Origin: Planctomycetota bacterium
GTDB lineage: Bacteria > Planctomycetota > B15-G4
DNA length: 64,000 bases
Assembly: GCA_029259725.1 (NCBI GenBank)
Contig: JAJDER010000012.1
Location: 21,559 to 85,558 of the forward strand
Direction of reading: 5' to 3'
Part shown: positions 1-64,000 of the stretch, piece after piece
How the letters are laid out: each line of letters opens with the position of its first letter
How positions within the stretch are numbered: the first letter of the stretch is position 1
The notes under the pieces: generated by a model
Told to the model about the DNA's origin: nothing
The model's input: only the letters and a program-made list of their open reading frames with translations
The model's database searches: none
Made by a program: the position numbers and the translations under genes

Positions 1-134
1 GGCGTTGCATCCGGGTGAGACGAGGAGGGCAGCGGTCAGACCCACAGCCCGCGCCGGCACTGACGCGGATTCGTGTTGCGTCCACGGTTAGTTAGCATCT
101 CTCCCGTGTGTTGCCGACTGCACGAGCCCGTCGC

Positions 135-515
135 TCAGGCCGCAGCCCGCGTGTAGCGGTGGTGCAGTCCGCCGAGCATGGGCACGCCGATTACATCGCC
201 ATCGTGCTCCGACTCAACCGCTCGCCCATCAGGCGCGTCGCCATCCAGCCTCTGGTGCGGCCGGTCCCCGTTGTAGAACGCGACGTACTCGCGCGGCATC
301 GCCGTGAGGTGTCGCGCTCATCGGCAGCACGTGGTCCGTGCACTCCCGCCGCAGCGTGCCGATGACCCGTTCACAGTAGGCGTTCTGCCACGTGGACTGG
401 TAAGCCGAGCTACGCGGGTGGCGCCAATCCAGCGGTTCTCGGCCAGGATCGGCGAGATATCAGCGCTTGAGCATCTGCGCGCGATGAGCCTCCATGGTGA
501 TCTTCGTCTGGAGAC
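135..515 (-). pseudogene. Degraded 3' portion of a DDE (rve/integrase-core) transposase gene
   Basis: Minus-strand translation reads ...HPRSSAYQSTWQNAYCERVIGTLRRECTDHVLPMSA. A 1-nt frame change near 318-322 is then needed to continue ...RHLTAMPREYVAFYNGDRPHQRLDGDAP...GVPMLGGLHHRYTRAAA-stop (stop 135-137). These are typical C-terminal motifs of rve-type IS transposases. There are further stop/frame changes near 440-470. No catalytic N-terminal half lies upstream, because the recombinase gene begins at 520. Confidence 0.6.
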
Positions 516-519
516 CACT

Positions 520-2412
520 ATGCCCCGCGTCCCCACCCTCCGCGCTTCCCCCACCTCGTCACGGGCTCCGACCACCCAGGCCGTTGGCTACCTGCGCCGC
601 TCCACCGACCGCCAGGAGCAGTCCCTCTCCGACCAGAAGTGCGCCGTCGAAGCCTACGCGGCCGACCACGGCCTACGACTTCACCGCCTCTACGTCGACG
701 ACGCCATCAGCGGCACCAGCACGACCCAGCGGAAGGCCTTCCAGCAGATGCTGGCCGACGCCCAGGAGCCCACCTGCGCCTTCCGGTACGTCGTCGTCTA
801 CGACGTCAAGCGCTTCGGGCGCCTCGACAACGACGAGGCCGGGTACTACCGGCACCTGCTGCGCCTGCACGGGGTCGAGGTCCTCTACGTCAGCGAGAAC
901 TTCACCGGCGACGGGACCGACGACCTGCTCCGCCCGGTCAAGCAGTGGCAGGCCCGCCAGGAGTCCAAGGATCTCTCCAAGGTCACGATCCGGGGTCTCC
1001 TCTCCAGGGTCGATGGCGGCTGGTGGATGGGGGGCACGCCGCCCTACGGCTACGACCTGCGCTACGAAAACGATCGGGGGGAGTTCCTGTTCGTGGTGCG
1101 TTTCCAGCCCGACGGCACCAAGCACATCCTCGACGAGGCGGGGGACCTTGACCGCACCCTGGCGCGTGGAGAGCGCGTGTCGATCACCAAGCGCGACCGC
1201 GCGCGCCTGCTGCCCAGCGACCCGGCCCGCATCACCGTGGTCGAGCGGATCTACCAGATGGCCGCCGAAGAGCAGCGTGGCTACGCCGCCATCGCCTCCG
1301 CCCTCAACGACGACAAGGTGCCGACGCCCCGCGGGCCCGCGTGGTCCCGCATCTACTCGGGCCGCTGGGTCAGCTCCACGATTCGCGAGATCCTCCTCAA
1401 CCCCGCCTACACCGGCGACATGGTCTGGAACCGCCGCCGCGACGGCCGCTTCCACAAGATCAGCGGCGGACGGGCCACCGAGCGCTCGGAAGCCTATGGC
1501 GCCCGCCTCGTCCCCAACCCCGAGGAGGACTGGATCATCGTCCGGGATGCCCACCCGGCCCTGATCGCCCGTCGACACTTCGAACAGGCCCGGCAGGTCC
1601 GAGAGTCCCGGACTACGTCTCGCAAGCAGAAGGGGCGCAACCCCCGCGCGGTCGGCGGCTGGAAGGGCCAGAGGGCCCGCTACCTGCTCTCGGGCCTGGT
1701 GGTGTGCGGACGCTGCGGCGGTCGCTACGAGGGCTGTGTGCGGCGCAAGGGCAAGCCCCGCAAGGACGGCTCCCTCGTCAAGACCTTCTACTACGGGTGC
1801 GGCAGCTACATCCGGTCGGGCCGCTCGGCCTGCATCTTCGGGCCGGTGAAGCAGGCCGACCTCGAAGCCGCGGTCGTCGAGGCGGTCCTGGGATTCTACG
1901 AGGCACGTTACGGAGGCGCTGAGGGGCGCAAGCGCCTCCAGGAGCGGATCCGAGCGGGGATCGGGACCGAGCACCAGGACGTCGAGTTGGCCCGCGAGCG
2001 CCTGGCCGACGAGTTGGCCGCGATCGACACCAAGGTCACCTCACTGCTCGACAACATCACGGAGACGAATCGGGACTTCGTCGACCAGCGCCTGACCGAG
2101 CTGAGCCAGCAGAAGGACTCTCTGCAACGCCGGGATCAGGAGCTGGAAGCGTTGCTCCTCGGTCGGATGGAGGAGAATGAGGTCCTGCAGGACGTTCGCA
2201 GCTTCCTCGCGACCCTGCCCGGTGTGCTTCGCGATGGGACGCCCGAGCAGAGGCTGCGAGCGATCCGGCGCTGCATGGAGCAGGTCACTATCGACTCGGG
2301 CGAAGGGGTGACGTCTCTCGTGCTCTTCGAGATCCCTGCGGCTGGTCTGACCGAGACGGTCAAGACACAGGCCTCGGGTGCTCGGGGCAAGGGGCTGGGT
2401 CACCGCCGATAG
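520..2412 (+). CDS. Large serine recombinase (phage-integrase type)
   Basis: ORF 304-2412; likely start ATG 520 (MPRVPT...). N-terminal resolvase motifs AVGYLRRSTDRQEQSLSDQ and YVDDAISG, a recombinase domain, a Cys-rich zinc-ribbon (CGRCGGRYEG...YYGCGSYIRSGRSAC) and a long coiled-coil-like C-terminus. Confidence 0.9.
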   Translation: MPRVPTLRASPTSSRAPTTQAVGYLRRSTDRQEQSLSDQKCAVEAYAADHGLRLHRLYVDDAISGTSTTQRKAFQQMLADAQEPTCAFRYVVVYDVKRFGRLDNDEAGYYRHLLRLHGVEVLYVSENFTGDGTDDLLRPVKQWQARQESKDLSKVTIRGLLSRVDGGWWMGGTPPYGYDLRYENDRGEFLFVVRFQPDGTKHILDEAGDLDRTLARGERVSITKRDRARLLPSDPARITVVERIYQMAAEEQRGYAAIASALNDDKVPTPRGPAWSRIYSGRWVSSTIREILLNPAYTGDMVWNRRRDGRFHKISGGRATERSEAYGARLVPNPEEDWIIVRDAHPALIARRHFEQARQVRESRTTSRKQKGRNPRAVGGWKGQRARYLLSGLVVCGRCGGRYEGCVRRKGKPRKDGSLVKTFYYGCGSYIRSGRSACIFGPVKQADLEAAVVEAVLGFYEARYGGAEGRKRLQERIRAGIGTEHQDVELARERLADELAAIDTKVTSLLDNITETNRDFVDQRLTELSQQKDSLQRRDQELEALLLGRMEENEVLQDVRSFLATLPGVLRDGTPEQRLRAIRRCMEQVTIDSGEGVTSLVLFEIPAAGLTETVKTQASGARGKGLGHRR

Positions 2413-3752
2413 CTCCTTCGGCGCCTGGTTCCCTTTACCAGGGGATGGTGCCTGAGGATCCACTCCCTCTCCTGCGGTGTCCGGTACCGCACCTGGACCG
2501 TCACGGGCTTTCGCCGCGGACTCGGCGTCCAGACCGCGAGGGCCAAGGCGATGACGCAGTCGTCGTGCTGCCCCGAAGGAGCGCCTGTGCGAAGGCCTCC
2601 CGCGTCCGTCACCGAGTACTGGAACGCCTCCAACTCATCGATGCCCTCAGGCCAATGCTCGGGCCTCGGAAGCCGCAGGCTCTTCTCTTCGAGCCGCAGC
2701 ATTAGGTTGTTGATCAAGTCCGCCTTCGATCTCTGCGTGAACGCGTAGGCCACCACGCGACACCCCGCACCGGAGAGCTTCTCGAAGACGGGCTCACCGA
2801 GCCCGGTCGTGTCGCAACGGATGATGGCGTTGTTGTACCGGCGTGCGTGGTGCCGGATGCGAAGCACCTGCTGCTCCCAGTCGATCCGGTGGAAGCGGTC
2901 GACGAAGACCACTTCGAGGGACCGGTTGACGATGACGAGCACCGTGTAGTCCTCGACCTTGGCCAGATCCAGGCCTGCGTAGTATCGCTCGCCGCGCAGG
3001 GGTTCTCGGAACGCCCCCACCGCGCACTCGCGGACGTGGCGGAAGACCGCCCCCGACCCTTCGATGAACTCGGCCCCGAACTGCTCCCGGAACGACCGCT
3101 CGGGGAGCCGGTCGCGCTCTCGCTCGATGTCGTCCGCGTCGAGCAGGGGATTGGTCCAGCTGGGACAGTTCCAGCTCTCGTAGCCCGGGTCCACATCACG
3201 CTGACCTCGAAGGAAGAGCCGGTGGAAGTAGCCCTTTCCGTGGGGCGTCGAGATGAGCAGCGCTTTGCCCCGCTTATCGATCAGACGCTGGGAGAGGTGC
3301 TCCTGCCAGATCACCGGCTTGAGCCGGGCGGCCTCGTCCACGATGACGAAGTCGAGTCCCTCCCCGAGCAGGGAGACGGGGTTCTCGGCCGACTTGGCGC
3401 GGACCTCCGAGAGCCCTCCGGCCATGTTGCGGAGTTGGATGCGCCGATCGCGTTCCTTGACGGCGACGACGCGGTGGGGAAGGTGCTGCCGGGCCGTTCG
3501 CGCCAGGACCCTGAAGACTCGATCGGCGAGGTCATAGGTGGGGCCGACGACCCAACCGATGGACTGGTCGGCCGGCTCCATCGCGGCCGCCAAGCCCTCC
3601 ATGGCGGCGCACAGGGTCTTGCCCCAGCGGACGCCACAGGCCAGGACACGCCGCGGGGCACGAGAGCGGTGGACCTCCCATTGGCCGTCGTGCGGTTGGT
3701 ACTGGATGTCCTCAAAGAAGGCTCGTTTGTTGAGGAGGTCACTCATCGTCAT
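2400..3752 (-). CDS. Phage terminase large subunit
   Basis: Walker A ACGVRWGKT, Walker B DFVIVDEAA, C-terminal RNaseH-like nuclease region (AGLDLAKVEDYTVLVIV ... HDDCVIALALAV). GAGGAGG lies just upstream of ATG 3752. The ORF-track extension to 3848 is unlikely. Confidence 0.85.
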   Translation of the reverse strand: MTMSDLLNKRAFFEDIQYQPHDGQWEVHRSRAPRRVLACGVRWGKTLCAAMEGLAAAMEPADQSIGWVVGPTYDLADRVFRVLARTARQHLPHRVVAVKERDRRIQLRNMAGGLSEVRAKSAENPVSLLGEGLDFVIVDEAARLKPVIWQEHLSQRLIDKRGKALLISTPHGKGYFHRLFLRGQRDVDPGYESWNCPSWTNPLLDADDIERERDRLPERSFREQFGAEFIEGSGAVFRHVRECAVGAFREPLRGERYYAGLDLAKVEDYTVLVIVNRSLEVVFVDRFHRIDWEQQVLRIRHHARRYNNAIIRCDTTGLGEPVFEKLSGAGCRVVAYAFTQRSKADLINNLMLRLEEKSLRLPRPEHWPEGIDELEAFQYSVTDAGGLRTGAPSGQHDDCVIALALAVWTPSPRRKPVTVQVRYRTPQEREWILRHHPLVKGTRRRRSYRR

Positions 3753-4194
3753 CGACCTCCTCTGCGTCCTCGTCGTCCCCCATCCACCGCTCGTACTCGC
3801 GGCGAATGACTTCCTCGACGCTCGTCGCCGTGCGTTCGGTCGGCTCACCGCGGATCAAGCGCTCCTGCTTGATGCCCAGCTCGAGCGTCCGCACGGCCTC
3901 GATCGCCGAGGTCAGTGGATGGGTCTTCAAGGTCTCCAGGCTCTTCTTCTGAAGGAGCTGCGCGGTCTTGAGGTGGCGTAGATTCATCTCCTCGAGGCTT
4001 TCGACAATGCGGGTTGCCGACTTCGCTTGGGCCGTTCTCTGGGCCAGCACGAGGCGCTCTTGCCAACCGTCCCGCTTGGCGTGCTTGGTCACGGTCTTCT
4101 TCGAGACACCGAAGTGGTCCGCGACGGCCTGGTAGCTGCGGGCCTCGCCGAGCTCGACGTAGTACTCGAAGGCGTTCTCGGGGAGGCGGTTCAT
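3739..4194 (-). CDS. Putative terminase small subunit / HTH DNA-binding protein
   Basis: 151 aa from ATG 4194 (MNRLPEN...). HTH-like YQAVADHFGVSKKTVTKHAKRDGW and an acidic tail DDEDAEEVDDDE. Overlaps the terL start by 14 nt, the typical terS position. Confidence 0.6.
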   Translation of the reverse strand: MNRLPENAFEYYVELGEARSYQAVADHFGVSKKTVTKHAKRDGWQERLVLAQRTAQAKSATRIVESLEEMNLRHLKTAQLLQKKSLETLKTHPLTSAIEAVRTLELGIKQERLIRGEPTERTATSVEEVIRREYERWMGDDEDAEEVDDDE

Positions 4195-5540
4195 GGCGCA
4201 CCTCCTTCCGCGAGGCGACGCTGAGCGACTTCGGCAAAGGGAGTCCCCGTCTGGTCCAAGGTGGCCTGCTGGCCCGTCGCACGCTGCCAGCGAGTCACCG
4301 CGACATCGATGAAGGCCGGGACGATGTCGAGGGCGTAGCAGCGCCGACCTCGCCTCTCGGCCGCCAGGATCTGGCTCCCGCTCCCCGAGAAGGGCTCCAG
4401 TACGAGGTCTCCGGGCCTGGTGTGCAGCTCCATCGGGATCTCGAACAAGCGCAGGGGCTTCTGGGTGGGGTGCTCGTTGCCCACCACGCGCTGCTTGCCC
4501 TCCCAGTCCACCTCCCAGACCGTGCTCATCGGCCCGGTGGCGTGAGCGGGCTTGTGGCCGCGCCGCCAGCCAAAGGCGCAGGGCTCGTGCTGCCACTGGA
4601 AGTAGCTGTGCCCGAAGACCGCGGTGGGCTTGACCCACACGATCACCTGATGGAACAAGACGTCCAGCTCGGCGAGGACCTCGGCCAAGGTGTGCTGCTG
4701 GAGGTGGGCGTGCCACACGTAGAGCGGGGCGGAGGACTCCAGCCGCTCCAGGGCTGCAGGGAAGAAGCCACGCAGGAACTGGCCGTAGTCTGTGATGTCG
4801 ATCTCGCGGTAGACCGACGACCAGTCCTTGCCCGAAGGCTTGCCGCCGACCGCGGGGCGGTTCTCGCCGGTGTAGCGTACGCAGTAGGGAGGATCGGTCG
4901 CCATGAGCACGGCCTGCTCGCCCTGCATGAGTCTCGCGTAGTCCTCGGGGCGCTGGGCGTCGCCACAGAGCAGCCGGTGCGAGCCGAGCTGCCAGAGGTC
5001 GCCAGGTCGGCTCACGGGAACGCTGGGGGGCTCGGAGGGCCCAGGGTCATCGAGGTCGACAGGGTCGGGTTCCTCGGCTCCGAGCTGATCGAGGAGGTCG
5101 TCGATGTCGTCACCCGAGAACCCCACGCCCAGCAAGGCGTCGTCTGCTCTCAGCTCGCCGAGAGCGCGGGTGAGGTTCTCGAGGTCCCAGTCAGCCAGCT
5201 CGGCGGTCCGATTCAGGGCGATGCCAAGGGCCCTGGCCTCGCGGTCGTCGAGGTTCAGGCGGACGACATCGGCCTCGCGCCAGCCCAGCTCGCGCATGAC
5301 GACGAGGCGTCCGTTGCCCCCGATGACGTGCCCGGTCGCGGCTTGCACAACGAGGGGCTCGCTCTGGCCGAAGCGGAGCAGGCTCGCCCTGATGGCGGCG
5401 AGGTTTTCCTCGCCGTGAAGGCGGGCGTTCTGTGGGTCGAGGTGTAGGGCGTCCAGAGGAACGCGTGTGATGACAAGAGACTCAGAGCGGGAGAAGGACC
5501 GGAGTGGAGTCTCTGATCCGGATCTCGGATGAACAGACAT
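4191..5540 (-). CDS. ParB-like nuclease domain fused to DNA N6A/N4C methyltransferase
   Basis: N-terminal ParB/Srx-like region (VPLDALHLDPQNARLHGEENLAAIRASLLRFGQSEPLVV...GGNGRLVVMRELGW). It is followed by motif IV LMATDPPY and, near the C-terminus, motif I VLEPFSGSGS (beta-class order). Likely start ATG 5540. ATGA overlap with the next gene at 4191-4194. Confidence 0.85.
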   Translation of the reverse strand: MSVHPRSGSETPLRSFSRSESLVITRVPLDALHLDPQNARLHGEENLAAIRASLLRFGQSEPLVVQAATGHVIGGNGRLVVMRELGWREADVVRLNLDDREARALGIALNRTAELADWDLENLTRALGELRADDALLGVGFSGDDIDDLLDQLGAEEPDPVDLDDPGPSEPPSVPVSRPGDLWQLGSHRLLCGDAQRPEDYARLMQGEQAVLMATDPPYCVRYTGENRPAVGGKPSGKDWSSVYREIDITDYGQFLRGFFPAALERLESSAPLYVWHAHLQQHTLAEVLAELDVLFHQVIVWVKPTAVFGHSYFQWQHEPCAFGWRRGHKPAHATGPMSTVWEVDWEGKQRVVGNEHPTQKPLRLFEIPMELHTRPGDLVLEPFSGSGSQILAAERRGRRCYALDIVPAFIDVAVTRWQRATGQQATLDQTGTPFAEVAQRRLAEGGAP

Positions 5541-5733
5541 GAGGGGCCTCCGAATGAAAGGAGACAAAGGAGCAGCGCACGCACCATGGCAGCGAGCGCA
5601 ATGAGGGTGTGCCCCGGGCCGCACTCGGCGAACCGTGCGGGGCTTTGTGGGTTTCAATTGCCACCTGCGGTACGCGGATGCACGCTTTTTTTGGCGCGGC
5701 GACTCACTTGCGCGCTCGCCGAGTGCCTAACTT

Positions 5734-6122
5734 TGTAACTGAGTTACATGGCTCCGGATGTCACTCAGTTACATCCGCCGCATTGGAATAGAGATCGCCA
5801 GTTACAAAGTTCCCTAGTGAATCGGCCTTGCAGGGAAGGGGTTTCCGCGCGGGCATGTTCGGCGACGCCCGTGTAACTGGAACCAGGGTGTGTCCGAGCA
5901 GGGGTGGAGCGCTGGAGTGGCGAAGGGCCGGCTTTGGGGGCACCGCAGCGGCGGCAAAAAAAGTTTGGAGCGGGGTGGACCGACTCGCGGCGGTTCGCGA
6001 GAGGGCCTCGACCCTCGCGCGGCGGCATCTCGCACTCCTCGAACCGCCTGGGATTCGTGCGCGATCGCTCCCGAGCGACGCAGTTACAGGGGCAGCGTGC
6101 GGGGCTTCGTTTCCTGTAACTG
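5734..6122. repeat. Array of seven CAGTTACA / TGTAACTG 8-mers in a region without a convincing gene
   Basis: Copies are at 5734-5741(-) and 5741-5748(+, 7/8), which together form the perfect palindrome TGTAACTgAGTTACA. Further copies are at 5766-5773(+), 5799-5806(+), 5872-5879(-), 6081-6088(+) and 6115-6122(-). This is an AT-rich 8-mer in very GC-rich DNA. Confidence 0.8.
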
Positions 6123-6930
6123 GCGAGGGGTGACCAAGTGGAAGTGCGGGCGACCAGCCATCGCCGTTAGTCCCTGTCAACGGGAGAGTTGTGCCGAAGC
6201 GCCCACGGGGCCCCTGGCGCGTTTCCGGGGAACTCGCGGGGTACCCTTGGAGAACCCCGGCCGTGTGGTCCCACGACGCGCCGACCGTGCCGTTCGCGGG
6301 CCGCCGTTGGGGGAACCTTCGGGGTCGTCCCCACGGGACCAGACAGCGCCACTCAGCCCCGGGTCCCCATCTCCTGCTCCTCCTATGAGGCCCCCGCTAC
6401 CAATGACGGCCCGCCGGTGCTCCACCGGCGGGCCGTCGCCATTGTTCGCCCAACGTGCGCCCGCCGACGGGCCTCTGCGCGTGCGAAATGGACGCGCGCA
6501 TCAACGCTCGGCGGCGCTCGCGCCAGCGCACCGGCTCCACGACTCCGCCTCCGCCGGGCGGGATTGGCCCCAGTCGGCCCCCGCGTCCAGGATCAGTTGC
6601 TGGAAGTCGTCTTCAAGGGTGAACGGCGAGGGGAGAGATTGGGCTGGACGGTCAGTGCGATCGCAGATTGCACCGGCGATGGAGTTGGGGACAACCTTGT
6701 GTCACCAAACGAGTTCATCTTCGGGGGGATGGGCCTGGTGCAGTGGGTGGAGTTGCAGGGGTAGGCCCCCCCAGGAGTAGGCCCCCCTCTGTGAGGATCT
6801 CCCCATCTTTGGATCACCCAAACGGGTACTTCCGGCGGCGGCAGGTTGTTGCGACGTATCCTGCAAGGCCGTTGCCGGAGGGAAGGCAGCCACCCCATCA
6901 CCACCAAAACCTGATGAGTAGGCGGGCCTC

Positions 6931-7724
6931 ATGGTTGTCTCGCTTCTGTTGGCGCTCGTCGCTCGACTGCACGCCGGGGCCGAGGTCGAGGTCGGCCTCC
7001 TGGTGACCGACGTCCGGGGCGCGGCCGTCGAGAATGCCCTGGTCCAGGCCTGGGATGGTCCGGACCGGCGATTCCCCGACGATGGACTCACCGAGCTTAT
7101 CGAGGGGGTCCAGCCGCCGGTCGAGAGGCCGAAGTGCTACTTCTTCCGCAAGTCTCGCACGCCGACCTCGCCTCCCGATCGTCGCACCCGCAGCGATGGG
7201 CAGGGGTGGGCGACCCTGCTGTTGCCACCCGGCGACCATCTCCTGCGCGTGGATCATGCCGAGGACGACACGTCATCGCGCTTCATCCAGTTCAGCGCGG
7301 CGGCAGGCCAGGAGCGGCTCGAGCTCGACGTGCGCATGCTCCCGCGCGGGACCGTGACCGGCCGGGTGCTCGGGGGTGCTGGCGGTCGCCCGATCCCGAA
7401 CGCACACGTCGTCCTGCTCGAGACGGCAGCCGGTCCGCACTTCCCGGCTCGGCCTCCGGTCGTCGTCAGCGATGAGGAGGGCCGATTTCGCTTCGAGGTC
7501 GACACCCCGTTTCTCGGCGAACTCCACGCCTTCCACAAGAAGGGCTGGCGCACGAGCGCGACGTCCGTGTCGGTGCTGCCCGGGGCCGAGGTCGAACTCC
7601 GGGGGGGATCGCTGGAGGTCCGATCGGCCGTGACGTCGTGCTCAACGGCCTGGGCGGCGGCAAGCTCATCGTGCGCCACCCGGAGTACGCCACGCTCGTG
7701 CAGCTCCGCTCGGCCGTTCGATAG
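6931..7724 (+). CDS. Secreted carboxypeptidase-regulatory-like (CarboxypepD_reg) domain protein, apparent frameshift at a G7 run
   Basis: Signal-like N-terminus MVVSLLLALVARLHAGA. Motifs GTVTGRVLGGAGGRPIPNAHVVLL...SDEEGRFRFE. After G7 at 7601-7607 the listed frame turns Ser/Arg/Pro-rich and overlaps the convergent chaperone gene. The frame offset by one base reads IAGGPIGRDVVLNGLGGGKLIVRHPEYATLVQLRSAVR-stop (7722-7724). Confidence 0.5.
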
Positions 7725-7756
7725 GGTTCTTCGGCAGGGCCAGGACTCGTGCCTTC

Positions 7757-8596
7757 CTACACGCCCTCGCCGCAGCTCCCGCAACCCACCTCGTTTTCGT
7801 CGGCCGGGTTGGGCGCCGCCAGCTCGATGGGTGGCTCGACGCCGAGGACGGCGCGCTCAATCGGGACCCATGCGGCCAGGATCCGGGCCAACTCGCTGAG
7901 GTAGCCGACCGCGACGACTCCTTCCGCACCACCGGTCTTGCGCTGCAGCGCGTGGGCGAACGCTGGCAGCCACCACGCCAGGTGGGCTTGGACAAAACTC
8001 TTCTGGGCGTCGCGGCACACACTGGCCTGCTCGGTCGCGTCGTCGTTGTCGGGCCGCAGCGCGTGATGTTCCTTGGCCAGCAGCCATGCCAGGAACTCGA
8101 TCTCCATCGCCACGTGGTCGGGACGTTCGGGCATGTCGCGGGAAGGCTGCAGCCCGAAGGCGGAGTAGTAGCCGGCTACGTCCGCCATCTGCTGGCTGCG
8201 ATAGACCGAGAAGGTCTGCGGACAGTAATCGGTCTCGTAGACCGGGCACTCCTTGCTGGCCACCAGACCGAAGACGCGGTCGTATTCCTCGACCAGGTCA
8301 TCGTGGGGCGCATCGAGTGCCTCCGCGAGTGACGCCAGGTCGAGGTCGGCGGGCGTGCGTTCACCGGGAGCGAGTTGCTGCGGCATGGCGGCTGGCTCCT
8401 GGCCAAGGAAGGCCGCGGCGGCCCTCGCGGTTTCGATGAACTCCTCCTGCCCCAGCCGCTGCCAGCGCGCGCTGCGCGGGTCGGAGGCTACCAGTGCGAG
8501 GAGCCGGCAGACAGCCAGACGCGCAGCGTGCAGGGGTGTCCACTCGCTCGTGATGGCAGAGGCCTTCACGGCGTCGTGTGTCGTGGCGTCCTTCAT
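7757..8596 (-). CDS. TorD/NarJ/DmsD-family redox-enzyme maturation chaperone
   Basis: 279 aa. Motifs EYDRVFGL...CPVYETDY...ADVAGYYSAFGL...PDHVAMEIEFLAWL are typical of NarJ/TorD-like chaperones. Last gene of the molybdoenzyme operon. Confidence 0.8.
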   Translation of the reverse strand: MKDATTHDAVKASAITSEWTPLHAARLAVCRLLALVASDPRSARWQRLGQEEFIETARAAAAFLGQEPAAMPQQLAPGERTPADLDLASLAEALDAPHDDLVEEYDRVFGLVASKECPVYETDYCPQTFSVYRSQQMADVAGYYSAFGLQPSRDMPERPDHVAMEIEFLAWLLAKEHHALRPDNDDATEQASVCRDAQKSFVQAHLAWWLPAFAHALQRKTGGAEGVVAVGYLSELARILAAWVPIERAVLGVEPPIELAAPNPADENEVGCGSCGEGV

Positions 8597-8604
8597 GGTC
8601 GTTC

Positions 8605-9891
8605 TCAGATGGAGTTGAGGTGGTCCTCATGGCGTTCGAAGGTCGGCTCCTCGACGGTCGTGCGCACGACCTCCTGACCCAGCTTGTTGAAGCCGACCAC
8701 GGTGTCGTTCCAGATCTCCTGCGTCTTGGAGGAGCCGTCCGGCATGGTCACTTCGACCTCGGCCACCTTGGGACCGCGCTCGATCTTGTAGTTGAACAGA
8801 ATCTGCTGCTGCGCACGGAAGAGTTGCATCACCGCGAGCAGGTCCCTGTCGGGGCAGACGTACTGTTCGATGGCGTGCTCCACTCCCGGGCCGAACATCT
8901 GCTTGAGGTATGACCGCGGGACCCAGCGAGGCGGAATGTAGAAGCCGTTGGGCGAGGTGCCGAACTGCGGGTAGAGGGGCAGCGCGACGCGCCGCTCGCG
9001 CACCAGGAAGTACAGCGGGTTGCCGGGGTCCGGGGCCCACTCGCCGTTGCCGTTCATGGCCACCAGACCTTGCAGGCGAATCTTGCCCACGCAGGCGGTC
9101 ATGCAGCGCGTCTCGAGAGGCGCGCCGTTCGAAGAGAGTTCGGGGTCCTATCCCTCAAGGCGCGGGTAGCAGGCGATGCACTTCTCGCTCACCCGCGTCG
9201 TGGGTCGGTACATCGACTTCTTGTACGGGCAGCCCTCGACACACTTGCGGTAGCCGCGGCAGCGCTCCTGGTCGATGAGCACGACGCCGTCCTCGGGTCG
9301 CTTGTAGATCGCCTTGCGCGGGCAGGCGCCCAGGCAGCCCGGGTACGTGCAGTGGTTGCACAGCCGCTGCAGGTAGAAGAACCACACCTTGTGCTCCGGG
9401 AGCTGCGTCGAGGCGCCGTACTCGCCGGGTACCTGCACCTCACCGGCGGCGGTTTCCTCGTGGATGTTCGGTGCACTCCACTCCCGGTCGGCGGGCAGGT
9501 ATCCCAATACGCGTTGGCTGGCGGGGCTGTCCGTGGCGCGGCCCGCCGCCTCGAAGATGGTCTTGCCCTTGAACTCGCCGTAGGGCGCCTCGGTGGGGCC
9601 GTGCGCGGGCGCCCACTTCTGACCCTTCGGGTTGGCCTTGTCGAGCATCTTGAGCAGCTTGACATCCCAGCCCTGCGGGTAGCCGCCGTAGGGCTTGGAC
9701 TCGACGTTGTTCCACCACATGTGCTCCTGCCCCTTGCTGAAGGTCCAGGTGGACTTGCAGGCCATGGTGCAGGTCTGGCACGCGATGCAGCGGTTGATGT
9801 TGAAGACGAAGGCGAACTGTCGCTCGGGATAGCTGCCCTCGTAGGGGTACTGCATGTCGCGGCCGAGCTGCCAGTTATGAACCGATGGCAT
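8605..9891 (-). CDS. Fe-S beta subunit (NarH/NxrB-like) of a type II DMSO-reductase-family enzyme, interrupted by an in-frame TAG at 9148-9150
   Basis: ATG 9891 preceded by GGGAGGAAAAG. Cys groups CIACQTCTMAC, CNHCTYPGCLGACP and CRGYRKCVEGCP. The fourth group, CIACYPRLEG-TAG-DPELSSNGAPLETRCMTAC, is followed by GKIRLQG. ORFs 9148-10155 and 8605-9102 are in the same frame, for 428 codons in total. Confidence 0.85.
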
Positions 9892-10348
9892 CTTTTCCTC
9901 CCGTGCCGGTGGCGTCGGCGCCTGTGTCGTCGTGACTTGTATGGGGTGGTGGAGCGCAGTTGAGGATGTCCGGTGGCTCCTCTTCGCACGCCACCGAGCC
10001 GGGTTTCGCGTGCTGCGTGCGGAAGCGATGCACGCCGCAGCGCGCCAGCGTCGCATCGACGCGCGTACGCACGCCGTCCTCGCCGTAGAGCTGGCGCAGG
10101 CCCCAGGTCGCCTGGAAGAAGGGTGACGCGAAGAGCTGCATGATGTGGTCCGCATCGAATCCTTGCCGCGCGAACTCCTCCACGATGCTCGTGAACATCA
10201 GCTCCGGATCGCCGTCCACGGGCTCGGCCGTGAGCAGCATGGGGTCCTCGTCCTCGATGGCGCGGTCCTTGGGGTGTTGGCCGCCGTACGGATCCGGATC
10301 GTGGGTGCTCGAGCCGTCGTGGTGCGGGGGATGGTCGTGCGGGGGCAT
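9875..10348 (-). CDS. Small His-rich protein of unknown function between the alpha and beta genes
   Basis: 157 aa. ATG 10348 lies 2 nt after the alpha stop. N-terminus MPPHDHPPHHDGSSTHDPDPYGGQHP, then a globular-looking part ELMFTSIVEEFARQGFDADHIMQLFASPFFQATWGLRQLYGEDGV. Third-codon positions are GC-rich, like the neighbouring genes. Overlaps the beta start by 17 nt. Confidence 0.5.
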   Translation of the reverse strand: MPPHDHPPHHDGSSTHDPDPYGGQHPKDRAIEDEDPMLLTAEPVDGDPELMFTSIVEEFARQGFDADHIMQLFASPFFQATWGLRQLYGEDGVRTRVDATLARCGVHRFRTQHAKPGSVACEEEPPDILNCAPPPHTSHDDTGADATGTGGKDAIGS

Positions 10349-10350
10349 CT

Positions 10351-13300
10351 CTAGGACTCCGTCAATGAGCCGGCAATGTAGGCACGCATCTCGTCGCTCT
10401 CCGCACCGGGCGAGCGGCCGGTCGTCGCGGGCTCCCAGAGGCCGACGCCGCCCAGGCCACCGGCTTCCGCCTTCACGATGCGCACCAGCGTCTCCTTGGG
10501 CACCGTGTTCACACCGTGGTTGTCCACGTCGAACCCGAATGTGAATCCGACCGAGCCGGTCTTCTTGTGGAACAGCGTGTCGGTCTGGTGCATGGGCATC
10601 AGCCAGCTGCGCGTGATGCTCTGGTGGCTGCCGTAGCGATAGCTGCTCTGGTACCCGGTCTGGGGCGACAGGGCCAGGCCGTCGGCGCGGGTGTCGTGTG
10701 CCTTGACCGTGCGTTCGGTGGCGATCCAGCCGGTGTGCTTCATGATCGTCATCGAGTAAGGCAGCGACGGGTTGAGCTTCACGCGCACCATGCAGCGGAA
10801 GGCGCGCGTGCGCGGGTCGTCGGGTCCGGCACCGACGAACGGTCTGTCGGCGGCGTTGGCATCCACGTGCACGTAGTCGCCTTCGTGCAGGTCGAGGTCC
10901 TTGGCGGCCTGAGGGTTGAGCTGGATCTGGCGATCACCGACCCCCGGGTCGCGCTTGTCGCGTCGCATGGGGTCGCCGTGGTTGGTACTCCAGATCCAGT
11001 GCCAGTCCACCGTGGACCAGGAGCTGTGGGTCGTGTGCCGGCTCTTGGGCGTGCTGCAGAAGAAGCGGTAGCCCTGCTCCCAGAGCGGGTTGATGGTCTG
11101 CTTCACCTCGCTCCAAGGCATCTTGACGTTGCGCACGGTGCGCCGATCAGGGTCGAGATCGTCGTGCGCGATGCCGTAGTCCACCGGGCGGACGTAGGGA
11201 CTGCTGCTCACGATCACGTTGGGCATATAGGGAGTGGCCTCGACGGCCTCGCGGTGCGTGATCAGGTTTTCGCCGTATTCGATGGCTTCGGGCAGGTCGC
11301 AGTAGGACGCCAACCGGCCGCAGTCGGTGTAGAACGGCATGTTGTCGTTGATCTGCTCGTAGAAGGGCACGCGCGGGTACGTGCGGAAGAGCATCAGGGC
11401 CGAGCCCGGCTCGCCGCCGTAGTCGCCCGCGAGGATCTTGTCCACCTGATAGGCACCCTGTGGTCCGCGTGTCGTGGTGCAGTTGTCGAGCACGCGCTGG
11501 ACGTAGACACGGGCCTTCTTCTCGGTGATGAACTTCCAATAGTCAGCGAAGCGTCGGTCTCCGGTGATCTTCGCGAAGGCACGGCCGACGCCGGCAAAGA
11601 TCTCGGCATCGTCGCGGCTGTCGTGCACCGGCGGGACACCATCGCCGCCCCAGACCTGGAGGAACGGGTTGCTGCACGAGCCGCCCAGCTCGATGTCCTG
11701 CATCTCGACCCAGGAGTTGGCCGGCAGCACGACGTCCGCGTATTCGGCCGAACCGGTCCACTCGATCTGCTGATCGACGATCATGTCGATCTTGGGCAGC
11801 ACGTTGACGATCAGGTTGTAGACCCACTTCGCCTGGTTGAGGAAGTTGGCGTTGCTGTACCACATGAGCTTTGTCGGCGACGGCATGTGGGTCTTGCCGG
11901 TGAAGACGCGGCGGCCCTTGTCGGTGTCGACGATGAGCGGCTTCTCACCGTGCCCCCAGTAGGCGACGTCTTCGCCCATGGTCATGTTGCGAATGTGCTT
12001 CTTGGTGATGCGTGCCGTCTCGTCGAGCACGGGGTTGAACGGATCTTCGTGCGAGTAGGTGCCTGCGCCGGGACCCGTCCAGGGGCTCCCCTGCAGCAGT
12101 GCACCCTTGTAGTTGCCGGCCCAGGTGAACACGCCCGCGCCGTGCTTGCCGATGTTGCCGGTCAGCATCATCGGCAGGTAGCAGGCGCGGTTGTGCAGCG
12201 TGGCGTGGAAGTAGTGGTTGACGCCCTCGCCGTGGTGGATGGCCACCGGGTGTCCGGCCTGGGTCGTCTCCCAGATGTCCTTTGCGAGGCGCTCGACCAA
12301 TTCGGCGTTGGCGCCGCTGATCTCCTCGACCGTCTTGGTGTCGTAGTCGACGAGGTGCCGCTTGTACATCTCGTACACCGGCATCACCTCGACGTCCTCG
12401 CCGTCGACGGTGCGCACGGTGAAGGTCCCCTTGAGCACGACGTCCGTGTTCGCGTTGCCGCCCACGTCGTCGCGAGTGAGCACGACCACTTCGCCTCGTT
12501 GCTCGTCCCATGCGCAGAAGTCGCCGATGCGCTCGCGCTGCTCGTCGGTCAGGGCCTGCTTCTTGAAGGAGGGGCCGTTGCGAATGTCCCTGGGTTTGTA
12601 GTCCTCGATCACGTCCTGCGGCCGCAGCCGGCGCAGGTCATCCGTGCGCACCAGCAGCGGGAAGTCGGTGAAGCGTTTCACGAAGTCGGCGTCGACCCAG
12701 TCGTTGTCCATCAGGATCTTGGTCAACGCGAGCACGACCGAAGTGTCGGAGAGGCCCGGACGCACGCCGATCCAGTAGTCCGCCTTGGCCGACGGCGCGC
12801 TGTAGTCGGGTGTGATGCAGGCGATCTTCCCGCCGCGCTCCATGATCTCGTTGAGCCAGTGCGAGTCCGCCATCTTGTTTTCGACGAGGTTCTTGCCGAT
12901 GTGGATGGTGAGCTTGCTGAAGCGCATGTCGTTCATGTCGCAGTCGGACGTCTGCAGCCCGTGGACGAAGGGCTGCCCCGGGGCCTGGTCGCCGCGCCAC
13001 GTGTACTCGGTCCAGTCGCGCGCACCGAGGCTCTCCTCGGGGCTCTTGCCGCGCGTGTGGTGGTCGATGAGCCCGGTCATGTTCGCGAAACGGAACAGAC
13101 CGAACTTCCCGATCAGACCGTGGATCGGCAGGTTGCTGCCGATCTTCATCGTGCGAGTGCCTGCACCGTCCCAGTGCTCGAACATCTCGTCGGGGTAGCC
13201 ATCCCGCTGCAGGCGTTTCCGGCCCGCCTCGCCGTTGTACGTGCGCGACACGGCCATCATCCCGCGCGCGACGTAATCCGAGGCCTGCTCCCAGCTCATG

Positions 13301-13881
13301 CGCACGTAGTCATCGTTGCCGCGATCGTCGAAGCGATAACGCGTACGCAGAGACGGGTCGTCCGACAGCGATGGGAAACCGGCATCGGCCCACTCCTTCC
13401 AGCCCTTGCGCAGGACCGGACCCTTGAGTCGGAACGGGCCGTACACCCGGCGCTGGAAAGTGAAGCCCTTGGGACACCCGCGGGGGTTCCATGCCACCGA
13501 GGCGTTGTTCCCATACAGGTCGCCGCAGCGGTCGTTGTCGTAGTTCTGCTCCGAACGCACCATCACGCCGTTGCGCACGAAGGCCTTCATGCGGCACATG
13601 TGTGTGTCGTTCGGCGCGCAGATCCAGGTGAACGTGCGGTCGTAGCGGTACTGGTCCCGGTAGACGGACTCCCAGCCGCGGTTCGGGTAGTGGTCCAGAG
13701 GGTTCTCGATGTCCTGAAGCGGCGCGAGCGCTCCGAGCACGTCCATCGGCCCGGCGAGGACGCACGTGCCGACGCCGATCATTTGCAGGAAGCCGCGCCG
13801 GCTCAGGCCGGCTCGATCCGACCGCGCGTCGCCGGCTGCATGGGGAGCGTCGGGCGAGTGATCAGGAACGCGGGTTGCCAT
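10351..13881 (-). CDS. Molybdopterin alpha subunit, type II DMSO-reductase family (periplasmic NxrA/NarG-like)
   Basis: About 1176 aa from ATG 13881 (GGAGGA upstream). Tat motif SRRGFLQMIG. N-terminal FS0-type motif WICAPNDTHMCRMKAFVRNG (C-x3-D-x3-C). Size and layout match NarG/NxrA-type subunits. The antisense ORF 10516-13995 is an artefact. Confidence 0.9.
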   Translation of the reverse strand: MATRVPDHSPDAPHAAGDARSDRAGLSRRGFLQMIGVGTCVLAGPMDVLGALAPLQDIENPLDHYPNRGWESVYRDQYRYDRTFTWICAPNDTHMCRMKAFVRNGVMVRSEQNYDNDRCGDLYGNNASVAWNPRGCPKGFTFQRRVYGPFRLKGPVLRKGWKEWADAGFPSLSDDPSLRTRYRFDDRGNDDYVRMSWEQASDYVARGMMAVSRTYNGEAGRKRLQRDGYPDEMFEHWDGAGTRTMKIGSNLPIHGLIGKFGLFRFANMTGLIDHHTRGKSPEESLGARDWTEYTWRGDQAPGQPFVHGLQTSDCDMNDMRFSKLTIHIGKNLVENKMADSHWLNEIMERGGKIACITPDYSAPSAKADYWIGVRPGLSDTSVVLALTKILMDNDWVDADFVKRFTDFPLLVRTDDLRRLRPQDVIEDYKPRDIRNGPSFKKQALTDEQRERIGDFCAWDEQRGEVVVLTRDDVGGNANTDVVLKGTFTVRTVDGEDVEVMPVYEMYKRHLVDYDTKTVEEISGANAELVERLAKDIWETTQAGHPVAIHHGEGVNHYFHATLHNRACYLPMMLTGNIGKHGAGVFTWAGNYKGALLQGSPWTGPGAGTYSHEDPFNPVLDETARITKKHIRNMTMGEDVAYWGHGEKPLIVDTDKGRRVFTGKTHMPSPTKLMWYSNANFLNQAKWVYNLIVNVLPKIDMIVDQQIEWTGSAEYADVVLPANSWVEMQDIELGGSCSNPFLQVWGGDGVPPVHDSRDDAEIFAGVGRAFAKITGDRRFADYWKFITEKKARVYVQRVLDNCTTTRGPQGAYQVDKILAGDYGGEPGSALMLFRTYPRVPFYEQINDNMPFYTDCGRLASYCDLPEAIEYGENLITHREAVEATPYMPNVIVSSSPYVRPVDYGIAHDDLDPDRRTVRNVKMPWSEVKQTINPLWEQGYRFFCSTPKSRHTTHSSWSTVDWHWIWSTNHGDPMRRDKRDPGVGDRQIQLNPQAAKDLDLHEGDYVHVDANAADRPFVGAGPDDPRTRAFRCMVRVKLNPSLPYSMTIMKHTGWIATERTVKAHDTRADGLALSPQTGYQSSYRYGSHQSITRSWLMPMHQTDTLFHKKTGSVGFTFGFDVDNHGVNTVPKETLVRIVKAEAGGLGGVGLWEPATTGRSPGAESDEMRAYIAGSLTES

Positions 13882-13883
13882 GG

Positions 13884-15548
13884 TCAATCCTCCAGCTGCA
13901 GCTTGTGCCAGATGGTCACGGACTTGACGCCGTTGCGGTCCCCGGCGGAGCCGTCCCAGATGGCGAAGGCGATGGACACGCCCTCACCCGGCTGAGGCAC
14001 CACGTCGCCTGCCGCTGGTTCGCGAATGGCGCGCAGGAACACCACCGACCACTCGCCGTCGAGCCAGCGACCCGCGCCCTCTGCGTTCTGCCCGAACCTC
14101 GGTTGGGTGCTTAGCGTGCCCTGACCCTGAGCGTTCAGATCTTCGACCGGGTTCCGGTGGCCCACCTGCGACACCGGGTTGCCCACGACCGTGCCGGTGG
14201 AGAACGTCGGGTCCTGGGGGGCGCCGGCCGTGGCCAGCGGCCCGCCGGGGGCGTTGCGGAAGAGTTGAGCCAGCATGGGGACACCCTCGTCCTGATCGCG
14301 CTGCCAGCTCGCGTGCCAGTGCCAGATGTTCACGGGGCTCATGGCGTCGCCCATGCCGAAGAAGGGCGGGACGGCGTCCGACGAGAGCTGCACGGCCGCG
14401 CCATCGCTGAACGCCTGCTGGTCCAGCACGAGGTCGTCGCGGGTGGCGTCGGACCACGTCAGGCGCAGTGCCAGGCGCTCGTCGTCGTGCAGGGCCTGGA
14501 CGGTGACGCCTTCGGGCCGGTCGTCACGCCACCAGAGCGGCATGAGCGCAAGCGGGGTGGGTTCGGCCTGCGACCAAACGGCAGCGTCGGGGTCCCGCGT
14601 GAGCGAAGCGTGCGTACGCCGCGCGAAGAGTGTCATCTGGCTCTGCAGCACGCGTTCCTGCGCGCCCGGTTCGATCATGCCGGCGACGTGGCCGACCAGG
14701 GACCAGAGTTCGTCCTGCTGGAGCGGAAGCGCGGGCATAGGCGTACCGGGCATGCCGAGGTAGATTCGACGGGCGATGTCCTCAGGACGGCTGCCGCCCT
14801 TGAAGATTCCGCGCGTGAAGTCGCGCGCGCCGATGGGCCAGCCCTCGCTGTCGAACTTCTCGACCACCACGTCCGCGCGGCCAGCGGTGCCATGACAGGC
14901 GGCGCACATCTGGGCGTAGAGTTCGGCGCCGTGTGCGAGATCGATGCGATCTTCTGGCGGTGGGGGCGGGATCGTCGCCAGCGGGCCCGGCATGTAGTCC
15001 TCGAGCACGTACTCGAGCGCCTCCTCACGCGTGATGTCCTCGTCGTCGGCCAGTTCCTCGGCGACGAGCCCTTCCACCAGCAGTTGGCGCACCTTGGCGA
15101 CCAATGCGTGTAGGTCGGACTCCGGCAGGTGGCTCCACGGGGGCATGGCCGAGCCGGGCATGCCCATGCGCAGGATGCCGAGGAGGTCGTCGTCGCTGGG
15201 GTTGGCGTTGTCGGTGGAGACGACGCGAAACGTGCCGCTGACGAAGTTGCGCGGTTTGGGATACAGCAGGTAGCTGGCCGCTCCGTCCCCGCGCCCGGTG
15301 GCACCATGGCACATCATGCACTGGCGTTCGTACAGCTCCGTGCCACGTTCGAGGACCGCAGGATCCGCCGGATACGTCGGGGCGCTGGGCTCATGAGCCG
15401 CGGGCTGGGGCGCGAGTTGAGCGGTGGCAGACGATGCGAGCCAGCTGGCGGCCAGTCCAGTCAGGAGCGCGGCAGTGGTCATCCCAGCGAATCGGCTGCG
15501 GCAGAGCCGTGCGATCGAAGACGGCCGCGCCGTGCGACAGACTGACAT
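13884..15548 (-). CDS. Gamma subunit: N-terminal dihaem cytochrome c fused to an EB_dh (ethylbenzene-dehydrogenase gamma-like, haem b) domain
   Basis: Signal peptide, two CxxCH motifs (CMMCHG, CAACHG). C-terminal half carries EB_dh-like features (ALHDDERLALRLTWSD...FSDGAAVQL...VNIWHWHASW...IAFAIWDGSAGDRNGVKSV). AAGGAGG upstream of ATG 15548. Confidence 0.85.
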   Translation of the reverse strand: MSVCRTARPSSIARLCRSRFAGMTTAALLTGLAASWLASSATAQLAPQPAAHEPSAPTYPADPAVLERGTELYERQCMMCHGATGRGDGAASYLLYPKPRNFVSGTFRVVSTDNANPSDDDLLGILRMGMPGSAMPPWSHLPESDLHALVAKVRQLLVEGLVAEELADDEDITREEALEYVLEDYMPGPLATIPPPPPEDRIDLAHGAELYAQMCAACHGTAGRADVVVEKFDSEGWPIGARDFTRGIFKGGSRPEDIARRIYLGMPGTPMPALPLQQDELWSLVGHVAGMIEPGAQERVLQSQMTLFARRTHASLTRDPDAAVWSQAEPTPLALMPLWWRDDRPEGVTVQALHDDERLALRLTWSDATRDDLVLDQQAFSDGAAVQLSSDAVPPFFGMGDAMSPVNIWHWHASWQRDQDEGVPMLAQLFRNAPGGPLATAGAPQDPTFSTGTVVGNPVSQVGHRNPVEDLNAQGQGTLSTQPRFGQNAEGAGRWLDGEWSVVFLRAIREPAAGDVVPQPGEGVSIAFAIWDGSAGDRNGVKSVTIWHKLQLED

Positions 15549-15667
15549 CTCGAATCCTCCTTGGAGGTCGCGGGTAGTGCCTGAGTGGGACAGGGACAGA
15601 ATATCTTACGATAAGTATATCCGTTTATTGCCAGTGTTTGTGGACCGACCGGAGGCCCTTCGCTCGC

Positions 15668-17215
15668 CTACTCCTCCATGTGGCTGATGGCGCGCTCATC
15701 GTTGAGTTGAATTCGAGCGGCCCAGCGGGATGCTCCCTTGCCCGCCACCACCGTCACCAGGCGCAGCAGACCCTTGGAGACGACCCTGCGCGTGAAGTCG
15801 ACGATGGGGATCGTCTTCCAGCCCCGTGTGTTCTGCGCGGCGTGATAGAGCGTGTTCTGCTCGGTGACGAGCCACTCGCTGTAGAGCATGTACATCCAGG
15901 TGTAGGGACGCCGCATTCGCTTCCAGCGGATGGCCCGCCGGGCCAGGGGAAGCAGGCTCGGATGACGGACGACGATTGGGAACCACTTGTGCAGGTTCTC
16001 GTAGTGATGGCGATGAGGCAGAGCGATCGACGTGGTGCGGTTGAAGAGCGTGGGATAATCGTCCCAGGTGTCGGTCGCGACGCCCATCTCCCGCGTCATG
16101 TCGTTGATGTCGGTCATCGGATAGGGCTGCAGCAGGCTTACCAGCGGGTGATCGACCTTGCACTCGATGTTCAACTCGACCGTCTCGAGGTCGTCCTCGA
16201 TGGAGGCGCCGGGGCCGCCCAGCATGTTCAGTGAGCCCAGGCGGATGCCGTGGCGGGTGATGGCCTCGGCGGCCCGCACGAGCTGCGCGCGTGTCGTGTT
16301 CTTGCGCATGACTGCATTGCGCATGTGATCGTTGGCTGCCTCGAAGGCGATTCGGGCATAGACACAACCGGCCTTACGGAGTAGCTCAATGTGTCGATCG
16401 GTGACCACGTTCGCCATGAGAATGGCGTCGAAAGGCAGCCCCACCTCTCGTGGCCAGCGCTCGGCAAACTCTTCGAGCCACGCATTCCTGATGTTGAAGA
16501 TGTCGTCCAGGAAGTGCACGAAGTTCATCGGATGGTGCTCGCGGATGAGCTGCACTTCCTCGATCACGTGGCTCACACTGCGTCGGCGCACGTACTCGTT
16601 GTTGGTCACGCCGTAGATCTTGTGCTTCCACGCGTGATGGAAGCAGAAGGAGCAATTCATCGGACAGCCGCGGTCGGTCTTGATGACCTTGCGTCCGCTG
16701 TTGCGATAGACGGGACCGGCGTCGTAGACCAGGGAACGGTCGCAGAACCCGAGGCTGTCGAGATCCTGCACGAGGGGTCGCGGCTCATTCTCGTGGATGA
16801 CTCCGTGCTCGTCCTTGAACCAGATGTTGGGAATGTTGGTGAGGTCGTCGCCCGCCGCGAGGGCATTGACGAAGTCGACGATGGCCTGCTCCCCTTCGCC
16901 CCGGCAGATCGCGTCGAATCCCGGTTCCCGGATGAACTCGGGCACCACGGTCACGTGGGCACCGCCGGCCAGCGAAACGACGTCCGGCTTCAGCTTCTTG
17001 ACGATGAGGTTGAGACCGGCCACGGCGGTGTGCACGCCGGTGGTGAACGAGTAGCAGACCACGTCGGGGTCGTAGTCCTTGAGCTTGCGAGGAAAGCTCG
17101 GGTCGGGAACGAAGATCATCTTCGTCTCGTGCCCTGCAGCGAGGAGCGCGGTCGAAAGGTGCATGACCCCGAGGGGCTCTTGCGCCAGATAGGTCGAGAG
17201 GAAGAGGACACGCAT
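15668..17215 (-). CDS. B12-binding-domain radical SAM enzyme (class B), function unknown
   Basis: 515 aa. N-terminal cobalamin-binding-like domain (MRVLFLSTY...GHETKMIF), radical-SAM cluster motif DRGCPMNCSFCFH. Confidence 0.85.
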   Translation of the reverse strand: MRVLFLSTYLAQEPLGVMHLSTALLAAGHETKMIFVPDPSFPRKLKDYDPDVVCYSFTTGVHTAVAGLNLIVKKLKPDVVSLAGGAHVTVVPEFIREPGFDAICRGEGEQAIVDFVNALAAGDDLTNIPNIWFKDEHGVIHENEPRPLVQDLDSLGFCDRSLVYDAGPVYRNSGRKVIKTDRGCPMNCSFCFHHAWKHKIYGVTNNEYVRRRSVSHVIEEVQLIREHHPMNFVHFLDDIFNIRNAWLEEFAERWPREVGLPFDAILMANVVTDRHIELLRKAGCVYARIAFEAANDHMRNAVMRKNTTRAQLVRAAEAITRHGIRLGSLNMLGGPGASIEDDLETVELNIECKVDHPLVSLLQPYPMTDINDMTREMGVATDTWDDYPTLFNRTTSIALPHRHHYENLHKWFPIVVRHPSLLPLARRAIRWKRMRRPYTWMYMLYSEWLVTEQNTLYHAAQNTRGWKTIPIVDFTRRVVSKGLLRLVTVVAGKGASRWAARIQLNDERAISHMEE

Positions 17216-17233
17216 GGGAGCAGGTACCGTCCC

Positions 17234-17800
17234 TCAACAGGCTTTCAGGATGCCCGCATCGACACGCCGCTGGCGCATGACGGTTGCCATGCGGACGAGC
17301 GAGGCGCCATCGACGAGTTCACGAGCCCACGGGTAGACGACCTCTTCCTCCTTCTGGATGTGGCTGCGGTACTCCTCGACGATGGCCATGGCCGCCCGGG
17401 CGGTGGTGGCCCCGTCCCGCTTCATGACCTCACGCTTCAGGTCGACCATGAGCTGCCGGTGGCCGTCGTGCTCGTACTCGATGCAGTCCATCGGCGTGGC
17501 GTCCATTCCGGCGAATATCTCGGTCGCCCGCAAGACGGGGAACAGGGTCTCCTCCTCGTCGGCCGTGTGGAGCGGGATGGCGGTGTCGAGCATGGTGAGC
17601 ACGTCGCACAGCATGGCCAGGCGTCGCTCGGTGAAGGCGCCGTCGGTGGCCAGCTCCCGTCCCACATCCTCGAGCACCTCCAGTTTTTCCAGGATGTGCT
17701 CGTGACAATGGGACAGGATGGCGAATGCATCGCTGTTGGCGATGCACGACCCTCTCGCGGCGAGGTCGGCTTCGTCGAGGTGCACATGGGCATCGGTCAT
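17234..17800 (-). CDS. Hemerythrin HHE cation-binding domain protein
   Basis: 188 aa. Repeated His/Glu motifs (HCHEHILEKLE, HTADEEETLFP, EYEHDGHRQL, HIQKEEEVVYP). AAGGAG upstream of ATG 17800. Confidence 0.8.
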   Translation of the reverse strand: MTDAHVHLDEADLAARGSCIANSDAFAILSHCHEHILEKLEVLEDVGRELATDGAFTERRLAMLCDVLTMLDTAIPLHTADEEETLFPVLRATEIFAGMDATPMDCIEYEHDGHRQLMVDLKREVMKRDGATTARAAMAIVEEYRSHIQKEEEVVYPWARELVDGASLVRMATVMRQRRVDAGILKAC

Positions 17801-17857
17801 GGCGAGTCTCCTTGTAGGATGATTCGTCCAGTATCGACCTGATGTCGCCCAGAGTCC

Positions 17858-17871
17858 TTGACCGAGGTCAA
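17858..17871. promoter_or_regulatory. FNR/CRP-family box TTGACcgagGTCAA upstream of the hemerythrin gene
   Basis: Perfect 5-N4-5 palindrome in the 108-bp gap between the crp/fnr stop and the hemerythrin ATG. Its centre is about 64 nt upstream of the ATG. Confidence 0.6.
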
Positions 17872-17908
17872 GCGTCGACGGCTTTGTTCGGCCGGCCGGC
17901 CCGAACCT

Positions 17909-18610
17909 TCAGGGGCTGGCCGTGCCTGTGTCCGCGAGCGCTTCGATGGCCGCTGGCTGCAGCAGCGTGACGCGCGAGGCGTCCACCTCGATCCAGCCCT
18001 GGTCTTTCCAGCGAGCGAGCAGACGGGAGAGAGTCTCGGGCGTGACGGACAGCTCGCTCGCCAGGTCCTTCTTGGCGACCGGGAGCGTGATGACCAGCGT
18101 CTCTCCCTCCTGGCGAGCCGGGAGCCTGAGCAGATGGTGCGCAAGACGTGCGCCGGCGCTCACGATGGACAGGGTCTCGATGTGCTCCAGCAGCGAGTGG
18201 AGCCAGGTACACAGCGAGCCGACCATCGACGTTCCGAGGCGAGGTTCGCTCCGGAAGAGTTGCAGGAAGCCTGTCGCGTCGAGCTTCACGAGCCGTGTCG
18301 GCGATGCCGTCGCCGCCGCGTAGGCGGGAAATCGACCTCGATGAAAGAGCGCGGCTTCGGCGAATGTGCGCCCGGGTCCGACGTCATGGATGACCTGTTC
18401 GCGGCCGTCCTCGCGGAGCCGGTAGATCTTCACGCGGCCTTCGGCGACGACGAAGAAGCCGCTGCAGCGCTCCCCTTCGCGGAACACGTCATCGCCGGAG
18501 CGCAGGTCCAACTCGCTCGCGATGCGGACCACCGCCTCGAGAACGTCCTCCGGCAGCCCGCGGAAGTGGGGCAGCTGTGCGAGCAGCGCGCGGACGGAGG
18601 CGGTGTCCAT
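17909..18610 (-). CDS. CRP/FNR-family transcription regulator (no N-terminal Cys cluster; Dnr/NnrR-like)
   Basis: 233 aa from ATG 18610. cNMP-binding-like fold (FREGERCSGFFVVAEGRVKIYRL..DGREQVIH) and a C-terminal HTH (KKDLASELSVTPETLSRLLARW). Confidence 0.85.
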   Translation of the reverse strand: MDTASVRALLAQLPHFRGLPEDVLEAVVRIASELDLRSGDDVFREGERCSGFFVVAEGRVKIYRLREDGREQVIHDVGPGRTFAEAALFHRGRFPAYAAATASPTRLVKLDATGFLQLFRSEPRLGTSMVGSLCTWLHSLLEHIETLSIVSAGARLAHHLLRLPARQEGETLVITLPVAKKDLASELSVTPETLSRLLARWKDQGWIEVDASRVTLLQPAAIEALADTGTASP

Positions 18611-18698
18611 GGGGTCTCCGGAACGGACGGGTCCGGAGCTTAGCAATCGGTGGGGCGTACCAGCGCCCGCCGGCGTACTCGCCTGCTTCCAGCCGGGC

Positions 18699-18712
18699 TT
18701 GACTTCCGTCAA
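18699..18712. promoter_or_regulatory. FNR/CRP-family box TTGACttccGTCAA upstream of the crp/fnr gene
   Basis: Second perfect TTGAC-N4-GTCAA palindrome. Its centre is about 95 nt upstream of the regulator ATG (18610). Confidence 0.6.
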
Positions 18713-18739
18713 GGTGCTCGGGCGACGCGCGGTCAGCCC

Positions 18740-19009
18740 ATGCTCATGATCGTCACGACCATGCTGCTCGGCGGCACGGTCCTGGCGCGCGGCGAGGGGC
18801 TCACCGCGGCAGTGCGCGACGAGCACCTGGGTCGCGCCATCGAGCTGTTCGATCAGTCCCTCAGGCTCAAGGCGGAGTTGAGGGAGCTGGACATGCTGCT
18901 GCCCGGGGACGAGGAGATGGGTCCCGTCATCGAGGACCTCGTCGCGGCCTCTCGGGCAGAGCGCTCGCCCGAAGCCGCGTCGAGCGCGAGTGGGGTCGGC
19001 GCGCCGTAG
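18740..19009 (+). CDS. Possible small hypothetical protein
   Basis: ATG 18740 (MLMIVTTMLLGGTVLARGEG...), 89 aa, hydrophobic N-terminus. No recognisable family. Weak support. Confidence 0.25.
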   Translation: MLMIVTTMLLGGTVLARGEGLTAAVRDEHLGRAIELFDQSLRLKAELRELDMLLPGDEEMGPVIEDLVAASRAERSPEAASSASGVGAP

Positions 19010-19245
19010 CGCGCGAGGACTCATCCACGCTCATCCAGCGAGTCCCTCCTGACGTGCGCGGTGTCCTCGCCTCCTCGCCAGCTCGTGTCCCTCCCGGAGG
19101 GGGCCCGGAGGCGAGCTCCATCTCTGGACCGGTCTCAGGGCCAGGTCCACCACGCTCCGCTCCGGCGGCCCCGATGGACAGAATCAGTACTCGAGGACTA
19201 ATCTAACTTGGGAGCGATACGAACCGTCGGGGGGCAGGTCATATC

Positions 19246-19896
19246 GTGGAGCGTGGCGCCAAGGTGTTCCTCGACGGCGAGCAGACACGGGGCCTGCTGG
19301 CCCGAGCCGCGGACGGTGACGAGCCTGCGCTCGAGGAGCTGTTCGATCTCCACCGGAGACGCCTCGGTCGCATGATCCGCGTGCGTCTCGACCGGCGTCT
19401 GCGACGTCGAGTGGACGTGGAGGACGTCGTCCAGGAGGTCTACGTCGACGCCACGCGCCGGCTCGGCGAGTACCTCCGGGAGCGGAAGATCCCGTTCTTC
19501 ATCTGGTTGCGCCTGCTGGGGATGCAGAAGCTGGCCGAACTCCACCGCCGCCACGTCGGCGCCCAGGGGCGCGACGTGCGGCGGGAGCAGCACGCGACCG
19601 GGAGTCCCCAGGTGCCCGCCGACTCCCACTTCATCGCGGAGCGGATCTGCGCAACGCTGACGTCTCCGAGCGCCGCAGCCATGCGCGAAGAGATCCTCGA
19701 ACGGCTGCTCCTGGCGCTGGAGGAGATGTCGCCCGCGGACCGCGAGGTGCTCGTGCTGAGACACTTCGAGCAGCTCGACAGCGCGGAGGTCGCGTGCGAG
19801 CTCGGCATCATGGCCTCCGCCGCGAGCAAGCGATACATTCGGGCGCTGAAGAGGATGCGGGCGATCCTGGCCGACCTGGAAGACACGGAGCGATAG
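19246..19896 (+). CDS. ECF-type sigma-70 family RNA polymerase sigma factor
   Basis: Region 2 (DVVQEVYVDATRRLGEY) and region 4 (REVLVLRHFEQLDSAEVACELGIMASAASKRYIRALKRM). GTG start. TAG stop 4 nt before the kinase gene. Confidence 0.85.
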   Translation: MERGAKVFLDGEQTRGLLARAADGDEPALEELFDLHRRRLGRMIRVRLDRRLRRRVDVEDVVQEVYVDATRRLGEYLRERKIPFFIWLRLLGMQKLAELHRRHVGAQGRDVRREQHATGSPQVPADSHFIAERICATLTSPSAAAMREEILERLLLALEEMSPADREVLVLRHFEQLDSAEVACELGIMASAASKRYIRALKRMRAILADLEDTER

Positions 19897-19899
19897 CGG

Positions 19900-22272
19900 A
19901 TGGACGATCCGGCTCCGGACTGCGGCCCGATCGAGAAGCTGGTGGAGGCATTCCTCGAACGCCGGCGGCGGGGCGAGACGCCTTCGGTCGAGGAGTACGT
20001 CCGGGCCCACCCGGAGCTGGCGGACGAGATCCGCGAGGTGTTTCCGGCCCTCTCCGTCATCGAGAACGCGGCCGCCGAGGTCGTGAGCAGCGAGCCGGCG
20101 GCCCTGGTCCCGGACTTCCCCGGGCTCGAGATCCTGAACGCGGATGATCCGGGCATCGGCGGCATGGGCAAGGTCTACAAGGCGCGGGAAGTGAGCCTGG
20201 ACCGCGTCGTCGCGGTCAAGACGACGCGCGCGCACCTCGACACGCCCGAGGGGCGAGCGTTCTTCGAGAGCGAAGCGCGTTCGGCGGCCCGGCTCGATCA
20301 CCCGCACATCGTGCGCGTGTTCAGCTTCGACCCGGACCACCAGCCGCCGTATTACGTGATGCCCTTCGTCGAGGGGCGTCCGCTCGAGGAGGCCTGCCGG
20401 GGCAAGGACCACCGCTTCGTGGCCGCCATGCTCGAGAAGATCGCCCGCGCGCTCTTCTACGCGCACCACTCGGGCATCCTGCATCGCGACATCAAGCCCG
20501 CCAACATCCTCGTCGACTACCAGGACGAGCCGCACATCACCGACTTCGGGCTTGCCAAGGCCGTGGACTCGGCCCTCATGCAGGCGCCGGCGGACGTCCG
20601 CGAGACGTCGCTCAAGGGCTCGCCCTATTTCATCGCACCCGAGCTGTATGCCGCGGAGGCCGGCGCCTCACCGGCGAGCGACATCTACGCGCTGGGCGTG
20701 ACGATGTACGTCCTGCTGACGGGGCAACGCCCGTTCGCCGCCGACAACGTGCCCGCACTCCGGGAGGCCGTCCTGGGAGCCGAGCCGAGACTGCTCCAGG
20801 AGATCGACCCCGACGTCCCCGAGACGCTGCAGCGCATCTGCCTCAAGGCCATGGAGCGGGCGCCGAAGGACCGTTACGAGTCGGCGCGCATGTTGGCCGA
20901 CGACCTGCGCCGCTTCCTCGAAGGCCGGGAGGTGTTCGCGCGGCCCACGCGCTACCTGCGCGAGCGGAGCGGCAAGCTCCACAACCACCTCACCGACATC
21001 CGCCTGTGGCGCCGCCAGAACCTCATCGACATGCGCGAGATGGATCGACTGGTCCGTCCCTACCGCTGGCTCCTCGAGGCGGACTCGGCGTGGGACGAGA
21101 TGTCACGCCGCTTTCCGTGGGAGACGGCGCTGCTGCGTCTCGGAGGCTGGCTCGCCGTGGTCAGCAGCGTGCTCTGGCCGGCGTTCTACTGGGACGATCT
21201 CGCGCGCTGGCAGCGCGTGACGACGCTGGCCGTGCCGTGTCTGCTGGTGAACCTGGTGGGCTGGATGTCGCACCGTCGCGGCGCGCGGCTCAACGCGATG
21301 GTGTTCCTCTCCACCGGCAGCCTGCTGCTCCCGATGCTGATCGCCGTCGTCCTGGCCGAGTTCGGCTGGCTACGCTTTCCCCAGCTGGAGCTGTGGGAGC
21401 TCATGGGCGACGACGCGCTCCAGGGCGAGAACGGCCGCTTCGTCGTGACCAACACGCAGGTCAACCTGACGCTGAGCGCTTTCCTGATCTACGCGCTCGT
21501 GCTGCTCGCTTCGGTGCGCGCCAAGCTCTTCGCGCTCTGGGTGGGCGTCGGAACCTACCTGCTCTATTCGGGCGTGTTGCTCCTGCTCGGCCTGCGCTAC
21601 TGGTACCTCGAGGTCGAGGACTTCTGGCTGATCAGCCTCAGCTACCTGCCGGTGAGCCTGATGTTCGTGCTCGTCGCCGGCCCGCTGCTGCGGCGTGACC
21701 GGGTGGGCTGGGGGACGATCTTCTACAGCTTCTTCCCCGTGCCGTTCGCGGTGCTGCTCACGTTCGTGGCGCGCTACGGGGCCGAGAAGTGGCTCGGCGC
21801 GAACGACTGGGACGAGCAGCCCGTGCAGTTGTGGCTGATGGCGAACGGGCTCGTGTACCTGGTCCTGGGGCTGGGGCACGCTCGCTCGGCCGCCGGCGTC
21901 GTCCGGTTCTGGGGCGAGCTGTTCATGCTCCTCGTTCCCGTGAGCCTGCTGGTTCCGACGAGCGTGCTGTTCGAGGACGCGCCCTTCTTCGGCGAGGTCG
22001 GTGGCGCCGGGATCAGCATCTACGAGTACGCCGGCGTGCTGCTCAGCATCACCGTCGTCGTCTTCGGCACGCGGATCCGGCGTGCGGCCTTCGTGGCGCC
22101 GGGCCTGATCGGTCTCGCGGTCGCCGTGACGCGCAGCACGGAGCGCCACTTCCAGGAGCATCTCGGCTGGCCGCTCACGCTGGCGGTGTTGGGGGGGCTC
22201 GCGATGATCGTCGGAGCGCTGCTGCGGTTCACGCGCAGCCGGAGAGCGGCGTCCGAGTCCGCGCCCGAGTGA
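19900..22272 (+). CDS. Ser/Thr protein kinase with a large polytopic membrane C-terminal domain
   Basis: Kinase motifs GGMGKVYKA, HRDIKPANIL, DFGLAK and SPYFIAPE. The C-terminal ~400 aa consists of many hydrophobic segments. The N-terminal helical region is typical of ECF-associated kinases. Confidence 0.85.
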   Translation: MDDPAPDCGPIEKLVEAFLERRRRGETPSVEEYVRAHPELADEIREVFPALSVIENAAAEVVSSEPAALVPDFPGLEILNADDPGIGGMGKVYKAREVSLDRVVAVKTTRAHLDTPEGRAFFESEARSAARLDHPHIVRVFSFDPDHQPPYYVMPFVEGRPLEEACRGKDHRFVAAMLEKIARALFYAHHSGILHRDIKPANILVDYQDEPHITDFGLAKAVDSALMQAPADVRETSLKGSPYFIAPELYAAEAGASPASDIYALGVTMYVLLTGQRPFAADNVPALREAVLGAEPRLLQEIDPDVPETLQRICLKAMERAPKDRYESARMLADDLRRFLEGREVFARPTRYLRERSGKLHNHLTDIRLWRRQNLIDMREMDRLVRPYRWLLEADSAWDEMSRRFPWETALLRLGGWLAVVSSVLWPAFYWDDLARWQRVTTLAVPCLLVNLVGWMSHRRGARLNAMVFLSTGSLLLPMLIAVVLAEFGWLRFPQLELWELMGDDALQGENGRFVVTNTQVNLTLSAFLIYALVLLASVRAKLFALWVGVGTYLLYSGVLLLLGLRYWYLEVEDFWLISLSYLPVSLMFVLVAGPLLRRDRVGWGTIFYSFFPVPFAVLLTFVARYGAEKWLGANDWDEQPVQLWLMANGLVYLVLGLGHARSAAGVVRFWGELFMLLVPVSLLVPTSVLFEDAPFFGEVGGAGISIYEYAGVLLSITVVVFGTRIRRAAFVAPGLIGLAVAVTRSTERHFQEHLGWPLTLAVLGGLAMIVGALLRFTRSRRAASESAPE

Positions 22273-22294
22273 CCCCGCGGACGCGGCCCTCCCG

Positions 22295-23434
22295 CTAAAG
22301 TCGGGGCTGGCCGACCAGGGTTCGGTACCACGCCCTCCAGAGCTCGAGGTAGGCCGCCTCGTTCTCGTGGAGCACCGGCGCTTCGGGAAAGCGGCGAGCC
22401 GCGTTCCACTCGTGCGCGAACGCCTCCAGCCAGCGCCGGCAACGCGCGGCTCGATCCTCGTCGATGCTCGCGGCAGCGCCCAGCACGGCGCGCACCCGCT
22501 CCTCGGCCGGTCCCCAGGCGATCACGTGAGAGACCGGGACGGAGGCCGGCGCCTCGCCGAGGAGGCTCCGAGCCAGCTCGCGGTCGAGGTCGGAGGGCAC
22601 GAGCTCCTTCACGAGCACCGCGACGTTGGGCTCATACGTCGTGCGCAACTCGCAGCGCAGGGTGTGGGGCTCGTCGATCATCCCGAGGCGCACCGTGACC
22701 TCGCCCCTCTCCTGGACCAGGGAGAGCAGGGCGGCGGAGAAGAAGCGGCGCAGGAAACTCAGCCCTGCGTCGTCGTCGTCCGCCATCTCCTCCAGGTCCA
22801 CCAGGAACCGGTACTTGCCGCTCGTCCACTCGCCTTCGTCGACGCGGAGCCGACAGACCAGCGAGTGGCCCTCGATCGAGAGCCAGGCATGGCCCCGTTC
22901 GGCCAGGTCGTGCCAGAGCCGCACCGTGCGATCCCAATGGCCCTCTTTCGTCTGTGCCGGGAGCCCGAGCAGCGCCTCGCTGATCGCCGCGTTCGCTGCC
23001 GCCAGCATGGCGCTGGCCTCGTGGATCACCACGAGCTGCGCCGCGCCGAGGCGTCCGTTCGGGTCCCGGTAGTGCCCCAGCGAGGTCACCTCGACGCTTT
23101 CGAGGAGTCTCGTGGCCAACGCCCTCTCGGCGGGCGCCGCGTCGGTGTCGCCAGCCCGTCTCTCGAAGTCGTGACGCGGGAAGTGGAGGAACCAGTCGAA
23201 GAGCATCACGTCACCGCCCTGAACGAAGTTCCGGAGGTCCTCCTCGGCCTTCTCCTGCTTGTCCGGCTCGCTGTTCGAGATGCCGTCGTAGTGCAGGAGG
23301 ACCAGCAGCCGGTCACCGACCGGATCGTGGTGCAGCGTGACTCTCTGCCCGGTCAGCTCGATGCAGCTGCAGACCAGCAGGACGAGCAGGAACATCATTC
23401 CCCACAGATGTTGATGGGGTGGCTTGTGTGTCAT
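22295..23434 (-). CDS. Hypothetical lipoprotein/secreted protein
   Basis: 379 aa. N-terminal hydrophobic segment ending LLVCSC. No recognisable domain. Confidence 0.6.
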   Translation of the reverse strand: MTHKPPHQHLWGMMFLLVLLVCSCIELTGQRVTLHHDPVGDRLLVLLHYDGISNSEPDKQEKAEEDLRNFVQGGDVMLFDWFLHFPRHDFERRAGDTDAAPAERALATRLLESVEVTSLGHYRDPNGRLGAAQLVVIHEASAMLAAANAAISEALLGLPAQTKEGHWDRTVRLWHDLAERGHAWLSIEGHSLVCRLRVDEGEWTSGKYRFLVDLEEMADDDDAGLSFLRRFFSAALLSLVQERGEVTVRLGMIDEPHTLRCELRTTYEPNVAVLVKELVPSDLDRELARSLLGEAPASVPVSHVIAWGPAEERVRAVLGAAASIDEDRAARCRRWLEAFAHEWNAARRFPEAPVLHENEAAYLELWRAWYRTLVGQPRL

Positions 23435-23686
23435 GGCGTGACTCCCTGGCGCCTGCGCGTGAACTCGGTCTCACGGGTTTAACTGCAGGGACCCGGGGAC
23501 CGGGGACAGACCCTGGGAGAATTCTCGCGGCCTTTCCTCCCGGATCCGCTCCCCGACGTCCGAGGGCCATCACCGCACCTCCGTGCACGGCGCCGGCGTG
23601 CCGGGGCCGAGTTGGTAGCCGATCGACTGACCGCAGCCTACCGTGTGGGGGTGCACCACCGAGGCTCATCTCGTCGGAGGACGGCC

Positions 23687-25177
23687 GTGTCGCGCTGGTC
23701 GAGACATCTTGTCGCGATCCTCATCGCCACGGTCGCTCCGTTCGCCGCGGCCGGCGAGATTCTCGTCGGTCCCGGGGACAGCTTGCAGGCGGCGATCGAT
23801 CTCGCGTCGCAGGGCGACACGGTCCTCGTGGAGCCCGGGGTGTACGGCGAGGCGATCGTGATCGACAAGCGACTCGAGCTGCGCGCCTTGCAGGCCGCTG
23901 GAGTCACCACGATCGACGCGAGCGGCACGGGCCAACCGGTCGTACGATTGATCGCGGGCGCCGAGGACACCGAGCTGCACGGCTTCACGATCACGGGGGG
24001 ATCCGGCTCGGAGGGCGGTGGGGTGGCCGCCGGCTTCGAGCGGCTGTCCGTGTTCGACTGCATCGTGGCCGGCAACGTGGCGACGGTCGACGGCGGCGGG
24101 CTGCACGCCGCCCAAGGTGTCGTGCTCGAGCGCTGCGTGTTCCGCCGCAACCGCGCCGGGGGCCGCGGCGGGGGCGTCGCGATCTGCGGCATGCAGGCCT
24201 TCCGCATCGAGGACACGCAGTTCGTGAGCAACCACGCGGGCAGCGACGGTGGCGGTCTCTCGGTCGAGGTCGACATCCCCACGGTCACGACCACGTGCAG
24301 TGAGGTGCGGCGCTGCGGGTTCGTCGACAACCTGTCGCTTGGCGACGGGGGCGGAGCCGCGGTGAGCTACGCGGCCAACGGCTTCGGCTTCGTGCTGGGG
24401 ATCCTCCAGTTCACCAACGACCTGTTCCTGCGCAACACGGCCGCCGGCGTCGGCGGGGGGCTGGGATTGCTCGGCGGTTCCCAGGCGGCGGCGTTCGTCG
24501 ATCACTGCAACCTGCTCGACAACAGCGCGTCATCGGGCGGCGGCTTGTGCGTGGGTCCCGGGTTGCCGACCGATGTCGCCAATACGATCGTGCGCGGGAA
24601 CCAGCCCGACCAGATCGCCGACACCGGCCCCGTCGAGGTGGGCGCCAGCAACGTCGAGGGGGGCCTGCCGTCCGTGCCCGGCTTCCCGAACCTCGATGTC
24701 GACCCGGCGTTCGCCGATGCGGCCCGTGATGACTTCCATCTCACCGCGGGCTCGCCCTGTCGCGATGCCGGCGCGTCGGCGCTCGGGAGCGCTGTCGCCC
24801 GGGACCTCGACGGCGACCCGCGCCCCTTCGGGAGCGAGCGCGACATCGGCCTCGACGAGTTCCATCCGCATCTCTACGCGCTCGGCGAGGCACAGGCCGG
24901 GGCCGAGTTGAGCCTGCGGATCGTGGGCGTGCCCGGCGACGGCGACGTGTTGCTCCTCGCCGGCGCCGGCCTCGCCGACCCGCCCGCGCCGACGGGCTTC
25001 GGCCCGTTGTTGCTGCAGGCGCCGCTCACCGTGGTGTCGCTGGGTCCGATCCCGACCGACGGGATCCTCGAGCTGGACGCGCGGCTGCCGCCGGCAACGC
25101 CGCCAGGCGAGCAGTTCGTGCAGGCGCTGTCCGGCAGCCTGCTCACGAACGCGCTGGTGCTCGACGTCGTGCCTTGA
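23687..25177 (+). CDS. Secreted right-handed parallel beta-helix repeat protein
   Basis: GTG 23687 with GGAGGA upstream. Signal peptide HLVAILIATVAPFAAAGE. Repeated GGG-containing beta-helix turns (ITGGSGSEGGGV, DGGGL, GGRGGGV, SDGGGL, GDGGGA, GVGGGL, SGGGL). Confidence 0.7.
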   Translation: MSRWSRHLVAILIATVAPFAAAGEILVGPGDSLQAAIDLASQGDTVLVEPGVYGEAIVIDKRLELRALQAAGVTTIDASGTGQPVVRLIAGAEDTELHGFTITGGSGSEGGGVAAGFERLSVFDCIVAGNVATVDGGGLHAAQGVVLERCVFRRNRAGGRGGGVAICGMQAFRIEDTQFVSNHAGSDGGGLSVEVDIPTVTTTCSEVRRCGFVDNLSLGDGGGAAVSYAANGFGFVLGILQFTNDLFLRNTAAGVGGGLGLLGGSQAAAFVDHCNLLDNSASSGGGLCVGPGLPTDVANTIVRGNQPDQIADTGPVEVGASNVEGGLPSVPGFPNLDVDPAFADAARDDFHLTAGSPCRDAGASALGSAVARDLDGDPRPFGSERDIGLDEFHPHLYALGEAQAGAELSLRIVGVPGDGDVLLLAGAGLADPPAPTGFGPLLLQAPLTVVSLGPIPTDGILELDARLPPATPPGEQFVQALSGSLLTNALVLDVVP

Positions 25178-25314
25178 GGCCCGTCCCGCTCTCGCACCGC
25201 GGCGGCCACCGCCGGCTCTGGGGCGGAATCAGCGGCTCTCGTCGCGACGATGGCCGGCGGCGTCCACGTGTCCACCGAGGCGGTCGGTGCGCCGTCGGTG
25301 CTTCCCCGTCCTTC

Positions 25315-25613
25315 AGCGCGATCCACCTCGCCACGATGACGAAGGTCGACGTCTACGTGCGGCCGTTCACCGGGCTCTTCGCCAGCGAGATCGAACGGGC
25401 GCGCCCATCCAGGTGGGGGATGCCGGCGCGGAGCTGCGGATCGCCACGCCCGAGGACACGCTGCTGCAGAAGCTGCGCTGGTACGACGACGGGGGCCGCG
25501 TCTCCGACAAGCAGTGGCACGACGTGCTCGGGATCCTCAAGGCGAGCGCGACCGCCGTTCCCGGCTGCATCGGACTCCCTTGCGGCGCGGCGACCTGCGA
25601 CGATGGGGCGTGA
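25315..25613 (+). pseudogene. Possible frameshifted, N-terminally truncated remnant of a conserved hypothetical gene
   Basis: Frame A reads AIHLATMTKVDVYVRPFTGLFASEIERARP. Frame B continues IQVGDAGAELRIATPEDTLLQKLRWYDDGGRVSDKQWHDVLGILKA. The (A)TPEDT(I/L)LxKLxWY...S(D/E)xQWxDVLG(I/V)LK pattern resembles, from memory, a widespread small uncharacterised family. There is no intact ORF. Confidence 0.35.
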
Positions 25614-27631
25614 TGCACGTCACCACCTTCGCCGACCTCGTGCTGCTGCTGGCGGTGGCGGTGCCCGCGTCGCTGCTGATGAAGCGGCTGAGGCTGCCGG
25701 CCATCGCCGGCTACCTGCTGGTGGGACTGTTCGTCGGGCCCCATGCGCTCGGCTGGGTCGAGCAGGTCGAGACGGTCGAGTCGCTGGCCGAGATCGGCGT
25801 GGTGCTGCTGCTGTTCACGGTCGGACTGGAGTTCTCGCTGCCCCGCCTGCTGCTGCAGGGGCCCCGGCTGCTGGTGGCCGGCGGCGGGCAGATGCTCGTC
25901 ACCATCGCCGCGGTGACCGGCCTGGCCCTGGTCATGGACGTGCCCTGGCGCACCGCCGTGCTGCTGGGCTTCCTGGGCGCCATGTCCAGCACCGCGTTCG
26001 TGCTCAAGGCCCTGTCCGACGCGCGGCAGCTCGACGCCCCGCACGGCCGCCTGTCCGTCGGCATCCTGCTGTTCCAGGACCTGTGCGTCATCCTGCTGAT
26101 GGTCTCGGTGTCGCTGCTGGGCGGCGAGGCCGGAGGGGTGGGGCGCACCCTCTTCGTCCTGGGCGAGACCGTGCTGGGCATCGGCGCCGTGGTCGTCATG
26201 GCGCGCTACGGCTTCCCGCGGCTGGCAGCCCTGGTCGTGAAAGCCGGTGGCCGCGAGCTGTTCGTGCTCTTCGTCGCGCTGACGGTGCTGGGCTCCGCGT
26301 GGCTGGCCCAGGTCTTCGGTCTGTCGGTGGCGCTGGGTGCGTTCATCGCGGGGCTGTTCATCTCGGAGTCCGAGTACAGCCACGAGGTCGTGTCGGAGAT
26401 CGTCCCGTTCCGGGACGTGTTCAACGCCATGTTCTTCATCTCGATCGGCATGCTGGTGGACCCCGGGCTCGTGGTGGAGCACGGGGCCCTGGTGCCGGCC
26501 CTGGCGCTGGGCCTGGTGCTGCTGAAGGCAGGCCTGGTCGCGCCGCTGCTCATGCTGCTCACGCGGCAGGTGCGCCTGTCGCTGCTCACCGCCATCTCCA
26601 TCGCGCAGGTGGGCGAGTTCTCGCTGATCCTCGCGAGCCTGGGCCGTGCCCAGGGCCTGTTGGAGAGCGAGGCGATGGGCCTGGTGCTGGCGGTGGCCTC
26701 GTTGACGATGCTGGCCTCCCCGTTCCTGATGAACGCGGCCCCGTGGCTGGCTGACCGATTGCCGAAGCGAGTCGGCCGCGCCGAGGAACCGGACGCGGTC
26801 GCGGCGGCCACCGCCGGTCCCGACGTGGTCCTCGTCGGCCACGGGCAGGTGGGCCAGCACGTGGCACGGGTCCTGAAGGCCGCCGGCATCACCTTTTGTG
26901 GGGTGGACCTCGACATCGACCAGGCGGCCCGGGCAAGGCTCGACGGGCTGCCGATGATCTTCGGCGACGCCACGCGGCCGGAGGTGCTCACACGCGCCGG
27001 CCTGAAACGGGCCCGGGTGCTCGTCCTGACGATGCCCGACCCCGAAGGCGCGCGCCGCGCCGTGCGGGCGGCGAGGCGCCTCTCCGAGGATGTGCACATC
27101 ATCGTGCGGACCCGTTTCGCCGCCGAGCGCACCGAGTTGCGCCGACTCGGCGCCGACCGGGTCATCCCCGAACAATTCGAGACCTCCATCGAGATCTTCA
27201 GCTCGACCCTGCGGCAACTCGGCCTGGCCTCGGCCAACGTGGCGCTGCAGGCCGAGATGATCCGTCACGAGGGGTACGAGATGCTGCGCGAGGGAGCCGG
27301 CGGCGAGGGCGCTCTCGCGGGTCTCTCGGGCGTGGCGGCGCTGCGGGCACTGCTCGCCCGGACCACGCTCGACACGGTGATCATCGACGCCGGGTCGCCG
27401 GTCGTGGGGCTGACCCTGTCCGAGCTGGGCCTGCGCGAACGCGTGGGAGCCAACGTGGTGGTCGCGGTGCGGGACGACGAGCCCATCACCGAGCTGGGCG
27501 GGAGCTTCCGGCTCCAACCGGCCGACGTGCTGGTCCTACTCGGCGGCCATGAGCAGGTCCTCATGGCGCGGCGGGTGTTCAAGGGCCTCCCTCCGGCCGA
27601 GACCGTGGACGGCGTGTCCGCCGACCTCTGA
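25613..27631 (+). CDS. CPA2-family (Kef-type) cation/proton antiporter with TrkA-N and TrkA-C domains
   Basis: Starts at ATG 25613 (MHVTTFADLVLLLAV...). About 12 hydrophobic segments, a Rossmann motif VVLVGHGQVGQHVA and a C-terminal RCK-C-like domain. The antisense ORF 25367-27517 is an artefact. Confidence 0.9.
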   Translation: MHVTTFADLVLLLAVAVPASLLMKRLRLPAIAGYLLVGLFVGPHALGWVEQVETVESLAEIGVVLLLFTVGLEFSLPRLLLQGPRLLVAGGGQMLVTIAAVTGLALVMDVPWRTAVLLGFLGAMSSTAFVLKALSDARQLDAPHGRLSVGILLFQDLCVILLMVSVSLLGGEAGGVGRTLFVLGETVLGIGAVVVMARYGFPRLAALVVKAGGRELFVLFVALTVLGSAWLAQVFGLSVALGAFIAGLFISESEYSHEVVSEIVPFRDVFNAMFFISIGMLVDPGLVVEHGALVPALALGLVLLKAGLVAPLLMLLTRQVRLSLLTAISIAQVGEFSLILASLGRAQGLLESEAMGLVLAVASLTMLASPFLMNAAPWLADRLPKRVGRAEEPDAVAAATAGPDVVLVGHGQVGQHVARVLKAAGITFCGVDLDIDQAARARLDGLPMIFGDATRPEVLTRAGLKRARVLVLTMPDPEGARRAVRAARRLSEDVHIIVRTRFAAERTELRRLGADRVIPEQFETSIEIFSSTLRQLGLASANVALQAEMIRHEGYEMLREGAGGEGALAGLSGVAALRALLARTTLDTVIIDAGSPVVGLTLSELGLRERVGANVVVAVRDDEPITELGGSFRLQPADVLVLLGGHEQVLMARRVFKGLPPAETVDGVSADL

Positions 27632-27732
27632 TCGGCGCGCGACAGCGTACTCGCGAACCACGGGTCCCTGGGCGTCTCGCTCGGCGTCGGACTGGGCCCG
27701 AGACCGCGACGGAGGGCTGAGCGCCAGAGGCG

Positions 27733-29004
27733 CTACGGCCCCGGGATCGACGCGCTCACGATCAGGATCGAAGACGGCGCACCGAGTCGGATCCCGCCGT
27801 CGGTCTCGGCGACGACCGCTTGGGCGAAACCCGTCGCCGCGTCGGTGCCGGCCGGCACGCGCGGGCTCTGGAAGGCGGCGACCAGGGTGCCGTCGGCTCC
27901 CGCGGTGCCCAGGATCGCCTGGACCGGTGCCGCGCCGAGGTGTTGCACGCCCTTGAGGGCCGGCACGAACGCCCAGTCCGGCGTCGACGCGATGCTCAGC
28001 AGGACGAGATCGCCCGGCTCACCCGAGTAGCTCACGTGTGCCCGCGTGAGCTCCCGGACGACGGCGGGGGTCTTGATCGCCCGGTGGTCGTCGTCGAGGT
28101 CCTCGACGATGCTGGGCGTTCCGGTCGCCTCGATCGGCGGGCCGGGGGTCGCCTGCCCACCGCCGGACGCGAAGGTCGTGGCCAGGTGCTGGACGTCCGC
28201 GCCGTCGCGCACGACGAGGCCCGACGCCGTGGGGTCGGACGTCGGCAGCAAGAACACGTCCCCCGTGTCACCGCCGATCAGCGACGACCCGCTCGTGAAC
28301 AGCTCTGACGAGGTGCAGTCGATGCCGATCCCACCCTGCGCGGCAGGGTGCAGGACCTCGTCGCCGCCCCGACCGCCCGTGAACGTGCAGCCGTGGAGCG
28401 CGACCCGGCTGTTCGTCAGCAGGCCCCCGTCGCCCCCGAGGTACGTGGACCCGCCGACGCTGTGGGCGCCGAAGCCTCCCACGACCTCGGTGTCCACGAC
28501 CACGACGCAGGCGCTGTCGTCCACGTCGAGACCGCGCCAGCCCGTTTCGGAACCACCCCACTTGGGAATGCCATTCGCGCCGGCCACCACCAGGTCCTCG
28601 AGCCACACGCAGCCGTCGTTGTCGTCCAGCTCCAGGCCGACGAACTGGGTCGGCAGGAAGAAGGTGGGCGCGGACCGGCCCTCGATGTCGAGGAAACGCA
28701 GGGTCACGACCTCTCCGGGCGCGAGGTTGCGGATGCGCAGGTCTTCCAGCTCGGGCCGGACGTCGCCGTCGCCGACGAGGGTCAGGGGCTTGCCGTCGAG
28801 GGTCGCGAAGTCGTAGCGCTCGGTGTGCGGGCGCACGAGGATCACGTCGCCGGCGGCGGCCGCCGAGATCGCGGCCTGGAGCTGGAGGTGGTCCCCGCTG
28901 CCGTCGCCGGCCACGACGAGGACGCTCTGGCTCCACGTCGACGTCGTGGCGAGGAGCAGGGCCAGCAGGCCGCCGAACCCGCCAATCCAAGGGGCATGCT
29001 TCAT
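27733..29004 (-). CDS. Secreted hypothetical protein (beta-helix-like N-terminal half)
   Basis: Starts at ATG 29004 (MKHAPWIGGFGGLLALLLATTSTWSQ). Gly/Asp-rich repeats. No clear family. Confidence 0.65.
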   Translation of the reverse strand: MKHAPWIGGFGGLLALLLATTSTWSQSVLVVAGDGSGDHLQLQAAISAAAAGDVILVRPHTERYDFATLDGKPLTLVGDGDVRPELEDLRIRNLAPGEVVTLRFLDIEGRSAPTFFLPTQFVGLELDDNDGCVWLEDLVVAGANGIPKWGGSETGWRGLDVDDSACVVVVDTEVVGGFGAHSVGGSTYLGGDGGLLTNSRVALHGCTFTGGRGGDEVLHPAAQGGIGIDCTSSELFTSGSSLIGGDTGDVFLLPTSDPTASGLVVRDGADVQHLATTFASGGGQATPGPPIEATGTPSIVEDLDDDHRAIKTPAVVRELTRAHVSYSGEPGDLVLLSIASTPDWAFVPALKGVQHLGAAPVQAILGTAGADGTLVAAFQSPRVPAGTDAATGFAQAVVAETDGGIRLGAPSSILIVSASIPGP

Positions 29005-29141
29005 GCGGTGGCTCCGGTCCGGGCGCGTGGCGATCAACGACCGCACACTATCACGCTTGTTCAGACCCGTCAGCGCGGCGCGATGGGCCGTCGCCGCGCC
29101 CCCAGCGGTGGTGCGTGTTTCGCCGACCCGGGAGGCCCGGC

Positions 29142-29708
29142 TCACTCCTGGTGGAAGTGCAGCTCGTTGCCATCGGGATCCGCCACGACCATCTCGCGCG
29201 TGCCCCAGGACTGGTCGGTGGGGAGCAGGTGGAAGGTCACCCCGCGCCCGGCCAGTTCCCGGTGCAGCGCGTCCACGTCCGGCACGCGCAGGTAGACGTG
29301 TCCGGGCGGCGTGCCGTCGCCGGGGAACGAAGTCAGGTGCACGTAGGCGGCGTCGCGACGCAGCACGCGATAGGTCGGGTCTTCCCGCGCGGGGTCGGGC
29401 CTGTAGACGTGGCACGACCGGAAGCCGAGCAGGTCGCCGTAGAAGGCCACGGCCGCCGCGTCGCTGGTCACGCTCAACACCGGGATGGCCGGCGCCAGGC
29501 CGTTGACCGCGACGGGCGGGTACTTGTCCAGGTGTTCGGCCGGTCGCACCGGGCGACGCACGAGCTCGCCCTCGCAGTTCGGACAGCGTTGCTCGAGCTG
29601 CTCCCCGCAGACCTCGCAGAAGGTGCACTCGAACGAGCAGATGCGCGCCGGGGCTTCCGGCGGCAGCGGCGCGTCGCAGCGCTCGCAGTGGGGGTGGAGT
29701 GCCAGCAT
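29142..29708 (-). CDS. DUF1272-like zinc-ribbon fused to a glyoxalase/VOC domain
   Basis: ATG 29708. MLALHPHCERCDAPLPPEAPARICSFECTFCEVCGE..CPNCEGELVRRP (DUF1272-type Cys pattern) is followed by a VOC-like part (AVAFYGDLLGF...VADPDGNELHF). Confidence 0.75.
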   Translation of the reverse strand: MLALHPHCERCDAPLPPEAPARICSFECTFCEVCGEQLEQRCPNCEGELVRRPVRPAEHLDKYPPVAVNGLAPAIPVLSVTSDAAAVAFYGDLLGFRSCHVYRPDPAREDPTYRVLRRDAAYVHLTSFPGDGTPPGHVYLRVPDVDALHRELAGRGVTFHLLPTDQSWGTREMVVADPDGNELHFHQE

Positions 29709-29803
29709 GGTGCCCAGGTTCGGTCGCGCCGGTCGGACCCGCAAGAGGCGAGGGGATGGCAACGAACCGGAGGCGGGCCCGCGCTCGCTCAGGGGCCCGC
29801 GCG

Positions 29804-30847
29804 TCAGAAGTGGTCGATGACCGTGATGCCACCGCCCTCGGCGCCGTCCGCCATGCCCGCCAACGCCGCCGCGCCTTCGGCCAGCGAGAGGGTGCGGCCG
29901 ACGAGCCGGCGTGGATCCAGGCGGCCGTCCTCGATCAGGGCCAGCAGCGCCCCGAACCGGTGGGCCTGCATGCCGAGGCTGCCCCGGAGTTCGAGCTCAC
30001 GGTGGATGACCTCCGACATCGGCACCGCCGGCGTGGCGTGCTCGCCGGTCATGAGCCCGACCTGCACGTGGCGCCCCCGCTTGGCCAGCGAGTGGACCGA
30101 GTCGGTGAAGGTCTTCGTGTGGCCGAGGGCATCCATCGAGAGCTGGGCACCTCCGCTCGTCAGGTCACGCACGGCGCTGGCCACGTCGGGTTCCTCGCGG
30201 GCGTCGATGACGCACTCGGCGCCGAGGTCCGTCGCCAGCTCCAGGGCGTCGGTGCGGATGTCCACGCCGATCACGCGAGCACCGAGCGCGCGGGCGATCA
30301 TCACGGCCGCCAGACCCAGACCGCCGCAGCCGTGCACGGCCACCCACTCGCCGGCGGCGACGCGTCCCTGATCGACCAGCGCACGGAACGCGGTGGTGAC
30401 CCGGCAGCCCAGCCCTGCGGCGCTGACGAAGTCGAGGCCGTCCGGCAGAGCCACCAGGTTCACGTCGGCGTGGTCGATCCAAACCAGTTCGGCGAAGGAG
30501 CCCCAGTGCGTGAAGCCGGGCTGCATCTGCCGGTCGCAGAGGTGCTGATGCTCGGCTCGGCACGAAGGACAGGTGCCGCAGGCCACGACGAACGGCACCG
30601 TGACCCGGGCCCCGGGCTGCCAGTTGCGGACCTGCGGGCCCACGGCGACGACCTCGCCCGCCAGTTCGTGGCCGGGCACGTGGGGCAGCGTGATGTCGGG
30701 GTCGCGACCGCACCAGCCGTGGAAGTCGCTGCGACAGATGCCGGTGGCCGCCACGCGGATCACGACGCCGGCTTCGCCGGGCTCAGGGTCCGGCACGTCG
30801 CCGACGAGGATCGGTCCGCCGAACGTCTCGTACACGGCGGCTCTCAC
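29804..30847 (-). CDS. Zinc-dependent alcohol dehydrogenase family oxidoreductase
   Basis: GICRSDFH, GHELAGEVV, CGTCPSCRAEHQHLC and the Rossmann motif VHGCGGLGLAAV. GTG 30847 is preferred because it avoids overlap with the upstream MFS gene. An ATG at 30958 is possible. Confidence 0.85.
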   Translation of the reverse strand: MRAAVYETFGGPILVGDVPDPEPGEAGVVIRVAATGICRSDFHGWCGRDPDITLPHVPGHELAGEVVAVGPQVRNWQPGARVTVPFVVACGTCPSCRAEHQHLCDRQMQPGFTHWGSFAELVWIDHADVNLVALPDGLDFVSAAGLGCRVTTAFRALVDQGRVAAGEWVAVHGCGGLGLAAVMIARALGARVIGVDIRTDALELATDLGAECVIDAREEPDVASAVRDLTSGGAQLSMDALGHTKTFTDSVHSLAKRGRHVQVGLMTGEHATPAVPMSEVIHRELELRGSLGMQAHRFGALLALIEDGRLDPRRLVGRTLSLAEGAAALAGMADGAEGGGITVIDHF

Positions 30848-30884
30848 GTCGCCCTCGGACTCGTGTGCAAGGCTCGCCGATCGG

Positions 30885-32318
30885 TCACGGTTCGGATGAT
30901 ACCGGTGCGCGCGGCCGACCGGTTCCGTCGTGCGAACCGGGTCGGGTGAGGCTCGCATCAGGTCCGTCCGTGGGCGGGTCGGGCTCATCGATCGGCCGCC
31001 TCGCCAGGCCGGAGCCGGGGCGGAAGCCCACGATGCGGAAGCGCGGGCGCGAGGCGGGGGCCTGGACCCCGGGTGCGCGTCGGGGCAGCAGCCGGATCAG
31101 CAGCACCACCACCACGACGCGCAGGGCGCTGCTCAGCGCGAAGATGTGGCGGGCATCGACGGCCGCCGAGAGCAGTGCGCTGCCCGCCAGGCTGCCCAGC
31201 AGTTGCGCCGAGCCGGTCACCACGCTCTGGGCCGCGAAGATCGTCGGGCGCATGCGGCGGTAGCCGAGTTCGAGCAGCAGCGAGAAGCTGCTGACCTCGA
31301 ACCCCGACCAGGCGAAGCCGGACAGCGCCTGGCACAGCAGCACGCCCCAGAGGTCGTTCACGAAGACCCAGGGCAGGGGCACGAGCGCGAGCATCAGGCC
31401 GCCCCGGGCCAGGGCTCCCTGGGAGCCGTGCCGGTCGATCCACCGTCCCCACAGGGGCAGCACCAGCACCTTGGCCACCACCAGGCAGGCCGACGCGGCC
31501 ATGTACTCGAGGTAGGTGAAGGCGAGCTCCTCGAGCATGAACGGATTGAAGAAGGGCGAGGCGAGGTAGACGGTGACCTGGAGCAACCCGATCAACAGGA
31601 CCAGCCGCCACGCTCCGGTCCCGCGCTCGGTCCGCAGGAACCGGACGACGCGGGTGCGATCCGGCATGCCCGAGAAGCGCCCCTCGCGCGAGGCGACCAG
31701 CAGCCCCAGAGACACGCATCGGGAGAGGCCCGCCAGCAGGTAGACCAGCGCGAAGCCGGTGCCGCCCACCGCGCCCGCCACCCCGGCCCGCGCCGGCTCG
31801 AAGCGGTTGAGGATCAGCCCGCCGACGACGAGTCCCAGCAGCGTGCCCGCGTAGGCGCCGCGGTTGCGCGTGGCGAAGTAGCGGCCGCGCTCGGGGGCCG
31901 GCACGAGATCGCCGAACCAGGAACTCCAGGCCGTGCCCGCGGACTGGGCGCAGATCTGGTACGCCGTCGAGATCGCGATCAGCAGGTCGGTGGTGGTGCG
32001 CCCGGTCGCGTCGAGCCCCGCGAGCAGGAACAGGATCGCCACCTGTCCCGCCGCCGCGCCGACGACGACGGGCTTGCGCCTCCCGAGGACGCGCAACAGC
32101 CGCAGGGCCAGGACCGGGCCGGCCGCGCCGACCGCCAGGGGCAGGCCGACGAGCAGGGCGATCTGTGCCGGCGTCGCCCCGAGGCGCACCGCATCGGCGA
32201 GGAAGTAGGCCTCGCCGAGTCCCACCATGACCGCGTAGACCGCGGCGTCGACTCGCGAGAGCTGCATGCTGCGGTGGCGATCCGCGTCGGTCAGCTCGGT
32301 CGGGGTCGAGGCGTTCAC
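30885..32318 (-). CDS. MFS transporter
   Basis: About 12 hydrophobic segments with an MFS-like loop (GRRKPVVVGA). The start is either GTG 32318 or ATG 32267. Confidence 0.8.
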   Translation of the reverse strand: MNASTPTELTDADRHRSMQLSRVDAAVYAVMVGLGEAYFLADAVRLGATPAQIALLVGLPLAVGAAGPVLALRLLRVLGRRKPVVVGAAAGQVAILFLLAGLDATGRTTTDLLIAISTAYQICAQSAGTAWSSWFGDLVPAPERGRYFATRNRGAYAGTLLGLVVGGLILNRFEPARAGVAGAVGGTGFALVYLLAGLSRCVSLGLLVASREGRFSGMPDRTRVVRFLRTERGTGAWRLVLLIGLLQVTVYLASPFFNPFMLEELAFTYLEYMAASACLVVAKVLVLPLWGRWIDRHGSQGALARGGLMLALVPLPWVFVNDLWGVLLCQALSGFAWSGFEVSSFSLLLELGYRRMRPTIFAAQSVVTGSAQLLGSLAGSALLSAAVDARHIFALSSALRVVVVVLLIRLLPRRAPGVQAPASRPRFRIVGFRPGSGLARRPIDEPDPPTDGPDASLTRPGSHDGTGRPRAPVSSEP

Positions 32319-32398
32319 CCAGACAGGAGAGCCTTCAGCGCGGGCGGATTCCAGGGGTCAGCCCGGCGACACGCCTGGAGCGGCGGGGCGCCGAGCTG

Positions 32399-33730
32399 TC
32401 AGCGCTCCGCGGGCGTGGCCTGCGCGTCGGCGGCGTGGGCCAAGGCCATGAACTCGTCGAGATCGCCCGCCGGCGCGCCGAGCACGGCCAACGCCTGCGC
32501 GAACCGCGCGCGACGCACCTGGTCCAGCGCCTCCTCGTAGCCCTGTGCGCGCACCGCCGCGATGGTCAGCGGCAGCGCGTGGTCGAGCTCGATGCCCGTG
32601 CCCTGGAACGGCGTGACACCCGGCTCGACCATCGGCCACGCGCTGAACATGACCTTCGACCCGTCGGGCCCCTCCGAGGTGTGCACCGCCGCCTCGGCTC
32701 CGGCGGTGGGCCCGCCGACGACGGTGGCGCGCCCCGCGTCCCGCAGGATGCGCGCGGCCCACTCGCCGCCGCTCGCGCTGCGCGCGTCGACGAGCGCGAC
32801 GACCCGGCCGCGATAGCGCGGCGTGCGCGGTCGGATCACGCGGGTCTGCCCGCCGCTGTTCCCCCAGGCGTAGCTCAGGGAGCGCTCCAGGAAGTTCCCG
32901 AGGAACGGGTCGGACGCCGCGACCTGACCGCCGCCGTTGCCCTGCAGGTCGAGGATCAGCCCGTCGGTGTCGCCGAGCTCTCTCAGGGCGGCGCGCAGCA
33001 TCGTGGTCATCTTGCCGTCGGGCCCGAGCGTGCCCTTGGAGGGGTCGAAGGTCTTCACGTGCATGTACCCGATGGAGCCGACCCGACCCGTCACCAGCCA
33101 ACGCTCGCCGAAGTGCTTGTCCGGCGGCGGGAGGTTGGACTCGTCGGGCCGGCGCAGTTCCTCCTCGGTCTCGGTGCCGTCGGGCCAGCGCAAGCGGATC
33201 GTGAAGGTCGAGCCGAGAGGCCCGGCCGCGAGGATGTCCGCCGCGCCCTGGAGCGCCTGGCCCCGGACCGCGACGATCTCGGGATAGGCGCGCGGGTCGT
33301 CGGCGCATGTCGGCGGCGCGTCGGGGGCCTCACCCTCGGGCCACGCCAGCGCGTAGGCGCGCCGCTCGATCATGCGGGTCTCCACGTCCGGGTACGACCA
33401 GCGCCCCCTGATCGTGTCCATCGCCGGGATGAACGCGACGTGTGGGTCCGGCAAGGCCGAGATCAGGCGCGCCAGCTCCCAGGCGAACTCGTCGGCGTTG
33501 GCGGCGGCGAGCGCGCGCGGCCGGTGCTCCGCACGCTCGGCTGTCCAGTCGACGCCGTAGAACTCGAAGTACGGATAGTCGTCGCGCAAGCGCTCCCAGT
33601 GCGCGTCGAAGGTATCCGCGAAGAGCTGCGCATCGGCGTCCTGGGGCGGAGACGACGCGGCCAGGGCGAAGACCACGCCGAGCACGACGGTGACCGGGGT
33701 CGCGGCGCGACGAAGGTTGGATGGTGTCAT
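32399..33730 (-). CDS. Peptidase S41 family (tail-specific/tricorn-like) secreted protease
   Basis: ATG 33730 with a signal peptide. LILDLQGNGGG and VVALVDARSASGGEWAA are typical of the S41 catalytic region. Confidence 0.8.
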   Translation of the reverse strand: MTPSNLRRAATPVTVVLGVVFALAASSPPQDADAQLFADTFDAHWERLRDDYPYFEFYGVDWTAERAEHRPRALAAANADEFAWELARLISALPDPHVAFIPAMDTIRGRWSYPDVETRMIERRAYALAWPEGEAPDAPPTCADDPRAYPEIVAVRGQALQGAADILAAGPLGSTFTIRLRWPDGTETEEELRRPDESNLPPPDKHFGERWLVTGRVGSIGYMHVKTFDPSKGTLGPDGKMTTMLRAALRELGDTDGLILDLQGNGGGQVAASDPFLGNFLERSLSYAWGNSGGQTRVIRPRTPRYRGRVVALVDARSASGGEWAARILRDAGRATVVGGPTAGAEAAVHTSEGPDGSKVMFSAWPMVEPGVTPFQGTGIELDHALPLTIAAVRAQGYEEALDQVRRARFAQALAVLGAPAGDLDEFMALAHAADAQATPAER

Positions 33731-33932
33731 GGCGGCGGGTCCCTGACGGTCCGAGTCGGCCCTCCCACCAGGTAGGGGCCGCCGAGCTCGGAGGTGTGAC
33801 GGGCCGATTCTCGCCGAGCGTTCCCCCTCCGCCCGAAGCCCCCGCCCCGCGAGCCGCCTGTTCATCCTCGGACTGCTGATCCTGACCGCGCCGGCCATGG
33901 CCCAGGACACGCCATCCGGGACCTCGACCCGA

Positions 33933-34739
33933 TCAGCTCTTCGGGTTGCCGATCCAGCGCGCGGTGTGGATGCCGCGCGCCGGGTCGCTGGCTGCTTCGT
34001 CGATGTCGAGCTTGCTGAACACCTCGTAGCCGCCGTTCGTCGTCTCGTAGTGCACGCCGAAGTCGATGAACCGCGCGCCCTCGGGGCCGCCGCGGAAGGC
34101 GTGGATGTTCGCGCGGGTGCGGCTCAGCGACGAGCTGCGCCCGCGCGTCAGCAGCGTGCGTTGGACCTCGCGCAGGTCGAAGGGCGTGTCCAGCACGCGC
34201 GGGCTCGGCGCGCCCGCTTCCGGCTCGTAGTGGCGCACGGTGGCCTCGCCCTCGACGCCCACCGACACGAACGAGAAGCCGACGTGGTTGTGGGGCGTGA
34301 TCACCGCGTTCGGGGCCAGCTCGAACTCGAGCACCAGGAAGGTGGGCGAGGCGGCGATCGGGCCGCTCGTGAAGTCATCGCTGGAGTAGGCGTCCTGCTG
34401 GCGTCCGGGGAGCCGCTCGACTCCCAGGACCGACAGCTCGGCGAGCAGCGCGTGCAGGAGGCCATCGTCGTCGGTGGAACCGGTGGCCACCGCCGCGTTG
34501 GCCCGCTGCTGCCAGGTGTCGAGGAAGGCGGCGACCTCGTCGGCGCGGACCTCGTCGTCATCCGGAACCCGGGCTCCGCTCACCGGAGCGTTCGCCGCGG
34601 AGGTCGCGGCGGAGGTCCCCGCCGTCGTCGCGGCCGCGAGCGCCATCCAGGCGGGGACGGCGAGCGCACCGCGCAGCGCCGTGCGCCTCGTGAGGCGGAC
34701 ACCGCGGGTCGATGAACCCTCGAGTTGGTCGTGGCACAT
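33933..34739 (-). CDS. Tat-signal hypothetical protein (cupin-like C-terminal half)
   Basis: RRTALRGALAVPAWMALAAA twin-arginine leader. The remainder is beta-rich with HNH...H spacing. No firm family. Confidence 0.6.
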   Translation of the reverse strand: MCHDQLEGSSTRGVRLTRRTALRGALAVPAWMALAAATTAGTSAATSAANAPVSGARVPDDDEVRADEVAAFLDTWQQRANAAVATGSTDDDGLLHALLAELSVLGVERLPGRQQDAYSSDDFTSGPIAASPTFLVLEFELAPNAVITPHNHVGFSFVSVGVEGEATVRHYEPEAGAPSPRVLDTPFDLREVQRTLLTRGRSSSLSRTRANIHAFRGGPEGARFIDFGVHYETTNGGYEVFSKLDIDEAASDPARGIHTARWIGNPKS

Positions 34740-34835
34740 GGACTCGCTCCGTTCAGGGATGGAGGCGCGCAGACGGCGGCGCCGCGTGACCCGGATGGCC
34801 CGGGCTGTCGGTCCTGGTCGACCGCGGTCCCGGTC

Positions 34836-36080
34836 TCACGGCAGGATGTCCTGGGAGCGGACACCGTGCACGCTGCGGCGACCTCGACCGGCCCGCGACT
34901 CCGGGAACCAGTGTTGCGTGCGCAGGCAGAACCGCACCAGCGCGAGCATCAACGGGACCTCGATGAGCACGCCGACCACGGTGGCCAGGGCGGCGCCCGA
35001 CGAGAGGCCGAAGAGCATCGCCGCGGTGGCGATGGCCACCTCGAAGTGGTTGCTCGCGCCGATCATGGCGGTGGGCGCGGCGTCGGCGTAGCGCAGCCGG
35101 AACAGGCGGGCCAGTCCATACCCGAGGGCGAAGATGAGCAGGGTCTGGACGATCAGGGGGACCGCGATCCAGAGGATGGTGAGCGGCGCGTCGAGGATCA
35201 CGTCGCCCTTGAAGGAGAACAGGAGCACGAGCGTCAGCAGCAACGCGCCGATGGTGATCGGCGTGAGCACGTGCAGGAAGCGCTGCTTGAACCAGGTCTC
35301 GCCCTTGCGCGCGATGATCCAGCGGCGCGACACGAATCCGGCGACGAGCGGCAGCGCCACGTAGATGCCGATGGACGACAGCAGCGCCTGCCACGGCACG
35401 GGCAGCCGGCCGACGCCGAGCAGGTACCCGCCCAGCACGCCGTACAGAACCAGCATGACCAGCGAGTTGACGGCGACCATGACCAGCGTGTGCCCGTCGC
35501 TGCCGCGAGCCAGGTGGCCCCAGACCAGCACCATCGCGGTGCAGGGCGCGACGCCGAGCAGGATGCAACCGGCGAGGTAGCTCCGCCACAGCGGGACCTC
35601 GAGCAGCTTGACACCCTCCTGTACCACCACGCGGCCGGCGCCGTACGTCGCGCCTTCGGCGAGGTCGAGTCCGAACGGCAGCCGGACCAGGTCGGTGGCG
35701 TCGGGCCCGATGAGGTGCAGGAACACCGTGCCCAGGAAGAAGCTCGAGATGGCCAGCATGGTGAACGGCTTGATGCACCAGTTCACGAGCAACGTCAGCA
35801 ACACGGGGCGCCTGCTCTTCCCCGCCGTGACGACCTCGGCGAAGTCGATCTTCACCATGATCGGGTACATCATCAGGAACAGGCAGATCGCGATGGGGAT
35901 CGACACGACGGGCGCGCCGTCGACATCGAGCGTCATCCCGTCCAGCGCACGGGCGAACCCCGGGGCGACGCGACCGAGCGTGATGCCGGCGCCCATGCAG
36001 AGCACGACCCAGAGCGTGAGCAGGCGCTCGAACCCGTGCATCCGGGGAGGCGCCGCGTCCGAGGCCACGGGCCCGTTCAT
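34836..36080 (-). CDS. acr3: ACR3-family arsenite efflux transporter
   Basis: [20 protein letters not shown]...[20 protein letters not shown]...[10 protein letters not shown] matches ACR3-family hallmarks. Alternative starts are at 36089 (GTG) and 36041 (ATG). Confidence 0.85.
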
Positions 36081-36093
36081 GCGTCGCACGCGC

Positions 36094-36540
36094 CTACGAA
36101 CTCGCCGTCGGCAGGATCAGCTTGTCGCCGAACCGCCGCTCGAAGAACTCCACCCGCTGCCGGCCGTTCGCGGTCTGCGTCGCGGCCCACTCGGTGTGCT
36201 GGAACGCGGTCGGCGAGCTCTCGCGGATCGGGTCGAGGAACGGGCGCACCTTGGTGTAGAGCAGGATGCCCTCGCCGCTGTTCTCGACCAGCAGCTCGGG
36301 CTCGATGATGCCGCGTTGCCCGAAGCCGAAGACCATCTCCCAGTAGCTGACGACCTGACGCCAGGCGGCGTTGTCGGCGTGGCCGAAGTCGAGGATGGCG
36401 ACGATGTCGTCGAAGCTCCGCGGCCAGAAGCCGAAGCTGATCGCGTCGCGGGACCTGCGCATCACCTCTTCGCGGCGCATCTCGTAGAGACGCAGGATGA
36501 GTTCGGCGTCCTGGAAGCCTGGGGTGTGGTCGGTGGCCAT
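36094..36540 (-). CDS. Hypothetical protein
   Basis: 148 aa from ATG 36540 ([28 protein letters not shown]...). Coding-like composition. No recognised domain. Confidence 0.55.
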
Positions 36541-36712
36541 GGAGGGTCTCCGTGTCTGGCGGGGGCGGGTCCCGCGATCATCCCAGGGTCGGGCGTGGGT
36601 CGCCACCCGGTGGAATGTCGCCGGATGCACTCGCTCTTCCCGCCGACCGAGGCCATGATTCGCGCTCCGAAGGGCGGGACACCCCGGACGACCGGCCGAG
36701 GCGGTGGTGGAG

Positions 36713-38086
36713 ATGGCGATGGCGACAGCGACGACACGGCCCTGGGACGAGTTGGCCGAGATGCTGGCTGCGGAGGCGGACGCGACCGCTCTCGAGTCCT
36801 ACCTTGACGGCCTGACCGACGGCGATGTCGTGCTCGCCGTCTCGCGCCTCGACGCCGAGGCGCGCGCGCACCTCCTGGCGACCCTCGATCCCGACGAAGC
36901 CGCCGACCTGGTGGAGCTGCTGCCCGAGACGCAGGTCGTGGAGGCCCTGGAGGACCTGCCGCCCAACGAGGCCGCGCGTATCGTCGAGGAGCTGCCGAGC
37001 AACGAGCAGGCGGACCTGCTCGGTGACCTCCATGAGCCCGAGGCCGAGGCGATCCTGGCGGAGATGAAGCCCGGCCCGGCGCAGAGGTTGCGCCGCCTGG
37101 CGGCCTACCCCGATGACGTGGCCGGCGGCCTGATGATCACCGAGCGCCTGGCCTACCGGCCGAGCCGGACCGTGGCCGCAGTCGTGTCGGACCTGCGTCT
37201 CCACGCCGAGGAGTACCAGGACTACGACATCCAGTACATCTACGTGCTCACGCGTGTCGGGCGGCTGTTGGGAGTGCTGCGCATGCGCGACCTGCTGCTC
37301 GCGCCCGAGAGCCAACGCGTGCGCGACCTCATGCGGCGCGACACGGAGACCGTGCCCGACGACATGTCGCTCGAGGAGTTGCGCCGGCTGTTCGAACGCC
37401 ATCCCTACTACGGCGTGCCGGTGGTGGACGCCCAGCAGCGGCTGCTCGGCATCGTGCAGAGGGCCGATGTCGAGGAGGCCGTGACCGAGCGCACCGAGCG
37501 CGACTTCCAGCGCGTGCAGGGTGTGATCTCGGGCGAGGAGCTGCGCAGCATGCCCCTGCTGCTGCGGTCGCGCCGGCGCCTGGCGTGGCTGGCCGTCAAC
37601 GTGGTGCTCAACATCCTGGCCGCCACGGTCATCGCGTTCCACGAGGACACGTTGACGGCGGTCATCGCGCTGGCCGTGTTCCTGCCGATCATCTCGGACA
37701 TGAGTGGCTGCTCGGGCAACCAGGCGGTGGCCGTCACGCTGCGCGAGTTGTCCCTGGGTGTGGTGGCGCCCACCGAGGCCCGGCGCGTGTGGCGCAAGGA
37801 ACTCGGCGTGGGCGTGATCAACGGCATCGTGCTCGGTCTGCTGGTGGCGCTCGCGGCCTGGGCCTGGAAGGGCAACCCCTGGCTGGGGCTCGTCGTCGGC
37901 ACGGCCATGGCCGTCAACACGCTCGTCGCCGTCTCCCTGGGGGGCACCCTGCCGCTCATCCTGCGCCGGGTCGGTGTCGACCCCGCGCTGGCGGCGGGGC
38001 CCCTGCTCACGACCGTGACGGACATGGCCGGCTTCCTGCTCGTGCTCAGTCTGGCCAGCAGCCTGCTGCCACGGCTCGTGTCATGA
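36713..38086 (+). CDS. mgtE: Magnesium transporter MgtE
   Basis: N-terminal MgtE_N helical repeats (EAADLVELLPETQVVEALEDLPPNEAARIVEELPSNEQADLLGDL), CBS pair and C-terminal TM domain with ISDMSGCSGNQA and TTVTDMAGF. ATG 36713 (GTG 36704 possible). Confidence 0.9.
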   Translation: MAMATATTRPWDELAEMLAAEADATALESYLDGLTDGDVVLAVSRLDAEARAHLLATLDPDEAADLVELLPETQVVEALEDLPPNEAARIVEELPSNEQADLLGDLHEPEAEAILAEMKPGPAQRLRRLAAYPDDVAGGLMITERLAYRPSRTVAAVVSDLRLHAEEYQDYDIQYIYVLTRVGRLLGVLRMRDLLLAPESQRVRDLMRRDTETVPDDMSLEELRRLFERHPYYGVPVVDAQQRLLGIVQRADVEEAVTERTERDFQRVQGVISGEELRSMPLLLRSRRRLAWLAVNVVLNILAATVIAFHEDTLTAVIALAVFLPIISDMSGCSGNQAVAVTLRELSLGVVAPTEARRVWRKELGVGVINGIVLGLLVALAAWAWKGNPWLGLVVGTAMAVNTLVAVSLGGTLPLILRRVGVDPALAAGPLLTTVTDMAGFLLVLSLASSLLPRLVS

Positions 38087-38146
38087 TCGGCGGAGTGCAG
38101 CTGCCGCGACGGGCGGCGCCCGCGGCCGGCGAGAGGATCGAGCCGC

Positions 38147-39178
38147 TCAGAGCGTGGCCAGCTCGACGTTGGTGAACCGGCCCGGCTCGGCCCTCCTGGA
38201 CTCCACCTTCCGCTCGAGCGACTCGACCACGACCGGAGCGAAGTCCACCTTCTCGAACAGTTGCGCGCTGCCGAGCCCGCCCGGGCTGAAGACGTTGATC
38301 TCCATCAGCTTGTCGCCGGCGAGGTCCAGCCCCACGAGGAACATGCCGTCCTCGATCAGGCGCGGGCGCACCTCCTCCGCGACGCGCAACATCGACTCGT
38401 CGACCTCGGCCCGGCGCAGCTTGCCGCCCGCATGGATGTTGCTGCGCAGGTCGTCACCGGTGCGGATGCGACGGAAGGCCGCGTACCGGCCCTGCTGCAC
38501 GAGCGGGAGTCCGTTCATCAGGAACATCCGGGTGTCCCCGGCCGCCGCGGCGGGCAGGTACTCCTGGGCGATCAGGTAGCCGTCGCGCGTCACGGCGCCC
38601 ACGATCTCGTCGAAGTTGCGTCGGTCCTCGCGGCGCAGGATGAACACGCCGCTCCCGCCCGAGCCGAGCAGCGGCTTGACGATGATGACGCCCTCGTCCT
38701 CCAGGAACGACCGGATGCGGTCCCGGCTGCGGGTCACGAGGGTCCGCGGGCGGACCCGTTCGGGAAAGGTCTGCAGGTAGAGCTTGTTGGACGCCTTGGC
38801 CAGGCCGTTGGGATCGTTCAGCACGAGCACGCCGCGTCGCATCGCGAGTCGTCCGAACTGGACCCCTGCGAATTGCGCCCACGGATGTTGCGCCGCCGGG
38901 TTGCTGCGCAGGAACAACACGTCGCATTCGTCGAGCACGACGGTGGCCTGGATCGCCTTGCTGCTCCTCAGGGCCTGCAGGAAGCTGTCCGACGTGTAGT
39001 GGCCGGGGGGCACCGTCCGCGCGTGCCCGCCGAGCGTGTCGTCCGGGTTGTAGGCCAGGGTGCCGGTACTCAGGATCCATGCGTCGTGCCCGCGGTTGAC
39101 GCACTCCGCGGCCAGTCGGTAGGTCGTCGCCCCCGAGGCATCGCTGTCCATCACGTTGACGACGAAACCGATCTTCAT
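38147..39178 (-). CDS. Glutathione-synthetase-like ATP-grasp ligase, paralogue 1
   Basis: 343 aa from ATG 39178 (MKIGFVVN...). It aligns along its length with E. coli GshB as I recall that sequence (LDVLFLRSNP, NDPNGLAKASNK, IVKPLLGSGGSGVF, IAQEYLPAAAAGDTRMF, RSNIHAGGK, MFLVGLDLAGDKLMEINVFSP). The ORF-track extension to 41764 is an artefact. ATGA overlap with the upstream gene. Confidence 0.85.
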   Translation of the reverse strand: MKIGFVVNVMDSDASGATTYRLAAECVNRGHDAWILSTGTLAYNPDDTLGGHARTVPPGHYTSDSFLQALRSSKAIQATVVLDECDVLFLRSNPAAQHPWAQFAGVQFGRLAMRRGVLVLNDPNGLAKASNKLYLQTFPERVRPRTLVTRSRDRIRSFLEDEGVIIVKPLLGSGGSGVFILRREDRRNFDEIVGAVTRDGYLIAQEYLPAAAAGDTRMFLMNGLPLVQQGRYAAFRRIRTGDDLRSNIHAGGKLRRAEVDESMLRVAEEVRPRLIEDGMFLVGLDLAGDKLMEINVFSPGGLGSAQLFEKVDFAPVVVESLERKVESRRAEPGRFTNVELATL

Positions 39179-41112
39179 GCGTCTTCGACCTCGGCCAGGT
39201 CCTCGCGCACGAGCTGGAGGACGGAGCCGTCGCCGTCGCGAGTGCGCGCCAGCCGCTCGGTGGTGTCCGCACGGGTCAGGTAGCGAGGCTCGAGCGGTGG
39301 CGGCAGCAGGACCTCGCGGTGCTGCAGTTCCTGGATGATGGGCAGGTGCGCGAGTGCGAACTTCCCGCTGTAGAGCGGCGCCAGGTCGTGACCCTGGCGA
39401 ACGTATCGGACGACGGACTGCAGGCCTCGCAGGTAGACGACGTCCTTGGTCAGGCCGCCGCCGCGATAGACCCGCATCGTCGTCGTGTAGGCCATCCGCG
39501 GTGAGAAGCCGTGCGTCTCGCGGAGATTGTCGAAGCTCTCGACGAAGGAGGCGCCGGCGACCAGGTGTTGCGCCGTGACGACGCGTGCCGCGAGCTGACG
39601 CATGCGGTCCCGACTCAGCCCGCCCACCAGATACTCGGCGAACACGGCCAGGCCCTCCTGCAGCTCTTCGTACGCGGACAGGCCGGAGTAGAGCTGCCGG
39701 AACGGTTGCGCCCGGCCGTTGTAGTAGGTGAGCACGTGCGTGCCGACCTCGTGCGCCAGCAACGCCTCGACCCGCGAGCGCGGCACGCTCAGGTCCCGGT
39801 TGATCATCAGCTTGCCGCGCGACACGATCAGGCCCGTCACGTTCTTGGTGATCCTCGCCGTGGCGTCGAAGTCGGGGCACGCCCGCCGGTAGTGATCGAA
39901 CTCCGCCCGTGCGAAGCCGGCGAACTGCTCGGCGTCCACGCGCATCTCGCTCGTGGTCGCCCGGGACGTCCGCGGCAGGCTGGTGAGCAGGTTCTCGGCG
40001 AGCGCGACCAGCTCGTCGTCCACCGCGCCGAACAGCTGGAGGCTCTCGTGCACGAAGCGGGGCGTGTCGCGATCCCGGAGCATCGTGAGCTTGAGTTCGA
40101 GTTCCTCCTGCTTGTCCAGGAACAGGTGCTGCAGGGCGGGATCCTCGATGCGCTCGATCGGGATCTGGTAGAGCCTGCGCTTCAGCAAGCCGGTGTCGAT
40201 CGGGAGCGGGCGGTAGTGGAACGCGGGAACGCGCTCGAAGCCGCTGCCCTTGAACACCTCGTAGGCGGCGTTCGAGTTGACCGGATTGAGCAACAGCAGG
40301 TAGTCGAAGGCATCGCTCACCGCAGCCAGTCGCCGGTCGACCTCCCAGACCGCCTTCACCACGGCCCGACGGCCCAGGGTGTGGTAGTGCTCCGGGGAGC
40401 GCGTCGTGTGCGAGCACGTGAACTCGAAGAACGCCTGACGCAGGGCGAGGCCCAGGCTGCGTCGTAGCGAGCGCATCACCGGCGGGTACTGTTGATCCGA
40501 TTCCGGACGCCGGTACACGGGCGGCACGGCGAGCCCGATGATGGCGCAGTGCGCCGCCGCGGCAGCCTCCGGCGAGAGCAGCGGTCCCAGGCCGGGGGGC
40601 TGGCAGTCGCCGTCCAGCTCCACGTTGGCCAGGACGCCCTGCTTGAGCACCTTGATCGACACGAGTCGCGACCGCAGCACGTCGACGGTGCGATCCATGC
40701 CACCGTCCTCGGGGGCGTGCACCGTGAACGTGGGTCGGACCGTGGGAACGGCCGGGTCGTTGGCGCGGCCACCGTCGGGCGCGGACCACAGCTCCACGAT
40801 CAGGAAGGAGCCGAACACACCGGACAGCTCGGCGCTGACACGATGCAGGAGGGCCCGGACCTGGGCGTCGTGGCGGGGGTCGGCGGGCGCGATCAGGTAC
40901 GAGGCGCTGGTCTTGACGAGCTGATCCGTGCCGACGTCCTTGCGATCGTGCGGCCGGCGGTAGACGCACAGGAAGGGCAGCTGCCGGTCCACGTGCAACC
41001 GGCCTCCGTCGGGCAGGCTGCGTCGGACGCGCTGGTTGTTCGCCAGGCGTTTGCACACGGCTTCGATCAGCGCATCCGAGATCTCGTTCCCGCCTCGGCG
41101 CGGCTTCTTCAC
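39175..41112 (-). CDS. DUF1704 / TIGR02421-type QEGLA-motif metallopeptidase-like protein (MATCAP-like fold)
   Basis: 645 aa, GTG start 41112. LLAHEVGTHVL (HExxxH) is followed 24 residues later by ELQEGLAVFAEY. GTGA overlap with the upstream regulator and ATGA overlap with the downstream ligase. Confidence 0.85.
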   Translation of the reverse strand: MKKPRRGGNEISDALIEAVCKRLANNQRVRRSLPDGGRLHVDRQLPFLCVYRRPHDRKDVGTDQLVKTSASYLIAPADPRHDAQVRALLHRVSAELSGVFGSFLIVELWSAPDGGRANDPAVPTVRPTFTVHAPEDGGMDRTVDVLRSRLVSIKVLKQGVLANVELDGDCQPPGLGPLLSPEAAAAAHCAIIGLAVPPVYRRPESDQQYPPVMRSLRRSLGLALRQAFFEFTCSHTTRSPEHYHTLGRRAVVKAVWEVDRRLAAVSDAFDYLLLLNPVNSNAAYEVFKGSGFERVPAFHYRPLPIDTGLLKRRLYQIPIERIEDPALQHLFLDKQEELELKLTMLRDRDTPRFVHESLQLFGAVDDELVALAENLLTSLPRTSRATTSEMRVDAEQFAGFARAEFDHYRRACPDFDATARITKNVTGLIVSRGKLMINRDLSVPRSRVEALLAHEVGTHVLTYYNGRAQPFRQLYSGLSAYEELQEGLAVFAEYLVGGLSRDRMRQLAARVVTAQHLVAGASFVESFDNLRETHGFSPRMAYTTTMRVYRGGGLTKDVVYLRGLQSVVRYVRQGHDLAPLYSGKFALAHLPIIQELQHREVLLPPPLEPRYLTRADTTERLARTRDGDGSVLQLVREDLAEVEDA

Positions 41113-42557
41113 GAGTCAGGTCTCCGGCGAGGTGGGCGGCGCGGTGGCTTGAACTCCTCCTTGCGCAGCCCGTACCGGCGCATGCGTTCGTACAGCGAGC
41201 GTGGATCGACGTCCGCGCGGCGGGCGGCCTCGGCCACGCGGCCTCCGGCGGCTCGCAGGACTCTGGCGAGGTAGGCGCGCTCCACGACCTCGAGGGTCTG
41301 ACTGCGCAGGCTTCGCAGCGTCGGCAGGTGGGCCGGGTCGTGCAGCCAGGGGGCCTCCAGCACGAGAAAGCCTCCGTCCGGGGGGGGCAGCGGGCGCGCC
41401 AGCAGGTCCGGCGGGAGATCCTCCAGCCCGATCCGATCCCCGCGGGAGAGCAGGGTAGAGCGCTCCACGACGCTCCAGAGTTCACACACGTTGCCGGGCC
41501 ACGTGTGTTGCTGCAGGGCGTCCAACGCGGATGGCGTGAAGCCGTCGACCGCCAGCCCGTAGCGGGCCCGGCACTTGCGATGGGCCGCGAGAGCGAGATC
41601 CGGCACATCCTCCGGGCGGTCGCGCAGCGGTGGTGTCGTGAGCTGGGCCAGCCCCAGACGGCGATGGAGTCCCGGATGCAGGTCCCCGCGCTCGACATGG
41701 GACTCGGGCGCATCGGCGACCGAGGCCAGGATCCGGACGTCGACGTGGAAGCGGTGGCGTCCACCGACGCGCTGGCACTCGCCCGTGTCGAGCACCTCCA
41801 GCAGCTTGGCCTGCAGGCGAAGTGGGGCGCGTTCGATGCGTTCCAGGAACAGGGTGCCCCCGTGTGCGCGCTCCATGACGCCGCGCCCGGCCGTCGGCGG
41901 GCCCGCGAGCGCCTCCGCCGCGTGCCCGAAGAGGGCGCTGTCGAGCGTCTCCTCCGGGCTGTCGCTGCAGCGGAGACTCTGGAACGGCCCCTGTGATCTC
42001 GCGCTCTCGCCGTGCAGGACGGGGCCGAGCCAGGTCTTGCCGCTGCCGGGTTCGCCCTGGATCAGGACCGGTGAGCCGCTCGCCGCGAGGCGCCGGGCCG
42101 CGTCCTGGAAGCGACGGATGGCCAGACTGCGGGTGCCCAGGGCATCCAGGCGGCGATCGAGTCGCGGCCGGGTCACCACGCGGCGGTCGCGCTCCGCGCT
42201 GGTCCGGGCGGCGATGGTCTCGAGCGCGTCCCCGAGCCTCTCGACGTCCGTGCCGGCCTCGAGCACGGCCAGGCAGCCGGCGGCCAGGCAGGCCTGTCGT
42301 TCCAGCCCGTCGGACCGGCCGATCAGGATCACGTCCGGTGCGCCGGGGGCGGCCCGGAGGGCTCGCACGAAACCCGCCGGATCCTCGCTCAGCAAGGCCG
42401 TGCCCAGGATCACCAGGTCGACGACATCCGTGCGCACCGCCGCCCAGAGCTGCGGCGCACCCTCGGCGAGCGTGACCAGCGACCGACGAGCCAGTGCCGC
42501 TCGCACGCGCTCCAGATCTGGGGAGCCGGGGATGCAGAGCAGGATCCGGAGCAGCAT
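41109..42557 (-). CDS. Degenerate NtrC-family enhancer-binding-protein-like regulator (pseudo-receiver + AAA+ + Fis HTH)
   Basis: ATG 42557 (MLLRILLCIPG...). Walker A GEPGSGKT is intact. GAFTGA is replaced by EALAGP, Walker B reads TLFLERI instead of FLDEI, the FRxDL arginine region reads LHPGL, and the receiver acidic pocket and phospho-Asp are absent. C-terminal HTH GGRVAEAARRADVDPRSLYERMRRYGL. Confidence 0.8.
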   Translation of the reverse strand: MLLRILLCIPGSPDLERVRAALARRSLVTLAEGAPQLWAAVRTDVVDLVILGTALLSEDPAGFVRALRAAPGAPDVILIGRSDGLERQACLAAGCLAVLEAGTDVERLGDALETIAARTSAERDRRVVTRPRLDRRLDALGTRSLAIRRFQDAARRLAASGSPVLIQGEPGSGKTWLGPVLHGESARSQGPFQSLRCSDSPEETLDSALFGHAAEALAGPPTAGRGVMERAHGGTLFLERIERAPLRLQAKLLEVLDTGECQRVGGRHRFHVDVRILASVADAPESHVERGDLHPGLHRRLGLAQLTTPPLRDRPEDVPDLALAAHRKCRARYGLAVDGFTPSALDALQQHTWPGNVCELWSVVERSTLLSRGDRIGLEDLPPDLLARPLPPPDGGFLVLEAPWLHDPAHLPTLRSLRSQTLEVVERAYLARVLRAAGGRVAEAARRADVDPRSLYERMRRYGLRKEEFKPPRRPPRRRPDS

Positions 42558-42629
42558 GGGACAAGGGGCGACGGCCGTCAGGGCTGCCGCTCGAGGAAGC
42601 CAGGGCGGACGTGAGCATACTCGAAACGG

Positions 42630-42668
42630 CATCTTGATTCCGATTTTCAATACATCTTGCGTCCGATT
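42630..42668. promoter_or_regulatory. Two 16-bp direct repeats (CATCTTGaTTCCGATT / CATCTTGcgTCCGATT) in the divergent promoter region
   Basis: Repeats at 42630-42645 and 42653-42668, 14/16 identical, 23 bp start-to-start. They lie in the most AT-rich patch of the 186-bp gap between the regulator operon and the FGase operon. Confidence 0.5.
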
Positions 42669-42742
42669 GGGGCGACCCGTCACACTCGGAGTCGCCGAAC
42701 AACCGACCCCGGCAGGCGACGGGGAGCCGCGAGGAAGCGTGC

Positions 42743-43558
42743 ATGCGAGCGATCTGGGAGCTGACCGAGAGAAACCTGGGCCTGCCCCTGGTCGCGACGG
42801 CCGTCCACCACGGCAGCGACCTGCGCGAGGAGCTCCATCCCCATCTGGCGTTGTCCGAGGCGGGTCGGCTCCGGGAGGAAGACCCCTACACCGGGCTTTG
42901 GACCGGCATCGCGGCGACCGGCATCGTGGTGCACCGCTCGCGCTTCGAGGTCGACCTGAACCGGCCCCGGGAGCAGGCCGTCTATCGGCAGCCCGAGGAT
43001 GCCTGGGGCCTTCGCGTCTGGAAGGGCCCCCTGCCGGACGATGTGGTCGCGCGCTCCCTGTCCGGCTACGACGCCTTCTACGCGATGCTGCACGAGCTGT
43101 ACTCCGGCTTGGCGGCTCGGCACGGGCGTTTCGTCGTCTTCGACCTGCACTCCTACAACCATCGTCGGGAAGGGCCGGACGGTCTCGCTGCCGACGTCGC
43201 CGGCAACCCGCAGGTCAACGTCGGCACGGGAACGCTCGGCGATCGCGCGCCGTGGGCCGGCGTCATCGACCGGTTCATCCACGACCTCGCCGCGTTCGAC
43301 TTTCCGGGCGGCCGACTGGACGTGCGCGAGAACGTCAAGTTCCGCGGCGGCAACGGCGGGCGCTGGGCGCACGAGACCTTCCCGGCCTCCGCATGCGTCC
43401 TGTCGATCGAGTTCAAGAAGTTCTTCATGGACGAATGGAGCGGACGCGCGGACGCGGAACTGCTCGAGGCCATCAAGGCCGCGCTCGCGAGCACGGTCCA
43501 GGGAGTCGCCGAGGAACTCGACGAGCTCCACAACCAGGACACCGGAGGAGACCCATGA
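42743..43558 (+). CDS. N-formylglutamate amidohydrolase (FGase)-family hydrolase
   Basis: 271 aa. GAGGAA upstream of the ATG. HHGSDL...EEDPYT...FEVDLNR...VVFDLHSYN...NVKFRGG pattern is typical of the FGase family. ATGA overlap with the next gene. Confidence 0.8.
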   Translation: MRAIWELTERNLGLPLVATAVHHGSDLREELHPHLALSEAGRLREEDPYTGLWTGIAATGIVVHRSRFEVDLNRPREQAVYRQPEDAWGLRVWKGPLPDDVVARSLSGYDAFYAMLHELYSGLAARHGRFVVFDLHSYNHRREGPDGLAADVAGNPQVNVGTGTLGDRAPWAGVIDRFIHDLAAFDFPGGRLDVRENVKFRGGNGGRWAHETFPASACVLSIEFKKFFMDEWSGRADAELLEAIKAALASTVQGVAEELDELHNQDTGGDP

Positions 43559-44598
43559 GACTCGGCTTCGTGGTCAATGACGTGAGTACCGAACAGGTCG
43601 GCTACACGACGATTCGACTCGCCTGCGACGCGGTCAATCGGGGCCACCAGGTCTACGTGATGGGCGCCGGGGACTTCGCCTACGACCTCGACGAGTCGAT
43701 CCGCGCCCGCGCGCGGACCGTCCCGCCGAAGAAGTACAAGTCCCACGAGACGTTCTTCGAGGACCTCACCGGCAAGAAGGCGGTCTCCGAGCGCATCTCC
43801 GTCGACGACCTCGACGTGCTCATGCTGCGGAACGTGCCCTCGGACGACGTGATCACGAGGCCCTGGGCGGCGACGATCGCCCATGAGTTCGGACGCATGG
43901 CGACGCGCCGCGGAGTCATCGTCGTCAACGATCCCAACGGACTGGCGAAGGCCGCGAGCAAGATGTACTTCCAGCTCTTCCCGGCCGAGGTCAGGCCCGC
44001 GACGCTGATCACGCGGGACCGGGACGAGATCCGGGCCATGGTCAAGGATCTGCACCGGATCGTGCTCAAGCCGCTGCAGGGCTCGGGCGGCGCGAGCGTC
44101 TTCCTGGTCCGGCCGGACGACCTGCCCAACCTCAACCAGATGATCGACGCGGTCAGTCGCGACGGCTACGTGATCGCCCAGGAGTACCTGACCGCGGCCG
44201 AGCAGGGCGACACCCGGCTGTTCGTCATGAACGGCCGCCCGCTGCGCGTGGCCGGGAAGTACGCGGCCTTCCGTCGGCTCCGGAAGGGCGACGACATGCG
44301 CAGCAACATCCACGCCGGCGGGAAGCTCGCCCCGGCCGAGATCGATTCGACCGCCCTGCGCATCGCCGAGATCGTGCGTCCCAAGCTGGTCCAGGACGGC
44401 ATGTTCCTGGTCGGCCTGGACATCGTGGGCGACAAGCTGATGGAGATCAACGTCTTCAGCCCGGGCGGCCTCGGCAGCGCGCAGAAGTTCACCAAGGTCA
44501 ACTTCAGCCGCTACGTGATCGAGGCCCTCGAGCGCAAGGCGGACTACATGGGCTTCTACGGGCGGAACTTCGACAACACCGAGGTGTGTACGCTCTGA
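43555..44598 (+). CDS. Glutathione-synthetase-like ATP-grasp ligase, paralogue 2
   Basis: 347 aa from ATG 43555 (MRLGFVVND...). Clearly paralogous to 38147-39178 (shared NDPNGLAKA, KPLQGSGGASVF, IAQEYL, GDTRLF, RSNIHAGGK, MFLVGLDIVGDKLMEINVFSPGGLGSAQ). The upstream part of ORF 41575-44598 is an artefact. Confidence 0.85.
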   Translation: MRLGFVVNDVSTEQVGYTTIRLACDAVNRGHQVYVMGAGDFAYDLDESIRARARTVPPKKYKSHETFFEDLTGKKAVSERISVDDLDVLMLRNVPSDDVITRPWAATIAHEFGRMATRRGVIVVNDPNGLAKAASKMYFQLFPAEVRPATLITRDRDEIRAMVKDLHRIVLKPLQGSGGASVFLVRPDDLPNLNQMIDAVSRDGYVIAQEYLTAAEQGDTRLFVMNGRPLRVAGKYAAFRRLRKGDDMRSNIHAGGKLAPAEIDSTALRIAEIVRPKLVQDGMFLVGLDIVGDKLMEINVFSPGGLGSAQKFTKVNFSRYVIEALERKADYMGFYGRNFDNTEVCTL

Positions 44599-44662
44599 GG
44601 CATCGGCTGGCAGGTCGCGGCCCGGCAGGGTCGCCGCGGGGGGATTCGGGGGAGGACACTCC

Positions 44663-46039
44663 ATGGTCGGTGTCGTGAACGACGCGCATGCTTCCCTCGA
44701 CGCCCTGGGAGTGGCCTGGCGACTCGGCGCGACGATCTTCTTCGTGTTCCTGAACGGCTTCTTCGTCGCGGCCGAGTTCGCGCTGGTGAAGGTCCGGCAG
44801 TCCCGCATCGACCAGCTGGCCCTGGACGGGAACCGGGCGGCCTCCCGGGTGAAGCACATCCTGCGTCACCTCGACCGCTACCTCTCGGCCTGTCAACTCG
44901 GCATCACGCTCGCGAGCCTGATCCTGGGTGCGTTGGGCGAACCGGCCGTCTCGGTCCTGCTGGTCGCCGCCGCCGAGGCGCTCGGCGTTCCCGTCGGGCC
45001 GGATGCGGGCTGGGTGTCGATCGTCTCGATCGTGCTGGCCTTCTCCGTGATCACGCTGCTGCACATGACCGTGGGCGAGCAGGCTCCGAAGATGTGGGCG
45101 CTACGCCGGTCGGAGGGCGTGGCGTTGGCCACCTCGACGACGTTGAGGACCTTCGCCTGGGTCTTCGGTCCCTTCATCGTCGCGATCAACCGGATCTCGA
45201 ACGGGATGCTGCGGGTCATCGGGTTGCCCGCCGATCTCGGTCACGAGGACAGCCACAGCGCCGAGGAGATCCGCAGCATCCTGTCCCTCTCGGCCCGCGC
45301 CGGGCACATCTCCGAGCACGAGTTGCAGCTGGCGGAGAACGTCTTCCGCCTGACCAAGCTCGAGGTTCGGCACATCGTGGTGCCGCGGGTCGAGATCGAC
45401 TTCCTGGTGCTGGATCACGCGCTCGAGAGCAACCTGGAGCGCATCCGGACCAGCGGGCACTCCCGCTTCGCGCTCTGCGAACTCGGCCTCGACACGATCG
45501 TGGGGGTGGTGCACGCCAAGGACGTCCTCGACGTGACGCTGCGCGGCGAGACGCCCGACTTGCAGGCGCTCGCGCGAGAGCCGCTGTTCGTGCCCGACAC
45601 GATGCCGCTCTCGAACTTCCTGCTCGAGCTCCAGGGGGCGAGAGAGCACGGCGCGGTGGTGCTCGACGAGCACGGGACCGCGATCGGACTCGCCTTCCGG
45701 GAGGACGCGCTGGAGGAGATCGTCGGCCCGCTCGGTGACGAGTTCGACGAGGACGAGTCGGAGATCCACGAGTCGGCCCAGGGCGTCTTCGAGGTGCGCG
45801 GCCGCGTCTCCATCCCCGAACTCGAGGACCGGCTGCGCTTCGACCTGCCCGAGGGAGAGCGCGAGGAGGAGGACACGATCGGGGGCCACATCACCGCGCG
45901 CCTCGGCCGGATGTCCAAGCAGGGCGACACGGTGCGCGTCGGGCCCTACGACGCGACGGTCATCGACGTCTCGGCCCGCAGCATCCAGCGTGTCCGCCTC
46001 TCTCCCGCGGCGCCGGACGTCGAACCAGACGACGCGTAG
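44663..46039 (+). CDS. CNNM/DUF21-CBS-CorC_HlyC family protein (putative Mg2+/Co2+ efflux, hemolysin-like)
   Basis: GGAGGA upstream of the ATG. N-terminal DUF21 TM region (FFVAAEFALVKVR), CBS pair and a C-terminal CorC_HlyC-like domain (GGHITARLGRMSKQGDTV). Confidence 0.85.
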   Translation: MVGVVNDAHASLDALGVAWRLGATIFFVFLNGFFVAAEFALVKVRQSRIDQLALDGNRAASRVKHILRHLDRYLSACQLGITLASLILGALGEPAVSVLLVAAAEALGVPVGPDAGWVSIVSIVLAFSVITLLHMTVGEQAPKMWALRRSEGVALATSTTLRTFAWVFGPFIVAINRISNGMLRVIGLPADLGHEDSHSAEEIRSILSLSARAGHISEHELQLAENVFRLTKLEVRHIVVPRVEIDFLVLDHALESNLERIRTSGHSRFALCELGLDTIVGVVHAKDVLDVTLRGETPDLQALAREPLFVPDTMPLSNFLLELQGAREHGAVVLDEHGTAIGLAFREDALEEIVGPLGDEFDEDESEIHESAQGVFEVRGRVSIPELEDRLRFDLPEGEREEEDTIGGHITARLGRMSKQGDTVRVGPYDATVIDVSARSIQRVRLSPAAPDVEPDDA

Positions 46040-46080
46040 CCGCCCATGCCGTGCACCGTCGGGTACGCGCCCCGCGGTCC

Positions 46081-47274
46081 TCAGAGGTTGGACGTCTTGA
46101 ACGTGTTGTCGATGTAGGTGTTTCCACCGGCGTCGTCGAACAGGTCGAACCCGCCGCTGCCGTGGGCCTTGTTCTCGGTGAACGTGTTGCCGCCGGCGTT
46201 CACCTCGAAGCCGTGGCCGTCCGCGCCCGAGGACTTGTTGCCCGTCGCGTCGAGCCCGGTGGCCTGCACGTCGAAGCCATCATCCCCGGTCTTGCTGGAC
46301 TTGTTGTCGGTGAGCGTGCAGTTGTCGCTGCCGTCGAAGATCCAGAAGCCGTCGAAGCCCGGCTTGATCGCCGTGTTCTTCGTGAGCGTGTGACCGCCGG
46401 TGCCGGCGCAGACGAAGGCGTCGTCCCCGGGCTTGGTGGCCGTGTTCTTGTCCAGCACCTGACCCGAGCCCTGGAGGTAGTAGGCGCGGAAGCCGGCCTT
46501 GATCACCTTGTTCTTGGTGAGCGTGTTGCCCGAGCCGTCGGTGATGTGGACACCGTCGTCGTCGGCGTCCTTGACGGTGTTCTTGTCGAGCTGGTTGTCC
46601 GTGCCGCCGATGGAGATGCCGTCCTCGCCGGCGTTCTTGACCGTGTTCTTGCTGTACCTCCCGTCATCCGAGTCGGTGCTGCTGATCGCGTCCAGGCCGG
46701 TGCCGTCGATGGTGTTCTTCTCGACCACGAGGTCGTTGCAGTCGGAGGCGGCGATCGCCGAGGTGCCGATGTCCTCGAACTTGCACTTCGAGATCTCGGT
46801 GTCGTTCGAGACCACCACGAAGATCCCGCGCCCCACGGTGTCGTCGATCCTGGTCTTCTCGATGCAGGTGTCGATGCTGTCCACGACGCTGATCCCGTCG
46901 TTGCCGATGTCCGAGAGGCGGAGCTTGTCGAGGTGCGCGCGGGTGCAGTCGTTGAGCGAGACCCCGTCCAGGACGGTGTTCTCGATGCGCAGCTTGCTCA
47001 GGGTGATGTCCGTCGAGCTGCTGACGGTGATCGCGGCGGTCACGCCGTCGAGCTCGATGGCCTGGACCACGACCTTGCCCTTGGCGCGGATGGTGAGGCT
47101 GTCCCGGCCGACGATCTGGAACGAAGTGTAGGTCCCGGACGACACGCGGATCTCGGCACCGTCGGGCGCCTCCTCGATGGCTTCCTGGATGGTCGGGAAG
47201 TCCTGGGGGACCTTGATGATGTTCTGGCCGGTCAGGCTCGCGACGACGAGCAGCAGGGCGAGGGCGACGCGCAT
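46081..47274 (-). CDS. Secreted right-handed parallel beta-helix (NosD-like) repeat protein
   Basis: Signal peptide MRVALALLLVVASLTG. About 15 repeats of roughly 22 aa of the form xNT(V/I/A)xxxGxDG(I/F). Confidence 0.75.
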   Translation of the reverse strand: MRVALALLLVVASLTGQNIIKVPQDFPTIQEAIEEAPDGAEIRVSSGTYTSFQIVGRDSLTIRAKGKVVVQAIELDGVTAAITVSSSTDITLSKLRIENTVLDGVSLNDCTRAHLDKLRLSDIGNDGISVVDSIDTCIEKTRIDDTVGRGIFVVVSNDTEISKCKFEDIGTSAIAASDCNDLVVEKNTIDGTGLDAISSTDSDDGRYSKNTVKNAGEDGISIGGTDNQLDKNTVKDADDDGVHITDGSGNTLTKNKVIKAGFRAYYLQGSGQVLDKNTATKPGDDAFVCAGTGGHTLTKNTAIKPGFDGFWIFDGSDNCTLTDNKSSKTGDDGFDVQATGLDATGNKSSGADGHGFEVNAGGNTFTENKAHGSGGFDLFDDAGGNTYIDNTFKTSNL

Positions 47275-47415
47275 GGTGGGGGACTCCGTCTCTTGCTCTT
47301 GGGGGGAGACAGCCTAGGGCTTGGGGCCCGGTGGCGCACGAACCGCGACCCGGTGGATTCGCGCACCCGCACGCGGCGACGGGGGAGCCCTCGGTGTCGA
47401 GGCGGGCTGCCGCCC

Positions 47416-48570
47416 CTACTCGAGCAACAGGCGCGTCAGTTCGCCGGCCACCAGGTCCGCCGCCTGCTCGTAGTTCGCGAGCACGATCAGCACGTGGCCG
47501 GTCGCCGGGAAGAGGTAGAACTCGGCGTTCACCCCGGCCGATCCGCCGTCGTGCCCGACGTGTCGGCCGTCGCCGGTGCCGAGGTCGAAGAACAGGTAGC
47601 CGTACCCCACGCCCGGATGGAGGTCGAGCTTCTTCGTGGTCAGCAACTCGAACATGGCGGGGGAGACGAGCGTGCCGTCCTGCAGCGCCAGGGCGAAACG
47701 ATGCATGTCGTCCACGGTCGAGTAGGACCCGCCGGCGGGGCAGCCGCGGCCCGGGTTCTCGTCGGCGCCGTTGCCACGGTGGCCGCGGCGGTCGGGCTTC
47801 TCGTAGCCGATGGCCTGGTCGTGGACGGGCTCGCGGATGGGCAGCCAGGCGGTGCGCTCCATCCCGGCCGGCTCGAACACGCGGCGGCGCACCACCTCGT
47901 AGTAGTCCTCTCCGGTCAGCGCCTCGATCATCAGGCCCAGCACGACCACACCTGAGTTGCTGTAACTCGATTCGGTGCCCGGCTTGAAGTCCAGCCGGCG
48001 CTTCACGAACAGGTCGACGTATTCGTGCAGGCCATCAGTCGCCGGACGCCCGGCGCGGTCCCAGCGGCTCCAGTAGTCCGGGATGCCCGAGGAGTGCGTG
48101 GCGAGCATGGCCACGGTCACCTGCTCGTGCACGTCTCGTCGCGGATAGTCGGGCAGGACCTCGCCGACGGTGGTGTGCCAGTCGAGCTCGCCGGCCTCCA
48201 CCAGCTGGCCCAGGGTGACGGCGGTGAAGGTCTTGGTGATGGACCCGAGGTTGAAGCGGGTGTCGAGCGTGTTGGGGTCCTCCGCGTCGCGATCGCGCAG
48301 GCCCCAGGCACCGCGCAGCAGCACCTGCTCGCCACGGGCGAGGAGCACGGCGCCGGAGAAGGTGTCGTCGGCGACGTGGCCCTCGACCAGAGTGCGGGCG
48401 CGGTCGGCCAGGTCGCGGTCGTCGGCGGACAGGGTGTCCGAGTCGTCGTGCTGGTCAGCGACCGGGGCGCCGGCGACGGGCACCGGCTCACCGGCGGACT
48501 CCTGCGCGGCGGCGCACACCGGCGGGAGGGCGAGGCCGGTGAAGAGCAGCGCGATGATCAGGATCGGCAT
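47416..48570 (-). CDS. Beta-lactamase-family serine hydrolase
   Basis: Signal peptide. SxxK motif in FNLGSITKTFTA. YSNSG motif. Confidence 0.8.
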   Translation of the reverse strand: MPILIIALLFTGLALPPVCAAAQESAGEPVPVAGAPVADQHDDSDTLSADDRDLADRARTLVEGHVADDTFSGAVLLARGEQVLLRGAWGLRDRDAEDPNTLDTRFNLGSITKTFTAVTLGQLVEAGELDWHTTVGEVLPDYPRRDVHEQVTVAMLATHSSGIPDYWSRWDRAGRPATDGLHEYVDLFVKRRLDFKPGTESSYSNSGVVVLGLMIEALTGEDYYEVVRRRVFEPAGMERTAWLPIREPVHDQAIGYEKPDRRGHRGNGADENPGRGCPAGGSYSTVDDMHRFALALQDGTLVSPAMFELLTTKKLDLHPGVGYGYLFFDLGTGDGRHVGHDGGSAGVNAEFYLFPATGHVLIVLANYEQAADLVAGELTRLLLE

Positions 48571-48795
48571 GTCGCGGCTCGTGGTGCCGAGGCTCGGCGG
48601 ATGGGCTGTGATGACGGGGCGGCGGTCGCCGCCAGGGACAGGGGGCCGCCGGAGGCCCGATCGTGACGGCGCCGGGCGTCGGATGGTGTGCGACGCGGCA
48701 GACGCGCCTCGACCGGGTGGCCGAGACCGGCGGCGCGCGCGGCGGCATCCGGGTGATGGACGTCGAGCGCGAGGGCCAGGCGCAGCCGGTGACGC

Positions 48796-49323
48796 TCACC
48801 CCGCCGCGAGCACCTCATCCAGCGCCGCGTAGACCGCGTCCGCGCCGCCGAACAGGGTGCCGAGGCTCGAGGTCCACGCCACGCGACCTTCCGCGTCGAG
48901 GATGACCTGCGAGGGCACGCCCTCGATGCCCATGGCCTCGGTGAACGTGTCGTCGGCGAAGGCCCAATGGAGCTCGAGGTCGGTGCCCTCGATGAACGCG
49001 CGGCCGGCGGCCGGGTTCTCGAAGGCGTTCACCGCGAGGACCTCCACACCCTTGTCGGCGTACTCCTGCTCGCGGGGGCTCATGTCACGCATGAGATCGA
49101 TGCACCCGCTTCAGGTGGAGCCCCAGAAATCGAGCAGCACGACCTTGCCGCGCAGGCTCGCCAGGGGGAGGTCGGTGCCGTCGAGGCTCGAGAGGGCGAC
49201 ATCCGGGGTCGGGGTGCCGATCTCCACCGTCGGTGCGAGCGCGATGCCCATGTAGACCATCATCCCGGCACCGGCGACGACGAGGAGAGCGAGCAGGCCG
49301 CCCACGATCTTGAGGATCTTCAT
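48796..49323 (-). CDS. TlpA/ResA-like thioredoxin-fold redoxin with an in-frame TGA at the first CxxC position (candidate selenoprotein)
   Basis: ORFs 49111-49323 and 48796-49092 are in the same frame. The junction reads KVVLLDFWGST-TGA-SGCIDLMRDM..., a U-x-x-C at the position where the family has WCxxC. The downstream part keeps family motifs (GVEVLAVN, GIEGVPSQVILDAEGRV). N-terminal membrane anchor. Confidence 0.7.
49079..49095 (-). promoter_or_regulatory. Possible SECIS-like hairpin downstream of the in-frame UGA
   Basis: RNA CUCAUG-CGUGA-CAUGAG (6-bp stem, 5-nt loop containing GU) begins 15 nt after the UGA at 49111-49113. Confidence 0.4.
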
Positions 49324-49415
49324 GGGCCCGTTGTATCACCGCGGCCGGGGGCGCGTCGTGACCCTCGCTCGACACGTCCCGGCGGGCTGCCGAGGCCCGG
49401 GGCGAGGAAGCGGCC

Positions 49416-49934
49416 CTAGAAGCTCGTCATGGGTGTGAGCTTGCCGGTCGCGGCGTCGAGCACGAAGGTGCGCGAGTTCTCGCCCTTCGACAGCGTGACC
49501 TGGCCACCGCTCACGGGGACGCCGCCGCTGTCGAAGATGCCGGCCTTGCCGGTGGCCCCGAAGCCCGCGCTGTCGATCTCCACCCCGGCCAGCTGGCCCG
49601 GCGCGGAGAACTCGATCACGTACGGGCCGTGGGTCAGCGGGTCGCGCGCCGGCGTGCCGTCCTGGCTCACGACGGCGAAGCGGTGGTTGTTCGTGTCGAA
49701 GACCACGCCGTGGGGCTCGGCCAGCGAGTACGAGAGGGTCTGCGCGACGGAGAACGCGTCCTGGAGCTGGATCTCGGCGCCGTCGAGCGCGGTGGCGTCG
49801 TCGATTCCACCCGGGATGCCGGCCACGGCCGTGAGCAGGCCGAGGACCGCGACGACCACGAGCATCTCGATCAGGGTGACGCCGGCGGTGGCGCGGCGTG
49901 CGGGCTCGCGCCCGTGCAGGGGGATGCGCGTCAT
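49416..49934 (-). CDS. Prepilin-type pseudopilin (GspH/FimT-like)
   Basis: N-terminal GVTLIEMLVVVAVLGLL cleavage/methylation motif. 172 aa. Confidence 0.75.
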   Translation of the reverse strand: MTRIPLHGREPARRATAGVTLIEMLVVVAVLGLLTAVAGIPGGIDDATALDGAEIQLQDAFSVAQTLSYSLAEPHGVVFDTNNHRFAVVSQDGTPARDPLTHGPYVIEFSAPGQLAGVEIDSAGFGATGKAGIFDSGGVPVSGGQVTLSKGENSRTFVLDAATGKLTPMTSF

Positions 49935-49938
49935 GGGG

Positions 49939-51045
49939 TCACGGTCCGTCCCAGTAGGTCACGATCGGAAGGAGGTCCTGGAGCGCCGTCGCCGGCGGGA
50001 TCACGGCCAGGGTGGCGGGTTCGGCGGTGGCGCCGAGCGCGAGTTCCCCGGACCAGTCCGGGGCCTTGCGGTCCTCGCCGAGCCTGTCCAGCAGGTCGGG
50101 GTCCGCGAGCTGCAGGTTCACCGCCGAGACGTTGCCGCCCAGGGCGCCGGCCTGGAGCAGCGCGAGATCGTGGGCGATGACGTCGCCGTGGATCTGCACC
50201 CGGGCCTCGCTGTCGCCGCTGGCGACGATGCCGTCCGGCAGCAGGATGGCCACGCCGGGGAACTCGTCGTGGGCGTCGATGCGCAGGTTGCCGTCGACCA
50301 GCACGCGGGGCGCGGCGAGCGCGTTGAAGTCACCGAGGTCCGCCTTGGAGATCACGTCCGCGGAGACGATCGCGCCGTGCAGCACGACGTCGTCGAGTTC
50401 GAGGTCCACGCCGTTGTGCACGATCATCAGGCCGCTCAGCTCGACGCCCGAAAGGCGCTGGGACGTCGAGTAGTGATGCAGGTCGAGAGCGCCGGAGGCG
50501 ATCAGGGTGTCCACCGTGAGCGGATCGAGGGTCGGCAGGCTGGAGGGCCCCGAGGGCTGGCTCGCGGCCTGGGGTCGCAGCGCGAGTTCGGCCACGCGCC
50601 GCGCGCCGAAGCCGTCCGCATCCACGGCCGAGACCTCGATGGACTGGGTGCCGCCGATCAGTGACGACACGCTGATGTGCGCGCTGCCCCCTGCGGACGG
50701 GACGTCACCGAAGACGTCCACGCCCGAGACGAGCGCCTGTCGAGCGCACTGCAGGCCGGAGTGACACGCCTCGCGCGACCCCAGCAGGGCCGGCGAAGAC
50801 ATGTTGCTGCGCTGCTCGACGACGACGTGGCGGCTGTAGACCGCGACGAGGCTGGCCATGAGCGACACGGTCACGAGCACCGCGATGAGCGTGAAGCCGC
50901 GCGTGACGCGGCGGCCACGCGTGATGCGGCGGCCAAGTGTGATTCGGTGGCCACGGGTGGCTCGGGAGCCGCCTGTGGCGCGGGGACCGCGGTGCCGCCG
51001 GGCGACGTCGTGTGCGCAGGTCGGGCGCGCTGGCAAGGGTGTCAT
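49939..51045 (-). CDS. Pseudopilin-like protein with a long Arg-rich repeat leader
   Basis: GFTLIAVLVTVSLMASL prepilin-like hydrophobic segment (Glu5 replaced by Ala). It is preceded by about 49 aa containing 6-aa repeats. ATG 51045 forms an ATGA overlap with the upstream gene. Confidence 0.65.
   Translation of the reverse strand: MTPLPARPTCAHDVARRHRGPRATGGSRATRGHRITLGRRITRGRRVTRGFTLIAVLVTVSLMASLVAVYSRHVVVEQRSNMSSPALLGSREACHSGLQCARQALVSGVDVFGDVPSAGGSAHISVSSLIGGTQSIEVSAVDADGFGARRVAELALRPQAASQPSGPSSLPTLDPLTVDTLIASGALDLHHYSTSQRLSGVELSGLMIVHNGVDLELDDVVLHGAIVSADVISKADLGDFNALAAPRVLVDGNLRIDAHDEFPGVAILLPDGIVASGDSEARVQIHGDVIAHDLALLQAGALGGNVSAVNLQLADPDLLDRLGEDRKAPDWSGELALGATAEPATLAVIPPATALQDLLPIVTYWDGP
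50901..50990. repeat. 18-bp tandem repeat (about 5 units, the first 3 well conserved)
   Basis: Units are gcgtgacgcggcggccac, gcgtgatgcggcggccaa, gtgtgattcggtggccac, gggtggctcgggagccgc and ctgtggcgcggggaccgc. They encode GPRATG-GSRATR-GHRITL-GRRITR-GRRVTR on the minus strand. Confidence 0.7.
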
Positions 51046-51554
51046 GGGGTGATCCACCAGTGGAAGGAGTCGATCTCGTCTCCGGCGTCCGCGATGTCGA
51101 CCTGGAGGCGGTAGAGCTTGGCGGCGTCGGGCGGGAGGCCCGCCGCGGGGTCGTCGGCCGTGGCCTGGGAGAGGTCGTCGACGGCGAACACGGAGAGCGA
51201 GACGGTCTGGCTCCAGCCGTCGAAGCCGTCGATGACGCTGCCGTCCGCGAGGATCGGAGGCGAGAAGCTGGCGCCCACCAGCGAGTCGAGAGCCAACACG
51301 TCAGCGGCGACGAGCGCGCCGGTGGCGCCGCTCGGTTCGCGCGGCAGGGCCTCGGCGAGTGCGTGGATCTCCTTGGCCATGAAGAACGCCGGGCCGTCGG
51401 AGGCGCCGAAGGCGGCATGGGTTCGCGCGGTGGCCGACATCGACCACGACACCGCGACGAGGGCGGAGCTCATGACCGCCGCGGTGATCAGCAACTCGGC
51501 CATCGTCAGTCCGGCGGTGCGGCGGCGGTCTCGCCCGAGGGGCAGGCGCATCAT
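51042..51554 (-). CDS. Prepilin-type pseudopilin
   Basis: Starts at ATG 51554 (MMRLPLGRDRRRTAGLTMAELLITAAVMSS). ATGA overlaps on both sides. Confidence 0.7.
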   Translation of the reverse strand: MMRLPLGRDRRRTAGLTMAELLITAAVMSSALVAVSWSMSATARTHAAFGASDGPAFFMAKEIHALAEALPREPSGATGALVAADVLALDSLVGASFSPPILADGSVIDGFDGWSQTVSLSVFAVDDLSQATADDPAAGLPPDAAKLYRLQVDIADAGDEIDSFHWWITP

Positions 51555-53104
51555 GGGGAGAGCTCCAGTAGCTGCCCGGGTACGGTGCCGAGCCACTCGG
51601 CGGGAACGCCGACCTGGCCCAGCACGCTGGCGGAACCGCTGACCGTCTTGCCGTCGTCCATCTCGAGCGTGAGGGAGAGCTGCGAGATCGGCGCGTGCTC
51701 CGCGGTCTGGGTGATCTGCTGCGCGCCCTCGAGGCGGAAGGGCACCTGCAGGTCCGCGGGGACCAGGTTGCCGCCGGCATCCGCGCTCTGCGCCACGCCC
51801 GAGTTGACCAGCGTGCCGCCGTCGAAGGCACCGAGGTGGACCGAGCCGGGACCCTGAAGGCTCATCACCAGGGTGTAGGCACGGCCCGGGAGCACTTCCG
51901 CGCCGAGCGGTGAGAGGTCCAGCGCGGTCTCCGCCGTCGGCGCGTTGATCACGAGGGTGTAGATGTCTTCGGGCGTCTCGTGCTGGCCGCAGCAACCGTA
52001 GTAGTCACCGTGGGCGAGGTGCGCGGGCACGGCGTTGGGAGAGATGGTGATCGAGTGCGCATTCGACGGGTTGCCGGGCGGGACGTGGCAGATCATGACC
52101 TTGCCGTTGGACGTCGAGTTGCTGCACTCGTCCATGTTGTGGGGGTGTTCGTCACCGTGCGGGCCTGGCTCGGTCTGCACCCACAGGGCCGAGCCGGAGG
52201 GCAGCGCGTAGGACGAGACCGAGGTGGAGGCGAGCATCGGGCCGACGGGGCGTGCGTCGTCGGGTGCGCGGGCCTCGTACAGCTCGAAGACGAGCAGCGC
52301 CTCGGGGTCCGGCGGCGGCGGGACCTCGCAGGCGCCCAGGGTGTCGCCGTGGGCCAGGTGAGCGTCGACGGCGTTGACGGACACGCTGAGCGTGTGCGCG
52401 GCGTCCGGGGTGCCCGGCGGGCTGTGGCAGATGTCGACCTTGTTGCCGTTGCCGTTGTTGGGGTTGCCGTCGTCGCCGACGATGGGCTCGTTCGGGTCCG
52501 GCGGGATGGCCGGCAGGTAGGCGATGGCCAGGACCAGCGTGGACAGGTAGGCGCTCAGCGCGTGCTCGTCCACGTCGGCCACGGTGTCGAAGTCGTCGGG
52601 CACGGCGGAGTCCATGGTGAAGCCCAGCGCGACGGGCAGCGCGGACTCGACGGTGAGTTCGTCGAGCGACGGGCCGGTCTTCTCCCACCACGCCCGGTTC
52701 TCGAACAGCGGCGCGTCCTCGCGCAGCCGACGCATGGGCTCGGCATGGATCGAGAAGTCGGAGACACCGGCGAGCAGCGTGCCGTGCGCGCCGGAGGGCC
52801 GCGTGATGCGCAGCAGTCCGTTGTCGAGGGCGAAGGTCGTGCGCGCGCCGAGGGCGTCGACGACGTCGAGCTGGTCGTCATCGGGTTGCTCGACACTCCA
52901 GCCGTAGCGCGCCATGTCGGTCATCAGCGCCACGGCCTGCTCGGGCCCGGTGTCGGCATCGACGCGCACCGATTCGAGATTGTCGCCGAAGAGTTGCAGG
53001 CTCGACGCGAGCGCCAGGAGCACCATGGCCGAGATGGCGGCGGCAACCAGCAACTCGAGGACCGTGAACCCCGGTGGGGATCGGCGGCTTGAAGGTAGGG
53101 GCAT
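51551..53104 (-). CDS. Large pseudopilin-like protein with a duplicated ICHxPPGxP...AHLAHGD Cys/His module
   Basis: Starts at ATG 53104 (MPLPSSRRSPPGFTVLELLVAAAISAMVLL). Two copies of a 40-aa module lie at residues 221-259 and 333-372. Confidence 0.7.
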   Translation of the reverse strand: MPLPSSRRSPPGFTVLELLVAAAISAMVLLALASSLQLFGDNLESVRVDADTGPEQAVALMTDMARYGWSVEQPDDDQLDVVDALGARTTFALDNGLLRITRPSGAHGTLLAGVSDFSIHAEPMRRLREDAPLFENRAWWEKTGPSLDELTVESALPVALGFTMDSAVPDDFDTVADVDEHALSAYLSTLVLAIAYLPAIPPDPNEPIVGDDGNPNNGNGNKVDICHSPPGTPDAAHTLSVSVNAVDAHLAHGDTLGACEVPPPPDPEALLVFELYEARAPDDARPVGPMLASTSVSSYALPSGSALWVQTEPGPHGDEHPHNMDECSNSTSNGKVMICHVPPGNPSNAHSITISPNAVPAHLAHGDYYGCCGQHETPEDIYTLVINAPTAETALDLSPLGAEVLPGRAYTLVMSLQGPGSVHLGAFDGGTLVNSGVAQSADAGGNLVPADLQVPFRLEGAQQITQTAEHAPISQLSLTLEMDDGKTVSGSASVLGQVGVPAEWLGTVPGQLLELSP

Positions 53105-53479
53105 CGACGTGTCCGAGTGGAGAGGGGGCTTCTCCCGAACAGATCGTCGGATTCGGGGCGAACCGAGTTGTGGGACCCCGGATTCCCCGCGTGCTTCGGC
53201 TCGCCGGCTGGAGGCCGCAGGGTGCCCGATTTCGGATGCTGAGGGCCGATTCGCCGTGGCTCCGGGCGCTCGGATCACGCTTCCGGGGTGTCGAGAGCCG
53301 CCGCGCCGCGCCCAAGACGGCTCAAGGCCACCTTGTCGGTTTACCGAGGCTCGTGCAGACTTTCCCGGTGGGGTTCGGTCCTATTGCAACGGCCGGCCCT
53401 TTTTTTCGGGCAAGCAATGATTGGGCACAGAGCCGGTATCGAGGTGTCTCCCCACGACCGGCGCAACCTCGGGCATGAC

Positions 53480-55831
53480 ATGAATCGTCTCTTCTTGAGC
53501 GCTGCCGTCGCAGCAGCGATCGCCGTACCTTGCATGGGTCAAACATGGGATCTCATCGAGGTGAACCTCGATCCGCTGGATCCCGAGCACCCCGGCATCT
53601 CGCACGAGTTCGTCCCGGTGAACGAGCTCATGGCGGAAGCCGCCGGCGTGGCCGTGGCCGACGTGAACAACGACGGCTTCGACGACCTGTTCTTCGGGAG
53701 CACCGAGGGTCTGCCGAACGAGCTGTACCTCAACAACGGCGACGCGACCTTCACCGAGTCCGCGTTCATCCTCGGTGTCGACGAGCCCGCCAAGCGCCGC
53801 TCGCACGGGCTGTTCTTCGACTACGACAACGACGGTGACCTCGACCTCGTCACCCTCGGCTACCCGGGCGACCTGGGCGGTTACTTCGACCTCTACTCGT
53901 TCTTCCGCAACGATGGTGCGCCGGGCTTCGGCTTCACCGATGTGACCGGCAGCGTGGGTGGGTTCGCCTTGGGCGCCACGACCGAGACGACCGAGTGGGG
54001 CAACCCCGGCGGCGCCGCGGTGGCCGACTACAACAACGACGGCTACCTCGACTTCATCACGACGTACTGGATGCGCAACACGCCGACCTGCTGCTTCGAC
54101 AGCGATCAGTTCCGGCTGTGGAAGAGCGTGCCGAACCCGAACCCCGACCTGGGCGAGCCCGACTACTCCCCGCGCCTGTTCGTGGATGCGACCCTCGAGG
54201 CGGGCCTGGACGGCCTCGGTGACGGCTGGACCTGGTCGCCGATCTTCGAGGACGTCGACCGCGACGGCTGGGTCGACCTGCACATCAACATCGAGGCCGA
54301 GCAGGACCTGCTGTTGCTGAACCAGAAGGACGGCACCTTCGGCCCGAACATCGCCACGCCCGTGGGCCGGAACTTCAACGGTCCCGAGCCGCTCCCGGGC
54401 GGCGCCTGGGGCCACGAGATGGGCGCCGGCGTGGGTGACTTCGACAACGACTTCGACCTGGACTGGTACCTGACCAACACGGGCAGCGCCCTGGGTCTGG
54501 CCCACAAGGAGGACGCCTTCTACCGCAACGACAGCGACCTCTCGCTGGGCGGCGTGGGGCAGTCCTACCACCACATCGGGGCCGAGGCCGACGTGACCAA
54601 CACGGTCCTCGGCGTGGGTTGGGGCGCGATCTTCGTCGACATCGACAACGACTGCGACCGCGACCTGCTCACCGCCCGCGGCATGGGCAACGTGGCCATG
54701 CTGCCCATGGGCTACTCGACCAACGGTGTGTACCGGAACCTGTTCCCGGCCACGGACGGCAACGGCAACATCGAGTGGGAGCCGATGGGCGTGGACGTGC
54801 CGGGTTTCTCCCGCGAAGGCGGTCAGCCCGACACGATGCGCTCGCTCGCGGCCATCGACTACGACAACGACGGTGACCTGGACCTCGTCGCGACCAAGAG
54901 CGGCGGCATCCCGGTGGACCCGGCGGACGAGATGGGCTCGGGCTTCTACAAGTCCACGCTCGTCGAGGAGTCCACCGACTCGGTCAACGCCCTGCAGGTC
55001 GCGCTGATCGAGGCCGGCGGGAGCCTGAACACCATCGGCGCGCGCGTCTTCACGCGCATCGACGGTCCGGGTGGCCTGGTCCAGATGGGCGAGGTGCGCA
55101 CGGGCAGCTCCTTCCTGAACCAGGAGAGCTCGCGCCTGCACTTCGGCCTGGCGGACTCGGTCGAGGCCGACTGGGTCGCGGTGCGCTGGACCGACGGCGC
55201 GGTCACCGTGCTCAAGGCGGCCGACCACGACCTCAACGGCATCGTCACCGTGTCGCGCGACCTGGCGGGGGCGACCAGCCTCGGTGACGTCGACGGCGAC
55301 GGGGACCAGGACTGCAACGACCTCGCGCGGTTGACCGACGCGGTTCAGAACGGCGTGTTGCCCGACCAGGGTGACTGGGCCTGGGAGGTCACGGCGGACC
55401 TGGATGGCAACCACGTCCTGGACGGTCGCGACTTCGAGAACCTGCGCCTGATCGTGCCGGATCCCCTGTGCGTGGTCAGCGGCGCCCTCGAGGGCGTGGC
55501 CGGCAAGCCGACGCTGCGTGGCTTCGCCAACCTGGCGGGGGGGACGGCGGCCAGCTTCGAGCTCGACCTCGCCGCTCCGAACGCCCTGACCTTCATGGTG
55601 ATCGGCCTGGGCACACCCTACGCGCCCGTGAAGGGCGGCCTGCTCGTGCCCACGGCGGACTTCGTCCTCGGTCCGTTCGTTTCCGACGGCAACGGCGAGC
55701 TGACGCTCGCGGGCACCTGGCCCAACGGCATCCCGGCGGACACGCTGATCAACTTCCAGATGCTGATCAACGACGTCGTCGCGATCCACAAGTGGTCGAT
55801 GACCAACGGCGTGAGTGCGCGCACGCCGTGA
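53480..55831 (+). CDS. FG-GAP/VCBS repeat, ASPIC/UnbV (CRTAC1-like) secreted protein
   Basis: ATG 53480 with a signal peptide. Repeated D-x-(N/D)-x-DG-x-x-D motifs (DVNNDGFDDL, DYDNDGDLDL, DYNNDGYLDF, DVDRDGWVDL, DIDNDCDRDL, DYDNDGDLDL). ASPIC/UnbV-like GARVF...GSSFLNQESSRLHFGL. Dockerin-like DVDGDGDQD near the C-terminus. The antisense ORF 53381-55903 is an artefact. Confidence 0.85.
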   Translation: MNRLFLSAAVAAAIAVPCMGQTWDLIEVNLDPLDPEHPGISHEFVPVNELMAEAAGVAVADVNNDGFDDLFFGSTEGLPNELYLNNGDATFTESAFILGVDEPAKRRSHGLFFDYDNDGDLDLVTLGYPGDLGGYFDLYSFFRNDGAPGFGFTDVTGSVGGFALGATTETTEWGNPGGAAVADYNNDGYLDFITTYWMRNTPTCCFDSDQFRLWKSVPNPNPDLGEPDYSPRLFVDATLEAGLDGLGDGWTWSPIFEDVDRDGWVDLHINIEAEQDLLLLNQKDGTFGPNIATPVGRNFNGPEPLPGGAWGHEMGAGVGDFDNDFDLDWYLTNTGSALGLAHKEDAFYRNDSDLSLGGVGQSYHHIGAEADVTNTVLGVGWGAIFVDIDNDCDRDLLTARGMGNVAMLPMGYSTNGVYRNLFPATDGNGNIEWEPMGVDVPGFSREGGQPDTMRSLAAIDYDNDGDLDLVATKSGGIPVDPADEMGSGFYKSTLVEESTDSVNALQVALIEAGGSLNTIGARVFTRIDGPGGLVQMGEVRTGSSFLNQESSRLHFGLADSVEADWVAVRWTDGAVTVLKAADHDLNGIVTVSRDLAGATSLGDVDGDGDQDCNDLARLTDAVQNGVLPDQGDWAWEVTADLDGNHVLDGRDFENLRLIVPDPLCVVSGALEGVAGKPTLRGFANLAGGTAASFELDLAAPNALTFMVIGLGTPYAPVKGGLLVPTADFVLGPFVSDGNGELTLAGTWPNGIPADTLINFQMLINDVVAIHKWSMTNGVSARTP

Positions 55832-55860
55832 GGGCGTGACCGACACGCTCCGCGCGTGAA

Positions 55861-55899
55861 GACGACGCCCGTCCCCGTGCCTCGGGGGCGGGCGTCGTC
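55861..55899. terminator. Strong GC hairpin between convergent genes (putative bidirectional terminator)
   Basis: GACGACGCCCG-t-CCCCG-tgcct-CGGGG-CGGGCGTCGTC: about 16 bp of stem with one bulge, in the 72-bp gap between the stops at 55831 and 55904. There is no clear U-tract. Confidence 0.55.
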
Positions 55900-55903
55900 G
55901 CAT

Positions 55904-57060
55904 TCAGTCGGCAGGTGCGGCCCAGGCCGGGTTGGCGAGCAGGTGCTCCAGCACGGCGACGCCGGCCAGGAACTCGGCGATCTCGATGTGCTCGTCGGGC
56001 GTGTGGTCCAGGGACGCGTCGCCGGGCCCGTAGGCCAGGGCCGGGCAGCCCCAGGCGGGAGCGACCACGTTGAGGTCGGCGGTGCCGGTCTTGCGCACGA
56101 AGCGCGCGCGCCCGCCCTGCGAGGCGATGGCGCGCGAGAGGGCGCGATGCAGCGAGGTCGTGCGCGGGCCGTCCCAGGCGCTCAGCCCGCCTTCGCACGC
56201 GACCGTCCAGCCGGCGGCGTGCTCGGTGAGCCAGGCCTGGGCCGCGTCGGGCGGAAGCTCCGCCGGCAGGCGCAACACGAGATCCAGCTCGGCTCGATCC
56301 TGAAGGCCGTCGCTGCCGGCGGAGACCCTCGACACGTGCACGAGCAGGCGTTCCCACACGCTCGTGCGTCCCGCGTCGAACTCGGCCGCGCGAGCCTCGA
56401 GGTGGACGCCCAGTCGGCAGGCCTGCGCCGCAGCACTCGCGCGATCGTGGGCGCCGTGTCCGGCGTCGATCACGCGGGAGAGGCGTGCGCGCAGGTAGCC
56501 CTTGTACCCCAGCGTGATCCGGTCCCACCGGCTCGGCTCGCCGATGATGCAGGCGTCGGGTGCGGGGAGCGTGGCGGCCTGGTGCGCGCCGCGTGAACTC
56601 GCGACCTCCTCCTCGACGCAGCCGATGACGGTGACGCGGCCGCCGAGTCGGCCCGCCGCGGCCGCGCGGGCCGAGGCGACGACGAAGGCCACCAGGGGCC
56701 CCTTGGCATCGACGCTTCCTCGGCCGTAGAGGCGCCCGGCCTCGCGACGCACGGGGACCACGCCGGACACGGTGTCGATGTGGCCCAGCAGGATCATGTG
56801 CGGGGAGCCGGTGCCGATCACGCCGACGGCGTTGCCGGCGGCATCGACGTGCGCATCGAACCCGAGTTCCCGCATGCGCAACACGAGCAAGGTGACGGCC
56901 AGGGTCTCCTCCCCGCTGAGGCTCGGTGCGGAGACGAGTTCCTCGAGCAGGTCCACGGCCGCCTCGTCGTCGATGCGCGAGGGCGCGGGCGTTGGCGCGT
57001 GCACCGGCGGCGGCGCTGACGCGGGTGCTGACGCGGCTTCGGGCATCTGCGCGGGCTCCG

Positions 57061-57064
<4 letters not shown>
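55904..57064 (-). CDS. lysK: [LysW]-lysine/ornithine hydrolase (M20 peptidase, ArgE/LysK-like)
   Basis: Starts at ATG 57064 with an ATGA overlap with lysJ. M20 motifs LLGHIDTV and GRGSVDAKG. Last gene of the lysW operon. Confidence 0.8.
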
Positions 57065-58283
<1,219 letters not shown>

Positions 58284-58287
<4 letters not shown>

Positions 58288-59195
58288 GCGGATTCCCGTC
58301 GTGGCGTGAGCGGCCCGAGGCTCCACGCGCGAGGGCGCTGGACCGGGCGCGCGTGGCCCGGATCCCGATCGGGCGTGGTCTCCTGGACCGGCCCCCAGAG
58401 CGTCGTGCCGGCGCCGGACAGGGCGTCGCTCACCGGGCATCGTCGTCGTGCGTCGCCCAGGACCACGCGGGCGACGCCACCCTCGAGCGCCTCGCGCGCG
58501 CCGAGCAGCTTGCGGCGCATGCGCCCACGGGCCAGCTCCTCGGCGCCCGGCAACTCCGCGAACGGCACCGTGCTCACCAGGCTGTCCTCGCGCGCCGGGT
58601 CGGAGAGCAGGCCGGGCACGTTGGTCAGGATCAGCAGGGTCTGCGCGGAGACGCCGGCAGCGAGCGCGGCGGCGATGCGGTCCCCGTCGACATTGAGCAT
58701 CTCGCCCTCGGGCCCGGCCGCGAGCGGGGCGATCACCGGGACGAGGCCCGCGTCGAGCAGCGCTTCCAGCAGCGTGGCATCCACGCCGTCGGGGCGGCCG
58801 GTCCACTGGTCGTGCAGCACGCGCGTGCGGCCGTCGATCACGGCGCGCATCGACGCCTTGCGCTGCGCCCGGACGAGACCGCCGTCCATCCCCGAGAGCC
58901 CGAACGCGCGCACGCCGCGGGCGAGCAGGCCCTCCACAAGCTGCCGGTTCACCAACGCGGTGGCCATGGCGAAGGCCTCGAGGGCCGGCCGGTCCGTCAC
59001 GCGGCTCTCATGCCCCGACGGCGAGCGGGCCATCTGCGCCGGACGGCCGAGCTGCTGCTGCAGGCGCGTGGTCGCGTCCGAGCCGCCGTGCACGATCACC
59101 AGGCGCCGCTGCTCGCTGGCGGTGCGTGCGAGATCGTCGAGGAGCGCGTCCCCTCCGATGCCGAGGGCGCCGCCGATCTTCACGATGAGGGTCAT
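58284..59195 (-). CDS. lysZ: [LysW]-aminoadipate kinase (acetylglutamate-kinase family)
   Basis: Starts at ATG 59195 (MTLIVKIGGA...VIVHGGS...NVDGD). Amino-acid kinase fold. Confidence 0.85.
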
Positions 59196-59238
59196 CACTC
59201 TTCTCCAGGCCCGCTGCTGCGGACCGCTTGAGCGTTGT

Positions 59239-60276
59239 TCAGACGGGGTGGAGTCCGAAGGCGCCCAGGCCCGCGGTCTCGTCCAGCCCCAGCGACAGGT
59301 TCATGCACTGCACCGCCGTTCCGGCGGCACCCTTGCCCAGGTTGTCGAGGGCGCAGAGGGCCACGACACGTCCGCGGTCGGCGTCGTGGGCGAAGCCGAG
59401 GTCGGCTCGGTTGGTGCCCCAGAGCAGCTTGGGCTCGGGGTGGCGGTAGGTGCCACCGCGCTCGTGCACGCAATCGAGGAACGGCTCGTCGCGGACGGCA
59501 TGGCGCCAGGCGCGGAGCAGGGTCTGCTCGTCGAGCACCGCCTCGGGCATCACGTGGCAGGTAGCGAGGGCGCCGCGCACCAGGTCGATCGACGTGATCG
59601 ACAGGTGCAGCTGCAATCCCGGGTAGGCCTGCTCGACCTCGGCCGTGTGGCGGTGACCGACGGGCGCGAACGAGCGCACGACCGAGCTGCGCACCGGGTG
59701 ATGGCTGCCGGCGCCGGCCGTGGCGCCGCCTTCGCTGCTGCCCGCCTTGACCTCCGCGAAGACCGTCGTGCCCTCGCCCAGCAGGCCCGCGCGCGCCAGC
59801 GGGAGCAGCGCCAGGTTCACCGAGGTCGCGTTGCAGCCGACGCCGCTGATGTATCGCGCCCCGCGCAGCGACTCGCGATCGTGTTCGGGCAGGCCGTAGA
59901 CGAACTGTTCGAGCCACTCGGGCGCCGGGTGATCCTCGCCGTACCAGCGCCGGTAGGCGTCGGGGTCGCGCAACCGGAAGTCCGCCGAGCAGTCGATGAT
60001 GCGCCCGGCGCGCCCGGCCAGCGCGTCGACGAGGGCGGACATCCGACCGTGCGGCAGCGCCGTGAACAGCACGTCGCAGTCCTCGAGTTCCTCCAGGCGG
60101 CAGAAGCGGACCCGCCGCTCGTGCCGCAGGTGCGGGTGGATGCGCGAGAGCGGCTGACCCGCGAGGCGTTCGGAGGTGGCCTGGGCCACGGTCACGTCGG
60201 GATGGGCGAGCAGCAACCGCAGCAGCTCCCCGCCGACGTAGCCGGACGCGCCGGCGATGGAGACGCTGGTGGTCAT
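59239..60276 (-). CDS. lysY: [LysW]-aminoadipate-6-phosphate reductase (ArgC-like)
   Basis: Starts at ATG 60276 (MTTSVSIAGASGYVGGELLRLL). Catalytic GVGCNATS. ATGA overlap with lysX. The ORF-track extension to 60978 is an artefact. Confidence 0.85.
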   Translation of the reverse strand: MTTSVSIAGASGYVGGELLRLLLAHPDVTVAQATSERLAGQPLSRIHPHLRHERRVRFCRLEELEDCDVLFTALPHGRMSALVDALAGRAGRIIDCSADFRLRDPDAYRRWYGEDHPAPEWLEQFVYGLPEHDRESLRGARYISGVGCNATSVNLALLPLARAGLLGEGTTVFAEVKAGSSEGGATAGAGSHHPVRSSVVRSFAPVGHRHTAEVEQAYPGLQLHLSITSIDLVRGALATCHVMPEAVLDEQTLLRAWRHAVRDEPFLDCVHERGGTYRHPEPKLLWGTNRADLGFAHDADRGRVVALCALDNLGKGAAGTAVQCMNLSLGLDETAGLGAFGLHPV

Positions 60277-61181
60277 GCGCACTCCGTCGCCGCGCCGGCC
60301 AGGACCGCCGAGGTGCGTGCGGCGACGGCGAGCACGTGATCGACCATCAGGCCGGGCAGGTCCACGCCGGTGGGCTCGATGCTGTTGCGGAACTCGCCGC
60401 CGTGGTTGACCTCGAGCACGAGCAGGCCGCGGTCGGGATGCTCCACGAGGTCCACGGCCAGGATCCCGCCGCCGACGGCCGCCGCGGCCGCCACGGCCAG
60501 CTCGCCGAGTTCCGCCTCCACCGCGCAGGCGCTGACGCTGCCACCGCGCGCGGTGTTCGTGACCCAGTGATCGCTGTGGCGCCAGATGGCGGCGACGGGC
60601 TCGCCGTCGATGACGAACACGCGCAGGTCGCGTCCCGGCTTGGCCACGAGGGCCTGCAGGTAGAGCGAGCGATGAGGCCAGCTGCCCAGGACTTCGCGAT
60701 CCTCCAGCACCGCCTCGGCCGCGTGTCGGTCGTTGAGTCGCGCGACGAGCCGGCCCCACGAGCCCACGGCGGGCTTGAGCACGGCCGGGTAGCCCAGCTC
60801 CTCGTCGAGCAGACGCAGGGCCTCCTCGGAGGAGAAGGCCAGGCGCGTCTCGGGTTGCGGCACGCCGGCCTCGTCCAGACGCAGGCTGGCCAGGACCTTG
60901 TCGCCGCAGGTGCGCACGACATCCGGCGTGTTGACGCAGGCGATGCCGCGGGCCGCGAGGGCCTCGAGCAGATGACACGACACGCCGTAGGAGATGCCGC
61001 GGTCATGCAGCACGGTCACGCCCTGCAAGGCGGGGGTCGGATCGGTGCCGGTCGGATCGGTGTGGGTCCCACCGAGGGGGAGCGAAAGGGCCCGCGGATC
61101 CACGCGGCGCACCTCGACGCCCCTCCGCGCGTACGCGTCGAGCAGCAGCTTCTCCTCGACGCGGACGCGCGAACAGGCCAT
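60273..61181 (-). CDS. lysX: RimK-type ATP-grasp, alpha-aminoadipate--LysW ligase
   Basis: ATP-grasp motifs LKPAVGSWGR, VTNTARGG and LEVNHGGEF. The start is either ATG 61181 or GTG 61199 (the latter gives a GTGA overlap with the lysW stop). Confidence 0.85.
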   Translation of the reverse strand: MACSRVRVEEKLLLDAYARRGVEVRRVDPRALSLPLGGTHTDPTGTDPTPALQGVTVLHDRGISYGVSCHLLEALAARGIACVNTPDVVRTCGDKVLASLRLDEAGVPQPETRLAFSSEEALRLLDEELGYPAVLKPAVGSWGRLVARLNDRHAAEAVLEDREVLGSWPHRSLYLQALVAKPGRDLRVFVIDGEPVAAIWRHSDHWVTNTARGGSVSACAVEAELGELAVAAAAAVGGGILAVDLVEHPDRGLLVLEVNHGGEFRNSIEPTGVDLPGLMVDHVLAVAARTSAVLAGAATECA

Positions 61182-61195
61182 GGCGACGGTGGCGT

Positions 61196-61360
61196 TCACT
61201 CGCCCCAGTCCTCTTCGACCTCGGGGGCCAGGGCCAGGGCGACCGGATCGAGACCGACGATCTCGAGTTCCGTGCCGCACTCGGGGCAGGGGACGATCTC
61301 ACCCTCGACGGCGTCGGTGGGCGGGGACAGGGGGGCGCTGCATTCGGTGCACGAGGGCAT
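61196..61360 (-). CDS. lysW: Amino-group carrier protein LysW
   Basis: 54 aa from ATG 61360: MPSCTECSAPL...IVPCPECGTELEIV...APEVEEDWGE. Zinc-ribbon Cys pairs plus the diagnostic C-terminal EDWGE. GAGGAA upstream. Confidence 0.85.
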   Translation of the reverse strand: MPSCTECSAPLSPPTDAVEGEIVPCPECGTELEIVGLDPVALALAPEVEEDWGE

Positions 61361-61450
61361 CGGATTCCTCTTCGTGAGGCGGGTGTGGAACTGGGTCTGG
61401 GCGGTCCTGCGAGGTGTCGTGGACACCCCCGAGGACCTGCGGCCGGACTT

Positions 61451-61575
61451 CCCTGAAACGACAGGAGCCGCCGGTCCCCTCAGGGGTTCCAGCGGCTCCG
61501 TGGACGATGGGCTTCTGCCTACGCGAGAACCGGCCGGCCCCTGGTGGGGGTCAGCTGCGCCTCTTGTTTGCAGGG
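61451..61575 (-). promoter_or_regulatory. Possible structured 5' leader RNA upstream of lysW
   Basis: On the minus strand CCCUG(C)AAAC (61566-61575) can pair with GUUUCAGGG (61451-61459). The pairing encloses AGAGGCGC, a CCCC..GGGG hairpin and a GGAGCCGC/GCGGCUCC stem around CCCCUGAGGGG. A 13-bp imperfect hairpin follows before the RBS. Confidence 0.3.
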
Positions 61576-61876
61576 GAAAGCGAACATCATCGGTCGTTGA
61601 TCCGATCAGAGGCGCCGCGCGGGCGACCTCCGAAGAGCCCGCAGACTAGGGCCTCGGCCGGAATCGATCAAGAGGGCACCCGTCACGCCCCGATGTGCCG
61701 GCCGCGATCGAGACGCCTTCATCTTGGCGTCATGCGGCGTCCCGAATCTCGGGATAGACATGAGGTGGACCTGACGCGCCGTGAGACCGGTGCCTCGCGT
61801 CGACATCCGAGTGGCCCGCGCCACCGCGTCCCGGGAGCAGCGTCCCGCGCGCCGCGAGCCAGGACAAGGAGTCAGC

Positions 61877-62170
61877 ATGAACCCGCGACACCAGTATCCG
61901 CTCCCCTTCTCGCGGATCTCCTCGGCCATCCACGTCACCGTGAGTCCCGCCCTCGATGGCCCGCTCGACGAGGAGCCCGGCCAGGGCTCCGGTGAGCCCG
62001 TGTTCGCCGACGACTTCGCGATCCGGGTCGACCTGCCCGGCGGCACGCGCAGCTTCACTATCCCGGACGGCTGGCTCCACGCGGGCGCCGAGTACACCCT
62101 CGACGTACGCGTCGTGGATGAGGACGGCCACCTCGGAACCCGGGACTACCGCTTCTTCACCGCGTCCTAG
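61877..62170 (+). CDS. Small hypothetical protein
   Basis: AAGGAG 6 nt upstream of ATG 61877. 97 aa, beta-rich (FAIRVDLPGGTRSFTIPDGWLHAGAEYTLDVRVVDEDGH). No family recognised. Confidence 0.45.
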   Translation: MNPRHQYPLPFSRISSAIHVTVSPALDGPLDEEPGQGSGEPVFADDFAIRVDLPGGTRSFTIPDGWLHAGAEYTLDVRVVDEDGHLGTRDYRFFTAS

Positions 62171-63810
62171 TCCAGGAACTCGACCGCCATGGCGTTGCTG
62201 GCGTCGACGACCTTGCCCGTGCCCTGGTCCAGGATCACGTACGCGTGGTGCAGGATCAGCCCCACCGCCGCGGCCGGCGCGAGGCCCGGCGTGACCACGA
62301 AGGACGAGGACGCGTTGCCGGTGCCGTCCAGCGTCCCGAAGGTCTGATCGAAGAGCGGCGTGTTCGCGAAGGTGACGGTGATGTCGCTGTAGACATCCCA
62401 GTTGAGCGGGATCGACGTGCCGGCGATGACGCTGCCGGGGACCGGACCCGAGGCCGTGCCGAGCAGGAAATAGGTGTCACCGGCGTGGCCGGTGCCGCCG
62501 ACGTAGTCGAACTCCACCGTGCCGCCGGCGGACTGGCTGACCGTCGTGGCCGACTCCCAGGCGGTGCGCGCGACGTAGTGGGTCTGGAAGCTGAGCCCCT
62601 GGGGGATCACGTGGCTCCAGAGCAGGTCGCCGTCGGCGTTCACCTCGCGCAGCTCCAGCTGCAGCCCCGTGGAGATCAGCGTGTTGCCGTTCGGCAGGCG
62701 CTCGGCGCTGCCCATGATGTTGCTGTTGATGTCGCCGGGGGCGTAGGTCCAGCTCGGCGCGGCCGGGCCGTACACGCCGCCCGGGCCGAAGATGAAGTCC
62801 CCGTTCAGGTCCAGGGGCAGCTCGAGCTCGAGCACCTCGGAGGTCGGTGCGGCCGGCATGTTGTTGAACAGGAGCACGTGGCCGGCGCCGTCGAGGCCCT
62901 CGTCGATGATGTTCGCGCCGTGCTGGTTGTCGAGGAGCTTGTCCAGGGCCGTGCCGGCGTCGTAGGCCTCCGGGTTGCCCCAGCGCCAGAGCAGGTCGCC
63001 ACCCTTGCCGCTGTTGCCGCCGGATCCGGTGGCGGCCTCGGCCGTGGTCGTGCTGTGGTCGATGATCCAGACCTCGTCGAGCCGGTTGGCGCTGAACACG
63101 ATCCGGTCGTGGACCGGGTCGTAGTCGAGGGCGTTGGCGTGGATCCAGTCGTTGGACTGCGACGCGTTGGGCGGGTAGTTGATGTCGATCAGCTCGGGGT
63201 GATCGCCGACCACGCCGAAGTTGTCGGCCGCGCCGCTGAAGTCCTGGATCAGGTGGTCCCAGGCGTTCCAGCGCCAGACGATGTCGCCGGTGGTCGGGCC
63301 GGTGGGCATGACCTCGACGATGGAGTCGGAGCGGAAGAGCGGGCCCCCGCCGATCAGGCCCGGGTCACGGCCCGCGGCGATGGCCTCGGTGTCGGTGAAC
63401 TCGTGCCAGGCGATGAGCAGCACGTTGCCGTTGGGCAGCATGTCGACGTCGTGGTGCTGGACCGAGCCGCCGCTGTCGAGCCGGTAGTCCCAGAGCAGGT
63501 TGCCCTCGAAGTCCATCATCTGCACGCCGCCGCCGACGCCCCCGGGGCCCGAGGTGGTGACGATCGTGCGCACCAGCGTGCCGTCCTCGGCCACCAGGAG
63601 GTTCTGACCGGCGCCGAAGCTGCTGGCCCAGGTGTGGACGATCGTGCCGGTGATGTCGAGCAGGTAGGAGTCGGTGCCGGATTGCGGCGAGAGCAGGCGG
63701 TAGCCGGGCGCGAGTTCGTCGCCGGCGCGGCCGGGCGCGGCGAGCAGGGCGGCGAGGCCGGCGATGAGCAGCATGGGCGTGGCGGGCGTTGCGTGGGCGG
63801 GCAGACGCAT
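62167..63810 (-). CDS. Arylsulfotransferase (ASST)-like beta-propeller protein, secreted
   Basis: ATG 63810 with a signal peptide. QHHDVDMLPNGNVLLIAW, IVWRWNAWDH, NDWIHANALDY and LLWRWGNPEAY are typical of the ASST family. Confidence 0.8.
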   Translation of the reverse strand: MRLPAHATPATPMLLIAGLAALLAAPGRAGDELAPGYRLLSPQSGTDSYLLDITGTIVHTWASSFGAGQNLLVAEDGTLVRTIVTTSGPGGVGGGVQMMDFEGNLLWDYRLDSGGSVQHHDVDMLPNGNVLLIAWHEFTDTEAIAAGRDPGLIGGGPLFRSDSIVEVMPTGPTTGDIVWRWNAWDHLIQDFSGAADNFGVVGDHPELIDINYPPNASQSNDWIHANALDYDPVHDRIVFSANRLDEVWIIDHSTTTAEAATGSGGNSGKGGDLLWRWGNPEAYDAGTALDKLLDNQHGANIIDEGLDGAGHVLLFNNMPAAPTSEVLELELPLDLNGDFIFGPGGVYGPAAPSWTYAPGDINSNIMGSAERLPNGNTLISTGLQLELREVNADGDLLWSHVIPQGLSFQTHYVARTAWESATTVSQSAGGTVEFDYVGGTGHAGDTYFLLGTASGPVPGSVIAGTSIPLNWDVYSDITVTFANTPLFDQTFGTLDGTGNASSSFVVTPGLAPAAAVGLILHHAYVILDQGTGKVVDASNAMAVEFLD

Positions 63811-63906
63811 GGTGGCTTCCGGGATCGGGGTCGGATGACAAGGGAGCGTATCACCGGCTACGGGAGCCGGGGAGGACATCGACCCCACGCCGAGGCGCGC
63901 GCAGCC

Positions 63907-64000
63907 CTACGGCTCCCCGATGTCCTCGTTCCACAGCTCGGGACGCTCGGCGATGAAGCGCTCCATCAGCGCCACGCACTCGGGGTCATCGACGATGGTG
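63907..64000 (-). CDS. 3' end of an unidentified gene (partial, runs off the window)
   Basis: The minus strand reads ...TIVDDPECVALMERFIAERPELWNEDIGEP-stop (TAG 63907-63909). Only 30 codons are visible. Confidence 0.4.
   Translation of the reverse strand, partial: TIVDDPECVALMERFIAERPELWNEDIGEP

What the first reader, a model, noticed from the sequence alone, without database searches (positions are those of the whole stretch)
38147..44598. Divergent locus with two GshB-like ATP-grasp ligases, an HExxxH/QEGLA (DUF1704, MATCAP-like) metallopeptidase and an FGase-like hydrolase: candidate amino-acid tail ligation/trimming system with unknown substrate
Seen in the sequence:
- The minus-strand operon runs regulator (41109-42557), QEGLA protein (39175-41112), ligase 1 (38147-39178). 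The genes are chained by GTGA and ATGA start/stop overlaps.
- The divergent plus-strand operon runs FGase-like hydrolase (42743-43558), ligase 2 (43555-44598), again with an ATGA overlap.
- The two ligases are full-length paralogues. Both resemble glutathione synthetase (GshB) along their whole length, and both end in E(L/V)(A/C)TL.
- The 645-aa protein carries AHEVGTH (HExxxH) and, 24 residues later, ELQEGLAVFAEY. As I recall, this is the defining signature of TIGR02421/DUF1704.

Established knowledge:
- GshB/RimK-type ATP-grasps ligate amino acids onto carboxylates.
- FGase-family enzymes are metal amidohydrolases acting on N-acyl-glutamate-type bonds.
- To my recollection, the eukaryotic tubulin detyrosinase MATCAP belongs to the DUF1704 fold with the same atypical HExxxH site, so it removes a C-terminal residue.

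Inference: the locus pairs two 'writers' with two 'erasers'. It could build and trim a short amino-acid tail on a protein C-terminus or a small gamma-glutamyl-type peptide. I know of no biochemical function assigned to this gene combination.
Basis: partly seen in the sequence, partly recalled or inferred. Interest (0 to 1): 0.75.

Follow-up and report, generated by a model that had tools for sequence, protein, structure and literature searches.

The report
Conserved bacterial ligase–peptidase–amidase module
This planctomycete locus is one copy of a three-enzyme gene set found across many bacterial phyla: a glutathione-synthetase-like ligase, a relative of the human tubulin-trimming enzyme MATCAP, and a formylglutamate-amidase-like hydrolase. 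It probably adds and removes amino acids on an unknown acidic substrate, it often sits next to magnesium transporters, and no one has worked out what it does.

Summary
All five genes, their 4-base overlaps and their domain calls hold.

- **The ligases are not true glutathione synthetases.** They fail both GshB equivalog cut-offs and belong to a separate clade (NF009110/PRK12458). That clade has an invariant C-terminal tail, ...NxxΦATL-COOH.
- **The 645-aa protein has two domains.** The C-terminal domain is MATCAP-fold with an intact HExxxH…QEG metal site. The N-terminal domain, not previously noted, is a degenerate FGase-like domain.
- **The gene set is widely conserved.** FGase→long-form QEGLA→ligase is a co-directional operon in about 62 of 81 loci from more than 10 phyla, including Sinorhizobium meliloti pSymB. 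One FGase::ligase fusion exists.
- **This window is an elaborated variant.** The second ligase and the split, divergent layout are specific to planctomycetes.
- **Neighbours point to ion homeostasis.** Mg2+ transporters (MgtE, CorA, CorC) and MscS channels recur next to the module. They flank it here too.
- **No substrate gene was found.** No conserved protein or small peptide gene accompanies the module.

Best reading: an ATP-dependent system that adds and trims amino acids on a carboxylate, most likely of a small acidic (glutamate-type) peptide, tied to Mg2+/ion balance. A protein-tail target is the main rival. The function is untested.

The parts
38147..39178 (-). Ligase 1 (343 aa): GshB-like ATP-grasp of the PRK12458 'tail' clade. 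This is the lig1-type paralogue, found mainly in Planctomycetota.
   Evidence: Pfam GSH-S_N + GSH-S_ATP. NF009110 scores 408.1 against a cut-off of 408. GshB equivalogs are not reached: 199.5/272 and 187.6/299. Lig1-type orthologues of 60-80% identity occur in L005, L008, L009, L011, L013, L015, L023 and L030. The ORF listing shows it only as the end of a spurious 1205-aa high-GC ORF.
38150..38209 (-). C-terminal extension of ligase 1 (about 20 aa, ...RFTNVELATL-COOH), absent from E. coli GshB.
39175..41112 (-). Long-form QEGLA protein (645 aa): N-terminal FGase-like degenerate domain plus C-terminal MATCAP-type metallocarboxypeptidase domain.
40393..41112 (-). N-terminal domain (residues 1-240). 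It has a phosphorylase/peptidase-like alpha/beta fold related to FGase. It keeps a GRxHIDRQ motif that aligns with FGase SRFEVDLNR, but it lacks the FGase His motifs (DLHS becomes ELW, and there is no AIHHG strand). It is probably non-catalytic.
   Evidence: AF2 model, pLDDT about 85 in this region. Foldseek hits FGase 2q7s (E 0.014, prob 1.0), amidase_3, PNP/MTAN and CCP5. hhalign against the operon's own FGase gives E 8e-4 over 175 collinear columns. No Pfam match.
39244..40257 (-). MATCAP/DUF1704 domain (residues 286-623).
   Evidence: PF08014 E 1.5e-87. Foldseek to human MATCAP 7z5g/7z6s gives E 4e-8 and TMt 0.69-0.71. phmmer to 7z5g aligns HEVGTH and QEGLA with MATCAP HEIGTH and EEGLA.
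39736..39753 (-). HEVGTH (H454-E455-x3-H459): the two His metal ligands and the catalytic Glu.
   Evidence: Invariant in 22 homologues. The motif and its role are described for TMCP1/2 in PMC10499314.
39649..39669 (-). ELQEGLA motif. E486 is the presumed third metal ligand, equivalent to the 'EEG' motif of TMCPs.
41109..42557 (-). Regulator (482 aa): pseudo-receiver + AAA+ sigma-54-activator-type domain + Fis-type HTH. It is the first gene of the minus-strand operon.
   Evidence: Pfam. The same regulator family lies next to the module in 16 loci. In this copy GAFTGA is replaced by EALAGP, Walker B LDEI by LERI, and the receiver phospho-acceptor Asp by Gly.
42558..42742 (.). Divergent intergenic region (185 bp) holding the promoters of both operons. 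No convincing sigma-54 (-24/-12) element is present.
42743..43558 (+). FGase-family amidohydrolase (271 aa). The family motifs AxHxGH, REEDP, SRFEVDLNRPR, DLHSYNHRR and IEFKKFFMDEW are all present. It is not a HutG orthologue.
   Evidence: PF05013 scores 69.2 against 28.9. TIGR02017 scores 18.9 against 278.75. 56 invariant columns across 21 orthologues. No PDB relative by sequence.
43555..44598 (+). Ligase 2 (347 aa): the core lig2-type ligase, 66-80% identical across phyla.
   Evidence: NF009110 scores 455.3 against 408.. AF2 pLDDT 91. Foldseek best match is 1gsa with TM 0.81/0.89. All GshB catalytic residues are conserved.
44536..44595 (+). C-terminal extension of ligase 2 (...KADYMGFYGRNFDNTEVCTL-COOH).
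   Evidence: The ending is invariant in 86 ligases. It is predicted to be ordered (pLDDT about 82, helix 341-346).
44663..46039 (+). CNNM/CorC-family divalent-cation transporter. It lies 65 bp downstream of lig2 on the same strand and is probably co-transcribed.
   Evidence: Pfam CNNM + CBS + CorC_HlyC. CorC is next to the module in 8 loci.
36704..38086 (+). MgtE Mg2+ channel, convergent with lig1 (61-bp gap).
   Evidence: TIGR00400 scores 273.8 against 232.75. MgtE is next to the module in 13 loci and lies inside the operon in L039.

Best explanation
The locus is a planctomycete elaboration of a widespread three-gene module: FGase-like amidohydrolase, long-form QEGLA/MATCAP-type metallocarboxypeptidase, and PRK12458-type GshB-like ATP-grasp ligase.

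Proposed mechanism:
- The ligase activates a free (C-terminal) carboxylate as an acyl-phosphate and adds an amino acid, as GshB and RimK do.
- The MATCAP domain removes C-terminal residues again.
- The FGase-like enzyme hydrolyses the remaining N-acyl-amino-acid (N-acyl-glutamate-type) bond.
- The degenerate FGase-like N-domain of the QEGLA protein binds the same substrate moiety, or docks the FGase or the ligase.

I consider the most likely substrate to be a small cytoplasmic acidic (glutamate-type) di- or oligopeptide rather than a protein. I propose that its build-up and breakdown serve Mg2+/ionic or osmotic homeostasis. The extra ligase here (lig1) would add a second residue or a second specificity.

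Shown: the domain identities, intact catalytic motifs, conservation of the gene set, one fusion, and the transporter neighbourhood.

Inferred: the reaction, the substrate class and the physiological role.
For: Identity and integrity of the enzymes:
- Domain and family calls.
- Every GshB catalytic residue is conserved in 88 ligases. These are the equivalents of R86, K125, K160, the G164-G167 loop, R210, R225, R233, N235, D273, E281 and N283.
- The ligase model superposes on GshB 1gsa (TM 0.81/0.89), including the lid loops that close over a small substrate.
- The family also has extra invariant arginines (R147, R243, R275) that E. coli GshB lacks, which suggests a more anionic substrate.
- The HExxxH...E site is invariant and the fold is MATCAP. 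MATCAP-family enzymes remove C-terminal Tyr or Glu and polyglutamate (PMC10499314).
- The FGase motifs are invariant.

Coupling of the genes:
- The co-directional triad occurs in about 62 of 81 loci from Planctomycetota, Chloroflexota, Acidobacteriota, Gemmatimonadota, Bacteroidota/Ignavibacteria, Calditrichota, Poribacteria, Kiritimatiellia, Myxococcota and Alphaproteobacteria.
- P0121 is an FGase::ligase fusion.
- An FGase-derived domain is fused to the peptidase.

Small solute and ion link:
- MgtE, CorA, CorC or an MgtE_N-CBS protein lies within 10 kb in 25 of 81 loci and directly adjacent in 15. Among loci with at least 5 kb on both flanks the figure is 16 of 45.
- MgtE sits inside the operon in L039. 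MscS-type channels occur in 15 loci.
- No conserved candidate substrate protein and no small precursor ORF accompanies the module.

Not GshB:
- Both equivalog cut-offs are failed and the ligases form a separate clade.
- The S. meliloti 2011 gshB mutant lacks GSH although pSymB carries the module.
Against: - No substrate or product is known, and nothing here tests chemistry.
- The only characterised MATCAP-family enzymes act on protein tails, not on free peptides.
- The invariant ligase C-terminus is unexplained by a small-molecule model.
- Placing synthesis and degradation genes in one operon risks a futile cycle unless activity is regulated after translation.
- Mg2+ transporters are absent from most loci, and from the rhizobial copies, where the neighbours are sugar ABC transporters. 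The link is therefore facultative.
- No Mg2+ riboswitch was found.
- The enrichment over background is my estimate, not a computed control.
Confidence: 0.45

Rival explanations
1. A protein C-terminal tailing system, the bacterial counterpart of tubulin tyrosination/glutamylation. The ligase(s) add residues to the C-terminus of a specific protein encoded elsewhere, or to the ligase's own conserved tail. The MATCAP domain and the FGase remove them, as TTL/TTLL are opposed by MATCAP/CCP, or as in RimK with ribosomal protein S6.
For: - The MATCAP fold and metal site. All characterised family members are protein-tail carboxypeptidases and deglutamylases.
- RimK, ArgX and LysX, the next-best structural matches of the ligase, all act on protein C-termini.
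- The ligase's ...NxxΦATL-COOH end is invariant across phyla, which implies that its free C-terminus is recognised by something.
- The number of ligase and peptidase copies varies between loci: up to 3 ligases and 2 QEGLA genes in L008, L009, L011 and L013. This is reminiscent of initiator and elongator enzymes.
Against: - No conserved substrate gene lies in 81 neighbourhoods.
- The ligase keeps GshB's N-domain and closing loops.
- The ligase tail is predicted to be ordered (pLDDT about 82, helical) rather than a free flexible tail.
- The tail ends in hydrophobic Leu, unlike the acidic acceptors of RimK and TTL.
- FGase-family enzymes are known only on small molecules.
Confidence: 0.27
2. A catabolic or salvage route for imported or stress-derived peptides or N-acyl amino acids (gamma-glutamyl peptides, N-acyl-glutamates, pteroyl-glutamate-like compounds). 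The two hydrolases do the main work. The ligase recycles or activates an intermediate.
For: - Two hydrolases accompany one ligase in the core module.
- The FGase family is catabolic in histidine degradation (family knowledge).
- The neighbours are ABC transporters in rhizobia and an AA_permease in 5 loci.
Against: - The ligase is the most conserved of the three proteins: 66-80% identical across phyla, against 42-60% for QEGLA. It is also fused to FGase in P0121. It is therefore central, not accessory.
- ATP-consuming ligation is unusual in peptide catabolism.
- No dedicated uptake system is conserved with the module.
Confidence: 0.15
3. The ligases are simply extra glutathione (or glutathione-analogue) synthetases, as RefSeq annotates them. 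The neighbours are an unrelated or thiol-recycling accessory set.
For: - Full-length similarity to E. coli GshB (E 7e-40).
- RefSeq names them 'glutathione synthetase/synthase'.
- The GshB catalytic and lid residues are conserved.
Against: - Scores are far below both GshB equivalog cut-offs.
- They form a distinct clade with a C-terminal extension and altered pocket residues: GshB T288/C289/R291 become G/G/G.
- They are strictly linked to QEGLA and FGase rather than to gshA.
- The S. meliloti 2011 gshB mutant has no GSH despite carrying the pSymB copy.
Confidence: 0.05

Closest known systems
Tubulin tyrosination/glutamylation cycle (TTL/TTLL ATP-grasp ligases against MATCAP/TMCP and CCP carboxypeptidases)
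   Same: An ATP-grasp ligase is paired with a MATCAP-fold HExxxH metallocarboxypeptidase. A third hydrolase has a carboxypeptidase-like alpha/beta fold; CCP5 appears among the weak fold matches of the FGase-like domain. TMCPs remove C-terminal Tyr, Glu and polyGlu.
   Different: The ligase is GshB-type, not TTL-type. There is no tubulin or other identified protein substrate. The peptidase carries an extra FGase-like N-domain. The genes are operon-encoded and linked to ion transporters.
Glutathione synthetase GshB (E. coli, PDB 1gsa)
   Same: The same fold over the whole length (TM 0.81/0.89), the same catalytic residues and the same lid loops.
   Different: About 31% identity. Fails the equivalog cut-offs. 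Has a 20-aa invariant C-terminal extension, extra invariant Arg residues and a glycine-rich pocket segment. The genomic partners are QEGLA and FGase, not gshA. It does not replace gshB in S. meliloti.
RimK-RimA/RimB system (polyglutamylation of ribosomal protein S6, with an associated protease)
   Same: An ATP-grasp ligase that extends a C-terminal carboxylate with Glu is encoded with a peptidase that counteracts it. The second-best structural match of the ligase is RimK.
   Different: RimK-family scores are well below the cut-off (56-74 bits against 143). The partner peptidases differ: retropepsin-like RimB against MATCAP-type plus FGase. No S6 link was seen.
NAAG/beta-citrylglutamate metabolism (RIMKLA/B ATP-grasp synthetases against GCPII/III metallopeptidases). 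This comparison is from my own knowledge.
   Same: A small N-acyl-glutamate-type acidic compound is made by an ATP-grasp ligase and destroyed by a metallocarboxypeptidase. The product chelates metals.
   Different: Animal enzymes from different families. No evidence here for the product.
Short-form TIGR02421 'flavohemoglobin expression-modulating QEGLA motif protein' (PA3697 type)
   Same: The same PF08014 domain and QEGLA motif. RefSeq gives long-form proteins the same name.
   Different: Short forms (430-456 aa; Pseudoalteromonas and Legionella) are only 25-27% identical, lack the N-domain, and stand alone without FGase or ligase. The window protein is below the TIGR02421 cut-off. The name is therefore probably over-transferred.

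Membership tests
Glutathione synthase GshB (equivalogs NF003573 / TIGR01380) | Score at or above the curated equivalog cut-off | tested here: not met
   lig1 scores 199.5/272 and 187.6/299. lig2 scores 207.2/272 and 189.1/299.
Glutathione synthase GshB | ATP-grasp catalytic and lid residues: the equivalents of K125, K160, G164-167, R210, R225, R233, N235, D273, E281 and N283 | tested here: met
   All are at least 97% conserved in 88 ligases aligned with E. coli GshB.
Glutathione synthase GshB | Makes glutathione, or substitutes for gshB | tested here: inconclusive
   The evidence is indirect. The S. meliloti 2011 gshB (SMc00419) mutant lacks GSH (PMC7063052), although pSymB carries the module. 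Expression of the paralogue is unknown.
NF009110 / PRK12458 'glutathione synthetase' subfamily | Score at or above the cut-off of 408, full-length match, C-terminal extension | tested here: met
   lig2 scores 455.3. lig1 scores 408.1, only just passing. Both match model positions 1-349 of 349. The tail is conserved.
RimK family (TIGR00768) | Score at or above 143.4 | tested here: not met
   56.5 and 73.9 bits.
MATCAP / DUF1704 (PF08014) | Pfam gathering score | tested here: met
   294.4 bits against 27.
MATCAP / DUF1704 (PF08014) | HExxxH plus a downstream Glu (EEG/QEG) metal site | tested here: met
   H454, E455, H459 and E486 are invariant. They align with MATCAP HEIGTH and EEGLA. The role of the motif is taken from PMC10499314.
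MATCAP / DUF1704 (PF08014) | Fold similarity to the solved MATCAP structure | tested here: met
   Foldseek to 7z5g/7z6s gives E 4e-8, prob 1.0 and TMt 0.69-0.71.
MATCAP / DUF1704 (PF08014) | Carboxypeptidase activity on a C-terminal residue | not testable with these tools
   Needs an enzyme assay.
TIGR02421 QEGLA (hypothetical equivalog, PA3697 type) | Score at or above 338.65 and the same architecture | tested here: not met
   329.3 bits, covering residues 259-622 only. There is an extra 260-aa N-domain. Short forms are stand-alone genes.
FGase family (PF05013) | Pfam gathering score and conserved family motifs | tested here: met
   69.2 bits against 28.9. H22, E45-D47, R67, D71, N73, R74, H136 and E223 are invariant in 21 orthologues. 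The assignment of these residues to the metal and substrate sites is from memory.
HutG N-formylglutamate deformylase (TIGR02017) | Equivalog cut-off of 278.75 | tested here: not met
   18.9 bits.
Sigma-54-dependent activator (bEBP) | AAA+ Sigma54_activat domain + HTH_8 | tested here: met
   134 bits and 38 bits.
Sigma-54-dependent activator (bEBP) | GAFTGA loop, Walker B DE pair, and a cognate -24/-12 promoter | tested here: not met
   The window protein has EALAGP in place of GAFTGA and LERI in place of LDEI. No -24/-12 element lies in 42558-42742. Orthologues in L039, L023, L068 and L038 keep the motifs, and L035, L039 and L040 have perfect TGGCAC-N5-TTGCT elements upstream of FGase.

The most novel reading that the evidence does not exclude
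The module is a prokaryotic reversible system for tailing C-termini with amino acids. It would be the ancestral form of the eukaryotic 'tubulin code' pairing of an ATP-grasp writer with a MATCAP eraser. The ligase's own invariant ...ATL-COOH tail, or another protein terminus, would be written and erased to control Mg2+/ion homeostasis. The FGase-like enzyme would remove the first (branch or N-acyl) residue, as CCP5 does.
Probability: 0.15. Interest if true: 0.85.

Novelty: new variant of a known kind. Interest (0 to 1): 0.62.

Why it matters
- **An uncharacterised system on a large scale.** This gene set spans more than ten phyla and is present in the genetically tractable S. meliloti, yet it has no assigned function. 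Its parts are annotated misleadingly as 'glutathione synthetase', 'N-formylglutamate amidohydrolase' and 'flavohemoglobin expression-modulating protein'.
- **A bacterial context for MATCAP.** It gives the bacterial setting of the MATCAP/TMCP fold, always paired with an ATP-grasp ligase. That bears on how the eukaryotic tubulin tail-modifying enzymes arose.
- **An unexpected link to magnesium.** The recurrent adjacency to MgtE, CorA, CorC and MscS points to a peptide-based component of Mg2+/ionic homeostasis. This can be tested directly by knock-outs, metabolomics and enzyme assays.
- **A practical correction.** Genome-scale models should not count these ligases as glutathione synthetases.

Tried and rejected
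1. Scanning genome contigs with the single protein found nothing. An alignment was needed.
2. The Iyer et al. 2009 amidoligase paper (PMC3268129), which may already describe this neighbourhood, is not held. Domínguez-Ferreras 2006 is not held either. I therefore could not exclude a prior computational description.
3. Literature searches turned up no functional study of the gene set. I searched for DUF1704, QEGLA, MATCAP + bacteria, FGase + ATP-grasp, and my guessed S. meliloti locus tags SMb21584-86. The locus tags are from memory and unverified.
4. No PDB relative of the FGase-like protein was found by sequence.
5. The N-domain gave no Pfam hit. Its FGase relationship rests on Foldseek plus a marginal hhalign result (prob 24%, E 8e-4).
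6. No Rfam family, including the Mg2+ riboswitch, was found in the window or in five loci next to Mg2+ transporters.
7. There is no conserved small ORF or precursor peptide next to the module, so a RiPP-type system is rejected.
8. The C-termini of the neighbouring MgtE, CorA and CorC show no shared tail motif. The idea that the transporters themselves are the tailed substrates is therefore not supported.
9. No sigma-54 promoter lies in the window's intergenic region.

Full report
**1. Observation**

The three 4-base start/stop overlaps were read directly: ctcGTGAag, gcATGAag and ccATGAga. In the mechanical ORF list, lig1 appears only as the tail of a spurious 1205-aa ORF, which is a high-GC artefact. 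Homology fixes its start at 39178. The regulator start at 42557 agrees with an independent gene call on a Logan contig carrying the identical locus. The window is about 70% G+C. The 645-aa protein is identical to an NCBI/Logan entry, and its closest relatives are Planctomycetota MAGs.

**2. What the proteins are**

*The ligases.* Both carry GSH-S_N + GSH-S_ATP and align end to end with E. coli GshB (E 7e-40). They reach only 188-207 bits on the two GshB equivalog models, whose cut-offs are 272 and 299. They do pass the separate NF009110/PRK12458 subfamily model: 455 bits for lig2 and 408.1 for lig1, against a cut-off of 408.

I built an NJ tree from 125 sequences: 50%-identity representatives found with lig2, ligases from the related loci, E. 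coli GshB, and RimK as outgroup. It places lig1 and lig2 in a derived clade away from E. coli GshB. The tree was not bootstrapped.

All residues needed for GshB chemistry are conserved. The family adds invariant W104, R147, R243 and R275, and it replaces GshB T288/C289/R291 with Gly. The AF2 model (pLDDT 91) superposes best on GshB 1gsa (TM 0.81/0.89), then on RimK and ArgX/LysX.

*The ligase tail.* The most striking feature of the family is a roughly 20-residue C-terminal extension ending ...YMxYYxRNFDNV(E/D)M(A/C/S)TL. It terminates at the same residue in 86 ligases from many phyla. Members only 41-52% identical still keep it as Nxx[LMI]A[TS][LMI]. The tail is predicted to be ordered (pLDDT about 82, short helix).

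*The 645-aa protein.* It matches PF08014 (DUF1704, now named MATCAP) over residues 286-623 (E 1.5e-87). It falls just below the TIGR02421 cut-off. HEVGTH and the Glu of QEGLA are invariant and align with HEIGTH and EEGLA of human MATCAP. The AF2 model (pLDDT 83) matches MATCAP structures at E 4e-8 and TM about 0.7.

MATCAP/TMCP enzymes are HExxxH metallocarboxypeptidases. They remove C-terminal Tyr and Glu and shorten polyglutamate chains (PMC10499314).

Residues 1-260 lie outside the Pfam model but are strongly conserved. They fold as an alpha/beta domain whose best structural matches are an FGase (2q7s, prob 1.0), amidase_3, nucleoside phosphorylases and CCP5. A profile-profile comparison with the operon's own FGase aligns 175 collinear columns (E 8e-4, prob 24%):
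- GRxHIDRQ aligns with SRFEVDLNR.
- ExW aligns with DLH.
- GLEV aligns with IEFK.

The His ligand is replaced by Trp, the N-terminal AIHHG/REEDP segment is missing, and in this clade the Glu is Ala. I therefore read this domain as a non-catalytic FGase derivative. That is an inference.

*The hydrolase.* The 271-aa protein passes the FGase Pfam threshold but not the HutG equivalog. It keeps all family motifs, with 56 invariant columns.

*The regulator.* It has the AAA+ and HTH domains of sigma-54 activators. It has lost GAFTGA, the Walker B DE pair and the receiver Asp.

**3. Comparative genomics**

An alignment-based scan returned 585 hits, of which I kept 80 loci. tblastn mapping and ORF clustering show a co-directional FGase→QEGLA(long)→lig2-type ligase operon in about 62 of 81 loci. 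Most of the exceptions are truncated contigs. The phyla are Planctomycetota, Chloroflexota, Acidobacteriota, Gemmatimonadota, Ignavibacteria/Bacteroidota, Calditrichota, Poribacteria, Kiritimatiellia, Sumerlaeota and Myxococcota.

The same operon lies on rhizobial megaplasmids, including S. meliloti 1021/2011 pSymB. There the ligase is 47% identical to lig2 and ends ...NRTLAVL.

The ligase is the most conserved member of the set: 66-80% identical across phyla, against 50-67% for FGase and 42-60% for QEGLA.

Planctomycetes elaborate the core to as many as three ligases and two QEGLA genes (L008, L009, L011, L013). The window's split into reg-QEGLA-lig1 and FGase-lig2 is one such variant. One metagenomic protein, P0121, fuses FGase to the ligase.

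Short-form QEGLA proteins of Gammaproteobacteria are the source of the 'flavohemoglobin expression-modulating' name, via P. aeruginosa PA3697. They are 25-27% identical, lack the N-domain and stand alone.

**4. Neighbours**

Beyond the three core genes, the recurrent neighbour families are:

| Family | Loci |
|---|---|
| Regulator, same sigma-54-activator family | 16 |
| MscS-type channels | 15 |
| MgtE | 13 |
| CorA | 11 |
| CorC/CNNM | 8 |
| MgtE_N-CBS protein | 5 |
| 757-aa AA_permease | 5 |
| DUF1611 | 5 |

A Mg2+ transporter lies within 10 kb in 25 of 81 loci and is directly adjacent in 15. Among loci with at least 5 kb on both sides the figure is 16 of 45. In L039, mgtE sits between QEGLA and the ligase. 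In the window, CorC follows lig2 by 65 bp and MgtE abuts lig1.

By my rough estimate the background expectation is a few percent. I did not compute a control.

Several further tests found no supporting feature:
- No Mg2+ riboswitch was found.
- No conserved protein with a tail motif and no small precursor ORF accompanies the module.

Canonical sigma-54 promoters lie upstream of FGase in 13 of 69 loci, against about 2.4 expected. They are perfect in L035, L039 and L040, which also encode the activator. None is present in the window, which is consistent with its degenerate regulator.

**5. Mechanism**

*Shown.* A catalytically intact GshB-type ligase, a catalytically intact MATCAP-type peptidase and an FGase-type amidohydrolase are inherited, and occasionally fused, as one unit.

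*Inferred.* The ligase extends a free carboxylate by an amino acid via an acyl-phosphate. The MATCAP domain reverses this at the C-terminus. The FGase-like enzyme cleaves the residual N-acyl-amino-acid bond.

*Arguments for a small acidic, probably glutamate-containing, peptide as the substrate:*
- The ligase retains GshB's N-domain and its closing loops.
- The family has extra invariant arginines.
- FGase enzymes have a small-molecule precedent.
- There is no substrate gene.
- The neighbours are transporters and channels.

*Arguments for a protein tail:*
- MATCAP-family enzymes have only protein-tail precedents.
- The ligase's free C-terminus is invariant.

I put the small-peptide, ion-homeostasis reading at about 0.45, the protein-tail reading at about 0.27, catabolic salvage at about 0.15 and true glutathione synthesis at about 0.05. 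The last is further weakened because the S. meliloti 2011 gshB mutant has no GSH (PMC7063052), although that strain carries the module.

**6. Novelty**

All three families are catalogued, and PGAP names them individually. I found no paper that treats them as a system or assigns a function. The 2009 Aravind-lab amidoligase survey could not be read and may already list the neighbourhood.

- the FGase-like N-domain of the peptidase;
- the invariant ligase tail;
- the FGase::ligase fusion;
- the Mg2+-transporter/MscS association;
- the distinction between long-form, module-bound QEGLA proteins and short-form, stand-alone ones.

I rate the finding as a new variant of a known kind, namely ATP-grasp ligase plus peptidase systems that modify peptides. 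Interest is moderate to high (0.62).

Noticed in passing
window 41109-42557 (-): The regulator is a degenerate sigma-54-type activator. GAFTGA is replaced by EALAGP, Walker B LDEI by LERI, and the receiver phospho-acceptor Asp by Gly. Its Sigma54_activat score is 134 bits, against 210-245 for orthologues. It probably acts without sigma-54 or ATP hydrolysis.
   Followed up: partly
L035, L039, L040 (perfect matches); L009, L011, L013, L016, L023, L034 (9/11 matches); all 68-224 nt upstream of the FGase start: Canonical sigma-54 -24/-12 elements (TGGCAC-N5-TTGCT) precede the module in 13 of 69 loci, against about 2.4 expected. They often occur alongside the activator gene. The window has none.
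   Followed up: partly
P0121 (624 aa, metagenomic representative): A single protein fuses an FGase domain (residues about 1-270) to a tail-family ligase (278-621). It ends ...NNVSMAIV.
   Followed up: partly
L090 7001-7957 (Pseudoalteromonas xiamenensis); L091 7001-8005 (Legionella adelaidensis): Short-form QEGLA proteins (430-456 aa) carry the same RefSeq name but stand alone, next to unrelated genes. In Legionella the neighbour is murI (glutamate racemase). The 'flavohemoglobin expression-modulating' name is probably over-transferred to the long form.
   Followed up: partly
L089 6314-10115 (S. meliloti pSymB-type replicon); NC_003078.1 about 1,123,629-1,127,857: The model rhizobium S. meliloti 1021/2011 carries the complete module. 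It lies between an exopolysaccharide/copper-ATPase region and a ytfQ-type sugar ABC transporter. This offers a tractable organism for genetics.
   Followed up: partly
L002 11962-12465; L017 11920-12312; L012 14156-15186; L057 11901-12942: Some ligase copies look truncated or frameshifted. Examples are a 167-aa GSH-S_N-only gene in Bythopirellula and fragments in a Polyangia MAG. This suggests decay of extra paralogues, or assembly errors.
   Followed up: no
L034 3127-4254; L037, L071, L076, L077: A DUF1611 protein (P-loop + Rossmann-like domains) recurs within 10 kb of the module in 5 loci. Its relevance is unknown.
   Followed up: no
window 46081-47274 (-): A right-handed beta-helix/NosD-like protein with a signal-peptide-like N-terminus lies in a stretch of slightly lower G+C (0.674) and strong negative AT skew (-0.184).
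   Followed up: no
window 38147-41764 (-) and 41575-44598 (+): the ORF listing reports 1205-aa and 1007-aa ORFs that run through several real genes. Many conserved 'shadow' ORFs also lie on the opposite strand of the module genes; they clustered as families 3-7. These are high-GC artefacts, not genes.
   Followed up: yes
window 34836-36089 (-), 36094-36630 (-): Upstream neighbours are an SBF/ACR3-type sodium-symporter-family transporter and a DUF4760 protein. Neither is conserved with the module.
   Followed up: partly
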